From the NCBI GenBank assembly GCA_951406725.2, contig OX597831.1, positions 4,464,001 through 4,528,000 of the forward strand: DNA of 64,000 bases, in the 5' to 3' direction. The DNA is from Octopus vulgaris (lineage: Eukaryota). Each line of letters starts with the position of its first letter. The first letter of the stretch is position 1. Position numbers and translations under genes: made by a program. This document shows, piece by piece, positions 1 through 64,000 of this stretch. The notes under the pieces are model-generated. The model made no database searches, was not told the DNA's origin, and worked only from the letters and a program-made list of their open reading frames with translations.

Positions 1-27
1 ATAATACTTGTACACCATCTCCAAACC

Positions 28-79
<52 letters not shown>

Positions 80-205
80 CAACAATATTAAGGAATGGCC
101 CTGATAGGCCATTCGACTCACTAGAAAGAGCAGCCAAACTCAAACCGCTAAATAGTAGTAATTCAGAAATCAAAGGAAAATTGAAAACATTTACCCTAAT
201 CATCA

Positions 206-307
206 TTGGACAATGCATTGTTTCGACGTACTTTTTGGCAAACCAGCCTATTTAAATTAAATTAAATTTAATCAAGTCAATCTACCACTGGCTCGTCTCA
301 TCGGCAA
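206..307 (-). ncRNA. Type I hammerhead ribozyme motif (U4C core, long stem II, palindromic stem III)
   Basis: Minus strand reads ttg-CCGATGA-GACG-(65 nt)-CGTC-GAAA-CAATGCATTG-TC-caa. Stem I is ttg:caa, stem II GACG:CGTC, stem III the palindrome ACAATGCATTGT, with a GUC cleavage triplet. Confidence 0.75.
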
Positions 308-399
308 GGAGGCCAGGAGGAATAAATTTTCCACGAGGCAGCCGCATGGATGCCTCGGGAATATATACTCTAAATTTTCAAAAACTACCGTAATCGCGC

Positions 400-471
<72 letters not shown>

Positions 472-474
472 ATC

Positions 475-2100
475 TATCTTCTTAATAGTCCATCTATCTC
501 CGATACAGATGTAGTCTGTGGTCTCAGACATCAGCGGAGGAAACACAAGTTGCTCCGCAGTCCAAAGCACACAGGCGCTCCCGGGTTGGACACTAGTAAT
601 CTGTGATCAGGACTGGAGAGGATGAGGCCCAGCGACACCTCTTGCTTGCGGCTGCGAAGCATTGCTGTCTATCCTTCTCAAAGACAGCTACAGCAGTATT
701 GATGATTGACCTCCGGCAGCCCTATTTGTGGCTGCGGTCTCGAGTTTGCGGAGTTGGATGTCACACCACTTTAGGTTGTCCTTTAGTGTCCTTATATCTC
801 AACTTTTCCGTGTTGCTTTGTGTTTCCTTGTTGCTTTGTGTTTTCCTTCAGCTGTTTGGGGGTGAGGTGGTCGTTCATTCTGATGACGTGGCCGGTCCAG
901 CGTAACTGGACTTTCAGTAGAAGGGCCTAGACGCTTGTGGACTCTGCTCCGTCCTGGACTTCTTGATTGGAGACTCTGTCTTGCCAGTAGCTGTCCATGA
1001 CTGTGCGTAGTGATCTTGCATGAAACTGTTCCAATTCCTTGCTGTGCCGGCGGTATGGAGTCCACGTTTCACAACCATACAGCAGCGTGGATAGAACGAC
1101 AGCTTTGTATATTTTGAGCTTCGTGGACAGCCGCACGCCTTTCTCTCGCAGTATTTTAATCCTGAGTCTACTGAGTGCTTGGCTGGCTCTCTGGGTCCTT
1201 TATCCTGGATCCTTTATTCTGAATCTCTTTATCCAGTGAACCATTTGCAGAGATAATGCTGCCTAGGTACCTGAAGCTTTCGACACAGTTCAGCTCAACC
1301 ACATCAATGGTGATGGCTGGCTTAGGTTTTGTTATATTCGGGGCTACCTGGGGCAAGAACTCCGTCTTCCCAAGGCTGTTGGTGAGGCCGAAGGGTCTGT
1401 ATGCCTCAGTAAAGCGGTTGACGATGATTTAAAGGTGGTTTTTCTTGTGGACCGCAAGGGCACAGTCGTCCGCGAAGAGGGCTTCGAGGATGAGATTTTC
1501 CCTGGTCTTTATTTTGCAGACAGGCGGTGGAGGTCGAATAAGGGCCATCGCTTCGGTACTTGATATACACGCCCAGGTCAAGGTTCTTCACAGCGTGGAG
1601 GAGGACCTGCGTGAAGAACAAGTTGAGGGACACTGGGGCAAGGACACGACCCTGTTTGACTCCATTAGAGGTGCTGAAGGAGTTCGTGTTGTCCCCGTTA
1701 GAAAGGATCTGTCCCTTCATGTTGTTGTCGAAGAGCTTGACCAGAGTTGTGAATTTTTGTGGGCAACCAAGCTTGCTGAGGATGATCCATAAGGCTTCCC
1801 GGTTAACTGTGTCAAAACGCCTTGGTCAGGTCAACGAACACGGCGTACAGATCCATTTCTGCTCAATGCACTTCTCCTGCACTTGTCGCACAGCAAACAC
1901 CATGCCTATAGTACTGTAACCAGGGTAAAAGCCACACTGGGCCTCGGGCAGGCTGCTCTCGGAGATGTTGGCGCTGAGTCCGTTGAGGAGGATACGGGCG
2001 AGAATCTTGCTTGATATGCAGAGTAGGGAGATCCCTCTGTAGTTGGTGCAGTCTGTCGTGGCTCCTTTGTGCTTGTGTAAAGCGACTATGGTGGAATCTC
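475..2100 (-). mobile_element. RTE-clade (BovB-like) LINE, 5'-truncated and frameshifted
   Basis: Minus-strand ORF pieces give GVKQGRVLAP, ESFRYLGS and KLKIYKAVVLSTLLYGCETWT. Also NYRGISL and FADD by manual translation. Confidence 0.92.
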
Positions 2101-2853
2101 GCTGATCTGTTGTCTATAAAACTGCAACTTCCAACAAAAACACGAAGGAATCCAGATTTCTGCAGCGGAAAGTTCAATCGGTGAGTTTATCTGGTATCAA
2201 TATCTAATCGTTATTCATTCTAATGACTTTTGAACCACGAATTAAAAACAAAAGGCAACGGACGAAGGAAGGATTTGAAATCGGAACACACAGGTACGTA
2301 ACTCCACACCATAAAACACTCGAACAGTGATTTTCTCATTTCTAAAATCCATCATCCATCATCGATCAAGCTCACACGAGCACGCAAAAAAATGTATTAA
2401 AACATATAGTTCTTTAGATTAATTATTTCAATAATTCTACTCTGATGTACAATATATTTTTTGCTTTACTTTATAAACAATAGAAAATTGGCATTGTGAT
2501 TCTTTTATTAATATATTGTCATTTCTGCTTCTTTTGATAATTTTAATTCCAAGACATTCGTTTTGTCAAATCTTCAACACCATAACTAACGGAGAGAAAC
2601 AAAAAATCTCTTAGATGGTCTTTATCAAATGTGAATCCATTAGTCCGGCTGCGTAATCAACATGTCTTCTTGTGGATTCGTTTTATTTCGAAAACACTCG
2701 ATCACCCATCTTCCTCATTTGTCTCGCATCATCAAAAGACATCTCTTCAAAGTTAGATCCTTCCCTTGAAGAATTATTACAGTTTAATTAGAAATAAATC
2801 ATTAACGCTAATGATGACTTGCATTATTACTTCAATCTCTCTCTCTCTATCTA

Positions 2854-2950
<97 letters not shown>

Positions 2951-2981
2951 TACATATACATATATATATATACATATATAT

Positions 2982-3013
<32 letters not shown>

Positions 3014-3179
3014 GCATATACATATATATATATATACATACATATAAATATATATATATATATTTATATATGCTTATATATAAATCTATCTCTGTATATA
3101 TATGTATATAAGTATGTATATATATGTGTGTCTTATATATATATGTATATATATGTATATATATATATGTATATATGTA

Positions 3180-3246
<67 letters not shown>

Positions 3247-3299
3247 TCATATATGTATATGTATATATATATACATATATGTATGTAAATACATGAATG

Positions 3300-3349
<50 letters not shown>

Positions 3350-3496
3350 ACATATATATATATATGTATGTTGAAATATGTATATATATATATATTCAAA
3401 TATTAAATTTTGTATATGTTATTTAACGTGGATATACTGATATACTGGACAAAACCATTAAACTGCATATTAATCATGTGAAAACTTCTTGTAAAA

Positions 3497-3862
3497 ACGT
3501 ATAGTGCTAAAAAGCACAGACGTCTTTCAATAGTACATGAACATTTTTGAACAGCGGTGGTGGAATAGCTAAATCAGGATTTCTCTGTCCTTGCACGTCA
3601 TCAGTAACATGTAATCACTATCAACCACTTTGACAAAAATCACGGCTGTTGATATTGAAACAAGTGTGATTAACAAATCACTGGCGTCGCAAATAGGAAG
3701 CCTGTTGAGTAAAATTTCGTTATTGACAATGGTAGCAGCATTGGTTCAGAACAGCATTCTGTATGCCTTACGTAACATGGATACACTATCGAAAAACACA
3801 AAACTGTAGTATTCGTCTCAAGAAAGCTTCTCGTACTGACGTATAGTGCTAAAAAGCACAGA
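3497..3862 (-). repeat. 342-bp unit bounded by a 24-bp direct repeat, containing an HHR motif
   Basis: acgtatagtgctaaaaagcacaga occurs at 3497-3520 and 3839-3862. Confidence 0.7.
3568..3608 (-). ncRNA. Degenerate type I hammerhead motif
   Basis: Minus strand reads gtta-CTGATGA-cgtgcaaggacaga-GAAA-TC-ct-GA-TT-tagc. Core is canonical and stems I and III pair, but stem II is poor. Confidence 0.5.
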
Positions 3863-4182
3863 TGTGTATCAGCGGCAGATTAATAATGTAAATGATGATG
3901 ATGGTGATGGTGACATACATACATACATACATACATACAAACATACATATATGCATACACCCACACGCGAGCTTTCATAAATACATACATATATACATAC
4001 ATACATACATACGAACATACATACATACATACATACATGCATACATACATTCATACATACATACATACATCCATCCATGCATACATATATACATACATGA
4101 ATGCATACATACATACATACATACATACATACATACATACATACATACATACATACATACATGCATGCATACATACATTTTG

Positions 4183-4565
4183 TTGGCACTCTGTCGGTTT
4201 CGACGATGAGGGTTCCAGTTGATCCCATCAACAGAACAGCCTGCTCCTGAAATTAACGTGCAAGTGGCTGAGCACTCCACAGACACGTGTACCCTTAACG
4301 TAGTTCTTGGGGAGATTCAGCGTGACATAGTGTGACAAGGCTGGCCCTTTGATATACAGGTACAACAGAAACAGGAAGGAAGAGTGAGAGAAAGTTGTGG
4401 TGAAAGAGTACAGCAGGGTTCACCATCATCCCCTGCTACCGGAGCCTCGTTGAGCTTTAGGTGTTTTCTCTCAATAAACACTCACAACGCCCGGTCTGGG
4501 CATCGAAACCGTGATCCTAAGACCGCGAGTCCGCTGCACTAACCACTGGGTTATTGCGCCTCCAC
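4183..4565 (-). mobile_element. tRNA-derived SINE, family B
   Basis: tRNA-like head with A/B boxes (tagtgcag...ggtttcgatgcc on the minus strand). Near-identical to 15378-15762 and 57468-57830. Confidence 0.88.
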
Positions 4566-4794
4566 ACATACATACATATATACATACACACATACATACA
4601 TACATACATATATACATACACACATACATACATACATACATACATACATACATGCATACACGCATACATACATACATACATACATACATACATACATACA
4701 TACATACATACATACACACACACTTATATACAAGAAATAAAGGGAGACAACAGGACAAGCAAAAGGACGAAAATCGAAGCTATATATATTGATG

Positions 4795-5622
4795 CGACCT
4801 TCATGCGATTTTCAGAAATCAGTCTACGGACCAGCGTTGTCAGCTGAGGTCATACTGCCACGTGGTACGACTTTCTTTCGCATTGCTGCTCACCTGTTCG
4901 TCAATTTTTGCGATGGCTGAAACGAAGGAACAGCGAGCTACCGTGAAATTCTGTTTTCTGCTGGGGAAAACCGCAACTGAAAGAATTGCTTTGCTTCGAA
5001 CAGCTCACGAGGACGCTGCCATGAGCAAAACACAAGTTTACGAGTGGTTTTCACGCTTTAGCAATGGTCATTTGTTGCTTGAAGACCAACTTCGTTCGGA
5101 GCGACCGTCGATCTCACGAACGAATGAAAACATTATGGAAATTCATGAACTGATCTTGGAGGACCGTCTTCGAACAATCGACGAACTTGTTGATAGGATT
5201 GGTGTGTTCTGGAGCTCCTGTCAAACGAATTTTGAGCGAGGACTTGCAAATGAAAAGAGTTGCAGAAAAACTTGTGCTTCGCTTGCTCATGAAAGATCAA
5301 AAGCAGTCAAGACTGAATGCATGTGGTGAATTGAAAGAACAGTTGGAAGTTGATCCGGACCTATTTTCGAAAGTCATCTTTGGTGACGAAAGCTGGTGCT
5401 ACGGAATTTGCAGATGTGGAAGACGTGACGAAATAAAAAAAATAAAGTAACGGAGGCGTTAAAAAGCATCACTTCGCAAGAGTTCCACCACTGCTTCCAG
5501 CTGTAAGAAACGCAGCTGGACCAATGCATTGCTTGAAATGGAGAACATATTGAAGGCGATAAAAATGTAAATATGTAAAACTAAGTGAATAAATTATTGC
5601 GGTTTCTTTTGGGTACTCCCTC
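4795..5622 (+). mobile_element. Mariner transposon remnant, internally deleted
   Basis: EQRATVKFCFLLGKTATE...VYEWFSRF (HTH region), then RILSEDLQMKRV...IFGDESWCY. Frameshifted, with a TIR-like right end near 5590-5622. Confidence 0.88.
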
Positions 5623-5675
<53 letters not shown>

Positions 5676-5692
5676 CATATATACATACATAT

Positions 5693-5724
<32 letters not shown>

Positions 5725-5795
5725 GTATGTATATATGTATGTATATATGTATTTATATATATATATATGTATGTATATATATATAAATACATATA

Positions 5796-5858
<63 letters not shown>

Positions 5859-5929
5859 GTATATATATATATATATATATACATATGTATATATATATAT
5901 ATACATATTTATATATATATATATACTTG

Positions 5930-5969
<40 letters not shown>

Positions 5970-6066
5970 CTGCGTATATGTGTCTATATATCTATATATC
6001 TGTATATGTGTATATAAATATACATATACATACATGCATATATATAAGTATATATACATACATACA

Positions 6067-6101
<35 letters not shown>

Positions 6102-6629
6102 GCACACTTGCATATATATATATACATGCATACATACATCTTTACATACATACATACATACATATGCATGCATACCACACACTTATATAAAACGATGGGT
6201 GAGCCAGTGTAGGTTTATGTGCTTTTGAGTGTATATGATGGAAGAATCGCATATCTCGACGAAAGTATGCGTTGAGGGCTTACGTGTGGGTTGGTGGGCG
6301 AGACACGTTACTGGAGCAAAAGTGTACCGGCGGACACATACGTTTCTGATACCGCCAACACCTCGCGACGACTCGCAGCAAAAAGAAAAAAAGAACAACA
6401 AAAAAAAAAACAACACAAAACTTCTATAGAATTCTTGTTCAAATTCCCACATCTTTAGAATTTCATGATGAACAAGATTAATAATAATAATAATAATAAT
6501 GATAACAATAATAATAATAATAATAATGACAACCACCACCACTACCACCACTGCCACGACGACAAGGCATTACAGCAGGCAACGAACAGAAAGGACGGCA
6601 GCAGAAGCGCGCATCCTGGGTGGCTATAG

Positions 6630-6745
6630 TATTTGATAAGCTTACTGTCTGACAAGGTTATCTGCTGTTGCTGTCAAACTTGTCTACATGAGGGCGCTGT
6701 GTCATCGGGTGTAAAAGAACATGGCTTGTCAATGACGTCACTCAT
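6630..6745. promoter_or_regulatory. Candidate enhancer (CRE, GATA and TALE sites)
   Basis: TGACGTCA at 6733-6740, TGATAAG at 6634, TTATCT at 6658, and four TGACA/TGTCA sites in unique sequence. Confidence 0.3.
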
Positions 6746-6798
6746 TTACTTCGGCTATTATCGTTAGATGCCTCATATGTACATCATGTACATACATG

Positions 6799-6875
<77 letters not shown>

Positions 6876-6938
6876 GTATATTCATATATATATATGTATA
6901 TATATATATGTATATATATATATGTATATATATATGTA

Positions 6939-6978
<40 letters not shown>

Positions 6979-7558
6979 ATATGATGTTTTTTCTGTGTCT
7001 TTTCATCTCAAATCTATGTTGTCTTTTAGATATTCTGTATTATCTTTCTCTCTGTCTCTATCTCTGTCTCTCTCTGTCTGTGTGTCACTCCCCCCCCACA
7101 CACATACACACACCAATGAATGTAAGAAAAGAAACCTCACCGTTTTTGTAACCCAGTTCAACTTCTATTGCCCTTGTGGCCATATGAATAACCGATTGAT
7201 ATTGTTGTTGTTGTTGTTGTCGATTGTTGTTGCTGCTGCTGTTGTTGTTGTCTTAACCATATTGTTTCGCTGTGGTAAGGTTATGGGGTCGACTTGCTCG
7301 CTGGTTGGTTGGTTGGTTGGTTTGCTTCTTTTGTGTTTGTTTTTTAAAAAAACTTCCTCCTTTTGTTTATCAAGTTTGTTCATTTGTATGTTTTATTTCC
7401 ATGTTTGTTTGTTTTTTTTTTTTTTATTATTTATATTTACTAATCTACTTATATAGAAATTCATTCTACCACTCACTTATCTCAAGCACAAACATGCGTC
7501 TATGTGAGCGCCCGTGTGCGCTTCCGTATGTGCACGTGAGTGCGAGCATGTACGTATT

Positions 7559-7669
<111 letters not shown>

Positions 7670-7744
7670 GTACATATATATGTGTATATGTATATGTATA
7701 GCATGGCCACAGTCAAACGACTGAAACAAGGAAAAGAGAAAAGA

Positions 7745-7825
<81 letters not shown>

Positions 7826-7849
7826 TAGATATATAGATATATATAAAAG

Positions 7850-7899
<50 letters not shown>

Positions 7900-8423
7900 T
7901 ATATATATATATATATGTTTATATATGTTTATATATATATATATATGTATATATAAACTTTCAGATAGATGTGTGTGTGTGTGTGTGCGCGTGCAAGTGT
8001 GTGTATGCATGAATGTGCATGTGTGCCTCTCTGTGTGTGTGTATGTGGGGTGTGTGGGGTGTGGAGTATGTATGCATGGTGTAGAATGGAATGTACCACA
8101 GAAAGTATCGGATGAGTGACGGGGTGATGCAGGGGTGGGTGGCGCTGGCTGTGTGTGTCCGTGTGTGGGTGTGGGTGTTGATGTGGGTGAATGTAATTCC
8201 GGGTGCCCTCATATCAATATCTTATTAGACAATTGCAGAACTTTAGTGAATGACGTACGTCATCGCCGTCGTCGTCATCGTCATCATCACTGTCCTCTTC
8301 ATCATCATCCCCTCCCCCATCTTCATCATTGTCGTCGTATTCGCCGTCATTCTCGTCGTCATTGTCGTCATTGTCGTTATCATCGTCGCTGTCGTCGTCA
8401 TCATTATTATTATCATCATTTGT

Positions 8424-8454
<31 letters not shown>

Positions 8455-8489
8455 AGCATCGTTTGTCGTCATCATCAACATCGTCCTCC

Positions 8490-11400
8490 TCTTCATCGTC
8501 ATCATTATTATCGTCGTCGTAATCATCGTCGTCATCATCACCATTATCATCGTCATCGTAATCATCGTCGTCATCATCACCATTATCATCGTCATCGTAA
8601 TCATCGTCGTCATCATCACCATTATCATCGTCATCGTAATCATCGTCGTCATCATCACCATTATCATCGTCATCGTAATCATCGTAGTCATCATCACCAT
8701 TATCATCGTCATCGTAATCATCGTCGTCATCATCACCATTATCATCGTCATCGTAATCATCGTCGTCATCATCACCATTATCGTCGTCATCGTAATCATC
8801 GTCGTCATCATCACCATTATCATCGTCGTCGTAATCATCGTCGTCATCATCACCATTATCATCGTCATCGTAATCATCGTCGTCATCATCACCATTATCG
8901 TCGTCATCGTAATCATCGTCGTCATCATCACCATTATCATCGTCATCGTAATCATCGTCGTCATCATCACCATTATCATCGTCGTCGTAATCATCGTCGT
9001 CATCATCACCATTATCATCGTCATCGTAATCATCGTCGTCATCATCACCATTATCGTCATCGTCATCATCACCATTATCGTCTCGTAATCATCATCACCA
9101 TTATCGTCGTCATCATCGTAATCATCGTCGTCATCATCACCATTATCATCGTCGTCATCATCGTCGTCATCATCACCATTATCGTCATCGTAATCATCGT
9201 CGTCATCATCACCATTATCATCGTCATCGTAATCATCGTCGTCATCATCACCATTATCTCGTCATCGTAATCATCGTCGTCATCATCACATTATCATCGT
9301 CGTCGTAATCATCGTCGTCATCATCACCATTATCATCGTCATCGTAATCATCGTCGTCATCATCACCATTATCGTCGTCATCGTAATCATCGTCGTCATC
9401 ATCACCATTATCATCGTCATCGTAATCATCGTCGTCATCATCACCATTATCGTCGTCATCGTAATCATCGTCGTCATCATCACCATTATCATCGTCGTCG
9501 TAATCATCGTCGTCATCATCACCATTATCATCGTCGTCGTAATCATCGTCGTCATCATCACCATTATCATCGTCATCGTAATCATCGTCGTCATCATCAC
9601 CATTATCGTCGTCATCGTAATCATCGTCGTCATCATCACCATTATCATCGTCGTCGTAATCATCGTCGTCATCATCACCATTATCATCGTCATCGTAATC
9701 ATCGTCGTCATCATCACCATTATCATCGTCATCGTAATCATCGTCGTCATCATCACCATTATCGTCGTCATCGTAATCATCGTCGTCATCATCACCATTA
9801 TCATCGTCATCGTAATCATCGTCGTCATCATCACCATTATCATCGTCGTCGTAATCATCGTCGTCATCATCACCATTATCATCGTCGTCGTAATCATCGT
9901 CGTCATCATCACCATTATCGTCGTCATCGTAATCATCGTCGTCATCATCAGCATTATCATCGTCGTCGTAATCATCGTCGTCATCATCACCATTATCGTC
10001 GTCATCGTAATCATCGTCGTCATCATCACCATTATCATCGTCGTCGTAATCATCGTCGTCATCATCACCATTATCATCGTCATCGTAATCATCGTCGTCA
10101 TCATCACCATTATCATCGTCGTCGTAATCATCGTCGTCATCATCACCATTATCATCGTCGTCGTAATCATCGTCGTCATCATCACCATTATCATCGTCGT
10201 CGTAATCATCGTCGTCATCATCACCATTATCATCGTCGTCGTAATCATCGTCGTCATCATCACCATTATCATCGTCATCGTAATCATCGTCGTCATCATC
10301 ACCATTATCATCGTCATCGTAATCATCGTCGTCATCATCACCATTATCATCGTCGTCGTAATCATCGTCGTCATCATCACCATTATCATCGTCATCGTAA
10401 TCATCGTCGTCATCATCACCATTATCATCGTCATCGTAATCATCGTCGTCATCATCACCATTATCATCGTCGTCGTAATCATCGTCGTCATCATCACCAT
10501 TATCATCGTCATCGTAATCATCGTCGTCATCATCACCATTATCATCGTCATCGTAATCATCGTCGTCATCATCACCATTATCGTCGTCATCGTAATCATC
10601 GTCGTCATCATCACCATTATCGTCGTCATCGTAATCATCGTCGTCATCATCACCATTATCATCATCACCATTATCATCGTCATCGTAATCATCGTCGTCA
10701 TCATCACCATTATCATCGTCGTCATCATCACCATTATCATCGTCATCGTAATCATCGTCGTCATCATCACCATTATCATCGTCATCGTCGTCATCATCGT
10801 CGTCATCATCATCGTCGTCATCATCACCATTATCATCGTCATCGTAATCATCGTCGTCATCATCACCATTATCATCGTCATCGTAATCATCGTCGTCATC
10901 ATCACCATTATCATCGTCATCGTCGTCATCATCACCATTATCATCGTCATCGTCGTCATCATCACCATTATCATCGTCATCGTAATCATCGTCGTCATCA
11001 TCACCATTATCATCGTCATCGTCATCGTCAAATCATCGTCGTCATCATCACCATTATCATCGTCATCGTAATCATCGTCGTCATCATCACCATTATCGTC
11101 GTCATCGTAATCATCGTCGTCATCATCACCATTATCGTCGTCATCATCACCATTATCATCGTCATCGTAATCATCGTCGTCATCATCACCATTATCATCG
11201 TCATCGTAATCATCGTCGTCATCATCACCATTATCATCGTCGTCGTAATCATCGTCGTCATCATCACCATTATCATCGTCATCGTAATCATCGTCGTCAT
11301 CATCACCATTATCATCGTCATCGTAATCATCGTCGTCATCATCACCATTATCATCGTCATCGTAATCATCGTCGTCATCATCACCATTATCATCGTCATC

Positions 11401-12750
11401 GTAATCATCGTCGTCATCATCACCATTATCATCGTCATCGTAATCATCGTCGTCATCATCACCATTATCATCGTCATCGTAATCATCGTCGTCATCATCA
11501 CCATTATCATCGTCATCGTAATCATCGTCGTCATCATCACCATTATCATCGTCATCGTCGTCATCATCATCATCATCATCGTCGTCATCATCACCATTAT
11601 CGTCGTCATCGTAATCATCGTCGTCATCATCACCATTATCGTCGTCATCGTAATCATCGTCGTCATCATCACCATTATCGTCGTCATCGTAATCATCGTC
11701 GTCATCGTAATCATCGTCGTCATCATCACCATTATCATCGTCATCGTAATCATCGTCGTCATCATCACCATTATCGTCGTCATCGTAATCATCGTCGTCA
11801 TCATCACCATTATCGTCGTCATCGTAATCATCGTCGTCATCATCACCATTATCGTCGTCATCGTAATCATCGTCGTCATCATCACCATTATCATCGTCAT
11901 CGTAATCATCGTCGTCATCATCACCATTATCGTCGTCATCGTAATCATCGTCGTCATCATCACCATTATCGTCGTCATCGTAATCATCGTCGTCATCATC
12001 ACCATTATCGTCGTCATCGTAATCATCGTCGTCATCATCACCATTATCGTCGTCATCGTAATCATCGTCGTCATCATCACCATTATCATCGTCATCGTAA
12101 TCATCGTCGTCATCATCACCATTATCGTCGTCATCGTAATCATCGTCGTCATCATCACCATTATCGTCGTCATCGTAATCATCGTCGTCATCATCACCAT
12201 TATCGTCGTCATCGTAATCATCGTCGTCATCATCACCATTATCATCGTCATCGTAATCATCGTCGTCATCATCACCATTATCGTCGTCATCGTAATCATC
12301 GTCGTCATCATCACCATTATCGTCGTCATCGTAATCATCGTCGTCATCATCACCATTATCATCGTCATCGTAATCATCGTCGTCATCATCACCATTATCG
12401 TCGTCATCGTAATCATCGTCGTCATCATCACCATTATCGTCGTCATCGTAATCATCGTCGTCATCATCACCATTATCGTCGTCATCGTAATCATCGTCGT
12501 CATCATCACCATTATCGTCGTCATCGTAATCATCGTCGTCATCATCACCATTATCGTCGTCATCGTAATCATCGTCGTCATCATCACCATTATCGTCGTC
12601 ATCGTAATCATCGTCGTCATCATCACCATTATCGTCGTCATCGTAATCATCGTCGTCATCATCACCATTATCATCGTCATCGTAATCATCGTCGTCATCA
12701 TCACCATTATCATCGTCATCGTCGTCATCATCACCATTATCATCGTCATC
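8490..12750. repeat. 39-bp minisatellite array (about 4.2 kb)
   Basis: Unit gtaatcatcgtcgtcatcatcaccattatc(a/g)tcgtc(a/g)tc. Period matches the 13-aa repeat in the artefactual ORFs. Roughly 105-110 units by length. Confidence 0.97.
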
Positions 12751-12855
12751 GGAAGGCGCAGTAGCAGCAGCAGTAATTTCTTCCTCACTCTTGTCTATAT
12801 TTCTTTTGTATGTATATATATATATATACAGACATACGTATAAACACATAGAATA

Positions 12856-12910
<55 letters not shown>

Positions 12911-13039
12911 AGGTGTATGTATGTGTGTGTGTTGCAGGTAAACACTTGTGGCCATGCTGTATTACAACCTATCAATGATGCTGCCTCATTCCATTTGTAT
13001 TATTTAATCAACTTGATCAATTACGTTATACATACATGC

Positions 13040-13091
<52 letters not shown>

Positions 13092-13255
13092 CAATAAGAA
13101 AATGGAAAGGGGTGAATAGGTAGTGTTAGACATTATATTATGTCAACTTATTTATTTATTTACTATAACGACAATTACAAGAATATACATACATGTATAA
13201 CATATGCTTTACATATAAAATATATTAATATATAAAGATACCAGTAATTATTAAA

Positions 13256-13401
<146 letters not shown>

Positions 13402-13417
13402 TATAAGTTCTATTATT

Positions 13418-13606
13418 CTTTTTTTTTTGTTACAGTCATTTGACTGCGGCCATACAGGCGTACCGCCTTTAGTCGAACAAATCGCTCCCCCCCCAGGACT
13501 TATTCTTTGTAAGCGTAATACTTATTCTGTAGGTTACGGTGACGTAAACACACCAATATCGGTTATCAAGCGATGGTGGGAGGACACACACACACACACA
13601 GACACA

Positions 13607-13648
<42 letters not shown>

Positions 13649-13783
13649 CGATGGGCTTCTTTCATTTTCCGCCTACCAAATTCACTCACGAGCCTTTGGT
13701 CGGCCCGAGTTTAAAGCAGAATACACTCAGTGAGACAGAACCCGGAACCATGTGGTTGGTAAGCAAGCTACTTACCACACAGT
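13418..13783 (-). mobile_element. tRNA-derived SINE, family A (internal microsatellite)
   Basis: Matches the family A copy at 14455-14864. Confidence 0.85.
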
Positions 13784-14454
13784 TGTAATCGAAGACCAAT
13801 GAATATTGGGGTTTCTTTAGACTCTTAAAATATTGCAGTATCTACTGTACACTTTTATCAAAGTGGCACTTACTAATGGTGCCATGTCACTCACTGATAA
13901 AATTCCTTGCCAATTCTTCTAAGACGTTACAGATTTAGTGAACTTTATTTCACCTCCAGAAAGTTGAGTCTTAAAGTTTCATCCTCTCCCTGTAGTTCTA
14001 CTTCTTCATAAAATATAGACCTTTCAGAGAACCTTTCGGCTTCTTCATAAAGACATTGATCTTTCAAAACACATTTCAAACACTTCATAAAGACAATATT
14101 TTGATAATATCTTTGGTGTAGAATATTTGGACGAGTCTGACTTCTGCGTAGCAAGTATACAAGGAATATTGGGAACAAATTATCTCAAGTACTGAGAACT
14201 AGTATCACCCACGTCACGGAGCCTACAAGATGTCGTGTTCTTAACATACTTAAAATCTATCTTTCTGTTACGCATCTTCACAATGTTGCTATTAAAGTAA
14301 TTTGATTAGTAAACCGTATAGTATTACCCGTTATATTCCTTCGCTCTCTATGCTACGCTCTCTAACCACCACCAGCTCTTTATAACTCTTTATAGCTCTC
14401 TTATAACTTAGGTTATAAGCATTACACGAGGCAGCATCATATAGACGTATACTC

Positions 14455-14864
14455 CTTACTCTTTTACTTGTTTCAGTCATTTGACTGCGGCTATGCTGGA
14501 GCACCACTTTAGTCGAGCAAATCGACCCGGGACTTATTCTTTGTAAGCCTAGTACTTATTCTATCGGTCTCTTTTTGCCGAACCGCTAAGTGACGGGGAC
14601 ATAAACACACCAGCACCGGTTGTCAAGCGATGGTGGGGGGACAAACACAGAAACACAAATATATACACACACATACATATATATATATATACATATATAC
14701 GACAGGCTTCTTTCAGTTTCCGTCTACCAAATCCACTCACAAGGCTTTGGTCGGCCCGAGGCTATAGCAGAAGACACTTGCCCAAGATGCCACGCAGTGG
14801 GACTGAACCCGGAACCATGTGGTTGGTAAGCAAGCTACTTACCACACAGCCACTCCTGTGCCTA
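14455..14864 (-). mobile_element. tRNA-derived SINE, family A, full length
   Basis: Minus-strand head tggctgtgtggtaag...gggttcagtccc (A/B boxes), then cttgggcaagtgtc, an internal (TA/CA) tract and tail gactgaaacaagtaaaagag. More than 10 copies in the window. Confidence 0.92.
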
Positions 14865-15235
14865 TGTAAGTATATATATATATCATTTAGTTTTAGTTTC
14901 TCATTCTTGCTTCTGTAAGTCCTTTCTGATTTTCCTTTTCTCCTCCTTAGTCTTAACTTCTACGCTTTACTTTTCTATTTTCTTGCAGAACAGCATTTTT
15001 CCAATCCTTTACAGTAAGTTTATTTTTATATATTTCTTTATTCATTATTTTTATATTTTTTGCTGTGGTTTTATTCATTTGCGTTTATTTTAATTCAAAT
15101 TTTAAATTTTAAATTTCAAATTTTTATTTACTCTTTTAGTTTCAGTTTTTTATATCTTGCAATATGTTATCCCTGATAAAATGTTTCTCAGTCTCCATCT
15201 TTCTTATACCCGTGACAACGAGTATCGATGGTTAA

Positions 15236-15880
15236 CAGCGGTGGTTCTTAACCAAAGTCCATCTGGCTCTGGGAGTCCATATAAGATTTTGCCGTTAAAA
15301 TTCATATCCAATAACTTTCTCATCCTTCTACAATACATTCTTGACACAATTCCTATTAATATTTAATTACAAAAGTGTGGAGGCGCAATGGCCCAGTGGT
15401 TAGGGTAGCGGACTCGCGGTCGTAGGGTCGCGGTTTCGATTCCCAGACCGGGTGTTGTGAGTGTTTGTTGGGCGAAAACACCTAAAGCACCACAAGGTTC
15501 CGGCAGGGGTTTCTGACGAACCCTACTGTACTTTTTCACCACAACTTTTTCTCACGCTTTCTTCTTGTTTCTACTGTACCTATATTTCAAAGGGCCAGCC
15601 TTGTTACACTCCGTGTCACGCTGAATAATATTCCCCGAGAACTACGTTGAGGGTACATGTGTTTGAGGAATGCTCAGCCACTTGTACGTTAATTTCACGA
15701 GCAAGCTGTTTCGTTTATCGGATCAAGTAGAACCCTCGTCGTCGTAACCGACGGGGCGCCCCAAATATTTCTAAAAATACAGTAGGATGTTTTTATATAC
15801 ACCGAAAGGCTATGGCGGTCAAAGTAGAATAAACTAGGAATCATAGGGGCCCATAAGCAGAAAATGTTTGAGTGCCACAG
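15236..15880. mobile_element. Degenerate hAT-like MITE interrupted by a SINE
   Basis: Ends gtggttcttaacc and tttgagtgccacag. Similar, in inverted orientation, to the MITE at 56358-56620. Confidence 0.5.
15378..15762 (+). mobile_element. tRNA-derived SINE, family B
   Basis: Head ggaggcgcaatggcccagtggttagg...ggtttcgattccc and tail cctcgtcgtcgtaaccgacgg. Confidence 0.9.
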
Positions 15881-16347
15881 ATTTACACTATTTAGTTTGA
15901 AATTTTATTCGACTCACTTCAGTGTTTCGATATTGTTAAGTTACGGTGAATCGCATTTATCCAAAAGATACCTATTATTTTCAAAAATATTTGCCCAGTC
16001 AACTTTAAATGTTTTTTCCACGAGTTGGTAATCATGAATATTAATTTATAAATCATTATAATACAGAGATTCAGCAAGGAATTTTGTAAGAGGACAAGTC
16101 GCGGTCTCAAAGCGACAAAAATTTTTTTGGAAAATTAAATTTAAATGTTGAAGTTTTTGTGTTTCTTAAATGGCTTATAAACACCTTCCACTCTGCAATT
16201 GTTTATAAAACATTGCCTTCTTTACATTATTTACATTTGACGGATATTTGTCCTCATCTTGTTTGTTATTAATAATGTAAATAATGTACATAATTCCTCG
16301 TCTCTTAATTATAGAACTGAAACATTGCATTGTTCTAAATAGTCTAA

Positions 16348-16388
16348 AACTGTCCGATGATCGGTAACGTGAAATGCTGAGTACAGTT
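16348..16388 (+). ncRNA. Hammerhead motif, family H3 (decayed copy)
   Basis: aactgt-CCGATGA-tcggtaacgt-GAAA-tgctgagt-acagtt with a 6-bp stem I. Homologous to 19503-19540. Confidence 0.55.
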
Positions 16389-16530
16389 GGTTAATTTTTT
16401 TTCTGCTTCAATAAAACATTACAATACACTAACTTTGGTGTTGAAGTACGAGGTTCTCCACCTTGTTTAGCAACAGTTTGTTCATATGTGTGTGTGTATG
16501 TGTGTATGTGTGTGTGTGTTCGCGTGTGTG

Positions 16531-16570
<40 letters not shown>

Positions 16571-16598
16571 GATATATATGTATATGTATGTGTATATG

Positions 16599-16629
<31 letters not shown>

Positions 16630-16637
16630 GTATATAT

Positions 16638-16729
<92 letters not shown>

Positions 16730-16834
16730 GTATATATATATATGCAAAATAAGCAAGGATCATCTTATATTAATTTATATTGATAATACCATACTAAATT
16801 CTGGTGCCTTCAACTTAAGTACCATATTCATTTG

Positions 16835-16890
<56 letters not shown>

Positions 16891-16913
16891 CATACATTCA
16901 AAAAGTGTTCGCC

Positions 16914-17091
16914 TGTGTACCGTTGGCGATTTTTTTCCTCTGTCTTCCCTTCTCTGGATCTTTCCTTCTCCTATGTTTCCGACGAAGAGCTCCACTCGAA
17001 AAATTTCCTGAGCGTTCAATAATACTATATATGTTCCACATCCTCGCGTTGTTGTGTTTTCTCTTTGTGTTTTCATGTTTGGATTAACTTT
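16914..17091 (+). mobile_element. Short HHR-bearing repeat, family H4 (stem III deleted in this copy)
   Basis: gttt-CCGACGA-A-GAG-ctcca-CTC-GAAA at 16975-17001. Homologous to 19262-19432, 24713-24922, 25374-25460 and 45088-45163. Confidence 0.75.
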
Positions 17092-17155
17092 ATATATATA
17101 TATATACATCTACTCATATATTTCTTTATACATTCATAGAGACACAGGCAGACAC

Positions 17156-17216
<61 letters not shown>

Positions 17217-17350
17217 CATGTACATATATACACACAAACAATTATTACACTATACATGGAGTTTTATTTGTGTCAGTCTCTATATATATATGTGTGTGTG
17301 TGTATGCACATATATACAGCTTCACACACATGTGTGTGTGTGTATATATA

Positions 17351-17420
<70 letters not shown>

Positions 17421-17571
17421 TTTATTACTTTTAATTTATGTATTGAAGTATTTATATTTACACCATTTTCCTTCGCTTTTCATTGGTTTTGCGAGATATT
17501 GGTTTATGTATTTCAATAACCACCCACGCTTATAAGATTTTTTTCTTCGCACGAGCGCACGCACACACATA

Positions 17572-17612
<41 letters not shown>

Positions 17613-17767
17613 CTATATAATTATTCTCCTCCATGTCTATATATATATATTTGGTTTGTTCCACGCACCTTGTAGAAACAATTCTAAACTGTGGAATAAA
17701 TGTAAAACCTACTCCATTCTTCACTTATTATATGTACACCCCCTCACACACATCTACTCTTTTTTTA

Positions 17768-17961
17768 AGGCGTAGGCGTGGCTGTATGGCAAGATGTTTG
17801 CTTCTCAATCGCATGAATCCGGGTTCAGTACTTAGGAAAGTGACTTATACTCGAATTTCGGGCCGATCAAAACTCGATCAGTGGATTTAGTAGACGGAAA
17901 CTGAAAGAAGCCTGTCATGTGTGTGTGTATACACACACACGACAGGCTCCTTTCAGTTTCC

Positions 17962-17963
<2 letters not shown>
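17768..17963 (+). mobile_element. SINE family A, 5' part, followed by a short inverted fragment
   Basis: ggcgtaggcgtggctgtatggc...gacggaaactgaaagaagcctgtc. Confidence 0.75.
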
Positions 17964-18030
<67 letters not shown>

Positions 18031-18073
18031 TTTGTGATAAGGTTCGTTATTTCAAGAACCGAAACATGTAAAA
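18031..18073 (+). ncRNA. Minimal hammerhead motif (palindromic CATG stem III)
   Basis: ttt-GTGATAA-GGTTC-gttatttcaa-GAACC-GAAA-CATG-TA-aaa. Stem II has 5 bp, but the 3-8 pair is mismatched. Confidence 0.55.
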
Positions 18074-18155
18074 TTAAAATTCATGTAATATAGTGGCGTT
18101 TTCAAACTTCTTTTTTTTACAAATATATACCCACTCGTATACGATCTACTCTTAT

Positions 18156-18215
<60 letters not shown>

Positions 18216-18475
18216 TATATGTATATACATACAAGCACAAATACACACACACACAACACACACATATATATATATATAGAATGTACGAAGAACCGCTTTA
18301 CGAGACCCCGGGTTTACGAGTTTTACTTTCCAAGTACAAGATCCAAATTTTGAAAGTGCAAAGTTTTCTACTATCGTAGCAAACGTTTCTTCGTGTTACC
18401 GAGAAATTTATTGAGTAGAAAAACGGTGATGGTAAGCCACCGCGCCAAAACAATAAAAATAAATCTACTAGTCCG

Positions 18476-18526
<51 letters not shown>

Positions 18527-18529
18527 GTT

Positions 18530-18747
18530 AAGGCGGCGAATTGGCAGAGTTGTTAGCATACTGGACGAAATTCTTAGCGTTATTTCTCACTTAGCTACGG
18601 TCTGAGTTCAAAATCTGCGCGGTCGACTTTGCATTTCAACAGTTTCATCATTTCGGGGTCGATAAATTAGGTACCAGTGAGACTGCGGTGTCGCTGTAAT
18701 CGACTTGTCCCCTCTCCACAAATTTGAGGCTTTATACCTCCAGAAGA

Positions 18748-18752
<5 letters not shown>
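18530..18752 (+). mobile_element. tRNA-derived SINE, family C (Nin-domain-like)
   Basis: aggcggcgaattggcaga...gagttcaaa...ggggtcgataaattaggtacc...gtaatcgact. Matches 35115-35347. Confidence 0.8.
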
Positions 18753-18819
<67 letters not shown>

Positions 18820-18963
18820 TAAGCGGTGAGATCCACAGATACTCCGTACAGAAGAATATTAGTAGTACTCAAAAGATTAAAACTTAGATTTCGATGTCTT
18901 TATAGATGATCGATTAAAGAATGGATGTAAGAAGGATCAAGTTGACCAGATAATTGCCTTACG

Positions 18964-19026
<63 letters not shown>

Positions 19027-19070
19027 AAACAAGTCAAAATAGAAAATGCTAAAATAATTTTATAAAGAAC

Positions 19071-19116
19071 ATTTCAGTACCGGTTTCGGTCATTTTGAGA
19101 CCTTTTCAACTGTAAC
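19071..19116 (-). ncRNA. Minimal hammerhead with compensatory U3-A8 core
   Basis: Minus strand reads gttacag-TTGAAAA-GGTC-tcaaaat-GACC-GAAA-CCGG-TA-ctgaaat. Confidence 0.75.
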
Positions 19117-19215
19117 GATTAAATAATTAAATTTAGAAAAATTAAAAGAAAAGTTTTTTTAAAGGAATATTTGTATAGTGTTCAAATATAAGTGGCATTC
19201 TGCCTTTCTCTGTCT

Positions 19216-19267
19216 CCTTGTTTGCACTTGTGTGTTTGAGGCCTCAAACACACAAGTGCAAACAAGG
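19216..19267. repeat. 52-bp perfect palindrome
   Basis: ccttgtttgcacttgtgtgtttgagg|cctcaaacacacaagtgcaaacaagg. Confidence 0.95.
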
Positions 19268-19432
19268 GAGACGTGGAACAAATATAGTATTATTGGACGC
19301 TCAGGAAGGAAGGGAAGAAGGAGGGTTTTACGTTTCGAGCGGAGCTCTTTATCGGAAACATAGGAAAAGGAAAGATCCAGAGAAGGGAAGACGGAGGGAA
19401 CAAAATCGCTAACGGTACACACGCGGTCACAT
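19262..19432 (-). mobile_element. HHR-bearing repeat, family H4
   Basis: Minus strand at 19325-19359 reads gttt-CCGATAA-A-GAG-ctccg-CTC-GAAA-CG-TA-aaac. Confidence 0.75.
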
Positions 19433-19502
19433 AAATATATATATATATACATATTGATAGATATATTTCATTATTAAAGCTCCAAAAACATCATTAAAAA
19501 AA

Positions 19503-19540
19503 TGTTACTCAGAGCTTCACGTTCCCGTTCGTCGGGCAGC
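19503..19540 (-). ncRNA. Hammerhead motif, family H3
   Basis: Minus strand reads tgc-CCGACGA-ACG-ggaa-CGT-GAAG-CTC-t-GAG-TA-aca. A15.1 is G in this copy. Confidence 0.6.
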
Positions 19541-19670
19541 TTTGGTTGAGAATGGAACAACAACAAAAATTAATGTTTTTTTGTTATGTCTTTGCAGCTT
19601 TAATAATAAAGTATATTGCTCTACCTCCGGTATTCGAGTACTATTTTTCCCACCTTGCTTCACATATATA

Positions 19671-19811
<141 letters not shown>

Positions 19812-19823
19812 AGGCAGACAGAC

Positions 19824-19863
<40 letters not shown>

Positions 19864-20484
19864 GGATGTATCCTTTTATTCTCTTACTTGTTTCAGTCAC
19901 TTGACTGTGGCCTTGCTGGAGCACCACCCAAATAATTTATGTATATATTTATATATACATATACACATATATATATATCTGTGATGGGTAGTGGCCTGGT
20001 GGTTAGTAATGTAGTTCGCATGACCTTGATTTATTTTCCAGGATCGGGTGGTGAGTTGTTTTTTTGAGGCAAAACACTTCTTTTCCCGTTGATCCAGTCG
20101 ACGGAGCTGCAAAGAAGTGACCTTGTAACGGACCGACGTCTTGTTGAGGGCGGAAGTTGCGATCTTGGTTAGCCTTGCTCAAACGCCATGGAAAACATTT
20201 AAGGGTTTCGATGAGTCTGAGGGACCGAGACAGCGCTTATGTATATTCATGTAGCAACATACACACGCATACATGCATACGCAGGCGTACAAATACACGT
20301 ACAGATATAAGTACGTGAGTATGTTTGCATACATCTGTAAGTATCAAAACTGAATATGACGACAAGGATTCGAGTCGAAACTTTCCCAAACAACATAAAG
20401 AAATTGAACTAGTAATGTGTTATATGTGTTATATGTGTGCTTGTACGGTGTATATGTATGTATATATGTATATATGTATATATG

Positions 20485-20518
<34 letters not shown>

Positions 20519-20721
20519 TGTATGTATGCGTCTGTGTGTATGTATGTATGTATGTATGTATGTATGTATGTATGTATGTATGTATGTATGAATATATGTA
20601 TGTATGAATGTATGTATGTATGTATGTATGAATGTATGTATGTATGTATGTATGTATGTATGTATGTATGTATGTATGTATGTATGTATGTATGTATGTA
20701 TTTATGTATGTATGTATGTAT

Positions 20722-20933
20722 GTAGCTGTAGAAATGAGTTGCGACGTCACTGGTGCCAAGCTGTATCGGCCCCTTTGCCTTTCCCTTGGATAACATCAGT
20801 GGTGTGGAGAGGAGAGGTTGGTATGTATGGGCGACTGCTGGTCTTCCATAAACAACCTTGCCCGGACTTGTGTCCAGGAGGGTAACTTTCTAGGTGCAAT
20901 CCCATGGTCATTCATGACCGAAGGGGGTCTTTA
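20722..20933 (+). mobile_element. 3' part of a SINE-like repeat
   Basis: Unique-complexity insert in (TATG)n ending in hairpin ggtcattcatgacc plus gggggtcttta. Family assignment is by recognition only. Confidence 0.45.
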
Positions 20934-20986
20934 AAAAATAATGTATGTATCTATAAATGTATGTATGTATGTGTGTATGTATGTAT

Positions 20987-21406
20987 ACTCGTTTACTCGT
21001 TTACTTGTTTCGGTCATTTGACTGCGGCCATGCTGGAGCACCGCCTTTAGTCGAGCAAATCGACCCCAGGACTTATTCTTTGCAAGCCTAGTACTTATTC
21101 TATCGGTCTCTTTTGCCGAACCGCTAAAATGACCGGGACGTAAACACACCAGCATCGGTTGTCAAGCGATGTTGAGGGGACAAACACAGACACACAAATA
21201 TATACACACACATACATATATATCTATATATATACATATATACGACGAGCTTCTTTCAGTTTCCGTCTACCAAATCTACTCACAAGGCTTTGGTCGGCCC
21301 GAGGCTATAGTAGAAGACACTTGGCCAAGGTGCCACGTAGTGGGACTGAACCCAGAACCATGTGGTTCGCCTGCAAGCTACTTACCACACAGCCACTCCT
21401 ACGCCT
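20987..21406 (-). mobile_element. SINE family A, full length
   Basis: Near-identical to 14455-14864. Confidence 0.92.
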
Positions 21407-21561
21407 ATGTATGTATGTATGTATGTATGTATGTATGTATGTATGTATGTATGTATGTATGTATGTATGCATGTATGTATGTATGTATGTATGTATTTAT
21501 GTATGTATGTATGTATGTATGTATGTATGTATGTGTGTATGTATGTATGTATGTATGTATG

Positions 21562-21595
<34 letters not shown>

Positions 21596-22069
21596 TGTAT
21601 GTGTATGTATGTATGATTGTATGTATGTATTTATGTATGTATGTATATATGTATGTATGTATGTATGTATGCATGTATGTATGTATGTATGTATGTATGT
21701 ATGTATGTATGTATGTATGTATGTATGTATGTGATGGTAAGCGACCGCGCCAAAACAATACAAATTATATTACGTTTTCCAAGACACATATCTCAAGACG
21801 TAACTGTTAAGAGGTAAAACCTACTGTTAACATCATTTAAATAAAAGAGAAACGGAAATATAATGACCGATGTAATTCATAAGTAATTAAGTATGTAATG
21901 AATTAATTAACTACGTTGGAAACAGCTTTCTATGGAGAGGCAGAAATGTTACGACTTACGTTACGTTCCATTTTATAGTTCCACGCAACGTATAAATGGT
22001 TTATAATTTAATATTAATATCTATCTACATACCTATCCATCTGTCTGTCTGTCTCTTTGTCTGTTCGTC

Positions 22070-22151
<82 letters not shown>

Positions 22152-22227
22152 CACATATATAGATATATCCTTTTATTCTCTTACTTGTTTCAGTCACTAG
22201 ACTTCGGCCATGCTGCTGCACCACACA

Positions 22228-22268
<41 letters not shown>

Positions 22269-22275
22269 TATGTAT

Positions 22276-22328
<53 letters not shown>

Positions 22329-22536
22329 CATATATACATATATATACATATATACATATATACATATATATACATATATATATATACATATACATATATA
22401 TATACATATATACATATATATACATATATATACATATATATATACATATATATAAATATATATAAATGTATACAAATATATATAAAATAGATATATATAT
22501 GCATATACATATATGTGTATATATAAATATGTATAC

Positions 22537-22595
<59 letters not shown>

Positions 22596-22768
22596 TATAT
22601 ATATATATATATATATACGCATATATATAATTTTGCACAACCACATAAGGAAACAGCATAATGAAAACGAGAACACATCTTTTATGGAATTTCATTTCAT
22701 CCATAGCTCTCTTTCGGACATACACGTACACATCATATAACAACATGCATGCGCGTTTGTGTGTGTTG

Positions 22769-22815
<47 letters not shown>

Positions 22816-23036
22816 GGTTTTACGGTCAGCGGCAGGTGTTACTGCTAACCGTAATCTATAAAACAATTCTTTCATCTTATCGAACTTCAATATAGGAAAA
22901 ATTTGCACCATTCTACATCAATAAGCCAATAATGTTCCTGAAAGTTGTTTTTTTTATTCATTCGAAGCTTACTAACTTCCTACACCTTGATCTTTGGATC
23001 TTACCTTTACATACATACATTATATATGTATGTATC

Positions 23037-23078
<42 letters not shown>

Positions 23079-23169
23079 TTAGAATAACTTAGGAAGGTTT
23101 TGGCCAGTATTGGTCCAGGCCATGTCTAACCTAATAGCACCACCTGGCTTAATAGCACCACCATATATT

Positions 23170-23808
23170 ACTCTTTACTCTTTAACCCTTTTACTTGTTT
23201 CAGTCAATTGACTGCGGCCATGCTGGGGCACCGCCTTTAGTCGAGCAAATCGACCCCGGGACTTATTCTTTGTAAGCCCAGTACTTATTCTATCGGTCTC
23301 TTTTGCCGTACCGCTAAGTGACGGGGACGTAAACACACCAGCATCGGTTGTCAAGCAATGCTAGGGGGACAAACGCAGACATACAAACATATACACACAC
23401 ACTTATATATAACGGGAAGCTTTATGAAAATAAACAAAAGACGGAGACAGGTGGAATACAAACAAACAATTGTATTAGTGTGGCGCTCAGGAATATAAAT
23501 AAAACAACTCTTTTACGTTTCGAGCCTACGCTCTTCAACAAAAAGATACACAGAAAAGAAACACAGAAAGAAACAAGGAGAGAAAAAAATGCGTGCAGAG
23601 GCTAGCGAATCAACATGGCGATCTTATATATATATACATATATACGACAGGCTTCTTTCAGTTTCTGTCTACCAAATCCACTCACAAGGCATTGGTCGGC
23701 CCGGGGCTATAGCAGAAGACACTTGCCCAAGGTGCCACGCATTGGGACTGAACCGAGAACCATGTGGTTGGTTAGCAAGCTACTTATCACACAGCCACTC
23801 CTGCGCCT
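23170..23808 (-). mobile_element. SINE family A with an HHR repeat inserted in its internal microsatellite
   Basis: SINE halves at about 23170-23400 and 23635-23808 flank 23412-23625. Confidence 0.9.
23412..23625 (-). mobile_element. HHR-bearing repeat, family H7
   Basis: Minus strand at 23510-23545 reads cttt-TTGTTGA-A-GAG-cgtagg-CTC-GAAA-CG-TA-aaag. Homologous to 55533-55656 and 58210-58415. Confidence 0.72.
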
Positions 23809-24296
23809 ATATATATATATATATATATATGTATGTACGTATCAGTAATGATTTTAAATTTGGGTATAGACCTAGTCGTATGCCGTTTAAAGCCCATTCA
23901 CTGTATTCGGCTACCTGATGTCATCAACAGTATGCATAGAAATACCATTGGATTTACTGAAAAAAAATATGGAGTTCAGGAGACTCTTTATTATTCACTA
24001 CGATAGTTGCGATAGTTCGTGCATCGGTGCCTCAACAGTGAAATGCTCTACCAACAGTCGTGGTGCATCATAGACTAAGTGACTTCTCGAAAGTTACCTC
24101 GCTTTTTGATGTGCGTTTCGCTTATTTCGATTAGAATACATTTTGATGGTTTTAGTTCGATAATTGTCTACACGAGAAACGGTTTATAATCTCAAACGCC
24201 AGGTGCCGGGGCAAGATAAGTCGGAAATATTTGTAATGAGTAATAAAGTGTCCCTTAAATTGTATTTTCTTTCTCTCGTATTGTACATATATACAT

Positions 24297-24337
<41 letters not shown>

Positions 24338-24397
24338 CTATCTATACATATATGTATGTATATTCATGTATATATGCATATATATATATCTATATTT

Positions 24398-24471
<74 letters not shown>

Positions 24472-24472
24472 A

Positions 24473-24510
<38 letters not shown>

Positions 24511-24608
24511 CTATCTATACATATATGTATGTATATTCATGTGTATATCCATATATATATATATTTTTTTTTTTTCTGTATATATATATGAATACACATA
24601 TATATATA

Positions 24609-24674
<66 letters not shown>

Positions 24675-24712
24675 TATATATATATGTATATATATATATA
24701 TATGTATGTATA

Positions 24713-24921
24713 AAGTTAATCCAAACATGAAAACACAAAGAGAAAACCCATTAACGCGAGGACGTGGAACAAGTATAGTGTTATTGGACGCTCAGGAAAG
24801 GAAACAAAGAAGAAGGATTTAACCTTTCGAGCGGAGCTCTTCGTCACTAATATAGTAAAAGGAAAGATCCAAGGAAGGGAAAACAAAGGAAAAAAATCAC
24901 CAACGATACACACGCGATCAC

Positions 24922-24922
<1 letters not shown>
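24713..24922 (-). mobile_element. HHR-bearing repeat, family H4, within (TA)n
   Basis: Homologous to 16914-17091, with gacgaagagctccgctcgaaa on the minus strand. Confidence 0.75.
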
Positions 24923-24979
<57 letters not shown>

Positions 24980-25373
24980 GTATGTACATACACTTGTGCA
25001 TAAAACACTTGACTCTTTGATATACGTATACATCAAACGACAAGTCCTTCTCGAGACATAGACATATAAGGACAGCGTCCAAGTATCTGCGGCGCATATA
25101 TTTCCCATTCCCCTCTCCGTCACTGGATTAATCGCTTTCGCCAGCTGAGTGGACTGCGGCAAAGTGGAATGGACTATTTTGTTAGAAAGTTTACCGTTCA
25201 GACTGTTAATTGAAACCACAATCTTTCGATCATGAGCGAAACACCTTAACCGCAACACCACGTATCCATCGCTCTGTTTACATGCATACATACATACATA
25301 CATACATACAAACATACATACATATGTATGTATATAAGTTTTATATAGCGTGAGGCATTTACATGTAGTAATG

Positions 25374-25455
25374 CCCTTGAGCGTCCAATAATACTATATT
25401 TGTTCCACGTCCTCGCGTTGTTGTGTTTTCTCTTTGTGTTTTCATGTTTGGATTA

Positions 25456-25460
<5 letters not shown>
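25374..25460 (+). mobile_element. Family H4 3' tail fragment
   Basis: gagcgtccaataatactatatttgttccacgtcctcgcg...ggattaactt followed by (TA)n. Confidence 0.75.
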
Positions 25461-25529
<69 letters not shown>

Positions 25530-25681
25530 CATACATATATATATGTACATATATATATACATAAATACATATATATATACATACATTTATATATAGGTAC
25601 TTATATATAAGCGTATATACATATATATCAATACATGCATATATGTATTTCTTTGTATCTATCTATCTATCTGTCTATCTG

Positions 25682-25716
<35 letters not shown>

Positions 25717-26348
25717 CGGGAAGGAAGAGCTATTTTCATCATCCTTGTGGCTATGGCGAAAGAATGTATCTGGTGGACGCGTCTGAAAGGATTGGAGACA
25801 AACACTTTCCTCTCTGGTCAATCTCTCATCAACTTCTTCAAGTACCACTTGAAAAGGAAAGTGAGAGTAGAGAGGCAAGTTTTGTCTAGCGAATGTTTTA
25901 AAAAAAGATGGGTGAATGTAGCAAGAATGGCACGTATGAATGACGAAGCCACCTTGAGCATAGTCCTATGAACCCAGAAATCGAAAACAGAGAGTTGCTT
26001 ATTTGCAAAAAAAAAAAAAAAGAAATATAAAATGTGACATCATTGACCGAGGTTACCGTGGTCTTTTCCGTAGGCTTTTCTTTGCACGGGTAAACCTCAC
26101 CTGTCCTCCCCTTTACACTTCATATTGACATTTCTGTGATAACGATCCCTATTGATCAATTTTTTTTCCTCCCCCCTTTTTTTTAAACCCCCTTTTTTTT
26201 TGTCCTCTTTCTCTCCTTTTACGATCCCTTTTGATCGAAACTCCCCTTCCTTTTTTTTTTTTTTTCTTTCTTAAACCTTCAAAAGAAAAGCTCTACCTTG
26301 TAATTTGTTCTATCTGTGTGCAGCCCTGTGTGGCTAATAAAGAAACAT
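25717..26348 (+). mobile_element. 3' end of an L1/Tx1-like LINE flanked by (ATCT)n
   Basis: C-terminal peptide AMAKECIWWTRLK...FKKRW fits the AK..IW..R...F...W pattern of Tx1/L1 ORF2 ends. Pyrimidine-rich 3'UTR with AATAAA at 26336. Confidence 0.65.
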
Positions 26349-26369
26349 ATCTATCTATCTATCTATCTA

Positions 26370-26441
<72 letters not shown>

Positions 26442-26677
26442 AAGAGATAGTTACAGATGGACAGATAGGTAGGTAGATAGATAAACAGACAGCTAGATAG
26501 ATATACGAACACTTAATTACGTTCATACATAAAAGCGCGGGTCGAAGCACAAACTAATATATATCATGTATATAAATGTAACCATGTACATATGCATCCA
26601 TATATATTTATATATATTTATAATATATTCATATATATTTCCATATATAAATATATCCATATATATGTTTATACACA

Positions 26678-26713
<36 letters not shown>

Positions 26714-26929
26714 TGTATATAAGTATGTATGTATAGAATCAAAACTAACGTGACGCCTGATTTCCTGATATCGTCTGATTATATGCTACGATCGTAATCC
26801 TATATGTGCTAATAGAGAGATAACGAGTTCTCGTGTTTGTATTTCTCTTGTTTTAGTTTACGTATTTATGCACACTGCCAGCAACATAAATATCCCCATG
26901 TGACGATGTAGACCGACTTATAATTAGGG

Positions 26930-27037
<108 letters not shown>

Positions 27038-27092
27038 CTGATGACAATTATATATATTGGCATGTATGTATTTGTATAGATACAACTATATG

Positions 27093-27125
<33 letters not shown>

Positions 27126-27304
27126 GTAACTGTGTATATGTATGTATAAGTATATGAATGTATATATATGTATATGTATATACATGTATATGTGTATATA
27201 TATATATGTATATACATATGTATATATATATGTATATATATACATATATACATGAATCTATATACATCTATATGTATATATGTATATATATATATATATG
27301 TGTA

Positions 27305-27345
<41 letters not shown>

Positions 27346-27375
27346 TTATAAATATATATATATATATATTTATAA

Positions 27376-27407
<32 letters not shown>

Positions 27408-27562
27408 CTATATATGTATACATACATAAATCTATCTACTTATCTATCTATCTATATACACAGACACACATAAAAGAACATGTATAGATATATAAACAAT
27501 ATTTCTGTCATAGGTATAGCATACTGATATAAATATATCTACGCAAATACATGAATATACAG

Positions 27563-27601
<39 letters not shown>

Positions 27602-27637
27602 CATATATGTAAGCATATATGTAGGTACGTATACATG

Positions 27638-27675
<38 letters not shown>

Positions 27676-27864
27676 TTTATAGATATATGTATGCCTGTAA
27701 ATATAATATTAAAAACTAATTGCACACACTGGTCTGTCAACACACAGACAACCGTCCTCTTGTATGTATGTATGTATGCATGTATGTATGTATGTATGTA
27801 TGTATGTATGTATGTATGTATGTATGTATGTATGTGTGTATGTATGTATATATGTTTGCATGAG

Positions 27865-27903
<39 letters not shown>

Positions 27904-28362
27904 GTACTACAAACACACGTTATAGCCTTTATATTCATGTACATATGTTTTTGGCGACACTTACGCTGCCGTTATAACGAGAAGTCAATTTGAAAATGTG
28001 AGATAAATAAATATATATATATAGAATTAGTATAGATTTTTTCTTAATATGTATGGGTTTTGTTATTATCAGTTGAGCTTTTCATACATTATGGTCGTCA
28101 CTATGTAATTGGATACTGTAATAGGAAATTTAATGCAAAGCGGTTTAAGAGAGACACTGTGCAATGGTCACGTGCTTAAATACGTGAAAAGTAAATGAAT
28201 ATGTACATATATATATATAGCTAAATGTATATAAATGTATACATATATGTAAGCATATAAATTTACATATACATGTATATATACATTCGTATATGTATGT
28301 ATATCATTTATACGTATTTATTTGTACGTATCTGTTTGTGTATGTGTGTATATGCGTATATA

Positions 28363-28410
<48 letters not shown>

Positions 28411-28413
<3 letters not shown>

Positions 28414-28503
28414 CGGTTGGACAAAATAATAGAAATACCTCGCATCATAATTTTGAAATATCTATCAAACCGTCAAATGCTTGTTTATTTTTACGTTTTT
28501 TTA

Positions 28504-28561
<58 letters not shown>

Positions 28562-29671
28562 GCTTAATATGTTTTGCTAAAATTGCCGTTTCTTTTCAGA
28601 TATCATCAGAAAAAGGTAATTAAAATTCATTAAAATGACAGATCTATCCAACTTTCAATTAGGTCAAATTGTTGGTGCTCGTATGTCAGGCGCTAGCGTA
28701 ATGTAAACAGCCGAAATGTTTAGTGTACCAAGAAGTACTGTCTCGAAAGTAATGACAGCCTTTGAGAAAGAAGGAAAAACCTCCTCGTAGAAACAAAACT
28801 CCGGAAGAAAACCAAAACTTTCAGATAGGGACCGTCGGACTTTTACGCGAATTGTTAAAAAGGATCACAAAAGTACTTCTACCCAAATTTCTGCAGAGCT
28901 TAATGACCACCTCGAGAACCCAGTCTCCACAAAATCCGTTCGCCGGGAGCTGCACAAAGCCGGATTTTACGGGAGGACTGCAATCAGAAAACCACCACTT
29001 AAAAAAAAAAACATTGCAAAGTGTTTAGAGTGAAGTAAAAACCTACAGAATCGATCCCTAGAGCAGTGGAAAAATATTATTTTCTCAGACGAGTCATCCT
29101 TTACCTTATTTCCGACCACCCAGGCGGCCTTCTTCCAACTGTTAAACATGGAGGAGGATCTGTGATGATCTGAGGGCTATATCTTGGAAATCCGCCGGCC
29201 CAATGGTTTCTCTTCATGGCAGATTTAACTGTCAAGACTATTTAAGCATTTTCTCTGATCAAATTCATCCTACGGTTGCGGAACTGTTTCCAGAGGGAAA
29301 CGCAATCTTTCAGGATGATAATGCACCAATTCACACAGCTAAAGTTGTTACTGAATAGCACGAGGAGCATTCTAGTGAAGATTTGAACATCTTATCTGGC
29401 CACCACATTTCCCAGATCTCAGTATTATTGAACATATATGGAGCATTTTAGAAAAACAAGTAAGGAGCCGATATCCTCCACCATCATCACTACAAAAATT
29501 GGAGACTATTTTAGCTGAAGAATGGACAAAAATTCCTTTGGAAACAATTCAAACTTTGTACGAGTCCATACCTCGTAGAATTCAAACTGTAATTACGGCC
29601 AAAGGCGGTCCTACTTCATATTAAAATAAATTTGGTTGAAATTTGAAGGTGTTTCCATTATTTTGTACAAC

Positions 29672-29676
<5 letters not shown>
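28411..29676 (+). mobile_element. Tc1-type (DD34E) transposon, full extent, inactive
   Basis: TIRs tagcggttggacaaaataatagaaatacc and ggtgtttccattattttgtacaacccct in (TA)n. Transposase 28635-29624 has FSDESSF, FQDDNAPIH and WPPHFPDLSIIE, with stops and frameshifts. Confidence 0.93.
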
Positions 29677-29727
<51 letters not shown>

Positions 29728-29729
29728 AC

Positions 29730-29962
29730 AGGTGTGTGTGTATGTGTGTGTATATATGTGTATGTTTGTATGTCTGTGTTTGTCGCCCCCAACCGATTCT
29801 GGTGTGCCTACGTCCCTGTAACGTAGCGTTTCAGCAAGAGAGACCGATAAAATAAGTACTAGGCTTACAAAGAATAGGTCCTGAGGTCGATTTGTTCGAC
29901 AAAAGGAGGTGATCCAGCATGGCCGCAGTCAAATGGCTGAAACAAATAAAAAAAGTAAAGGA

Positions 29963-29965
<3 letters not shown>
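29730..29965 (+). mobile_element. SINE family A, 3' half
   Basis: gagaccgataaaataagtactaggc...gcatggccgcagtcaaatggctgaaac. Confidence 0.8.
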
Positions 29966-30034
<69 letters not shown>

Positions 30035-30035
30035 C

Positions 30036-31037
30036 TAGTTTCAGCTCAGAGCTGCAGCCATGCTGATGCACTGCCGTTTTGTGCTACACTGTTATTACGA
30101 CGAACCTCATCTAATATGTGGCACTTGGTGAAGAATGGAGTTTGATACAGCTACTCTCATTTGCACCTCTTGCGTGAGGTAGGTTCATCTGGGACACTTG
30201 ACAGGAAGATGTCCAGCTTTGTTTTAAAAACAGCTACATCTACTTTGTGCAAGTTCCTCAGACTCTTTGAGAGAATATTAAAAAGCTGTGGGCCCTTGAA
30301 ACCCAGGCTATTGCAGAAGCTGGTCCTGAAGCGTGATGGCACTATGCAGTGTCGTCCCGTTCTAGCATTGGTGTAGCTTACAATGCCAAAATTTGGCACA
30401 ATTACTTCCAGGATCTTCCAGACATATATTACTGCATACCTCTCCCGTCTTCTCTCCAGGGAGTAGAGTCTTAGCTGTTTCAACCTTTCCCAGTAGCTGA
30501 GCTGTTGCAAAGAGACGATCTTCTTTGTGAATCTTCTCTGGATTGCTTCAAGGTCCGCTGTTTATTTTACACTGGTGGGTGACCATAGCTGTGAGCAGTA
30601 ATCTAGGCGACTGAGGACAAATGTCCGCCAGAGGACCATCATGGTTTCCTTATCTCTGGTTCTGAATGTTCTTAGGATCCACCCAGCCAGTCGTCTGCAC
30701 TTTGTCGCCATCCTGGTAATGTGCACTTGGAAAGAGGTATCATCACTCATGTCGATACCCAGGTCCCTCACAGACTTAGGCTCTGGGATTGAAATTCCCT
30801 GTGGACCGGTGTATCTTGTAAGTTTAATATTCAGTTTTGGATGCTGGTAGCGTAGGGCCTGGAATTTTTCAGCATTAAACTACATATTATTATCCTCAGC
30901 CCATCTGTAGATTGAGTCCAACTCCTGCTGCAGGTGTGCAACATCGCTGGGGTTCTGTATTTTCTGCGAGACTTTCGTATCGTCTGCATAGCTGGCCAGA
31001 GTGTCTATCCGGCATTTGAGGGCATATCTGAGAGGGC

Positions 31038-31041
<4 letters not shown>
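30036..31041 (-). mobile_element. CR1-group LINE 3' fragment
   Basis: YADDTK, RDLGIDMS, SRLDYCSQLWSP, SYWERLKQLRLYSLERRRER and GPQLFNIL. Confidence 0.9.
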
Positions 31042-31075
<34 letters not shown>

Positions 31076-31140
31076 TATATACAGGTACATCATTGAGTTG
31101 AGGTGCATGGTTTATATTCATATATATATATATATATATA

Positions 31141-31386
31141 TTCTCCCAAAGAGTCTGAGGAACTTGCACAAAGTGGATGTAGCGGTTTTTAAATCAAAGC
31201 TGGTCATCTTCCTGTCAAGAGTCCCAGATGAACCTACCCCACGGCAAGAGGTGCAAATGAGAGTAGCTGTATCAAACTCCATTCTTCACCAAGTGCCACA
31301 TATTAGAGGAGGGTCTTAGTTATAACAGTGTAGCACAAAACGGCGGTGCATCAGCATGGCCGCAGCTCTGAGCTGAAACTAGAAAA
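31141..31386 (+). mobile_element. CR1-group LINE 3' end, inverted relative to 30036-30270
   Basis: LPKSLRNLHKVDVAVFKSKL...PDEP with the same 3' tail. Confidence 0.88.
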
Positions 31387-31945
31387 CATATATATATATA
31401 TATATATCACTGAAGGGATGCGCATAATTTACATTAATATGTAGTACTATTACAAATTCTCTTTTAAAGGCAGCGCGGTATTGTATCTGTCTGATAAAAT
31501 ACTTTGTAGCATTTCTTTTCATCCTAATATTCTGGATCGATAAATTAAGTACCAGTAAAGCACAGATGTTGATATAATCAATTGACCCACTTCCCATAAC
31601 TTTTATACCTCATCGCCTTTGGTAGAAAAAATGTCACAACTAGAGTTATATTTATGTATTTTCAAAAGGTGTTCTATTTTATTATTCCATGTATTGTCGA
31701 AACGTACGTAGCTAAAAAGTTAAATGTGATATCATAAAAATTCCAGTCATCGTCTTAACATATTATATTCTGCGATTTATTTATTTACTGTGGAATTTCA
31801 GTTTTTCAGGACGATTCTCTTTAAGGTAAACCGTCCACGTATGTACACTCTCTCAGTATCCACAAAGGTGCTGACTGAAAAAGCAGCTTGGATTTATTAA
31901 TCCCCTCTTATCTGCAACATATATATATATATCGCAACATATCTG

Positions 31946-32044
<99 letters not shown>

Positions 32045-32050
32045 TATATG

Positions 32051-32082
<32 letters not shown>

Positions 32083-32097
32083 CATATATATATGTAC

Positions 32098-32170
<73 letters not shown>

Positions 32171-32173
<3 letters not shown>

Positions 32174-32918
32174 TACTAATATAGGATGAAGTTTTTGGGG
32201 GGCATAGAAATAATTTTCTTTTGCCTTTGTTTATAAGTTGTTTATAATTTTAACCTTTAAAGGTATTTTAATAAACTGCCACATTTTTGATGGAATTTTT
32301 TTTCTGTAAAAAAAAAACAAACTCCATCCTATATTAGTAGTAGACTTATTACTATTCGCTATAGGGACAGGTAACCACTCTAAGCTGTGGTGGAGAACAG
32401 TTCACACGTGTGCTGGGGCTAACCAAAGGATTTTAGATTTAGATATATCTGGGGTACTTTATGTACACATGACTTTTGCTTTGGCTTTTTTTTCCATGGC
32501 CGCATGTAATTATTTCATTTATTTCTATTCGTATTTTCTACTGAAGAGGAAAAAATCTATTATGAGATTAATTCCGAAATTGATTCAATATAGAAATAAC
32601 GAACTTTTAAAAAAAATTCTGTTGGCTAGCTTTCCTCGATTTCAGCACAACGTACTTCTGTAGCGGGTATAATAATATGTGGAAATTGACGATTTAAAAG
32701 TCTGTTATCAGCATATTGGCATAGAAATAATTTTCTTTTGCCCTTGTTTATAAGTTGTTTATAATTTTAACCTTTAAAGGTCTTTTAATATGCTGCCACT
32801 TTTTTGATGGAATTTTTTTTTCTGTAAAAAAAACTTCATCCTATATTAGTAGTAGATTTATTGCTATTCGCTATAGGGACTGGTAACCACTCTAAGATGT
32901 GGTGAAGAACAGTTCACA
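32171..32918 (+). mobile_element. Retrozyme/Penelope-pLTR-like element: 517-bp unit, about 1.4 tandem copies, inverted 5' fragment
   Basis: Direct repeat of about 200 bp at 32201-32406 and 32718-32918. 32171-32196 is the reverse complement of 32829-32854. A canonical HHR lies inside. Confidence 0.8.
32535..32596 (+). ncRNA. Canonical type I hammerhead ribozyme
   Basis: tttcta-CTGAAGA-GGAA-a-aatct..agatt-TTCC-GAAA-TTGA-t-TCAA-TA-tagaaa. Stem I has 6 bp, the core is intact, and the cleavage triplet is AUA. Confidence 0.85.
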
Positions 32919-33056
32919 GCTTGCTTACGAACCACATCGTTCCGAGTTCAGTCCCACCGCGTGGCACCTTGGGCAAGTGTTTTCTACTATAGCCTCGGGC
33001 CGACCAAAGCCTTGTGAGTGGATTTGCTAGACGGAAACTGAAAGAAGCCTGTCGTA

Positions 33057-33103
<47 letters not shown>

Positions 33104-33330
33104 ATGTGTGTCTATACGTTTGTCTGTCTGTGTTTGTCCCCCCAACATCGCTTGACAACCGATTCTGGTGTGTTTACGCCCCCGTCACTTAAGCGGTTCG
33201 GCAAAAGAGACCGATAGAATAAGTACTAGGCTTACAAAGAATAAGTCCTGGGGTCGATTTGCTCGACTAAAGGTAGTGCTCCAGCATGGCCACAGTCAAG
33301 TGACTGAAACAAGGAAGACTAAAAGAGTAT
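32919..33330 (+). mobile_element. SINE family A
   Basis: Matches the family A copies. Confidence 0.9.
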
Positions 33331-33404
33331 TCCCGAACATTTAGAGTTTTTTGGTTTAGCATCGCACACCTTGTTTTTGAGTACGCCCCAGAGAAAGAAG
33401 TCCC

Positions 33405-34320
33405 TACCACCACCACTGCTACCACCACCACCATTACCACCATCATCATCACAACAACAATAACCATTACTGCAACAACAGCAACCACCACCACCACCAC
33501 CACCACCACCATCACCATCACCATCACCCCCATCAACACCTCGGCCACTGCCCTATCAGCAGTAACAGCAACAACACCATCGGCCTAATTGCAATAACCA
33601 GCAGAAGATCAATCTGATTATTATCAACTTTGTAAACCTCACCAGATTTGGATGTGGTGGGGTTGGGGTGGAGGGCAGTGGGGGTAGGCGGGTCAGCAGT
33701 GGATCAATGCATCGTCCCTTCTTTCCGCGCCCTTCACTGCTCAGACTGAACAAACTCCCACCATCCAATCCCCCATTGGTCGCTCCCCCCACCAAACCCT
33801 CCAAAACAAAAGACAATATGACACTAAAACGAATGACACTCGAACCTCGCTGGCACCACCACCGTCACCAGTACCAAACTACCACCATCACCACCACCAT
33901 CACCACCACCAAACCACCACCACCACCACCACCATCACCAGCACCAAGCCACCACCACCACCACCATCACCAAACTACCACCACCACCACCACCATCACC
34001 AGCACCAAACCACCACCACCATCACCAGCACCAAACTACCACCACCACCACCACCACCACTACCATCACCAACACCCAACCACCACCATCACCAGCACCA
34101 AACTACCACCACCATTACCACCACCACCACCACCACCACCACCACTACCATCACCAGCACCAAACCACGACCACCACCACAACCATCACCAGCACCAAAC
34201 CACGACCAAACTACCACCACCACCACCACCACCATCACCAGCACCAACCCCAGCACCACCACCACCACCACCACCACCACCACCAACATCCAGCCGCACT
34301 ACCCCCCCCGCCCCCAGCAC
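33405..34320. repeat. (CCA/ACC)n-rich low-complexity tracts
   Basis: Degenerate CCA repeats around a unique island at 33545-33850. Confidence 0.85.
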
Positions 34321-34555
34321 CTTTCCGTAGAAATAATCTGTGCTGATGTCTCAGCCAGCTGTTACTACATTGCTGTTGTTGTTGTTGAATCTTATTCCTT
34401 GATCCATCAGAGACCGGCGATCAAAGCCATTCTAGCCGTGACTATTCCGCCTTTGCTTGTCGCATACCTGGAACAACACAATCCAACACATCCTTCCTTT
34501 TGTTTCTAATGGTAAGACGGCAGAGGTGTGTGTGTGTGTGTGTTTGGTAGAGATT

Positions 34556-34960
34556 TATTCTTTTACTTGTTTCAGTCATTTGACTGTGGCCATGCTGGAG
34601 CACCGACTTTAGTCGAGCAAATCGCCCCCAGGACTTATTCCTTGTAAGCCTAGTACTTATTCTATCGGTTGCTTTTGTCGAACCGCTAAATTACGGGTAC
34701 GTAAACACACCAGCATCGGTTGTCAAGCGATATTGGGGGGACAAACACAGACACACACATATGCACACGCACATACATATATATATGAATATACACGATG
34801 GGCTTCTTTCAGTTTCCGTCTACCAAATCCACTCACAAGGCTTTGGTGGGCTCGAGGCTATAGTAGAAGACACTTGCCCAAGGTACCACGCTGTGGGAAT
34901 GAACCCGGAACTATGTAGTTGCTAAGCAAGCAACTAACCACACAACTACTCCTACGCCTA
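34556..34960 (-). mobile_element. SINE family A
   Basis: Matches the family A copies. Confidence 0.9.
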
Positions 34961-35114
34961 TGCCTATTTGGTTACTCCTACGCCTATTTGGTTACTATTT
35001 CTAGCATCTGTGTAGACCACATACAGGCTTACTGATTCGTTTCAATATTGCTGTTGTTATTGTTATTGTTGTTAAGCCATAGCTCACAGCTCGGTTCCTG
35101 ATCAAGCAGAAACC

Positions 35115-35347
35115 TATTTCTTTATTACCCACAAGGGGCTAAACACAGAGGGGACAAACAAGGACAGACATAGGTATTAAGTCGATTACATCGACCCCAG
35201 TGCGTAACTGGTACTTAATTTATCGACCCCGAAAGGATGAAAGGCAAAGTCGACCTCAGCGGATTTTGAACTCACAACGTAACAAGAGACGAAATACCGC
35301 TAAGCATTTTTCCCCCGGCGTGTTAACGTTTCTGCCAGCTCGCCGCC
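35115..35347 (-). mobile_element. SINE family C (Nin-domain-like)
   Basis: gtcgattacatcgaccccag...tttatcgaccccgaaagg...tctgccagctcgccgcc, flanked by a caagcaga duplication. Confidence 0.85.
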
Positions 35348-35697
35348 TGTTACCAAGCAGAGACCGGTGATCAAAGGCGTTCCAAGCCGCGACCATTCCG
35401 TCTTTGCTTTTCGATTTGTCCTTCAATTTTTGTCCTTCAATTTTTCTAATGGTATGAGGCTAGGGCTGTAATGTGTATGTGTCGTGGATGATCTGGTGGG
35501 GATTGGGTTGTTATTTTTAGCATCTGTGTGGACCACGCACAGGTTCACTCGTTTGTTTCACCACCGTTGTTGTTATTGTTGTTCCATATATGACCAAACC
35601 GCCTCGATGTCCCAGTCTGCTGCTGACGACGACGTTATCACATATCGATATGTCTTTAATGTATTCACGACTGGAAACAAACCCTGACAGATTCAAT

Positions 35698-36310
35698 GTG
35701 GTGGAGGTGGTGGCGGCGGCGGTGGTGGCGGCGGCGGTGGTGTTGTTGGTGGTGGTGGTGGCGGTGGCGATTGTGGTGGAGGTGGTGTTCGTGTTGGTGG
35801 TGGTGGTGGTAGCGGTGGTGTTGGTGGTGTTGGTGTTGTTGGTGGTGGTGTTGGTGGTGGTGGTGTTGGTGTTGGTGTTGATGGTGGTGGTGGTGGTGGC
35901 GGTGATGGTGGTGTTGGTGTTGGTGGTGGTGGCGGTGGTGGTGTTGGTGGTGGTGTTGGTGGTGGTGTAGCGGTGGTGTTGGTGTTCGTGGTGGTGTTGG
36001 TGTTCGTGGTGGTGTTGGTAGCGGTGGAATTGGTGGTGTTGGTGGTGGTGTTGGTGGTGGTGGTGGTGTTGGTGGTGGTGGTAGCGGTGGTGTTGGTGGT
36101 GTTGGTGTTGGTGTTGGTGGTGGTGTTGGTGGTGTTGGTGGTGGTGTAGGTGTTGATGGTGGTGGTGGTGGTGGTGGTGGCGGTGGTGGTGGTGGTGGTG
36201 GTGGTGGCGGTGGTGGTGGTGGTGTTGGTGTTGATGGTGGTGGTGGTGGCGGTGGTGGTGGTGGTGTTCGTGTTGGTGGTGGTGGCGGTGTTGTTGTTGT
36301 TGGTGGTGGT
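35698..36310. repeat. (GGT)n degenerate microsatellite
   Basis: Direct inspection. Confidence 0.92.
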
Positions 36311-36541
36311 TTCGGCTGGGATGTGGGGGTCGGCGTCGGGGTTGGGTGGGGGATAGAATGCTTAGTAACGATAGAAGTTCTGGGTCATGGAAAACATATT
36401 TATTTCTTCCGACTAAGTTGGTGGAAGCGGGTTCAAGTTCATGGTTAGGGCGGAGACAGATTAGGGGACAAGGGAGAGGGAAAGAGAATGGGGAGGTGGA
36501 AGAGGTTTTCTTTGTGTTCGTACTGATACAACATGTAACAT

Positions 36542-36640
36542 ATCACCATCATCACCATCATCAGCATTATCATCATCATCATAATCATCATCATCATCAT
36601 CATCATCACCATCATCATCACCATCATCATCATCATCATT

Positions 36641-36680
<40 letters not shown>

Positions 36681-36700
36681 CCTTCATCACCACCAGCATT

Positions 36701-36732
<32 letters not shown>

Positions 36733-36838
36733 TATCATCACCATCATCATCACCATCATCATCACCATCATCATCATCATCATCACCATCATCACCACCA
36801 GCATCATCATCATCACCATCATCACCACCAGCATTATC

Positions 36839-36887
<49 letters not shown>

Positions 36888-37145
36888 CCATCACCATCAT
36901 CACCACCACCATCACCATCATCATCATCACCATCATCACCACCAGCATTATCATCATCATCATCACCATCACCATCATCATCATCATCATCATCACCATC
37001 ACCATCATCACGACCACCATCACCATCATCATCATCACCATCATCATCACCATCATCATCATCATCATCATCATCATCACCATCATCAACATCGCCATCA
37101 TCATCATCGTCGTCGTCGTCGTCATCATCAACATCAACATCATCG
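36542..37145. repeat. (CAT)n microsatellite
   Basis: Direct inspection. The poly-His ORF is an artefact. Confidence 0.93.
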
Positions 37146-37615
37146 CTGCTTACGTCGTCTTGTTAATGTTCTCATTGTCGTTAATAGATCTGCTGATCTG
37201 ACGATTCCAACAAAAATCCGACACCACCACCACCACCACCACCACCGCCACCACCACTAATGCCACCACTCATCATCTTCCTAGTCGCTGTTATCAAGGA
37301 TAGTGTGGTAGTAGTAGTGGTGGTGGTGGCAGTGGCCGTTGTGGTAGCAACAGCAGTAGTTCCTTATCGTCGTTATTATCACAGTGTCACTGATGCGTGA
37401 CAAACTGTTACATGAATATTCATGAGAATACGGTGACGTAAACATTACAACTGCTTCCCCACAACACACACACACACGCACACACACCACACCACACCTA
37501 CATACATACACCCACGCAATCATACAAGTACATCACACACACACACACATATATATGTATAAGTACATATGTATTTAGATGTGTATCTGTATGCATGTAT
37601 GTATGTATGTATATA

Positions 37616-37709
<94 letters not shown>

Positions 37710-37724
37710 CACATACATATACAA

Positions 37725-37755
<31 letters not shown>

Positions 37756-37764
37756 CATACAATG

Positions 37765-37804
<40 letters not shown>

Positions 37805-37842
37805 TACATACATATATATATATATACATATATATACATACA

Positions 37843-37881
<39 letters not shown>

Positions 37882-37907
37882 GCATATATATATACATACA
37901 TACATAT

Positions 37908-37939
<32 letters not shown>

Positions 37940-38467
37940 ATATTATATATATATATATATGTTATACATATATATATATAATATACATATATATTATGTA
38001 TATATATGTATATATATATATATATGTATATATGTGTGTATCTATGTATGTGTTTACATACATAATACACACACATATATGTGCGGGCATGTGTGCGCTT
38101 GTACTTATGTGTGCGTTTGTATGCTTTTGTGTGTGTGTGTGTGTGTGTAGTTTTGATAATCTCACCATCAAGGAACGGGTCATTTCATAAACACAGAATG
38201 TAGGATTGTGTATGTATGTCTAAACAAGCGTGTATAATCGGTATAAACGTGCAATCCTATATTTCGGGGTTAGATGCGTGTGTATGCGTATGTGTGCATC
38301 TTCTACACACATATATACACGCGTGTGGTAAGGAGTTTGCTAGAAGAAGCAGGATAGATAGAACTCAAAGTGTGTGTGTATATATTTTGAGTGTCATACA
38401 TACATACATACATACATAATACATAATAATACATACATAATAATACATACATGCATACATACATACA

Positions 38468-38750
38468 GAAGAAGAAGGAAAGGGAGAAGAAGAATGAGAA
38501 GGAGAAGAATGAAAAAGAGAAGAAGAAGAATGAGAAGGAGAACGAGTAGAAGGAGAAGAAGCAGAAGGAGAAGAAGGAGGGAGAGGAGGAGAAGAAGAAG
38601 GAGAACAAGAAGAATGAGAAGAAGAAGAAGAAAGAGGAGAAGAACAAGTAGGAGGAGGAGGAGGAGGAGAAGAAGAAGAAGAAGAAGCAGAAGAAGGAGA
38701 AGAAAAAGAACGAAAATGAAGAGAAGAAGGAAGAGAAAGAGAAGGAGAAA
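38468..38750. repeat. (GAA/GGA)n purine tract
   Basis: Direct inspection. Confidence 0.9.
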
Positions 38751-40302
38751 TGTAGCAATAACTACAGTGTCCCGTTCACCACAATACAACTTGTATGTGG
38801 TCCATCGACCTACAAAATATAGCAGCCAGATCTCCCTCATACAGAACATCGTATTCTTTCGATCATGGAGCCGTGAATGACCCATAAAACAAAAAAAAAA
38901 CCTTGACTGGAATGCCTTTCTTCCTTGGTCTGTTGATCCAGGATTAGCCCTGGGTTTAACAACAAAAATGGCGACTGCATTAACTACAGTATTGCTCAGG
39001 ATCGATGAAATCGATTTACATGATCCCACGAAATTGCTGGTCTTGTGCCAAAATCTGAAACCATTATTTATAGCGTTATCTGCTTCGAGATCCACTGTTC
39101 CAATAAAATACTATTCCACGTTCTCTCGAAAGTTCATAAATTCTTATGACGTCAGCAACTATTATGATTGTTGTCATTAATGTTGTTGTTGATATTGTTG
39201 TTGTTTTCTTAACGTCGTCGTCGTCGTCGCTCTCATTGCTGTTTTTATTATTGTTGTTGTTATTTTTGTTAATGTTCTTCTTATTGTTGTTGTTGTTGAT
39301 GTTGTGTCATAGGTGTAAACGAGATGACAAGCAAATTATCATAACAAACGCACTACGAGAGAGAAAGGAAATAGAGCGAACAGCTGTTAAGATAATAAAA
39401 TGAATGACATTCTCCTCCCACCATGGGGCCTTTAATTCTTTATCAAACACTGCGTTGTCATTTGTCTTTGTGTTCTATGGTTTCTAATCTTTAGATCTAC
39501 CCACATCGAGTCCTTAGAACACAAAACCTTAGCAATTGGCCCCGGACGGGTTTTGCACACTTTGAAATACGTTTCAACACGCACCCCCCACACACACACA
39601 CACGTACACCCCCAAATAAACCCACACATGTATGCATACACACACAGTCATTTATATTAGTTAACACACACACACACACACACGTACAACCCCCCAAACA
39701 CACCCACACATGCATGCACACATACACACGTACACAACCCTAAACACACCCACACATACATGCACACAGACAGTCATTTATATTAAAGTCGTTAGGTGTT
39801 TATATATATATGTGTGTGTGTGTGTATGTGCATGTGTGTTCATATGTATGTGTCTCTCTCTAAACATATAAATACACACACACACTTGTGTGTATGTAAG
39901 CGTGTAGGAGGTTTTTGTATGCATTCATGTTTCTCACTCCAAGTATGTGGACGTGTGAGTGTGTGTATGTGAATGTGTGTGGGACAACTCAGAGTATCCT
40001 ACGTATGTGTTTGCTTAAGTACATATATCTATATCTAAATATGAATGTATATATGCATCTATGCATGCATAAATTGATATCATATTGAGAGTGAAACGGT
40101 ATAATTTTGTGCTACGTATGTATATTATATATGTATGTATCTATTTATATACATATATATATATTATATATATATGTATATACATATATATATATGTATA
40201 AACATATGTATGTATATATATATATAATATATGTGTATATATATATGTATGTATATATATATATATGCATATATATATGCATGTATATATATGTATGTAT
40301 AT

Positions 40303-40333
<31 letters not shown>

Positions 40334-40426
40334 AATATATGTCTGTATATATATATATATGTGTGTATGTATATATGTATATGTATACGCGCATGTTATA
40401 AATATATATGTATATATATATACATA

Positions 40427-40496
<70 letters not shown>

Positions 40497-40710
40497 TTAG
40501 GGAGTATAACTCCAAACTTACAGGGGAAAATTCAATTTAGTATTGAATCAGATTTCCCAATATAAATATATAATATATATACATGTAATTCAAACAATGA
40601 TAGACATAAACCAAATCATAAAGAAAAAATGAAATATATACGTAGTCTTTTTACTTATTATATATTGTTTATTCATTTTCTTGTACTTGTTGTGATCTAG
40701 TTATATGTTT

Positions 40711-40745
40711 TACAAGCAGAGATACCCGGCGTTGCCCGGTTACAT
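40711..40745 (+). mobile_element. Helentron/HINE-like terminus
   Basis: tacaagcagagatacccggcgttgcccgg resembles HINE/DINE-1-type 5' ends with a short hairpin. Recognition only. Confidence 0.4.
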
Positions 40746-41010
40746 TCAATTGAAGAATTAGACTTTGCTGTTATATTTTCTGAATGAACTGGAATATCTA
40801 TGTATCCGTGTATACATTCATAATGATGTATGGAATACGTATCCAATAGCAACATTAAGTGCAGTAATTTATTTAACCCAGTCCATTATTGTTGTTGTTG
40901 CTGCTGCTGTTGTTGTTGTTGTTGTTGTTGTTTGTCTATCGACACGTATTACACATCGCTCGCGTAAGTTTGGTTATTTATACATTGTTACACAAAGTTA
41001 TATATTGTAC

Positions 41011-42297
41011 AGTCTGCCATCTATAGCAGAGCTCACCAAGACTATTGACTCCCTAGCAAGTAATAAGGCTCCGGGAAAAGACGGTATCCCCTTAGAGATC
41101 ATCAAAACCGGAAAAAACACCATCCTGCTTCGGCACATTTATGAGCTTCTGTATCGGTGCTGGGAAGAGGGTACAGTCCCTCAGGATATGCGGAATTCTA
41201 AGATCATTACGCTTTACAAAAACAAAGGTGACCGTGGTGATTGTAACAATTACCGTGGAATATCTCTTCTAAGCACTGTTGGAAAGGCCTCTGCTCGCAT
41301 TATCCTGTCCAGGCTGCAACTGCTTGCTTCTCGAATTTATCCAGAATCGCAGTGTGGCTTTAGAAGAAGCAGATCAACTATTGACATGATATTCTCCATA
41401 CGCCAACTTCAGGAGAAGTCCAGAGAGCAGAAAATATCATTATATATGGCCTTCATTGATCTGACAAAGGCCTTTGACTTGGTAAGTAGAAAAGGCCTCT
41501 TCATCCTGCTCCAAAAAATCGGATGTCCACCAAAGCTGCTGAGGATCATCACATCTTTCCATGATGATATGCAATGCACCATACAGCACAATGGTTCAAC
41601 ATCAGCCGCCTTCCAAATAAAAAATGGAGTAAAGCAAGGTTGTGTCCTTGCTCCTACATTATTTGGCATCTTCTTCTCGCTGCTGCTGTCACAAGCCTTT
41701 GTGACATCAGATGATGGAGTGTTTCTGCACAGTAGAAGTGATGGGAAACTGTTTAATCTCTCGCGTCTGCGTGCCAAGACCAAAATCAGAAGCGTCCTGA
41801 TCAAGGAGATGTTATTTGCTGATGATGCCGCACTGGTATCACACACAGAAGAAGCCCTACAAAGGCTCATCAATTGTTTTGAGCAAGCATGTGGCAACTT
41901 TGGCTTATTTATCAGTCTCAAGAAGACCAACATCATGGGTCAGGTTACATCGACCATCCCAAACATACATATTGGAAACCACAGACTACAGGAGGTGGAT
42001 AAGTTTACCTATTTTGGCTCTACCGTCACCTACAACCTATCCCTTGATACTGAGTTCAATATACGCATTGGCAAGGCTGCTGCCCAACTCTCCAAACGGG
42101 CATGGGACAACAATAAGCTGACCAAGACCCCAAAAATGAAGAGTTACCAGGCATGTGTACTTAGCACTCTACTGTATGGAAGTGAGACTTGGACGCCATA
42201 CACACGCCATACGAAGCCATATGTCGCCTAAATATCTTTCACCTGCGCTGCCTCCGGAAAATCCTTCGCATCAAATGGCAGAATCATGTCTCCAATA
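41011..42297 (+). mobile_element. RTE-clade LINE reverse-transcriptase fragment with about 400 uninterrupted codons
   Basis: KAPGKDGIP, NYRGISLLS, ESQCGFR, FIDLTKAFD, GVKQGCVLAP, LFADD and LLYGSETWT. The ORF N-terminus (40765-41010) is non-homologous, and the 3' end is cut by a SINE. Confidence 0.95.
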
Positions 42298-42364
42298 AAG
42301 CCTCGGGCCAACCAAAGCTTTGTGAGTTGATTTGGTAGACGGAAACTGAAAGAAGCACGTCGTA

Positions 42365-42425
<61 letters not shown>

Positions 42426-42622
42426 CTGTGTTTGTCTCCCAACATCGCTTGACAACCGATGCTGGTGTGTTTACACGTCCCTATAACTTAGCGGTTCGGC
42501 AAAAGAGACCGACAGAATAAGTACTAGGCTTACAAAGAATAAGTCCTGGGGTCGTTTTGCTCGACTAAAGGCGGTGCTCCAGCATGGCTGCAGTCAAATG
42601 ACTGAAACAAAAAAAAGAGTAA
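42298..42622 (+). mobile_element. SINE family A, 5'-truncated
   Basis: Matches the family A copies. Confidence 0.9.
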
Positions 42623-42683
42623 ATACACACACAGAGAAAAACAGAAAGAGAAACTATATTAATTTCACTCTATTGTACATGTA

Positions 42684-42905
42684 TTGGCATGTCCGGAAAG
42701 TTTGTGCTGATTTATGGTAGCTTACCTTTTGACTTACCTTCTCAGGCACCTCAGTTCTGGGAAGAGGACATTTTCAAGTTAAAAGATGGAGACGCATTGT
42801 GCAACATAATGTTGCATTATTTGATTGATTAAAAATGTAATGGCAAGTATTTATTGACCTTTTTCTTTCCTTTCAAAATCGGCACGAACTTTCCGGACAA
42901 CCCAA
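42684..42905. mobile_element. Mariner-type MITE
   Basis: TIRs ttggcatgtccggaaagtttgtgctgattt and aaatcggcacgaactttccggacaacccaa, with TA on both flanks. Confidence 0.85.
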
Positions 42906-43050
42906 TACATAGAATTCTTCAGCGTTACCCCGCGGTGTATCCTCTAGGACCATCATAACCAGAAATGAAAATAGTAATTATCTTTCGATTTTGTATTACT
43001 TTATATAATGTTCGTGTGTGAGTGTGTATGAGTGTACGTTTGTGCATATT

Positions 43051-43089
<39 letters not shown>

Positions 43090-43247
43090 ACGCGTGTGTG
43101 CATGTATGTTTCTATATATTTCCACATCTAAAACACAGGCCCAAATACATGAAGTCTTCATATCATCTGAGAGCTGATTCATTCTACAACGTGTGTGCGA
43201 GTGTGTGCGTGCATGTATGTGTGTGTGTATGGGTATATGTATCTGTG

Positions 43248-43280
<33 letters not shown>

Positions 43281-43349
43281 GCTTCATAGAAGTATGTATA
43301 TATGTATATATATATATATGTATATATATGTCACATAAATAGCTCTACC

Positions 43350-43584
43350 TGCGACGATTTCATCTCATATCGAAGGAGAGGAGCTTTATCCGTCCGGGTT
43401 GCGGATCCGTGGAACAAGCTGCCAGACGAGATGGTGAAGATGCCGACGACCGCTATTGTTCAAGCTACCTATGACCTATATGGCCTGATATATATATATG
43501 ATATATATGTCTGTACTTAACTCCATGTTTAATGGCCTTGCTTTTTGCTTTTGGGCCAAAGAATTAACTAACTAACTAACTAAC
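43350..43584 (+). mobile_element. CR1-like LINE extreme 3' end with (TAAC)n tail
   Basis: RRGALSVRVADPWNKLPDEMV fits the FS.RV...WN.LP motif. Confidence 0.75.
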
Positions 43585-43675
43585 ATATATACGTACATAT
43601 ACATACATATATAAATGTACACACACACGCACACACACAGACATATATATATATATACATACATATATATATATA

Positions 43676-43707
<32 letters not shown>

Positions 43708-43866
43708 CGTATATATATGTCTGTGTGTGTGTGTCTGTATGTATGCATGCTATGTTGGTATGTGTTATCGTTTAATGTTGTTTTGTGTTCTCAGCTAAGC
43801 TTCCACCATATGACAGAAGACGATTGATATTCAGTCTGTTTCATCAACAGACAATATCATCACCAA

Positions 43867-43902
<36 letters not shown>

Positions 43903-44481
43903 AATCGTCTTCGTCATCGCCATTGTTCGTTACGAACGTCACTATCATCGTCCCCAACATCATTGTCATCATCACGGCCGTTGTCGTCGTTGTCATCATT
44001 TTCTCCGCTCCTCCTCCTCCCCCTCCTCCCCCTTTTCCTCTCCTCATCCCCTCCTTATCCCCTCCTCCTACCACCACCACCACCCCGCTCGTCGACCACA
44101 TCTCTCACCATGGGTGTATCCAACCGCATCCCAAAAGACGTCGTGAAGAGTGTATCGTAATTCAATTTAAGACGAAATGATCTCCCAAAAATCTTGACAC
44201 CCCGAACCCTCGCGTCCCTTCCACACACCCTTTTATTGCCAACAATTCATTTCCCTTCCCAATCTTTCTCTCTTTCCTTCTCTCTTTCCATCTTCCTCTC
44301 TGCTATTTATAAAGTGGGTCCCACCGACTGTTAAAATAAACATATCTACCCGCACACACACACACCACCCATACGCGCACACCCACACACGCACCCACAC
44401 ACACACATTTGCATTGGATATATATATATATATGAGCGGTGTATATATGTATACATACATATATATATACATACACACATG

Positions 44482-44515
<34 letters not shown>

Positions 44516-44763
44516 CACATATAATTTATATATATTCATCTATATGTATATCTCGGAGGCTAATGCCCATTTGTGATTTTGTTCCTGTTTGCGTGTGTCA
44601 CACACACACATACACACGCGCGCGGCGCGCACGCAAACACACACATGCAAATGTGTAGATATGTATGCTTATGTTTGGGTATATGTATATATATTATGCA
44701 TATACATACATATATATATATTCGTTTTTATATTTGGTTTGCAAGATTCTTGTTATATATATG

Positions 44764-44808
<45 letters not shown>

Positions 44809-44828
44809 TTGGTTTGCAAGATTCTCTT

Positions 44829-44883
<55 letters not shown>

Positions 44884-45087
44884 ATCGGTTTTGGATTTGG
44901 ATTGCAAGATTCTCTTCTTGCCGTATTGTTTCAATCCATCATTTTCTGCCTTACTTCATGCTTAGCTCTTGTTTGTCCATCCCCTCAATGATTTTACCTA
45001 TATCATTGGCATACCTGGAATGGTGGTAACCTGGAATTTAAAGTGTTCGGGCTTTAAAAAGCGTCGAAATTGTGCTTGAAGTTAGAT

Positions 45088-45163
45088 CCCTGAGCGTCCA
45101 ATAATAGTATTTTGTTCCACGTCCTCGCGTGTTTGTGTTTTTTTGCGCTTTCATGTTTGGATA
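45088..45163 (+). mobile_element. Family H4 3' tail fragment
   Basis: cctgagcgtccaataatagtattttgttccacgtcctcgcg. Confidence 0.7.
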
Positions 45164-45460
45164 ATATATATATATATATATATTTCGTTTTTGGATTTGG
45201 TTTGCAAATGACTGAAACAAGTAAAAGAGTAAAAGACTAAAAGACAGAGTAATAATAATAGTGATAATAATAGGTTAAAATTTTGCCACAAGGGCAGCCA
45301 ATGTTTCACTGCTACTTAAGTTATCGACACCGAAAAGATAAAAAAAGCAAAGTCGGAACTTCGGCGGAACTTGATCGTAAAGACGGACGAAATGCCGCTA
45401 AGCATTTTGCCCGGCGTGCTAACGATTCTACCAGCCCCCTAACACAAATAATAATAATTA

Positions 45461-45529
<69 letters not shown>

Positions 45530-45563
45530 TAGTAGTAGTTGTAGTAGTAGTAGTAGCAGTAGC

Positions 45564-45618
<55 letters not shown>
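45461..45618. repeat. (TAG)n microsatellite
   Basis: Direct inspection. Confidence 0.95.
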
Positions 45619-45619
<1 letters not shown>

Positions 45620-45960
45620 CTTCTGAATATGATGGGTGACGATGTCGTAGGAGATAATGAAAAATTCAGCAACAATGTTTGTAAGCCTTCGGCAGGAATT
45701 ATTATTGGTAAAGAAGGAACACAAGGCCAGCTGGAACCTGCATTCTGTCGGTTTGAAGAGATAAGAGCAGTGAGGTGCGAACCGTAATTGACGGACTTTT
45801 GCAGTTGAGGCGGAGAGGTGACTGACGGCGCGATTAATGTCAAATTTGAAACAACAGATGGTAAAATACGACCGACGAACGCAACACCGTTCCACAACGT
45901 ACACAAAAACCATAGGCGTACACACACACACACACACATAGGAGTATACACATATATACG

Positions 45961-47030
45961 TACATCCATCCATCCATACATACATACTTATATAGATACA
46001 TACATACACAAATACATAGATGCATACATACAAAATATATACATACACACATGCTTACATATATATACACGTATAATTACATACGTACGTACGTGTATAC
46101 ATAAATGCATATATACGTACATATTGCATAGATACATACATAAACAAATATTTACATACATGCATACATGCATACATACAAAATACATACATACACACAT
46201 GCTTACATATGCACATATAATTACGTACGTACGTGTATACATAAATGCATATATACGTACATATTGCACAGATACATACATAAACAAATATTTACATGCA
46301 TACATATATACATACGCTCTTACATAATTACATACATACACACATACATATATACATACAAACATATATGTAGGTACATGCGTGTGTAAGTATTTGTCCA
46401 TATATACATCCATCCATCCATCCATACATACATACTTATATAGATACATACATACACAAATACATAGATGCATACATACAAAATATATACATACACACAT
46501 GCTTACATATATATACACGTATAATTACATACGTACGTACGTACGTGTATACATAAATGCATATATACGTACATATTGCATAGATACATACATAAACAAA
46601 TATTTACATACATGCATACATATATACGTACGCTCTTACATAATTACATACATACACACATACGTACATACATACAAACATATATGTAGGTACATGCGTA
46701 TGTAAGTATTTGTCCATATATACATCCATCCATCCACACATACATACATACTTATATAGATACATACATACATAAATACATAGATGCATACATACAAAAT
46801 ACATACATACACACATGCTTACATATACACATATAATTACATACGTACGTACGTGTATGCATAAATGCATATATACGTACATATTGCATAGATACATACA
46901 TAAATACATATTTACATACATGCATACATATATACGTACGCTCTTACATGATTACATGCATACAAACATACGTACATACATACAAACATATATGTAAGTA
47001 CATGCGTGTGTAAGTATTTGTCCATATATA
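45961..47030. repeat. Tandem repeat of about 310 bp built from microsatellite-like sequence (3 copies)
   Basis: gtaagtatttgtccatata recurs at 46386, 46702 and 47010. Confidence 0.85.
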
Positions 47031-47484
47031 AACATATTTTTATATATGAATATATGAATGCATGCGTCTATGTGTATGTATGTGCATAGGTCTGTGCGCG
47101 CGCGCGTGTGTGTGTGAGTGTGTTTGTGTCTGTGTGTGTGCATGTGTGTTTATGCATAACGCCAAAAAATTTCCATACATACAAAGTATAAAACAAGCAC
47201 ATACGCGTATACTCTCATACACACACACACACACACTATGTATGTATGCATATATATATATATATATATACATATATATATGCATATATATATGCATATA
47301 CATATATATATATATATACATATATACACACGTATGTATGTATATATATACATATATATATGTATGTATGTATGCATATATATATACATGCATATACACA
47401 TATAAGTGCATATATATATGCATATACATATATATATATATACACACAAACACACACGCTCTCACGCACACACATATATATACA

Positions 47485-47532
<48 letters not shown>

Positions 47533-47592
47533 GCATATATATACATATATATATATATATATATGCATATATATTATATATATATATGTATG

Positions 47593-47647
<55 letters not shown>

Positions 47648-48021
47648 ATATACATACACGTCGACACACACTCCCACTCCCGCACGCACGCACACACACA
47701 CATGCACGTTACGCGTATGTCGATGCAGAGCAATGTGTGAGCAATGCGTGTATTCGTGTGCCTGGCTATGGGGAACAGCTTTTTTTTCTTTAAACCTTAC
47801 ATTATTACAGACACAATTGCTCCACAGGGTTAACGGTTCCATAAGTTGTTTTTCACATTTCCTTACGTGTCAGTCGCGTTTCATGTGGAACGAATACATT
47901 TCTGACGTACGTTCGCGTTTCAAGGCTTTTCTCGTCTAATCGTCAGTATACAAACCGTAGTCGTGTGTATAACTTTAAAGTGCATCCGGCAGTAGGTCCT
48001 TGGTTCGGGTGGTCCATGTCA

Positions 48022-48037
48022 TTCTTCTTCTACTTCT

Positions 48038-48069
<32 letters not shown>

Positions 48070-48205
48070 TTCTTCTTCTTCTTCTTCTTCTTCTTTCTCT
48101 TCTTCTTCTTCTTCTTCTTCTTCTTCTTTCTCTTCTTCTTCTTCTTCTTCTTCTTTCTCTTCTTCTTCTTCTTCTTCCTCCTTTTCTTCTTCATCTTCCA
48201 CTTCT

Positions 48206-48276
<71 letters not shown>

Positions 48277-48300
48277 TTCTTCCACTTCCTCCTCCTCCTC
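48022..48300. repeat. (TTC)n microsatellite
   Basis: Direct inspection. Confidence 0.95.
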
Positions 48301-48465
48301 CTCATCATCACCATCACCATCATCATCATCAACAACCTCCCTTTCGTCCTTTTGAGGGTCGATAATCGTACGTACCAGTGAAACATTGGGGTCGATGTAA
48401 TCGAGTAGTCAGTCCCCTCCGCACACATTTCAGAAAGGAGTATTATTATTATTATTATTATTATT

Positions 48466-49018
48466 GAGTGAGAGAGCAGTGTATGCCATCAAAGTGACAC
48501 TGGGGTAAAATATACGAAGCCCAGTATACCCATCATGACTATCCGTCTGATAAGGGCACACCAGGCACATGCATCACAACCATATGTGCGCGACATGGTG
48601 ATCTCATATCAAGATAAACAGCACATGACCTTGCAGGTGGAGCCCAGTTAGAATTTTCTTCAGATCGAGTAACCCACCCGCTCATAAGGTCCCTGAATAA
48701 GGGTTGTTTAAGGACGTTGAACGAAACACCCATGTTTCCAGAGGTGAATTATTCAAACCCCAAAGAATCCTTCTCAACACATGGCTATGATGCTCCCCCA
48801 CTACTTCTGCTCGTGATCAGAGATGCACATATCGTCAGCCACTAAGGGACATGCTCAACTGGTTAAGGTCAAACAACTGACAAGCAAATCTGTGGTATTG
48901 AGCAGAATATTTGCTGTAGCCCATCTTTTATACCAAGACAAAACAATGTACATGATAACACTTCCAATCAGTTAAGATCAGAAGCCATGAGAGCCACTGC
49001 CTGGTACTGCATCAGGGC

Positions 49019-49021
<3 letters not shown>
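48466..49021. mobile_element. Non-coding insertion of about 555 bp within (TAA)n
   Basis: High-complexity block with sharp borders and (att)n on both sides. No long ORF. Confidence 0.6.
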
Positions 49022-49076
<55 letters not shown>

Positions 49077-49108
49077 ATATATATAATATATATATTATTA
49101 TCATTATT

Positions 49109-49160
<52 letters not shown>

Positions 49161-49162
<2 letters not shown>

Positions 49163-49305
49163 TTAGTGTAGGAAGAGAAGGCTGCAAAATGGTCTCCTTA
49201 TTCAATCCGAATTAGGGACTTTGCAGCCTTTGAAACATATGTAGGAAATAATAAAAAGGAATTTTGTTAAATCTTCGTTCAGCTCCATTTCTTCCTACAC
49301 TAAAT
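49161..49305 (+). ncRNA. Hammerhead with 5' core replaced by an inverted fragment
   Basis: (ag)GAAGA-GAAGGCTGCAAA..TTTGCAGCCTTT-GAAA-CATATG-TA-ggaaa. 49161-49176 is the reverse complement of 49290-49305. Confidence 0.6.
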
Positions 49306-49458
49306 ATATAAACTTCAAATTTCCGCACTAAGACACGGGTTTGAGACCCCATGGTCGTAACCTCAACCGTGATTTTTCTGTTGTGATTTTTGCTACCCAG
49401 GTATCGGATATCATTTGAATAATCCGTAACAAGATAATTCATTTACCCATTTCAATAA

Positions 49459-49525
<67 letters not shown>

Positions 49526-50179
49526 ATTTGTGTGTGTGCATATATTCCTATCTACACACACAAATAGAAAGAACTTCCTGTCTGCTCTCTTTTTCTCTCT
49601 GCTTCTCACTCTCATCTTATCTGCATCAACTCATTATTTAGGATGATGATGACAGTGATTAAGGGGACGACCGTATACTAATTAACTTTGATTAGATCCA
49701 CCAGCAGAAGCAGCAGCAACAGCAACTGCAACAGCAGACCCACCACCACCACCACCACCACCACCACAGCCGCCGCCACCACCACAGCCGCCACCACCAC
49801 CATCGCCAACACTATTACAACCACCAAAAGAGCCTCGTATATTATTGATTACCACCATAACTATCACACTAAACACCACCACCACCACCACCACCACTGC
49901 CACCTCCACCACCAACATCACCACCACCATCACCTCCACTACTAGTACTATCACCACCGCCGCTGCCGCCGCCACCACCGTCACCACCACCACCACCACC
50001 ACCACCACCAAAAGAATCATCACTTATAACCACAGTAACCACCAGTCACCATACCCTTCAGACTTCTGCATGGCCCTAGCCTCGCTCTCGTCCACCTCAA
50101 ACCTACCGTCTGCTCTAGAACCACACCCAACTCCCCATCACAAGCCGCCTCCATACGGTTTGTCGGTTATTCGAATTCC

Positions 50180-50499
50180 AGTGAAGGCGCATGGCTCGGT
50201 GGTTCGGGTATTCGGTTTGCGATCGTACGGCCGTGAGTACGATTCCCTACGGCGCGTTGTTTCCTTGAGCAAGACACTTTATTTCACATTGGTGCAGTCC
50301 ACTCAGCTGCCAAAAATAAGTAGTACCTGTATTTCAAAGGGCCAGCCTTGTCACACTCTTTGTTACGCTGAATCTCCCCGAGAACTACTTTAAGGGTACG
50401 CGTGCCTGTGGAGTGCCACTTGCACATTAATTTCACGAGCAGGGTGTTCCGTTGATCGGATCAACTGGAAGCCTCGTCGTCGTAACTGACGGAGTGCCA
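50180..50499 (+). mobile_element. SINE with a distinct head and family B tail, 14-bp TSD
   Basis: TSD gttattcgaattcc at 50166-50179 and 50500-50513. Contains ccttgagcaagacac, and the tail matches family B. Confidence 0.88.
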
Positions 50500-50689
50500 G
50501 TTATTCGAATTCCTAGAAATAGCAGCTAGAAACGAAATGTCACATTAGATAACATGATGATGGTTGTAATGTATCACTGTATCAAGTGGACTGCTGAATG
50601 TTGTTACTCACCGCTAGTCACAATGTGCCTCTTCACATGATTTTAGCTTTCTAATGATGCTACCTCGTTGGCAAGGCGGGTAGGTCAAG

Positions 50690-50875
50690 ATACCCACTGA
50701 AAGGATCGCCAGTGTGTCGCAGAGTTTACCTATTTACAGGTGACTGGACTGGGATACTGTAGCGTGAAGTGAAGTGCTTTGCTCAAGAACTCGGCGCCCG
50801 TCCGGTCGAGGAATCGAAACCGCGATCTCGCGATCCCGAGTGCAACAGCCTAACCACTAGGCCACGCGCCTTCAC
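50690..50875 (-). mobile_element. Degenerate tRNA-SINE (head like the 50180 element)
   Basis: Minus strand gaaggcgcgtggcctagtggttagg...ggtttcgattcc...cttgagcaaagcac. Confidence 0.7.
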
Positions 50876-50987
50876 CGTTATATTGCAGCCACGGAAAAAT
50901 TCAACGGGACAATCACGGCTGGAACGCCTTTGATTACGGACCCACTTAATCGTGGTCTGACCCATGTCTATTCAACAATAACAACAA

Positions 50988-51018
<31 letters not shown>

Positions 51019-51097
51019 AATAACAACAACAATTATAACAAGGGTCCAATCAATGATGATGTCCCTTCTTTCTTGCCATTTATCTATATTCTATTAT

Positions 51098-51505
51098 AGT
51101 CGCAGGACTGGCTGTGTGGTAAGTAGCTTGCTAACCAACCACATGGTTCCGGGTTCAGTCCCACTGCGTGGCATCTTGGGCAAGTGTCTTCTGCTATAGC
51201 CCCGGGCCGACCAATGCCTTGTGAGTGGATTTGGTAGACGGAAACTGAAAGAAGCCTGTCGTATATATGTATATATATATATGTATGTGTGTGTGTGTGT
51301 TTGTTCCCCTAGCATTGCTTGAGAACCGATGCTGGTGTGTTTACGTCCCCGTCACATTAGCGGTTCGGTAAAAAGAGACCGATAGAATAAGTACTGGGAT
51401 TACAAAAAGAATAAGTCCCGGGGTCGAGTTGCTCGGCTAAAGGCGGTGCTCCAGCATGGCCGCAGTCAAATGACTGAAACAAGTAAAAGAGTAAAAGAGA
51501 GAAAG
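51098..51505 (+). mobile_element. SINE family A, full length
   Basis: Matches the family A copies. Confidence 0.92.
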
Positions 51506-53038
51506 AGGGTCTTGTACATCTGTCTTCCCCTTTCAGACTTCTGCGTGGCCCCTAGCCTCGCTCTTGTCCACCCCAAACCTACCGTCTCCTCTAGAACCAC
51601 ACCCAACTCCCCATCGCAACCCGCCTCCATCCCCCCCCCATCTTCATCCGTACATGGAAACTGATCGATTCGCTTTAGGTTATGACGTGGGGTTTTTTTG
51701 TGTGTGGTAGTTGTTGTTGTTGTTGTTTTTGTTTTTGTTTTTGGTTTTGTTGCTTTGCATTTTTGTCTTGCTTCGGTTCTGTTGATCAGAAATATTTCCA
51801 GAGAAACTTTGATTAAAGACATGACCTAAATAACAAAGACAACCATTGAACACACACACACACACGCACATAATACACAAACACACACATACACATACGC
51901 ACACGCATACACACACATATACACACATGCATACACACATGCATACACACAAACACACACACACAGAGAAACTCACACACAATCACACAAACATATATAC
52001 ACAAACACACATACAAACACGCATACACACAAACACACAAACATACGCACACACACACACGCATACTCACAAACACACACATATACACAGATACATACAT
52101 ACACTCACAGAAACTCACACACATTCACACATACATACATACATACATACACACAAACACACATACACACACGCATGCACACAAACACACATATTCACAG
52201 ATGCATACACAGAAACACACACACACAGAGAAACTCACACACAATCACACAAACATGTATGCACAAACACACATACAAACACGCATACAAACACACAAAT
52301 ACGCACACACTCATACATGCACAGACACAGACTCACACACACACATCCAGTAGAGACACAGACGTACACACACGTAGAATCTCTCACACACACCCTTACG
52401 CACATCCATACACACACACAAATACGCACACACTCGCACATGCACAAATACATAACATGCACAGACACAGGCGCACATACACACACACACATCCAGTAGA
52501 GACACAGACGTACACACACGTAGAATCTTTCACACACACCCTTACGCAAAGCCATACACACACACACACACAAAGACGCACATATTCAGATACAGACGCA
52601 CGCATCAGCATCTCATACGCACACACATAATCAAGCATAGTTTCTCTCACACACACAGTCTCACATACACACACGAAGCCACACAGAAACAAGGACACAC
52701 ACACACACACACACACACGCGCATACACAGAAAGACATACATATCATCTCATACAAACACTGACATACACATAATCACACATGGATACACATAAGCGTGT
52801 GCGCGCGCACACAGAGGACCACACACAAAAGCACAAACACACACACACACACAATGACACATACATCATCTCACACAAACACATTCACGTAATCACATTT
52901 ACGCATTCATATACATACACACTCATGTGTACACATACACAAACACACACACGCACACGATGAACATACACGTCCAACGAACACAACGTGTGTGTGTATG
53001 TGTGTCTGTGTTTCAGTTTCATGTGCTTATAATCTATT

Positions 53039-53102
<64 letters not shown>

Positions 53103-53258
53103 GGTCTCTCTGTTTATCTGTCTATCTATCAACTTCTCTCTCTCTCTCTATCTATCTATCGATCTGTCTACATGTGTCCGATTTAGTGTCTGACGTTATG
53201 TACACATGTATTTACACAAGCACACGCACACACAGACATATCTGGTTCTATAAACACA

Positions 53259-53317
<59 letters not shown>

Positions 53318-53499
53318 GCACACACACATACTCATGCACATACAGACACACGGACGTATTTCTATGTTTATATAGCACATAGAGACAGACTTTACTACGA
53401 ATTTGTACGCATATCATCGCACATACATACATACATACATACATGCATACATACATACATACATGCATACATACATACATACATACATACATACATACA

Positions 53500-53533
<34 letters not shown>

Positions 53534-53550
53534 CATACATACATATATAC

Positions 53551-54275
53551 ATGGGACATGACGTTGTAGTTAAGACACTCTGTAATGAAATCCGTCGGAA
53601 GGATAATCCCGAGGACAAAGAAATAAGAACCCACAATATGGTAGTAGCCATAGCTACTCATAATAAAAAGGAATACTGGTGAAGTGTACAAGTGAAGGAC
53701 TTAATAAAATGTAAGCACAACAGGTCTGATATAATGATTTGAGATAGAGAAGAGAAACTGTGTACATTTGTGGAAATTAGCTGCCCACCGGATGTTAGCA
53801 TAAAGAGAACACCTATACTGAACTATTGAGAGATCGGCAGTTACTCTATCCAGATTACAAGTTCACGTTTATACCTGTAATTATTGGGGCCCTGGGATAT
53901 GCAACACACTGCCTAAATACCAGTCCTGAGAACTTAGGCTTCTCAAAATCAGAAAGGGGAAGGTCATTCGAAGGCCACAGATCCAATCCATTATTGGAAC
54001 TTGAAAAATCTGTAAAACTTCCCAGTTTATCATTTAAATCTATATGAGCATGTCTAGATATGCAACTATATGCATGAGAATACATACATAGAACAAAACA
54101 TAAAAATCTGCACGTATAAATACATACACACATACATACATACATACATACATACATACAAACAAAAATACCCTGTTGTTAATGTTGAAATTCCAATGAA
54201 GGAGCCTTGGATTTAGGTTAGAAACCGGCTCTTTCTCTATTGGCAAGAAATCATGAAATAAACTGAATAATGACA
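53551..54275 (+). mobile_element. 3' end of a restriction-like-endonuclease non-LTR element (R4/Dong-like)
   Basis: (R>G)HDVV...KCKHNRSDIMI*DREEKLCTFVEISCPPD...PVIIGALG gives decayed RHD and PD-x-E motifs. 3'UTR has AATAAA. Confidence 0.8.
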
Positions 54276-54319
54276 CACCTGCCTGACTATCTATCTGTCT
54301 GTCTGTCTCTGTCTATTTG

Positions 54320-54775
<456 letters not shown>

Positions 54776-55344
54776 GCATACTAAAACATTTGATACACAT
54801 TTGCGAAGCATTTAATTTTATTTCCTCGTACATATGCAAATAAGTCACATAACAAACACACATACGTAGATGCATATATTACGACACAAATGCGCCATGT
54901 TTGTTTCCGAGTGTATGCGTACCTACGTCTGTATGTCCTTTCGTATTGGGCGTACGTGTGCGAACGTGTTGTGCGTTTGTTCTTAATTCTATCGGCCAGT
55001 TTAGCCATTAATATAAGTCAACGTGAGACAATGTCTACGTTGTATGAACTAATTTATCTTGACTCAAATGTTTCCTGGTTTGGGAATATTTCAGAGCGAC
55101 AGTGGAACTGGCGAAGAAACCTAACGACAAACCCGAGTGTTTTCAACATACGTCTGGTGACATATGGCTTCATTATAATATTTGCACGTCGAACGGGGAT
55201 ACTTTATTTTCTCCATGACGAGAAACGAAATAAAGGACAGACGTACGGTGAGAGAAAAACTATAGCTGCCAATGCGTACGTACATAGGTACGTACGTACA
55301 AGCATACATGCATGCATGCATGCATACATACATACATACATACA

Positions 55345-55377
<33 letters not shown>

Positions 55378-55469
55378 GCATGTAGTTGAGCTTATTTCCT
55401 GAAGACAATCTGCTGATCATCTCTCCTTAGCATTCTTTATTAACTACATATATATATATACGCACATAC

Positions 55470-55524
<55 letters not shown>

Positions 55525-55532
55525 TGTATATA

Positions 55533-55655
55533 TGGAGGATTCACAAAAAAAAACCAAAGACGAAGACAGGTGGTGTAGACAACAAACAGATGTATTAGTT
55601 TAACGCTTGGGAAGTGAAAACGTCTTTAACGTTTCGAGCCTACGCTCTTCTACAG

Positions 55656-55656
<1 letters not shown>
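55533..55656 (-). mobile_element. HHR-bearing repeat, family H7
   Basis: Minus strand CTGTAGA-A-GAG-cgtagg-CTC-GAAA-CG-TT-aaag, within (TA)n. Confidence 0.72.
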
Positions 55657-55687
<31 letters not shown>

Positions 55688-56357
55688 GTATGTATATACA
55701 TATGTATATACATACATACATATATATATATGTAAGTATATGTATATATATTTCTATATATGTATATGCACACACATACACATCTAAATGTATGTATACA
55801 TGTATGTATGTATGTATGCGCATACACACACAGATATATATATATATATTTGTGTGTGTGTGTTTATGTGTATGTGTGTGTAACTGTGTTTGTCGATAAG
55901 GAAATACACACGTTGATAACATGCTACTTGCGAATATGAAATTTTCTCACATAGGTCTTCATGCACATTCACGTATACATATGATTGTTTTAGTGGCCAA
56001 GGAGAATTGAGGTACGCTCGAGCGAGAACAGTTGGTACCTGAACTGAGACTTGATGGCGAAGTGTAATTTTCGAGAAGAGAATCGACGAAGAGAGTTTGA
56101 CAGAAGCGAATAATGGGCTTGAGGTAGCTTGAGTGGGAAGAAAGAAGATTGAGGTAAGAAATGGAACTTGCTCGGTTTGTTCAAATTCTTGGAAGGGATG
56201 GGTTACTCATAGAAAGAGAAATACGAATATGAAGTGGGATTCCAGAATCTGGAATAGCAAAGTAGCATATGTAGGCTTTACTATGGATTTAAAGTAGGGA
56301 GTGCGGAGTGAAACTGCAATGACTATATAAATTCTGCAGCTGAAGATCAATCTAATC

Positions 56358-56620
56358 TAGTGGTTCTCAACTACTTTTTGCTTATGGAGCCCTTTGATTT
56401 CTATTTTATTTAGGGAGTAGGGTCTCATAGCCATTCGATGTCTAAAAACTCCTATTGTATTATGATTCAATGCTATCAAGAATTGTATTAAAAAATTTTG
56501 TGTATTGTAGAAAAAAAATATTTTATGCATTGTAGAAACTAGATTATTGCACAGAAATTTTAACGACAAATCTGATATAGATGCCCCAAGGGCCAAATGA
56601 GCTGTGGTTGAGAGCCACTG
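56358..56620. mobile_element. hAT-like MITE
   Basis: TIRs tagtggttctcaac and gttgagagccactg, with an imperfect 8-bp TSD atctaatc/atctaagt. Confidence 0.75.
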
Positions 56621-57084
56621 ATCTAAGTAGACGATTAATAAGTGGTGCGATGTGCTGTAAAGCGGTTGAAGGGAAAATCGGAAACGAAGCTCATTCTATT
56701 CAGATGACGCTTAAGGCCAAATAGCGTCTACCATGCAAAAAAAATAGCGTCTACCATGCAACACTCCACCAAAATAGTTGATAAATGAACTGCTTACTTC
56801 AAAATAGTGGGGTCAATGTACTGAGTCTAATTTTGAGCTGAAGAGAGCCAACAAAACAAAAATGGGGGAATTAATCTGATGCTAAAACTCCTTGGACAGA
56901 GGACAGCGGGGTGGAGAGAGAGGAGGTACTTAGAGAAGCGAAGGCATATAGAGGTGACTGGTTCTGGTGTGAAGCAGTGATCGAGGTATAACGTAAAGAT
57001 TATATTCATATTCATTTCTACCATTTCGTTTGACCACACATAAGACACCAGTGTTGGTCACGGGAGGTGAATATTTTCATAGTC

Positions 57085-57430
57085 AACAAAGATGGTGGCT
57101 GCTGGAAGACCCTAATGTCTGGCAACCGGACTCTGCATTGTACCACACAAACAGGAGAACCATGTCATGGCTGTCAGACAATTTCCGTGATCACATCACC
57201 CCTAACATCAGGTCACCTAACTCCCCAGACTGTTCATTATGTGAGGGGTGCAGTTGAGCGAGAGACCAACAGTAGAGTTACAGAAGATTCCGAAGTCGTC
57301 TGGAGACCGTGGTTGAAGCCAAAAGTGATTTTATTGGATAAATTTACTTTTTTAGTATTTCAAGATATTTTTATATAATTTTTAGTAAATATACCTGTTA
57401 AAATGAGATGTTAGTGATACTTTCATTTTT
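57085..57430 (+). mobile_element. Tc1/mariner (DD37D/maT-like) transposase fragment
   Basis: VWQPDSALYHTNRRTMSWLSDNFRDHITPNIRSPNSPDC...GAVERETN. Confidence 0.75.
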
Positions 57431-57467
57431 GCATATATAATATATAATGTGTATATGTATATATGGA

Positions 57468-57830
57468 AGTACTCCGTCGGTTACGACGACGAGGGTTCCG
57501 GTTGATCCGATCAACGGAACAGCCTGCTCGTGAAATTAACGTCTAAGTGGCTGAGCACACCACATACACGTGTACCCTTAACGCAGTTCTCGGGGATATT
57601 CAGCGTGACACAGAGAGTGACAAGGCCGGCCCTTTGAAATACAGGAAGTAAGAGTGAGAGAAAGTTGTGGTGAAAGAGTACAGCAGGGATCACCACCATC
57701 CATACCGGAGCCTCGTGGAGCTTTTAGGTGTTTTCGCTCAATAAACACTCACAACGCCCGGTCTGGGGATCGAAACCGCGATTTTACGACCGCGAGTCCG
57801 CTGCCCTAACCACTGGGCCATTGCGTCTCC
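57468..57830 (-). mobile_element. SINE family B
   Basis: Near-identical to 4183-4565. Confidence 0.9.
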
Positions 57831-57904
57831 ATATGTATATATATATATCACAGTTACATATATATATTATATTCTTTGCTCGTATATATATATATATATA
57901 CACG

Positions 57905-57967
<63 letters not shown>

Positions 57968-58019
57968 ATATATAATGAAGAAAACTCAAGAAAAAACAAC
58001 AACGCGATTACATGGTACA

Positions 58020-58160
58020 CGACGGGCTTCCTTCGGTTTCCGCCTACCAAATCCACTCACAAGGCTTTTGTCGGCCCGTGGCCAAAGTAGAAAACACCCG
58101 GCGTACCACCAATGTACTATGCGGTGGGACTGAATCCGGAACCATGCTGGGAAGCAAGAT
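58020..58160 (-). mobile_element. SINE family A, 5' part
   Basis: gtttccgcctaccaaatccactcacaaggc...gggactgaatccggaaccatg. Confidence 0.75.
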
Positions 58161-58209
58161 TCTTGCATACACACACACACACACACACACACACAGATAC
58201 GTACGCACA

Positions 58210-58415
58210 CACACACATATATATATAAATAGCTGAAATTTACCGAAAACAAAAGACGAAGACAGGTGTATGAACAACAAGCAGGTGTATTAGTTTGACG
58301 CCCGGGAAAGTGAGGAAGTCTTTTAGGTTTCGAGCCTACGCTCTTCAACAGAAAGGAATATGAGGAAATGAACGGGATAATATAAAAATTGTGGATTTAG
58401 CGATCAATCATGGCA
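58210..58415 (-). mobile_element. HHR-bearing repeat, family H7
   Basis: Minus strand at 58320-58355 reads cttt-CTGTTGA-A-GAG-cgtagg-CTC-GAAA-CC-TA-aaag. Confidence 0.72.
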
Positions 58416-58918
58416 ACTGATAGACATTTGAATAAACCACACACACACGCCATCCACCCGGAGCCACACCTTTAACTTATTGACAACTCACCTACAAATA
58501 ACCTCTATGCCTCACACAAATAAAAACCGTTTTATATCTCGTTGGTGGCTGTCGTTGCTATTGCCTTCATTGTTGCTTATGTTGTTGTTATTATTATCAT
58601 TATTATTATTATTATTATTATTATCATTATTATTATTATTATTATTATTATCATTATTATTATTATTATTATTGTTATTATTTTTATTAACAAGAAGAAC
58701 AATTTTATTGTTATGATAATCAATTATCTCTTGAGTGCTACTACGTTACGCTGAAGCAGAGTAGTGAAGGTGGTGGTACTGGTGGTGGTGGTGGGGGTGG
58801 GGGTGGTGGTGGTTGTGGTGGCGGTGGCGAATTTAAAACTGGGTAAACACCTGTGTATTTGTGCTCTTGTAGCAGGAAGAGAATGGTTTCATATGCATAT
58901 ATAAATGTATGTATATGT

Positions 58919-58971
<53 letters not shown>

Positions 58972-59515
58972 TGCACACGTACAGGCACACACACACAAAC
59001 ACGCACACACACACACGCACACCACGCACGCACACAAACACACACATGTATGTACGCACAAACAAACACGTATATGTATATGTGTAAATATGTATATATT
59101 TATACGCATACATATTTGTGTACGTGTTTTTCTTTGTTTGTGTATATATACATATATGTGTGTGTATATATATCTATATGTAACTGTGTGTCTCTATCTA
59201 TACGCACACACACGCACATATATATGTATTATGTGTGTAAATATGTATGTATATATATATATGTATATACACGCATAAATATATGTGTATATATACATAT
59301 ATATATATATATATGTGTGTGTGTATGTATTCACCTATATGTATCTGTGTGTCTATCTATCTACCTATCATCTATCTATATATATACACACATACGTACA
59401 TATATATGTATGTAAGTGTGTAAATATGTATATATATGCGCTTACATATGTGTGTATGATTATACATATATGTATCTGTATGTGTGTGTGTCTCTCTCTC
59501 TCTCTATCTACACAC

Positions 59516-59561
<46 letters not shown>

Positions 59562-59705
59562 GTAAGTGTGAAAATATATATATTTATACGCATTTATATG
59601 TGCGTACGTGTGTGTGTTTGTGAGTGTGTATATATACATATATATATGTGTGTGTGTGTGTATGTATGTATCTGTATGTATCTGTGTGTCTCTCTATTTA
59701 TCTAT

Positions 59706-59780
<75 letters not shown>

Positions 59781-59914
59781 CATACATACATACATACATA
59801 CATACATACATACATACATACATACATACATACATACATACATACATACATACACATACATACATACATACATACATGCACACATACATACATACATACA
59901 TACATACATACATT

Positions 59915-59948
<34 letters not shown>

Positions 59949-60191
59949 AAAGCTTACACACCTGAAGAAAGCCACGGTTGGGCAGACGGTCAACGACTTA
60001 TTTTGTATATTATTACACCTACAACGAATTCGTGTAAATTAATTCTAGCAATATGTAAACACACGCACACACGCACATACACACACATACTAGTATATGC
60101 ATCAGCGCAAACATATACACAAGTATATACAAAATAGCGTGAAATAAATAGATGGCATTAGGGGCGTACAAGTATTTGTGTATTTGCAAAA

Positions 60192-60277
<86 letters not shown>

Positions 60278-60337
60278 GTACAGGCATATAGGCATACATA
60301 CATACATGTATACATACATATAAATATTTATATTTAA

Positions 60338-60386
<49 letters not shown>

Positions 60387-60493
60387 CATACATACATACA
60401 TACATACATACATACATACATACATACATACATACACACTTGCATACATACATAACATATGTCTTCGTCTTTTGTTTTTCTGTAAATTTCAAC

Positions 60494-61697
60494 TGGGTTG
60501 GCAATATATACAGTTTTTTTTAAATTTGGGAATCTATTTGTTTTTTTGTTTTTTTTTTGTAGTTAATTTTAGTTAATTTGTTTTTATTTTCAGATCATTA
60601 AAATGGAATGTCAAATTAAGAAAAACGGGCATTTTCGGAACCTCCTTTTTGCTTTTAATCAAGGTTCGAAGGCCGCAAAGCTGCTCGTGATATTTGTGCT
60701 GTGTATGGAAAGGGTGGCATAGCTGAAAGAACCCGCTCGTGATTGGTATGCCAAGTTGAAAAATGGAAATTTTGACCTCAAAGACGCACCTCATTCTGGC
60801 CGTCCAGTTGAGTTCGATGAAGAGCGATTAAACGAACTTTTGGACGAAAATTCTCGTCAAACGACAAGGGAACTGTCAGAGAAAATGGAATGCTCCCACA
60901 CTGCTATAGAGAAGCATCTTCACTCGATGGGAAAGGTTCAGAAGTATGGAGCATGGGTTCCGCTTGCTTTAAGTAACAACAACAAAAATCAATGAGCCAC
61001 AATCCCCGCTGGTTTTCTTGCTCGTCACCGCTCAACTCATGGACGCAAACAACGATTTCTTTACCGAATCGTTACTGGCGACGAAAAATGGTGCCTGTAC
61101 ATCAATATAAAGCAGCGTAAGGAATGGCTTAGTCCCGGTGAAACAAAATCTTCTTCCGTGTAAAACGATGTTGTTCGTATGGTTGGACTGGGAAGGGTTT
61201 ATCCATTACGAATTGCTTGAACGGAACCAAACGGTCAACGCGGAACTCTATGTTCAACAGATGGAACGACTCAACACGGCTATTCAAGAGAAAAGACCTA
61301 ATCGGCAGCATGGAGTTCTTCTGCTGCACGACAACGCCCGCCCTCATATCGCCAATATGACCAAAGAAGCCATTCAAATGCATGGCTGGGAAGTATTTCC
61401 ACACCCGCCGTACTCTCCTGATTTGGCACCAGCGGATTTCCACCTCTTTCGATCTCTTTCAAATGCTATGCGCAGAGTTTCGTTCGATACTGATGCAGAA
61501 TTGAGAACTTGTTTGGATCAATATTTTGAGTCGAAATCGGGTGATTTCTACCAACGAGTTATTGAAAATCTTGTTGAACGTTGGGAAGAAGTTGTAAACA
61601 ACAAGGGTGAATACACTGATTAATTAGTTGATTATTTTATTAAACCTTTTAAAAAATTTAAACTTAAAAAAAAAACGGCGGGAACTTAGTTGCCAGC

Positions 61698-61701
<4 letters not shown>
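60494..61701 (+). mobile_element. Mariner (DD34D) transposon, inactive
   Basis: TIR remnants tgggttggcaa and ttgccagcccaa. Transposase 60603-61623 has DAPHSGRP, WVP, IVTGDEKW, LLHDNARPH and PYSPDLAPAD, with frameshifts and a stop. Confidence 0.95.
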
Positions 61702-61763
<62 letters not shown>

Positions 61764-61840
61764 GATCTATATATGTACATATATCTATAAGCACGCACAT
61801 GTATCTATTAATATACATGTACACACAGGAATGTATGCAT

Positions 61841-61882
<42 letters not shown>

Positions 61883-62294
61883 GCACAAAATATTTTATAT
61901 TTATATACATAATAACAAGGGGTCGGCTTTACGGCTCATCATGCACTGCTAGAAATAGACGCTAAAGCACTATTTCCACCTTAAAATCTCAGAGAAATAA
62001 CACACCATATTGTAGGTAAGAAAAAGAATAATAATGAATCCACGAGGTTGATCAACTCCGCACCCGATCGGATTTGAAGCATAAAATAAAATTAGAATAT
62101 TTAACTTACTGCTATTACTAGCGGAAGTACTCCGTAAGATAATTTTGCGCGTATTTCAAAATATGCATGCGATCGGTGACATCGGATGACCAATATCCAT
62201 CTTCACTTGCAAAAATATCTCGCCAGGTATAATTCAGACACAGACACAGACACAAACACACACACACACATATATATATATGCATATACATATA

Positions 62295-62873
62295 TACGAC
62301 GAGCTTCCTTCCGTTTCCGTCTATCAAATCCACTCACAAGGCTTTGGTCGGCCCGAGGCTATAGTAGAAGACTCTTGCCCAAGATGCCACGCAGTGGGAC
62401 TGAACCCGGAACCATGTGTTTGGCAAGCAAGCTACTTACCACACAGCCACTCCTGCGCCTATAGGGTTAAATTATTATTGATTTTACCTTATATAAAAAA
62501 CAATATTTTTTACTCTTTTACTTGTTTCAGTCATTTGAATGCGGCCATGCTGGAACACCGCCTTTAGTCGAACAAATCGACCCAGGGACTTATTCTTTGT
62601 TAAGTCTAGTATTTATTCTATCGTTCTCTTTTGCCGAAACGTTAACTTACGGTGGTGGTGGGGACAAACACAGACACACAAACATATATATATATATAAA
62701 TATATATCCGACGAGCTTCTTTTCAGTTTCCATCTACCAAAGCCACTCACAAAGCTTTGGTCAGCTCGAAGATAAAGTAGAAGACACTTGGCCTGGGTGC
62801 CACGCAGTGGGACTGAACCCGGAACCATATGGTTGGGAAGCAAGGTTCTAACCACGCACCCACGCCTGCGCCT
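62295..62873 (-). mobile_element. Two SINE family A copies (62295-62462 and 62508-62873)
   Basis: Both match the family A copies. Confidence 0.88.
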
Positions 62874-63074
62874 AGTACAGTCGTATATAGTTGTATATAT
62901 AGTATATAGTTGTACACACATCAAATTCTATAGCATATACACAATTATTTATGCACATAACCATATGCATATCAGTATAAGTATCCATCCATACATTTCT
63001 AGCATATCTACATATATATACATATATATACATACATTTCTAACGTGCATATATATTTAAGTAAATTAAAAGCT

Positions 63075-63240
63075 GTCCTGTGCAGGTGTTAAACTATAAT
63101 GCCTTTCGTTATTGGCCAGGTATTTTCACTATAAATACTCCAGTGTCTTCATAAAGGCTGCTATGCAAATGACGTCACAATCTCACCATTCATAGCTCGA
63201 ATCAATATGGCTGAAAAGACGGAAATGAATTGCCGGTGAG
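63075..63240. promoter_or_regulatory. Candidate enhancer/promoter (overlapping octamer and CRE)
   Basis: ATGCAAAT at 63163-63170 overlaps TGACGTCA at 63170-63177. Also AGGTGTTAA at 63084 and TATAAATA at 63130. Confidence 0.3.
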
Positions 63241-63395
63241 ACAGCGCTTGTTGTTCATGAATAAAGAAATATACGATTTACATACACACACACGTGCTGA
63301 GCTGAGACCCCGTTCATACACATACATACACACATATATACATATGTATATATATATATATACACATACACACATATATATATATATATATATAC

Positions 63396-63463
<68 letters not shown>

Positions 63464-63492
63464 ATATATATATGTCTGTATATCTATATATG

Positions 63493-63554
<62 letters not shown>

Positions 63555-63822
63555 AGAATTCACAAAAGACACACATATACACATGTATATACATATATAT
63601 ATATACATACATACACATAGACATATGTATGTATGTATATATATATCCATGTACATATGTATGTATTTATGTATGTGTATTTATAAATGCGTGTTTATAT
63701 ATACATGTGTGTATGTGTTTGAGTGTGTATATACTGTATATATATATACATATAAATGTGTGTGTGTATGTATATATCTATATGTATCTGTCTCTCCCCC
63801 CCTCTCTCTCTCTCTCTTTATT

Positions 63823-63870
<48 letters not shown>

Positions 63871-64000
63871 TACTGAATTGCAGTAGGTTATTAGAGGTCA
63901 GGATGATGGTATTGATAGTGGTGGTGGTGGTAGTGGATGGGTCGTGTGAATGGCAATGATGATGATGGCGGTGTTGTTGACGGTGATGGTGTTCGTGATG

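Follow-up and report, generated by a model that had tools for sequence, protein, structure and literature searches.

The stretch of Octopus vulgaris DNA analysed here (64,000 nucleotides, in the following called the window) carries a real hammerhead motif at 19071..19116. With a probability of roughly 0.7 we regard it as the hammerhead of a high-copy repeat, likely a Penelope-like pseudo-LTR, in which a family-wide U3-A8 would keep the pair of the active site and tandem dimers would cleave at A17. Standing in place of C3-G8 across the family, U3-A8 would preserve the active-site pair, and in a tandem transcript two motifs would join via the ACCGGU palindrome and exchange their helix I strands, which would give two cores. 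The cut is predicted 3' of A17 and would probably be slow or protein-assisted, as reported for other Penelope hammerheads. The window copy itself is probably an idle solo remnant, with no matching partner found in the window and no Penelope ORF among the frames scanned there.

Motif anatomy and known U3-A8 hammerheads

The core, stem II, palindrome, GUA site and 6/7-bp stem I that an initial annotation had described for 19071..19116 were all found there, but on the minus strand. Read in this direction, 19117-19070 form a type I hammerhead with the core UUGAAAA, a helix II of 4 bp, a palindromic ACCGGU helix III and a GUA triplet (Table 1). The motif has the order required for a hammerhead, namely N3 U4 G5 A6 N7 N8 A9 / G12 A13 A14, A15.1-U16.1 and H17, and positions 3 and 8 can form a Watson-Crick pair, U3-A8, in the window copy as well as family-wide. 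Within 19071..19116 helix I shows 6 of 7 pairs (five Watson-Crick, one G.U and one A.A mismatch at the fourth position), extending to 7 of 8 when 19117 and 19070 are included. In the predicted fold helices I and II form and G10.1-C11.1 is paired (P 0.77 and 0.97).

Table 1: Features of the motif, of the repeat carrying it and of its surroundings (window positions).
Feature	Position	Strand	Remarks
(CA)n(TA)n microsatellite	18965..19022		element 3' end; TA-rich loose ends recur at the boundary in all 4 runs
High-copy dispersed repeat carrying the motif	19027..19199	-	loose ends 19025-27 and 19199; far end not fixed (survey span 19023-19211)
Helix I 3' strand	19070..19077	-	two outermost pairs broken in the subfamily with 19070 and 19071 variants
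A17 of the GUA triplet	19078	-	predicted cut on its 3' side, 19078/19077; predicted pairing with U3
6-nt palindrome, A15.1 to U16.1	19079..19084	-	length insufficient for a helix III that is stable in the monomer
Core G12 A13 A14 A15.1	19084..19087	-	
Helix II	19088..19102	-	4 Watson-Crick pairs, 7-nt loop; G10.1=19102, C11.1=19088
Core positions 3-9, UUGAAAA	19103..19109	-	9 directly followed by 10.1, without an extra nucleotide
Core numbering	U3=19109, U4=19108, G5=19107, A6=19106, A7=19105, A8=19104, A9=19103	-	
Helix I 5' strand	19110..19117	-	last bases YAG, also a splice-acceptor-like end
88-nt AG-free pyrimidine-rich stretch	19112..19199	-	ends at YAG directly before U3
Perfect 26-bp inverted repeat, spacerless	19216..19267		element 5' side; joins two hammerhead-bearing repeats
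Minimal-hammerhead-like motif of a second, unrelated repeat	19325..19359	-	broken C3.A8; 246 nt upstream, same strand

The motif exceeds the chance expectation. Using a descriptor that accepts any Watson-Crick 3-8 pair, a helix II of at least 4 bp and a helix I of at least 5/7 pairs, and which was composed after the motif was known, we obtained a single match in the real 64-kb window, the 19071..19116 site itself. Block-wise dinucleotide shuffling gave matches in 4 of 300 windows, with a palindromic helix III in one of the 300. The folding energy of the motif is ordinary (z = -0.93), 32 of 200 shuffles folding equally well.

None of the Rfam families matched the window at its gathering score. 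Hammerhead_HH9 (RF02275, clan CL00010) reached 20.9 bits (E 0.014) against 19058-19123 on the minus strand, a full-length match in the correct orientation but far under its gathering score of 52, so that the motif is not a member of this family. A scan for CUGANGA...GAAA returned seven other places and omitted 19071..19116, and the prediction that standard searches would miss the motif is therefore true; CUGANGA-based and Rfam searches undercount U3-A8 hammerheads of the Penelope type. Matches to miRNA, snoRNA and other Rfam families near the motif were discarded, all of them being under the gathering score and most lying on the inverted repeat and the microsatellite.

That positions 3 and 8 pair in the active fold, on which the initial annotation had relied, is established (PMC3884650). 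The novelty that it implied for U3-A8 has to be given up, as natural U3-A8 variants are already contained in PMC3088659 and about 1,300 matches in Penelope-like elements in PMC4209133. Perreault et al. reported in 2011 that C3-G8 covaries to U3-A8 in several natural hammerheads from genomic and metagenomic sequences and, citing other work, stated that the in vitro activity of U3-A8 hammerheads had been proven earlier (PMC3088659). These variants show the same compensatory change with the same interpretation, whereas the available part of that paper does not describe them as minimal motifs of retroelements. Cervera and De la Pena found U3-A8 in 2014 in the Cercyon Penelope-like elements of Schistosoma, where their first descriptor had missed it and a dedicated U3-A8 descriptor yielded the approximately 1,300 matches (PMC4209133). 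According to our own count in Fig. S3 of that paper, U3-A8 occurs in 2 of 56 representatives, one of them with an identical UUGAAAA and a linked ORF, and U3.G8 in one (the Saccoglossus row); A17 is present in 6 of the 56, never together with U3, and the three mollusc rows are C3-G8. An extra nucleotide between 9 and 10.1 is typical of Penelope minimal hammerheads and is lacking in the octopus motif; as it is also missing in 2 of the 56 published representatives (PMC4209133), it is common and not obligatory. With the swap published in 2011 and 2014 the octopus motif is thus an ordinary new example, with which one more abundant repeat family of animals joins the U3-A8 hammerheads already published for the Penelope type.

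The U3-A8 hammerheads of S. mansoni Cercyon (PMC4209133) are likewise of type I (the row S. mansoni(4) has UUGAAAA), and they share with the octopus motif a palindromic 15-16 region, mostly solo dispersed copies, a predicted action as dimers and the fact that a C3-G8 descriptor misses them. In contrast to Cercyon, the octopus palindrome has 6 nt instead of 4, helix II has 4 bp, no extra nucleotide follows A9, position 17 is A where two Schistosoma rows have U and G, and no linked ORF was seen. Palindromic mini-helix-III Penelope hammerheads have been described from Drosophila virilis, D. willistoni, Aedes, shrimp and Saccoglossus(2) (PMC4209133). They have in common with the octopus motif the short palindromic helix III, in several cases A17, and in D. 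virilis an intron end beside the helix I 5' strand, but they carry C3-G8, and the octopus intron is a candidate deduced from acceptor-like sequence. In the literature searched, most subscription journals lying outside it, we found no description of the octopus repeat family or of a U3-A17 trap.

The repeat family and its U3-A8 state

For the family survey, contigs of 4 of 24 public runs (four organisms, three studies) were placed on 19023-19211 with cut-offs of 80% likeness and a 3% share; contigs drop rare variants, and relatives less than 80% alike lie outside the survey. The runs gave 1,733, 3,781, 2,790 and 1,092 contigs, 9,396 in all, and such numbers mark the stretch as a high-copy repeat, although they do not equal copy numbers. 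One of the four runs may be the source of the window. Part of 18815-19200 is present in 20 of the 24 runs listed; none of these 20 is listed as an RNA run, which says nothing about expression. A blastn search with 18601-19600 detected 19023-19211 just once in the window, and scans for relatives in collections of metagenome contigs and viral contigs gave 0 matches. Contig counts and the one copy in the window characterise a large dispersed family of mostly single motifs, and the repeat is likely a solo pseudo-LTR or a non-autonomous derivative.

Another letter reached at least 3% at 12 of the 189 positions of 19023-19211, with three variable sites among the 46 positions of the motif and nine among the 143 outside. 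The three within the motif are helix ends, namely 19071, C11.1, a CpG site that reads U at 13-34% of the depth, and G10.1, which reads A at 0.3-4%. U3 (19109), A8 (19104) and all 12 fixed core positions showed no variant of at least 3% in any of the four runs, and U3-A8 is therefore the state of the family and not a decay of the window copy. The consensus thus keeps the 3-8 pair in all four runs, the point on which the initial annotation had made its claim depend. A subfamily with another upstream flank, visible in each run as 20-53 contigs whose loose ends lie behind 19094, retains U3...A8 as well, and C3-G8 members were not seen among copies at least 80% alike at 3% depth in the four runs. 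As the variant shares of 19117 and 19070 do not track one another across runs, we claim no covariation for these two positions.

The double change had also been taken to indicate selection for catalysis. This stands as a plausible inference, but the family provides neither a C3-G8/U3-A8 covariation nor an excess of core conservation for it, 0 of 12 varying core sites having a P of 0.44 under an even spread. It is nevertheless reasonable, because the canonical core is changed solely at the two bases that pair and because the swap recurs in distant organisms.

Probable Penelope-like context, predicted dimer and alternative readings

As no Penelope ORF was found in the frames scanned, the link to Penelope is drawn from the architecture of the repeat. 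The type I motif with its palindromic mini helix III, the TA-microsatellite boundary and the second minimal-hammerhead repeat nearby all speak for a context of the Penelope type. The inverted repeat at its 5' side may correspond to a Penelope 5' inversion, which it resembles; Penelope-like elements have been described to insert at (TA)n and to leave inverted copies that are truncated at the 5' end (PMC8557442). The AG-free stretch possibly represents the 3' end of an intron overlapping helix I. A comparable AG-free run in complex sequence accompanies 29 of the 5,357 AG dinucleotides of the window, the subfamily with the different flank also has YAG before U3, and in D. virilis Penelope an intron terminates at the 5' side of helix I (PMC4209133). 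Neither a Penelope RT nor a GIY-YIG match was obtained in the 56 frames scanned (54 of the 70 longest and two short local frames) of the 227 complex stop-to-stop frames in the window. What these frames matched was RVT_1 at 1409-2113 (two RT matches, 17 kb away), pieces of mariner/Tc1-type transposases and one weak Dcc1. An ATG in loop II was considered as the start of an element ORF, the ORF of Anolis PAc beginning at helix II (PMC11167929), and was rejected; it is preceded by AAA and opens just 14 codons (19093-19049, minus strand).

The minimum free energy structure predicted for the dimer is the double-hammerhead topology (-27.1 kcal/mol compared to -9.8 kcal/mol per monomer), in which an intermolecular helix III of 6 bp (duplex -8.3 kcal/mol) is expected to form with a P of 0.92 for A15.1:U16.1 between the strands. 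The motif thus combines a very short palindromic helix III with a favoured dimer topology, the dimer being a prediction. Helix III of minimal Penelope-type motifs does not close alone, and cleavage is thought to be slow and to proceed as dimers (PMC4209133, PMC6765202). The hammerhead of PAc (Poseidon) from Anolis carolinensis requires the protein of the element, while hammerhead mutants had no effect on its insertion in vitro and cleavage is dispensable there (PMC11167929). PAc is also a Penelope hammerhead for which single and double mutants of the 3-8 pair have been analysed (C3G, G8C, partial rescue), but it has the canonical C3-G8, a known linked ORF and a demonstrated protein requirement (PMC11167929).

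The same calculations let U3 pair with A17, by which helix I would continue across the cut site (P 0.71 for the monomer, 0.84 for the dimer); in silico changes of position 17 or of the 3-8 pair lower this P to 0.00. This pair mimics the C3-G17 trap, the accepted reason why G17 impairs minimal hammerheads (PMC3884650), and could trap the RNA; the ViennaRNA energy model leaves out the active core. Neither U3C nor A8G is therefore a clean control for the 3-8 pair: U3C would also abolish the predicted U3-A17 pair, and A8G results in a U3.G8 wobble as in the natural Saccoglossus Penelope hammerhead (PMC4209133 Fig. S3). With its combination of U3, A8 and A17 the motif offers natural material for two questions, namely whether minimal hammerheads are held back by a pairing trap between positions 3 and 17 and whether cleavage is required at all in Penelope hammerheads.

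A rather unlikely reading takes the family as hammerhead-derived and catalytically silent, with U3-A8 as a founder state, U3-A17 covering the cut site and a spread without cleavage. The predicted trap and its C3-G17 precedent (PMC3884650) would fit it, as would the lack of an evident tertiary loop contact in the motif, the indifference of PAc insertion in vitro to hammerhead mutants (PMC11167929) and a core conservation that does not exceed the background. However, ViennaRNA overstates the trap because the active core is not modelled, a U-A pair binds less strongly than C-G, and hammerheads with G17 still cleave when stabilised by tertiary contacts (PMC3884650). In addition, the core is retained in two subfamilies with differing flanks, and position 17 seems to be a purine in one of the U3-A8 families of Schistosoma, although this is uncertain as it comes from machine-extracted text of Fig. 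S2 (PMC4209133). Also unlikely is a reading of the repeat as a retrozyme- or SINE-like element instead of a truncated coding Penelope; it would then be a non-autonomous unit of approximately 200 bp whose own RNA is cut and circularised through the hammerhead. The short ORF-less unit between microsatellite and inverted repeat would suit such an element, and animal non-LTR retrozymes have type I hammerheads that are proposed to be pLTR-derived (bioRxiv 10.64898/2026.07.22.740005). By the definition given there a retrozyme consists of tandem units in which two or more hammerheads follow one another, whereas the window copy is single; a head-to-tail joint was not seen in 19023-19211 among the contigs placed, which show presence and not absence, and helix I is not of the canonical 6-bp type with tertiary contacts.

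We further consider, as a speculative and quite improbable variant, that the motif acts as a switch with U3-A17 as the off state and U3-A8 as the on state, the 5' strand of helix I being the end of an intron and cleavage taking place solely in unspliced, protein-bound tandem RNA. If so, splicing would remove an arm of the ribozyme and the U3-A8 swap would be regulatory, beyond a neutral compensation. The ordinary folding energy of the motif, together with a neighbouring hammerhead-like copy that gained A8 without a compensating change, could point to a motif that arose by chance in AT-rich DNA or to a copy-specific U3/A8 decay from C3-G8. Yet the scarcity of matches in the shuffled windows and the invariance of both bases in four runs leave this explanation practically negligible, and among copies of 80% likeness or more it is refuted. 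We prefer the reading as a Penelope-type hammerhead that keeps its 3-8 pair and would cleave as a tandem dimer.

Neighbouring repeats in the window

The second repeat family close to the motif has a Penelope-type minimal hammerhead with an extra A after A9 and a 4-nt palindrome. Its relatives were found within 24761-24957 (minus strand) and 16866-17042 (plus strand), with shorter pieces near 25378-25411 and 45089-45135. All three motif-bearing copies of this family in the window are defective, having C3.A8, G3.G8 or C3-G8 with a deleted 3' half. A cis dimer of 19071..19116 with 19325-19359 was rejected, as both the palindromes and the helix I strands mismatch and a joint fold leaves them unpaired.

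The window as a whole is AT-rich DNA of animal type and rich in microsatellites and fragments of mobile elements. At 930-2113 (minus strand) there are pieces of a non-LTR retrotransposon that match RVT_1 weakly, and fragments of mariner/Tc1-type transposases (HTH_48, HTH_Tnp_Tc3_2, Transposase_1, DDE_3) are located at 4793-5447, 28791-29621 and 60723-61620 (plus strand). The regions 30160-30879 (minus strand) and 53799-54044 (plus strand) give the impression of remnants of a retroelement RT C-terminus or endonuclease and had no Pfam match. A loose hammerhead scan additionally returned two copies of a SINE-like repeat near 15696 (minus strand) and 57532 (plus strand), in which the core pattern failed.
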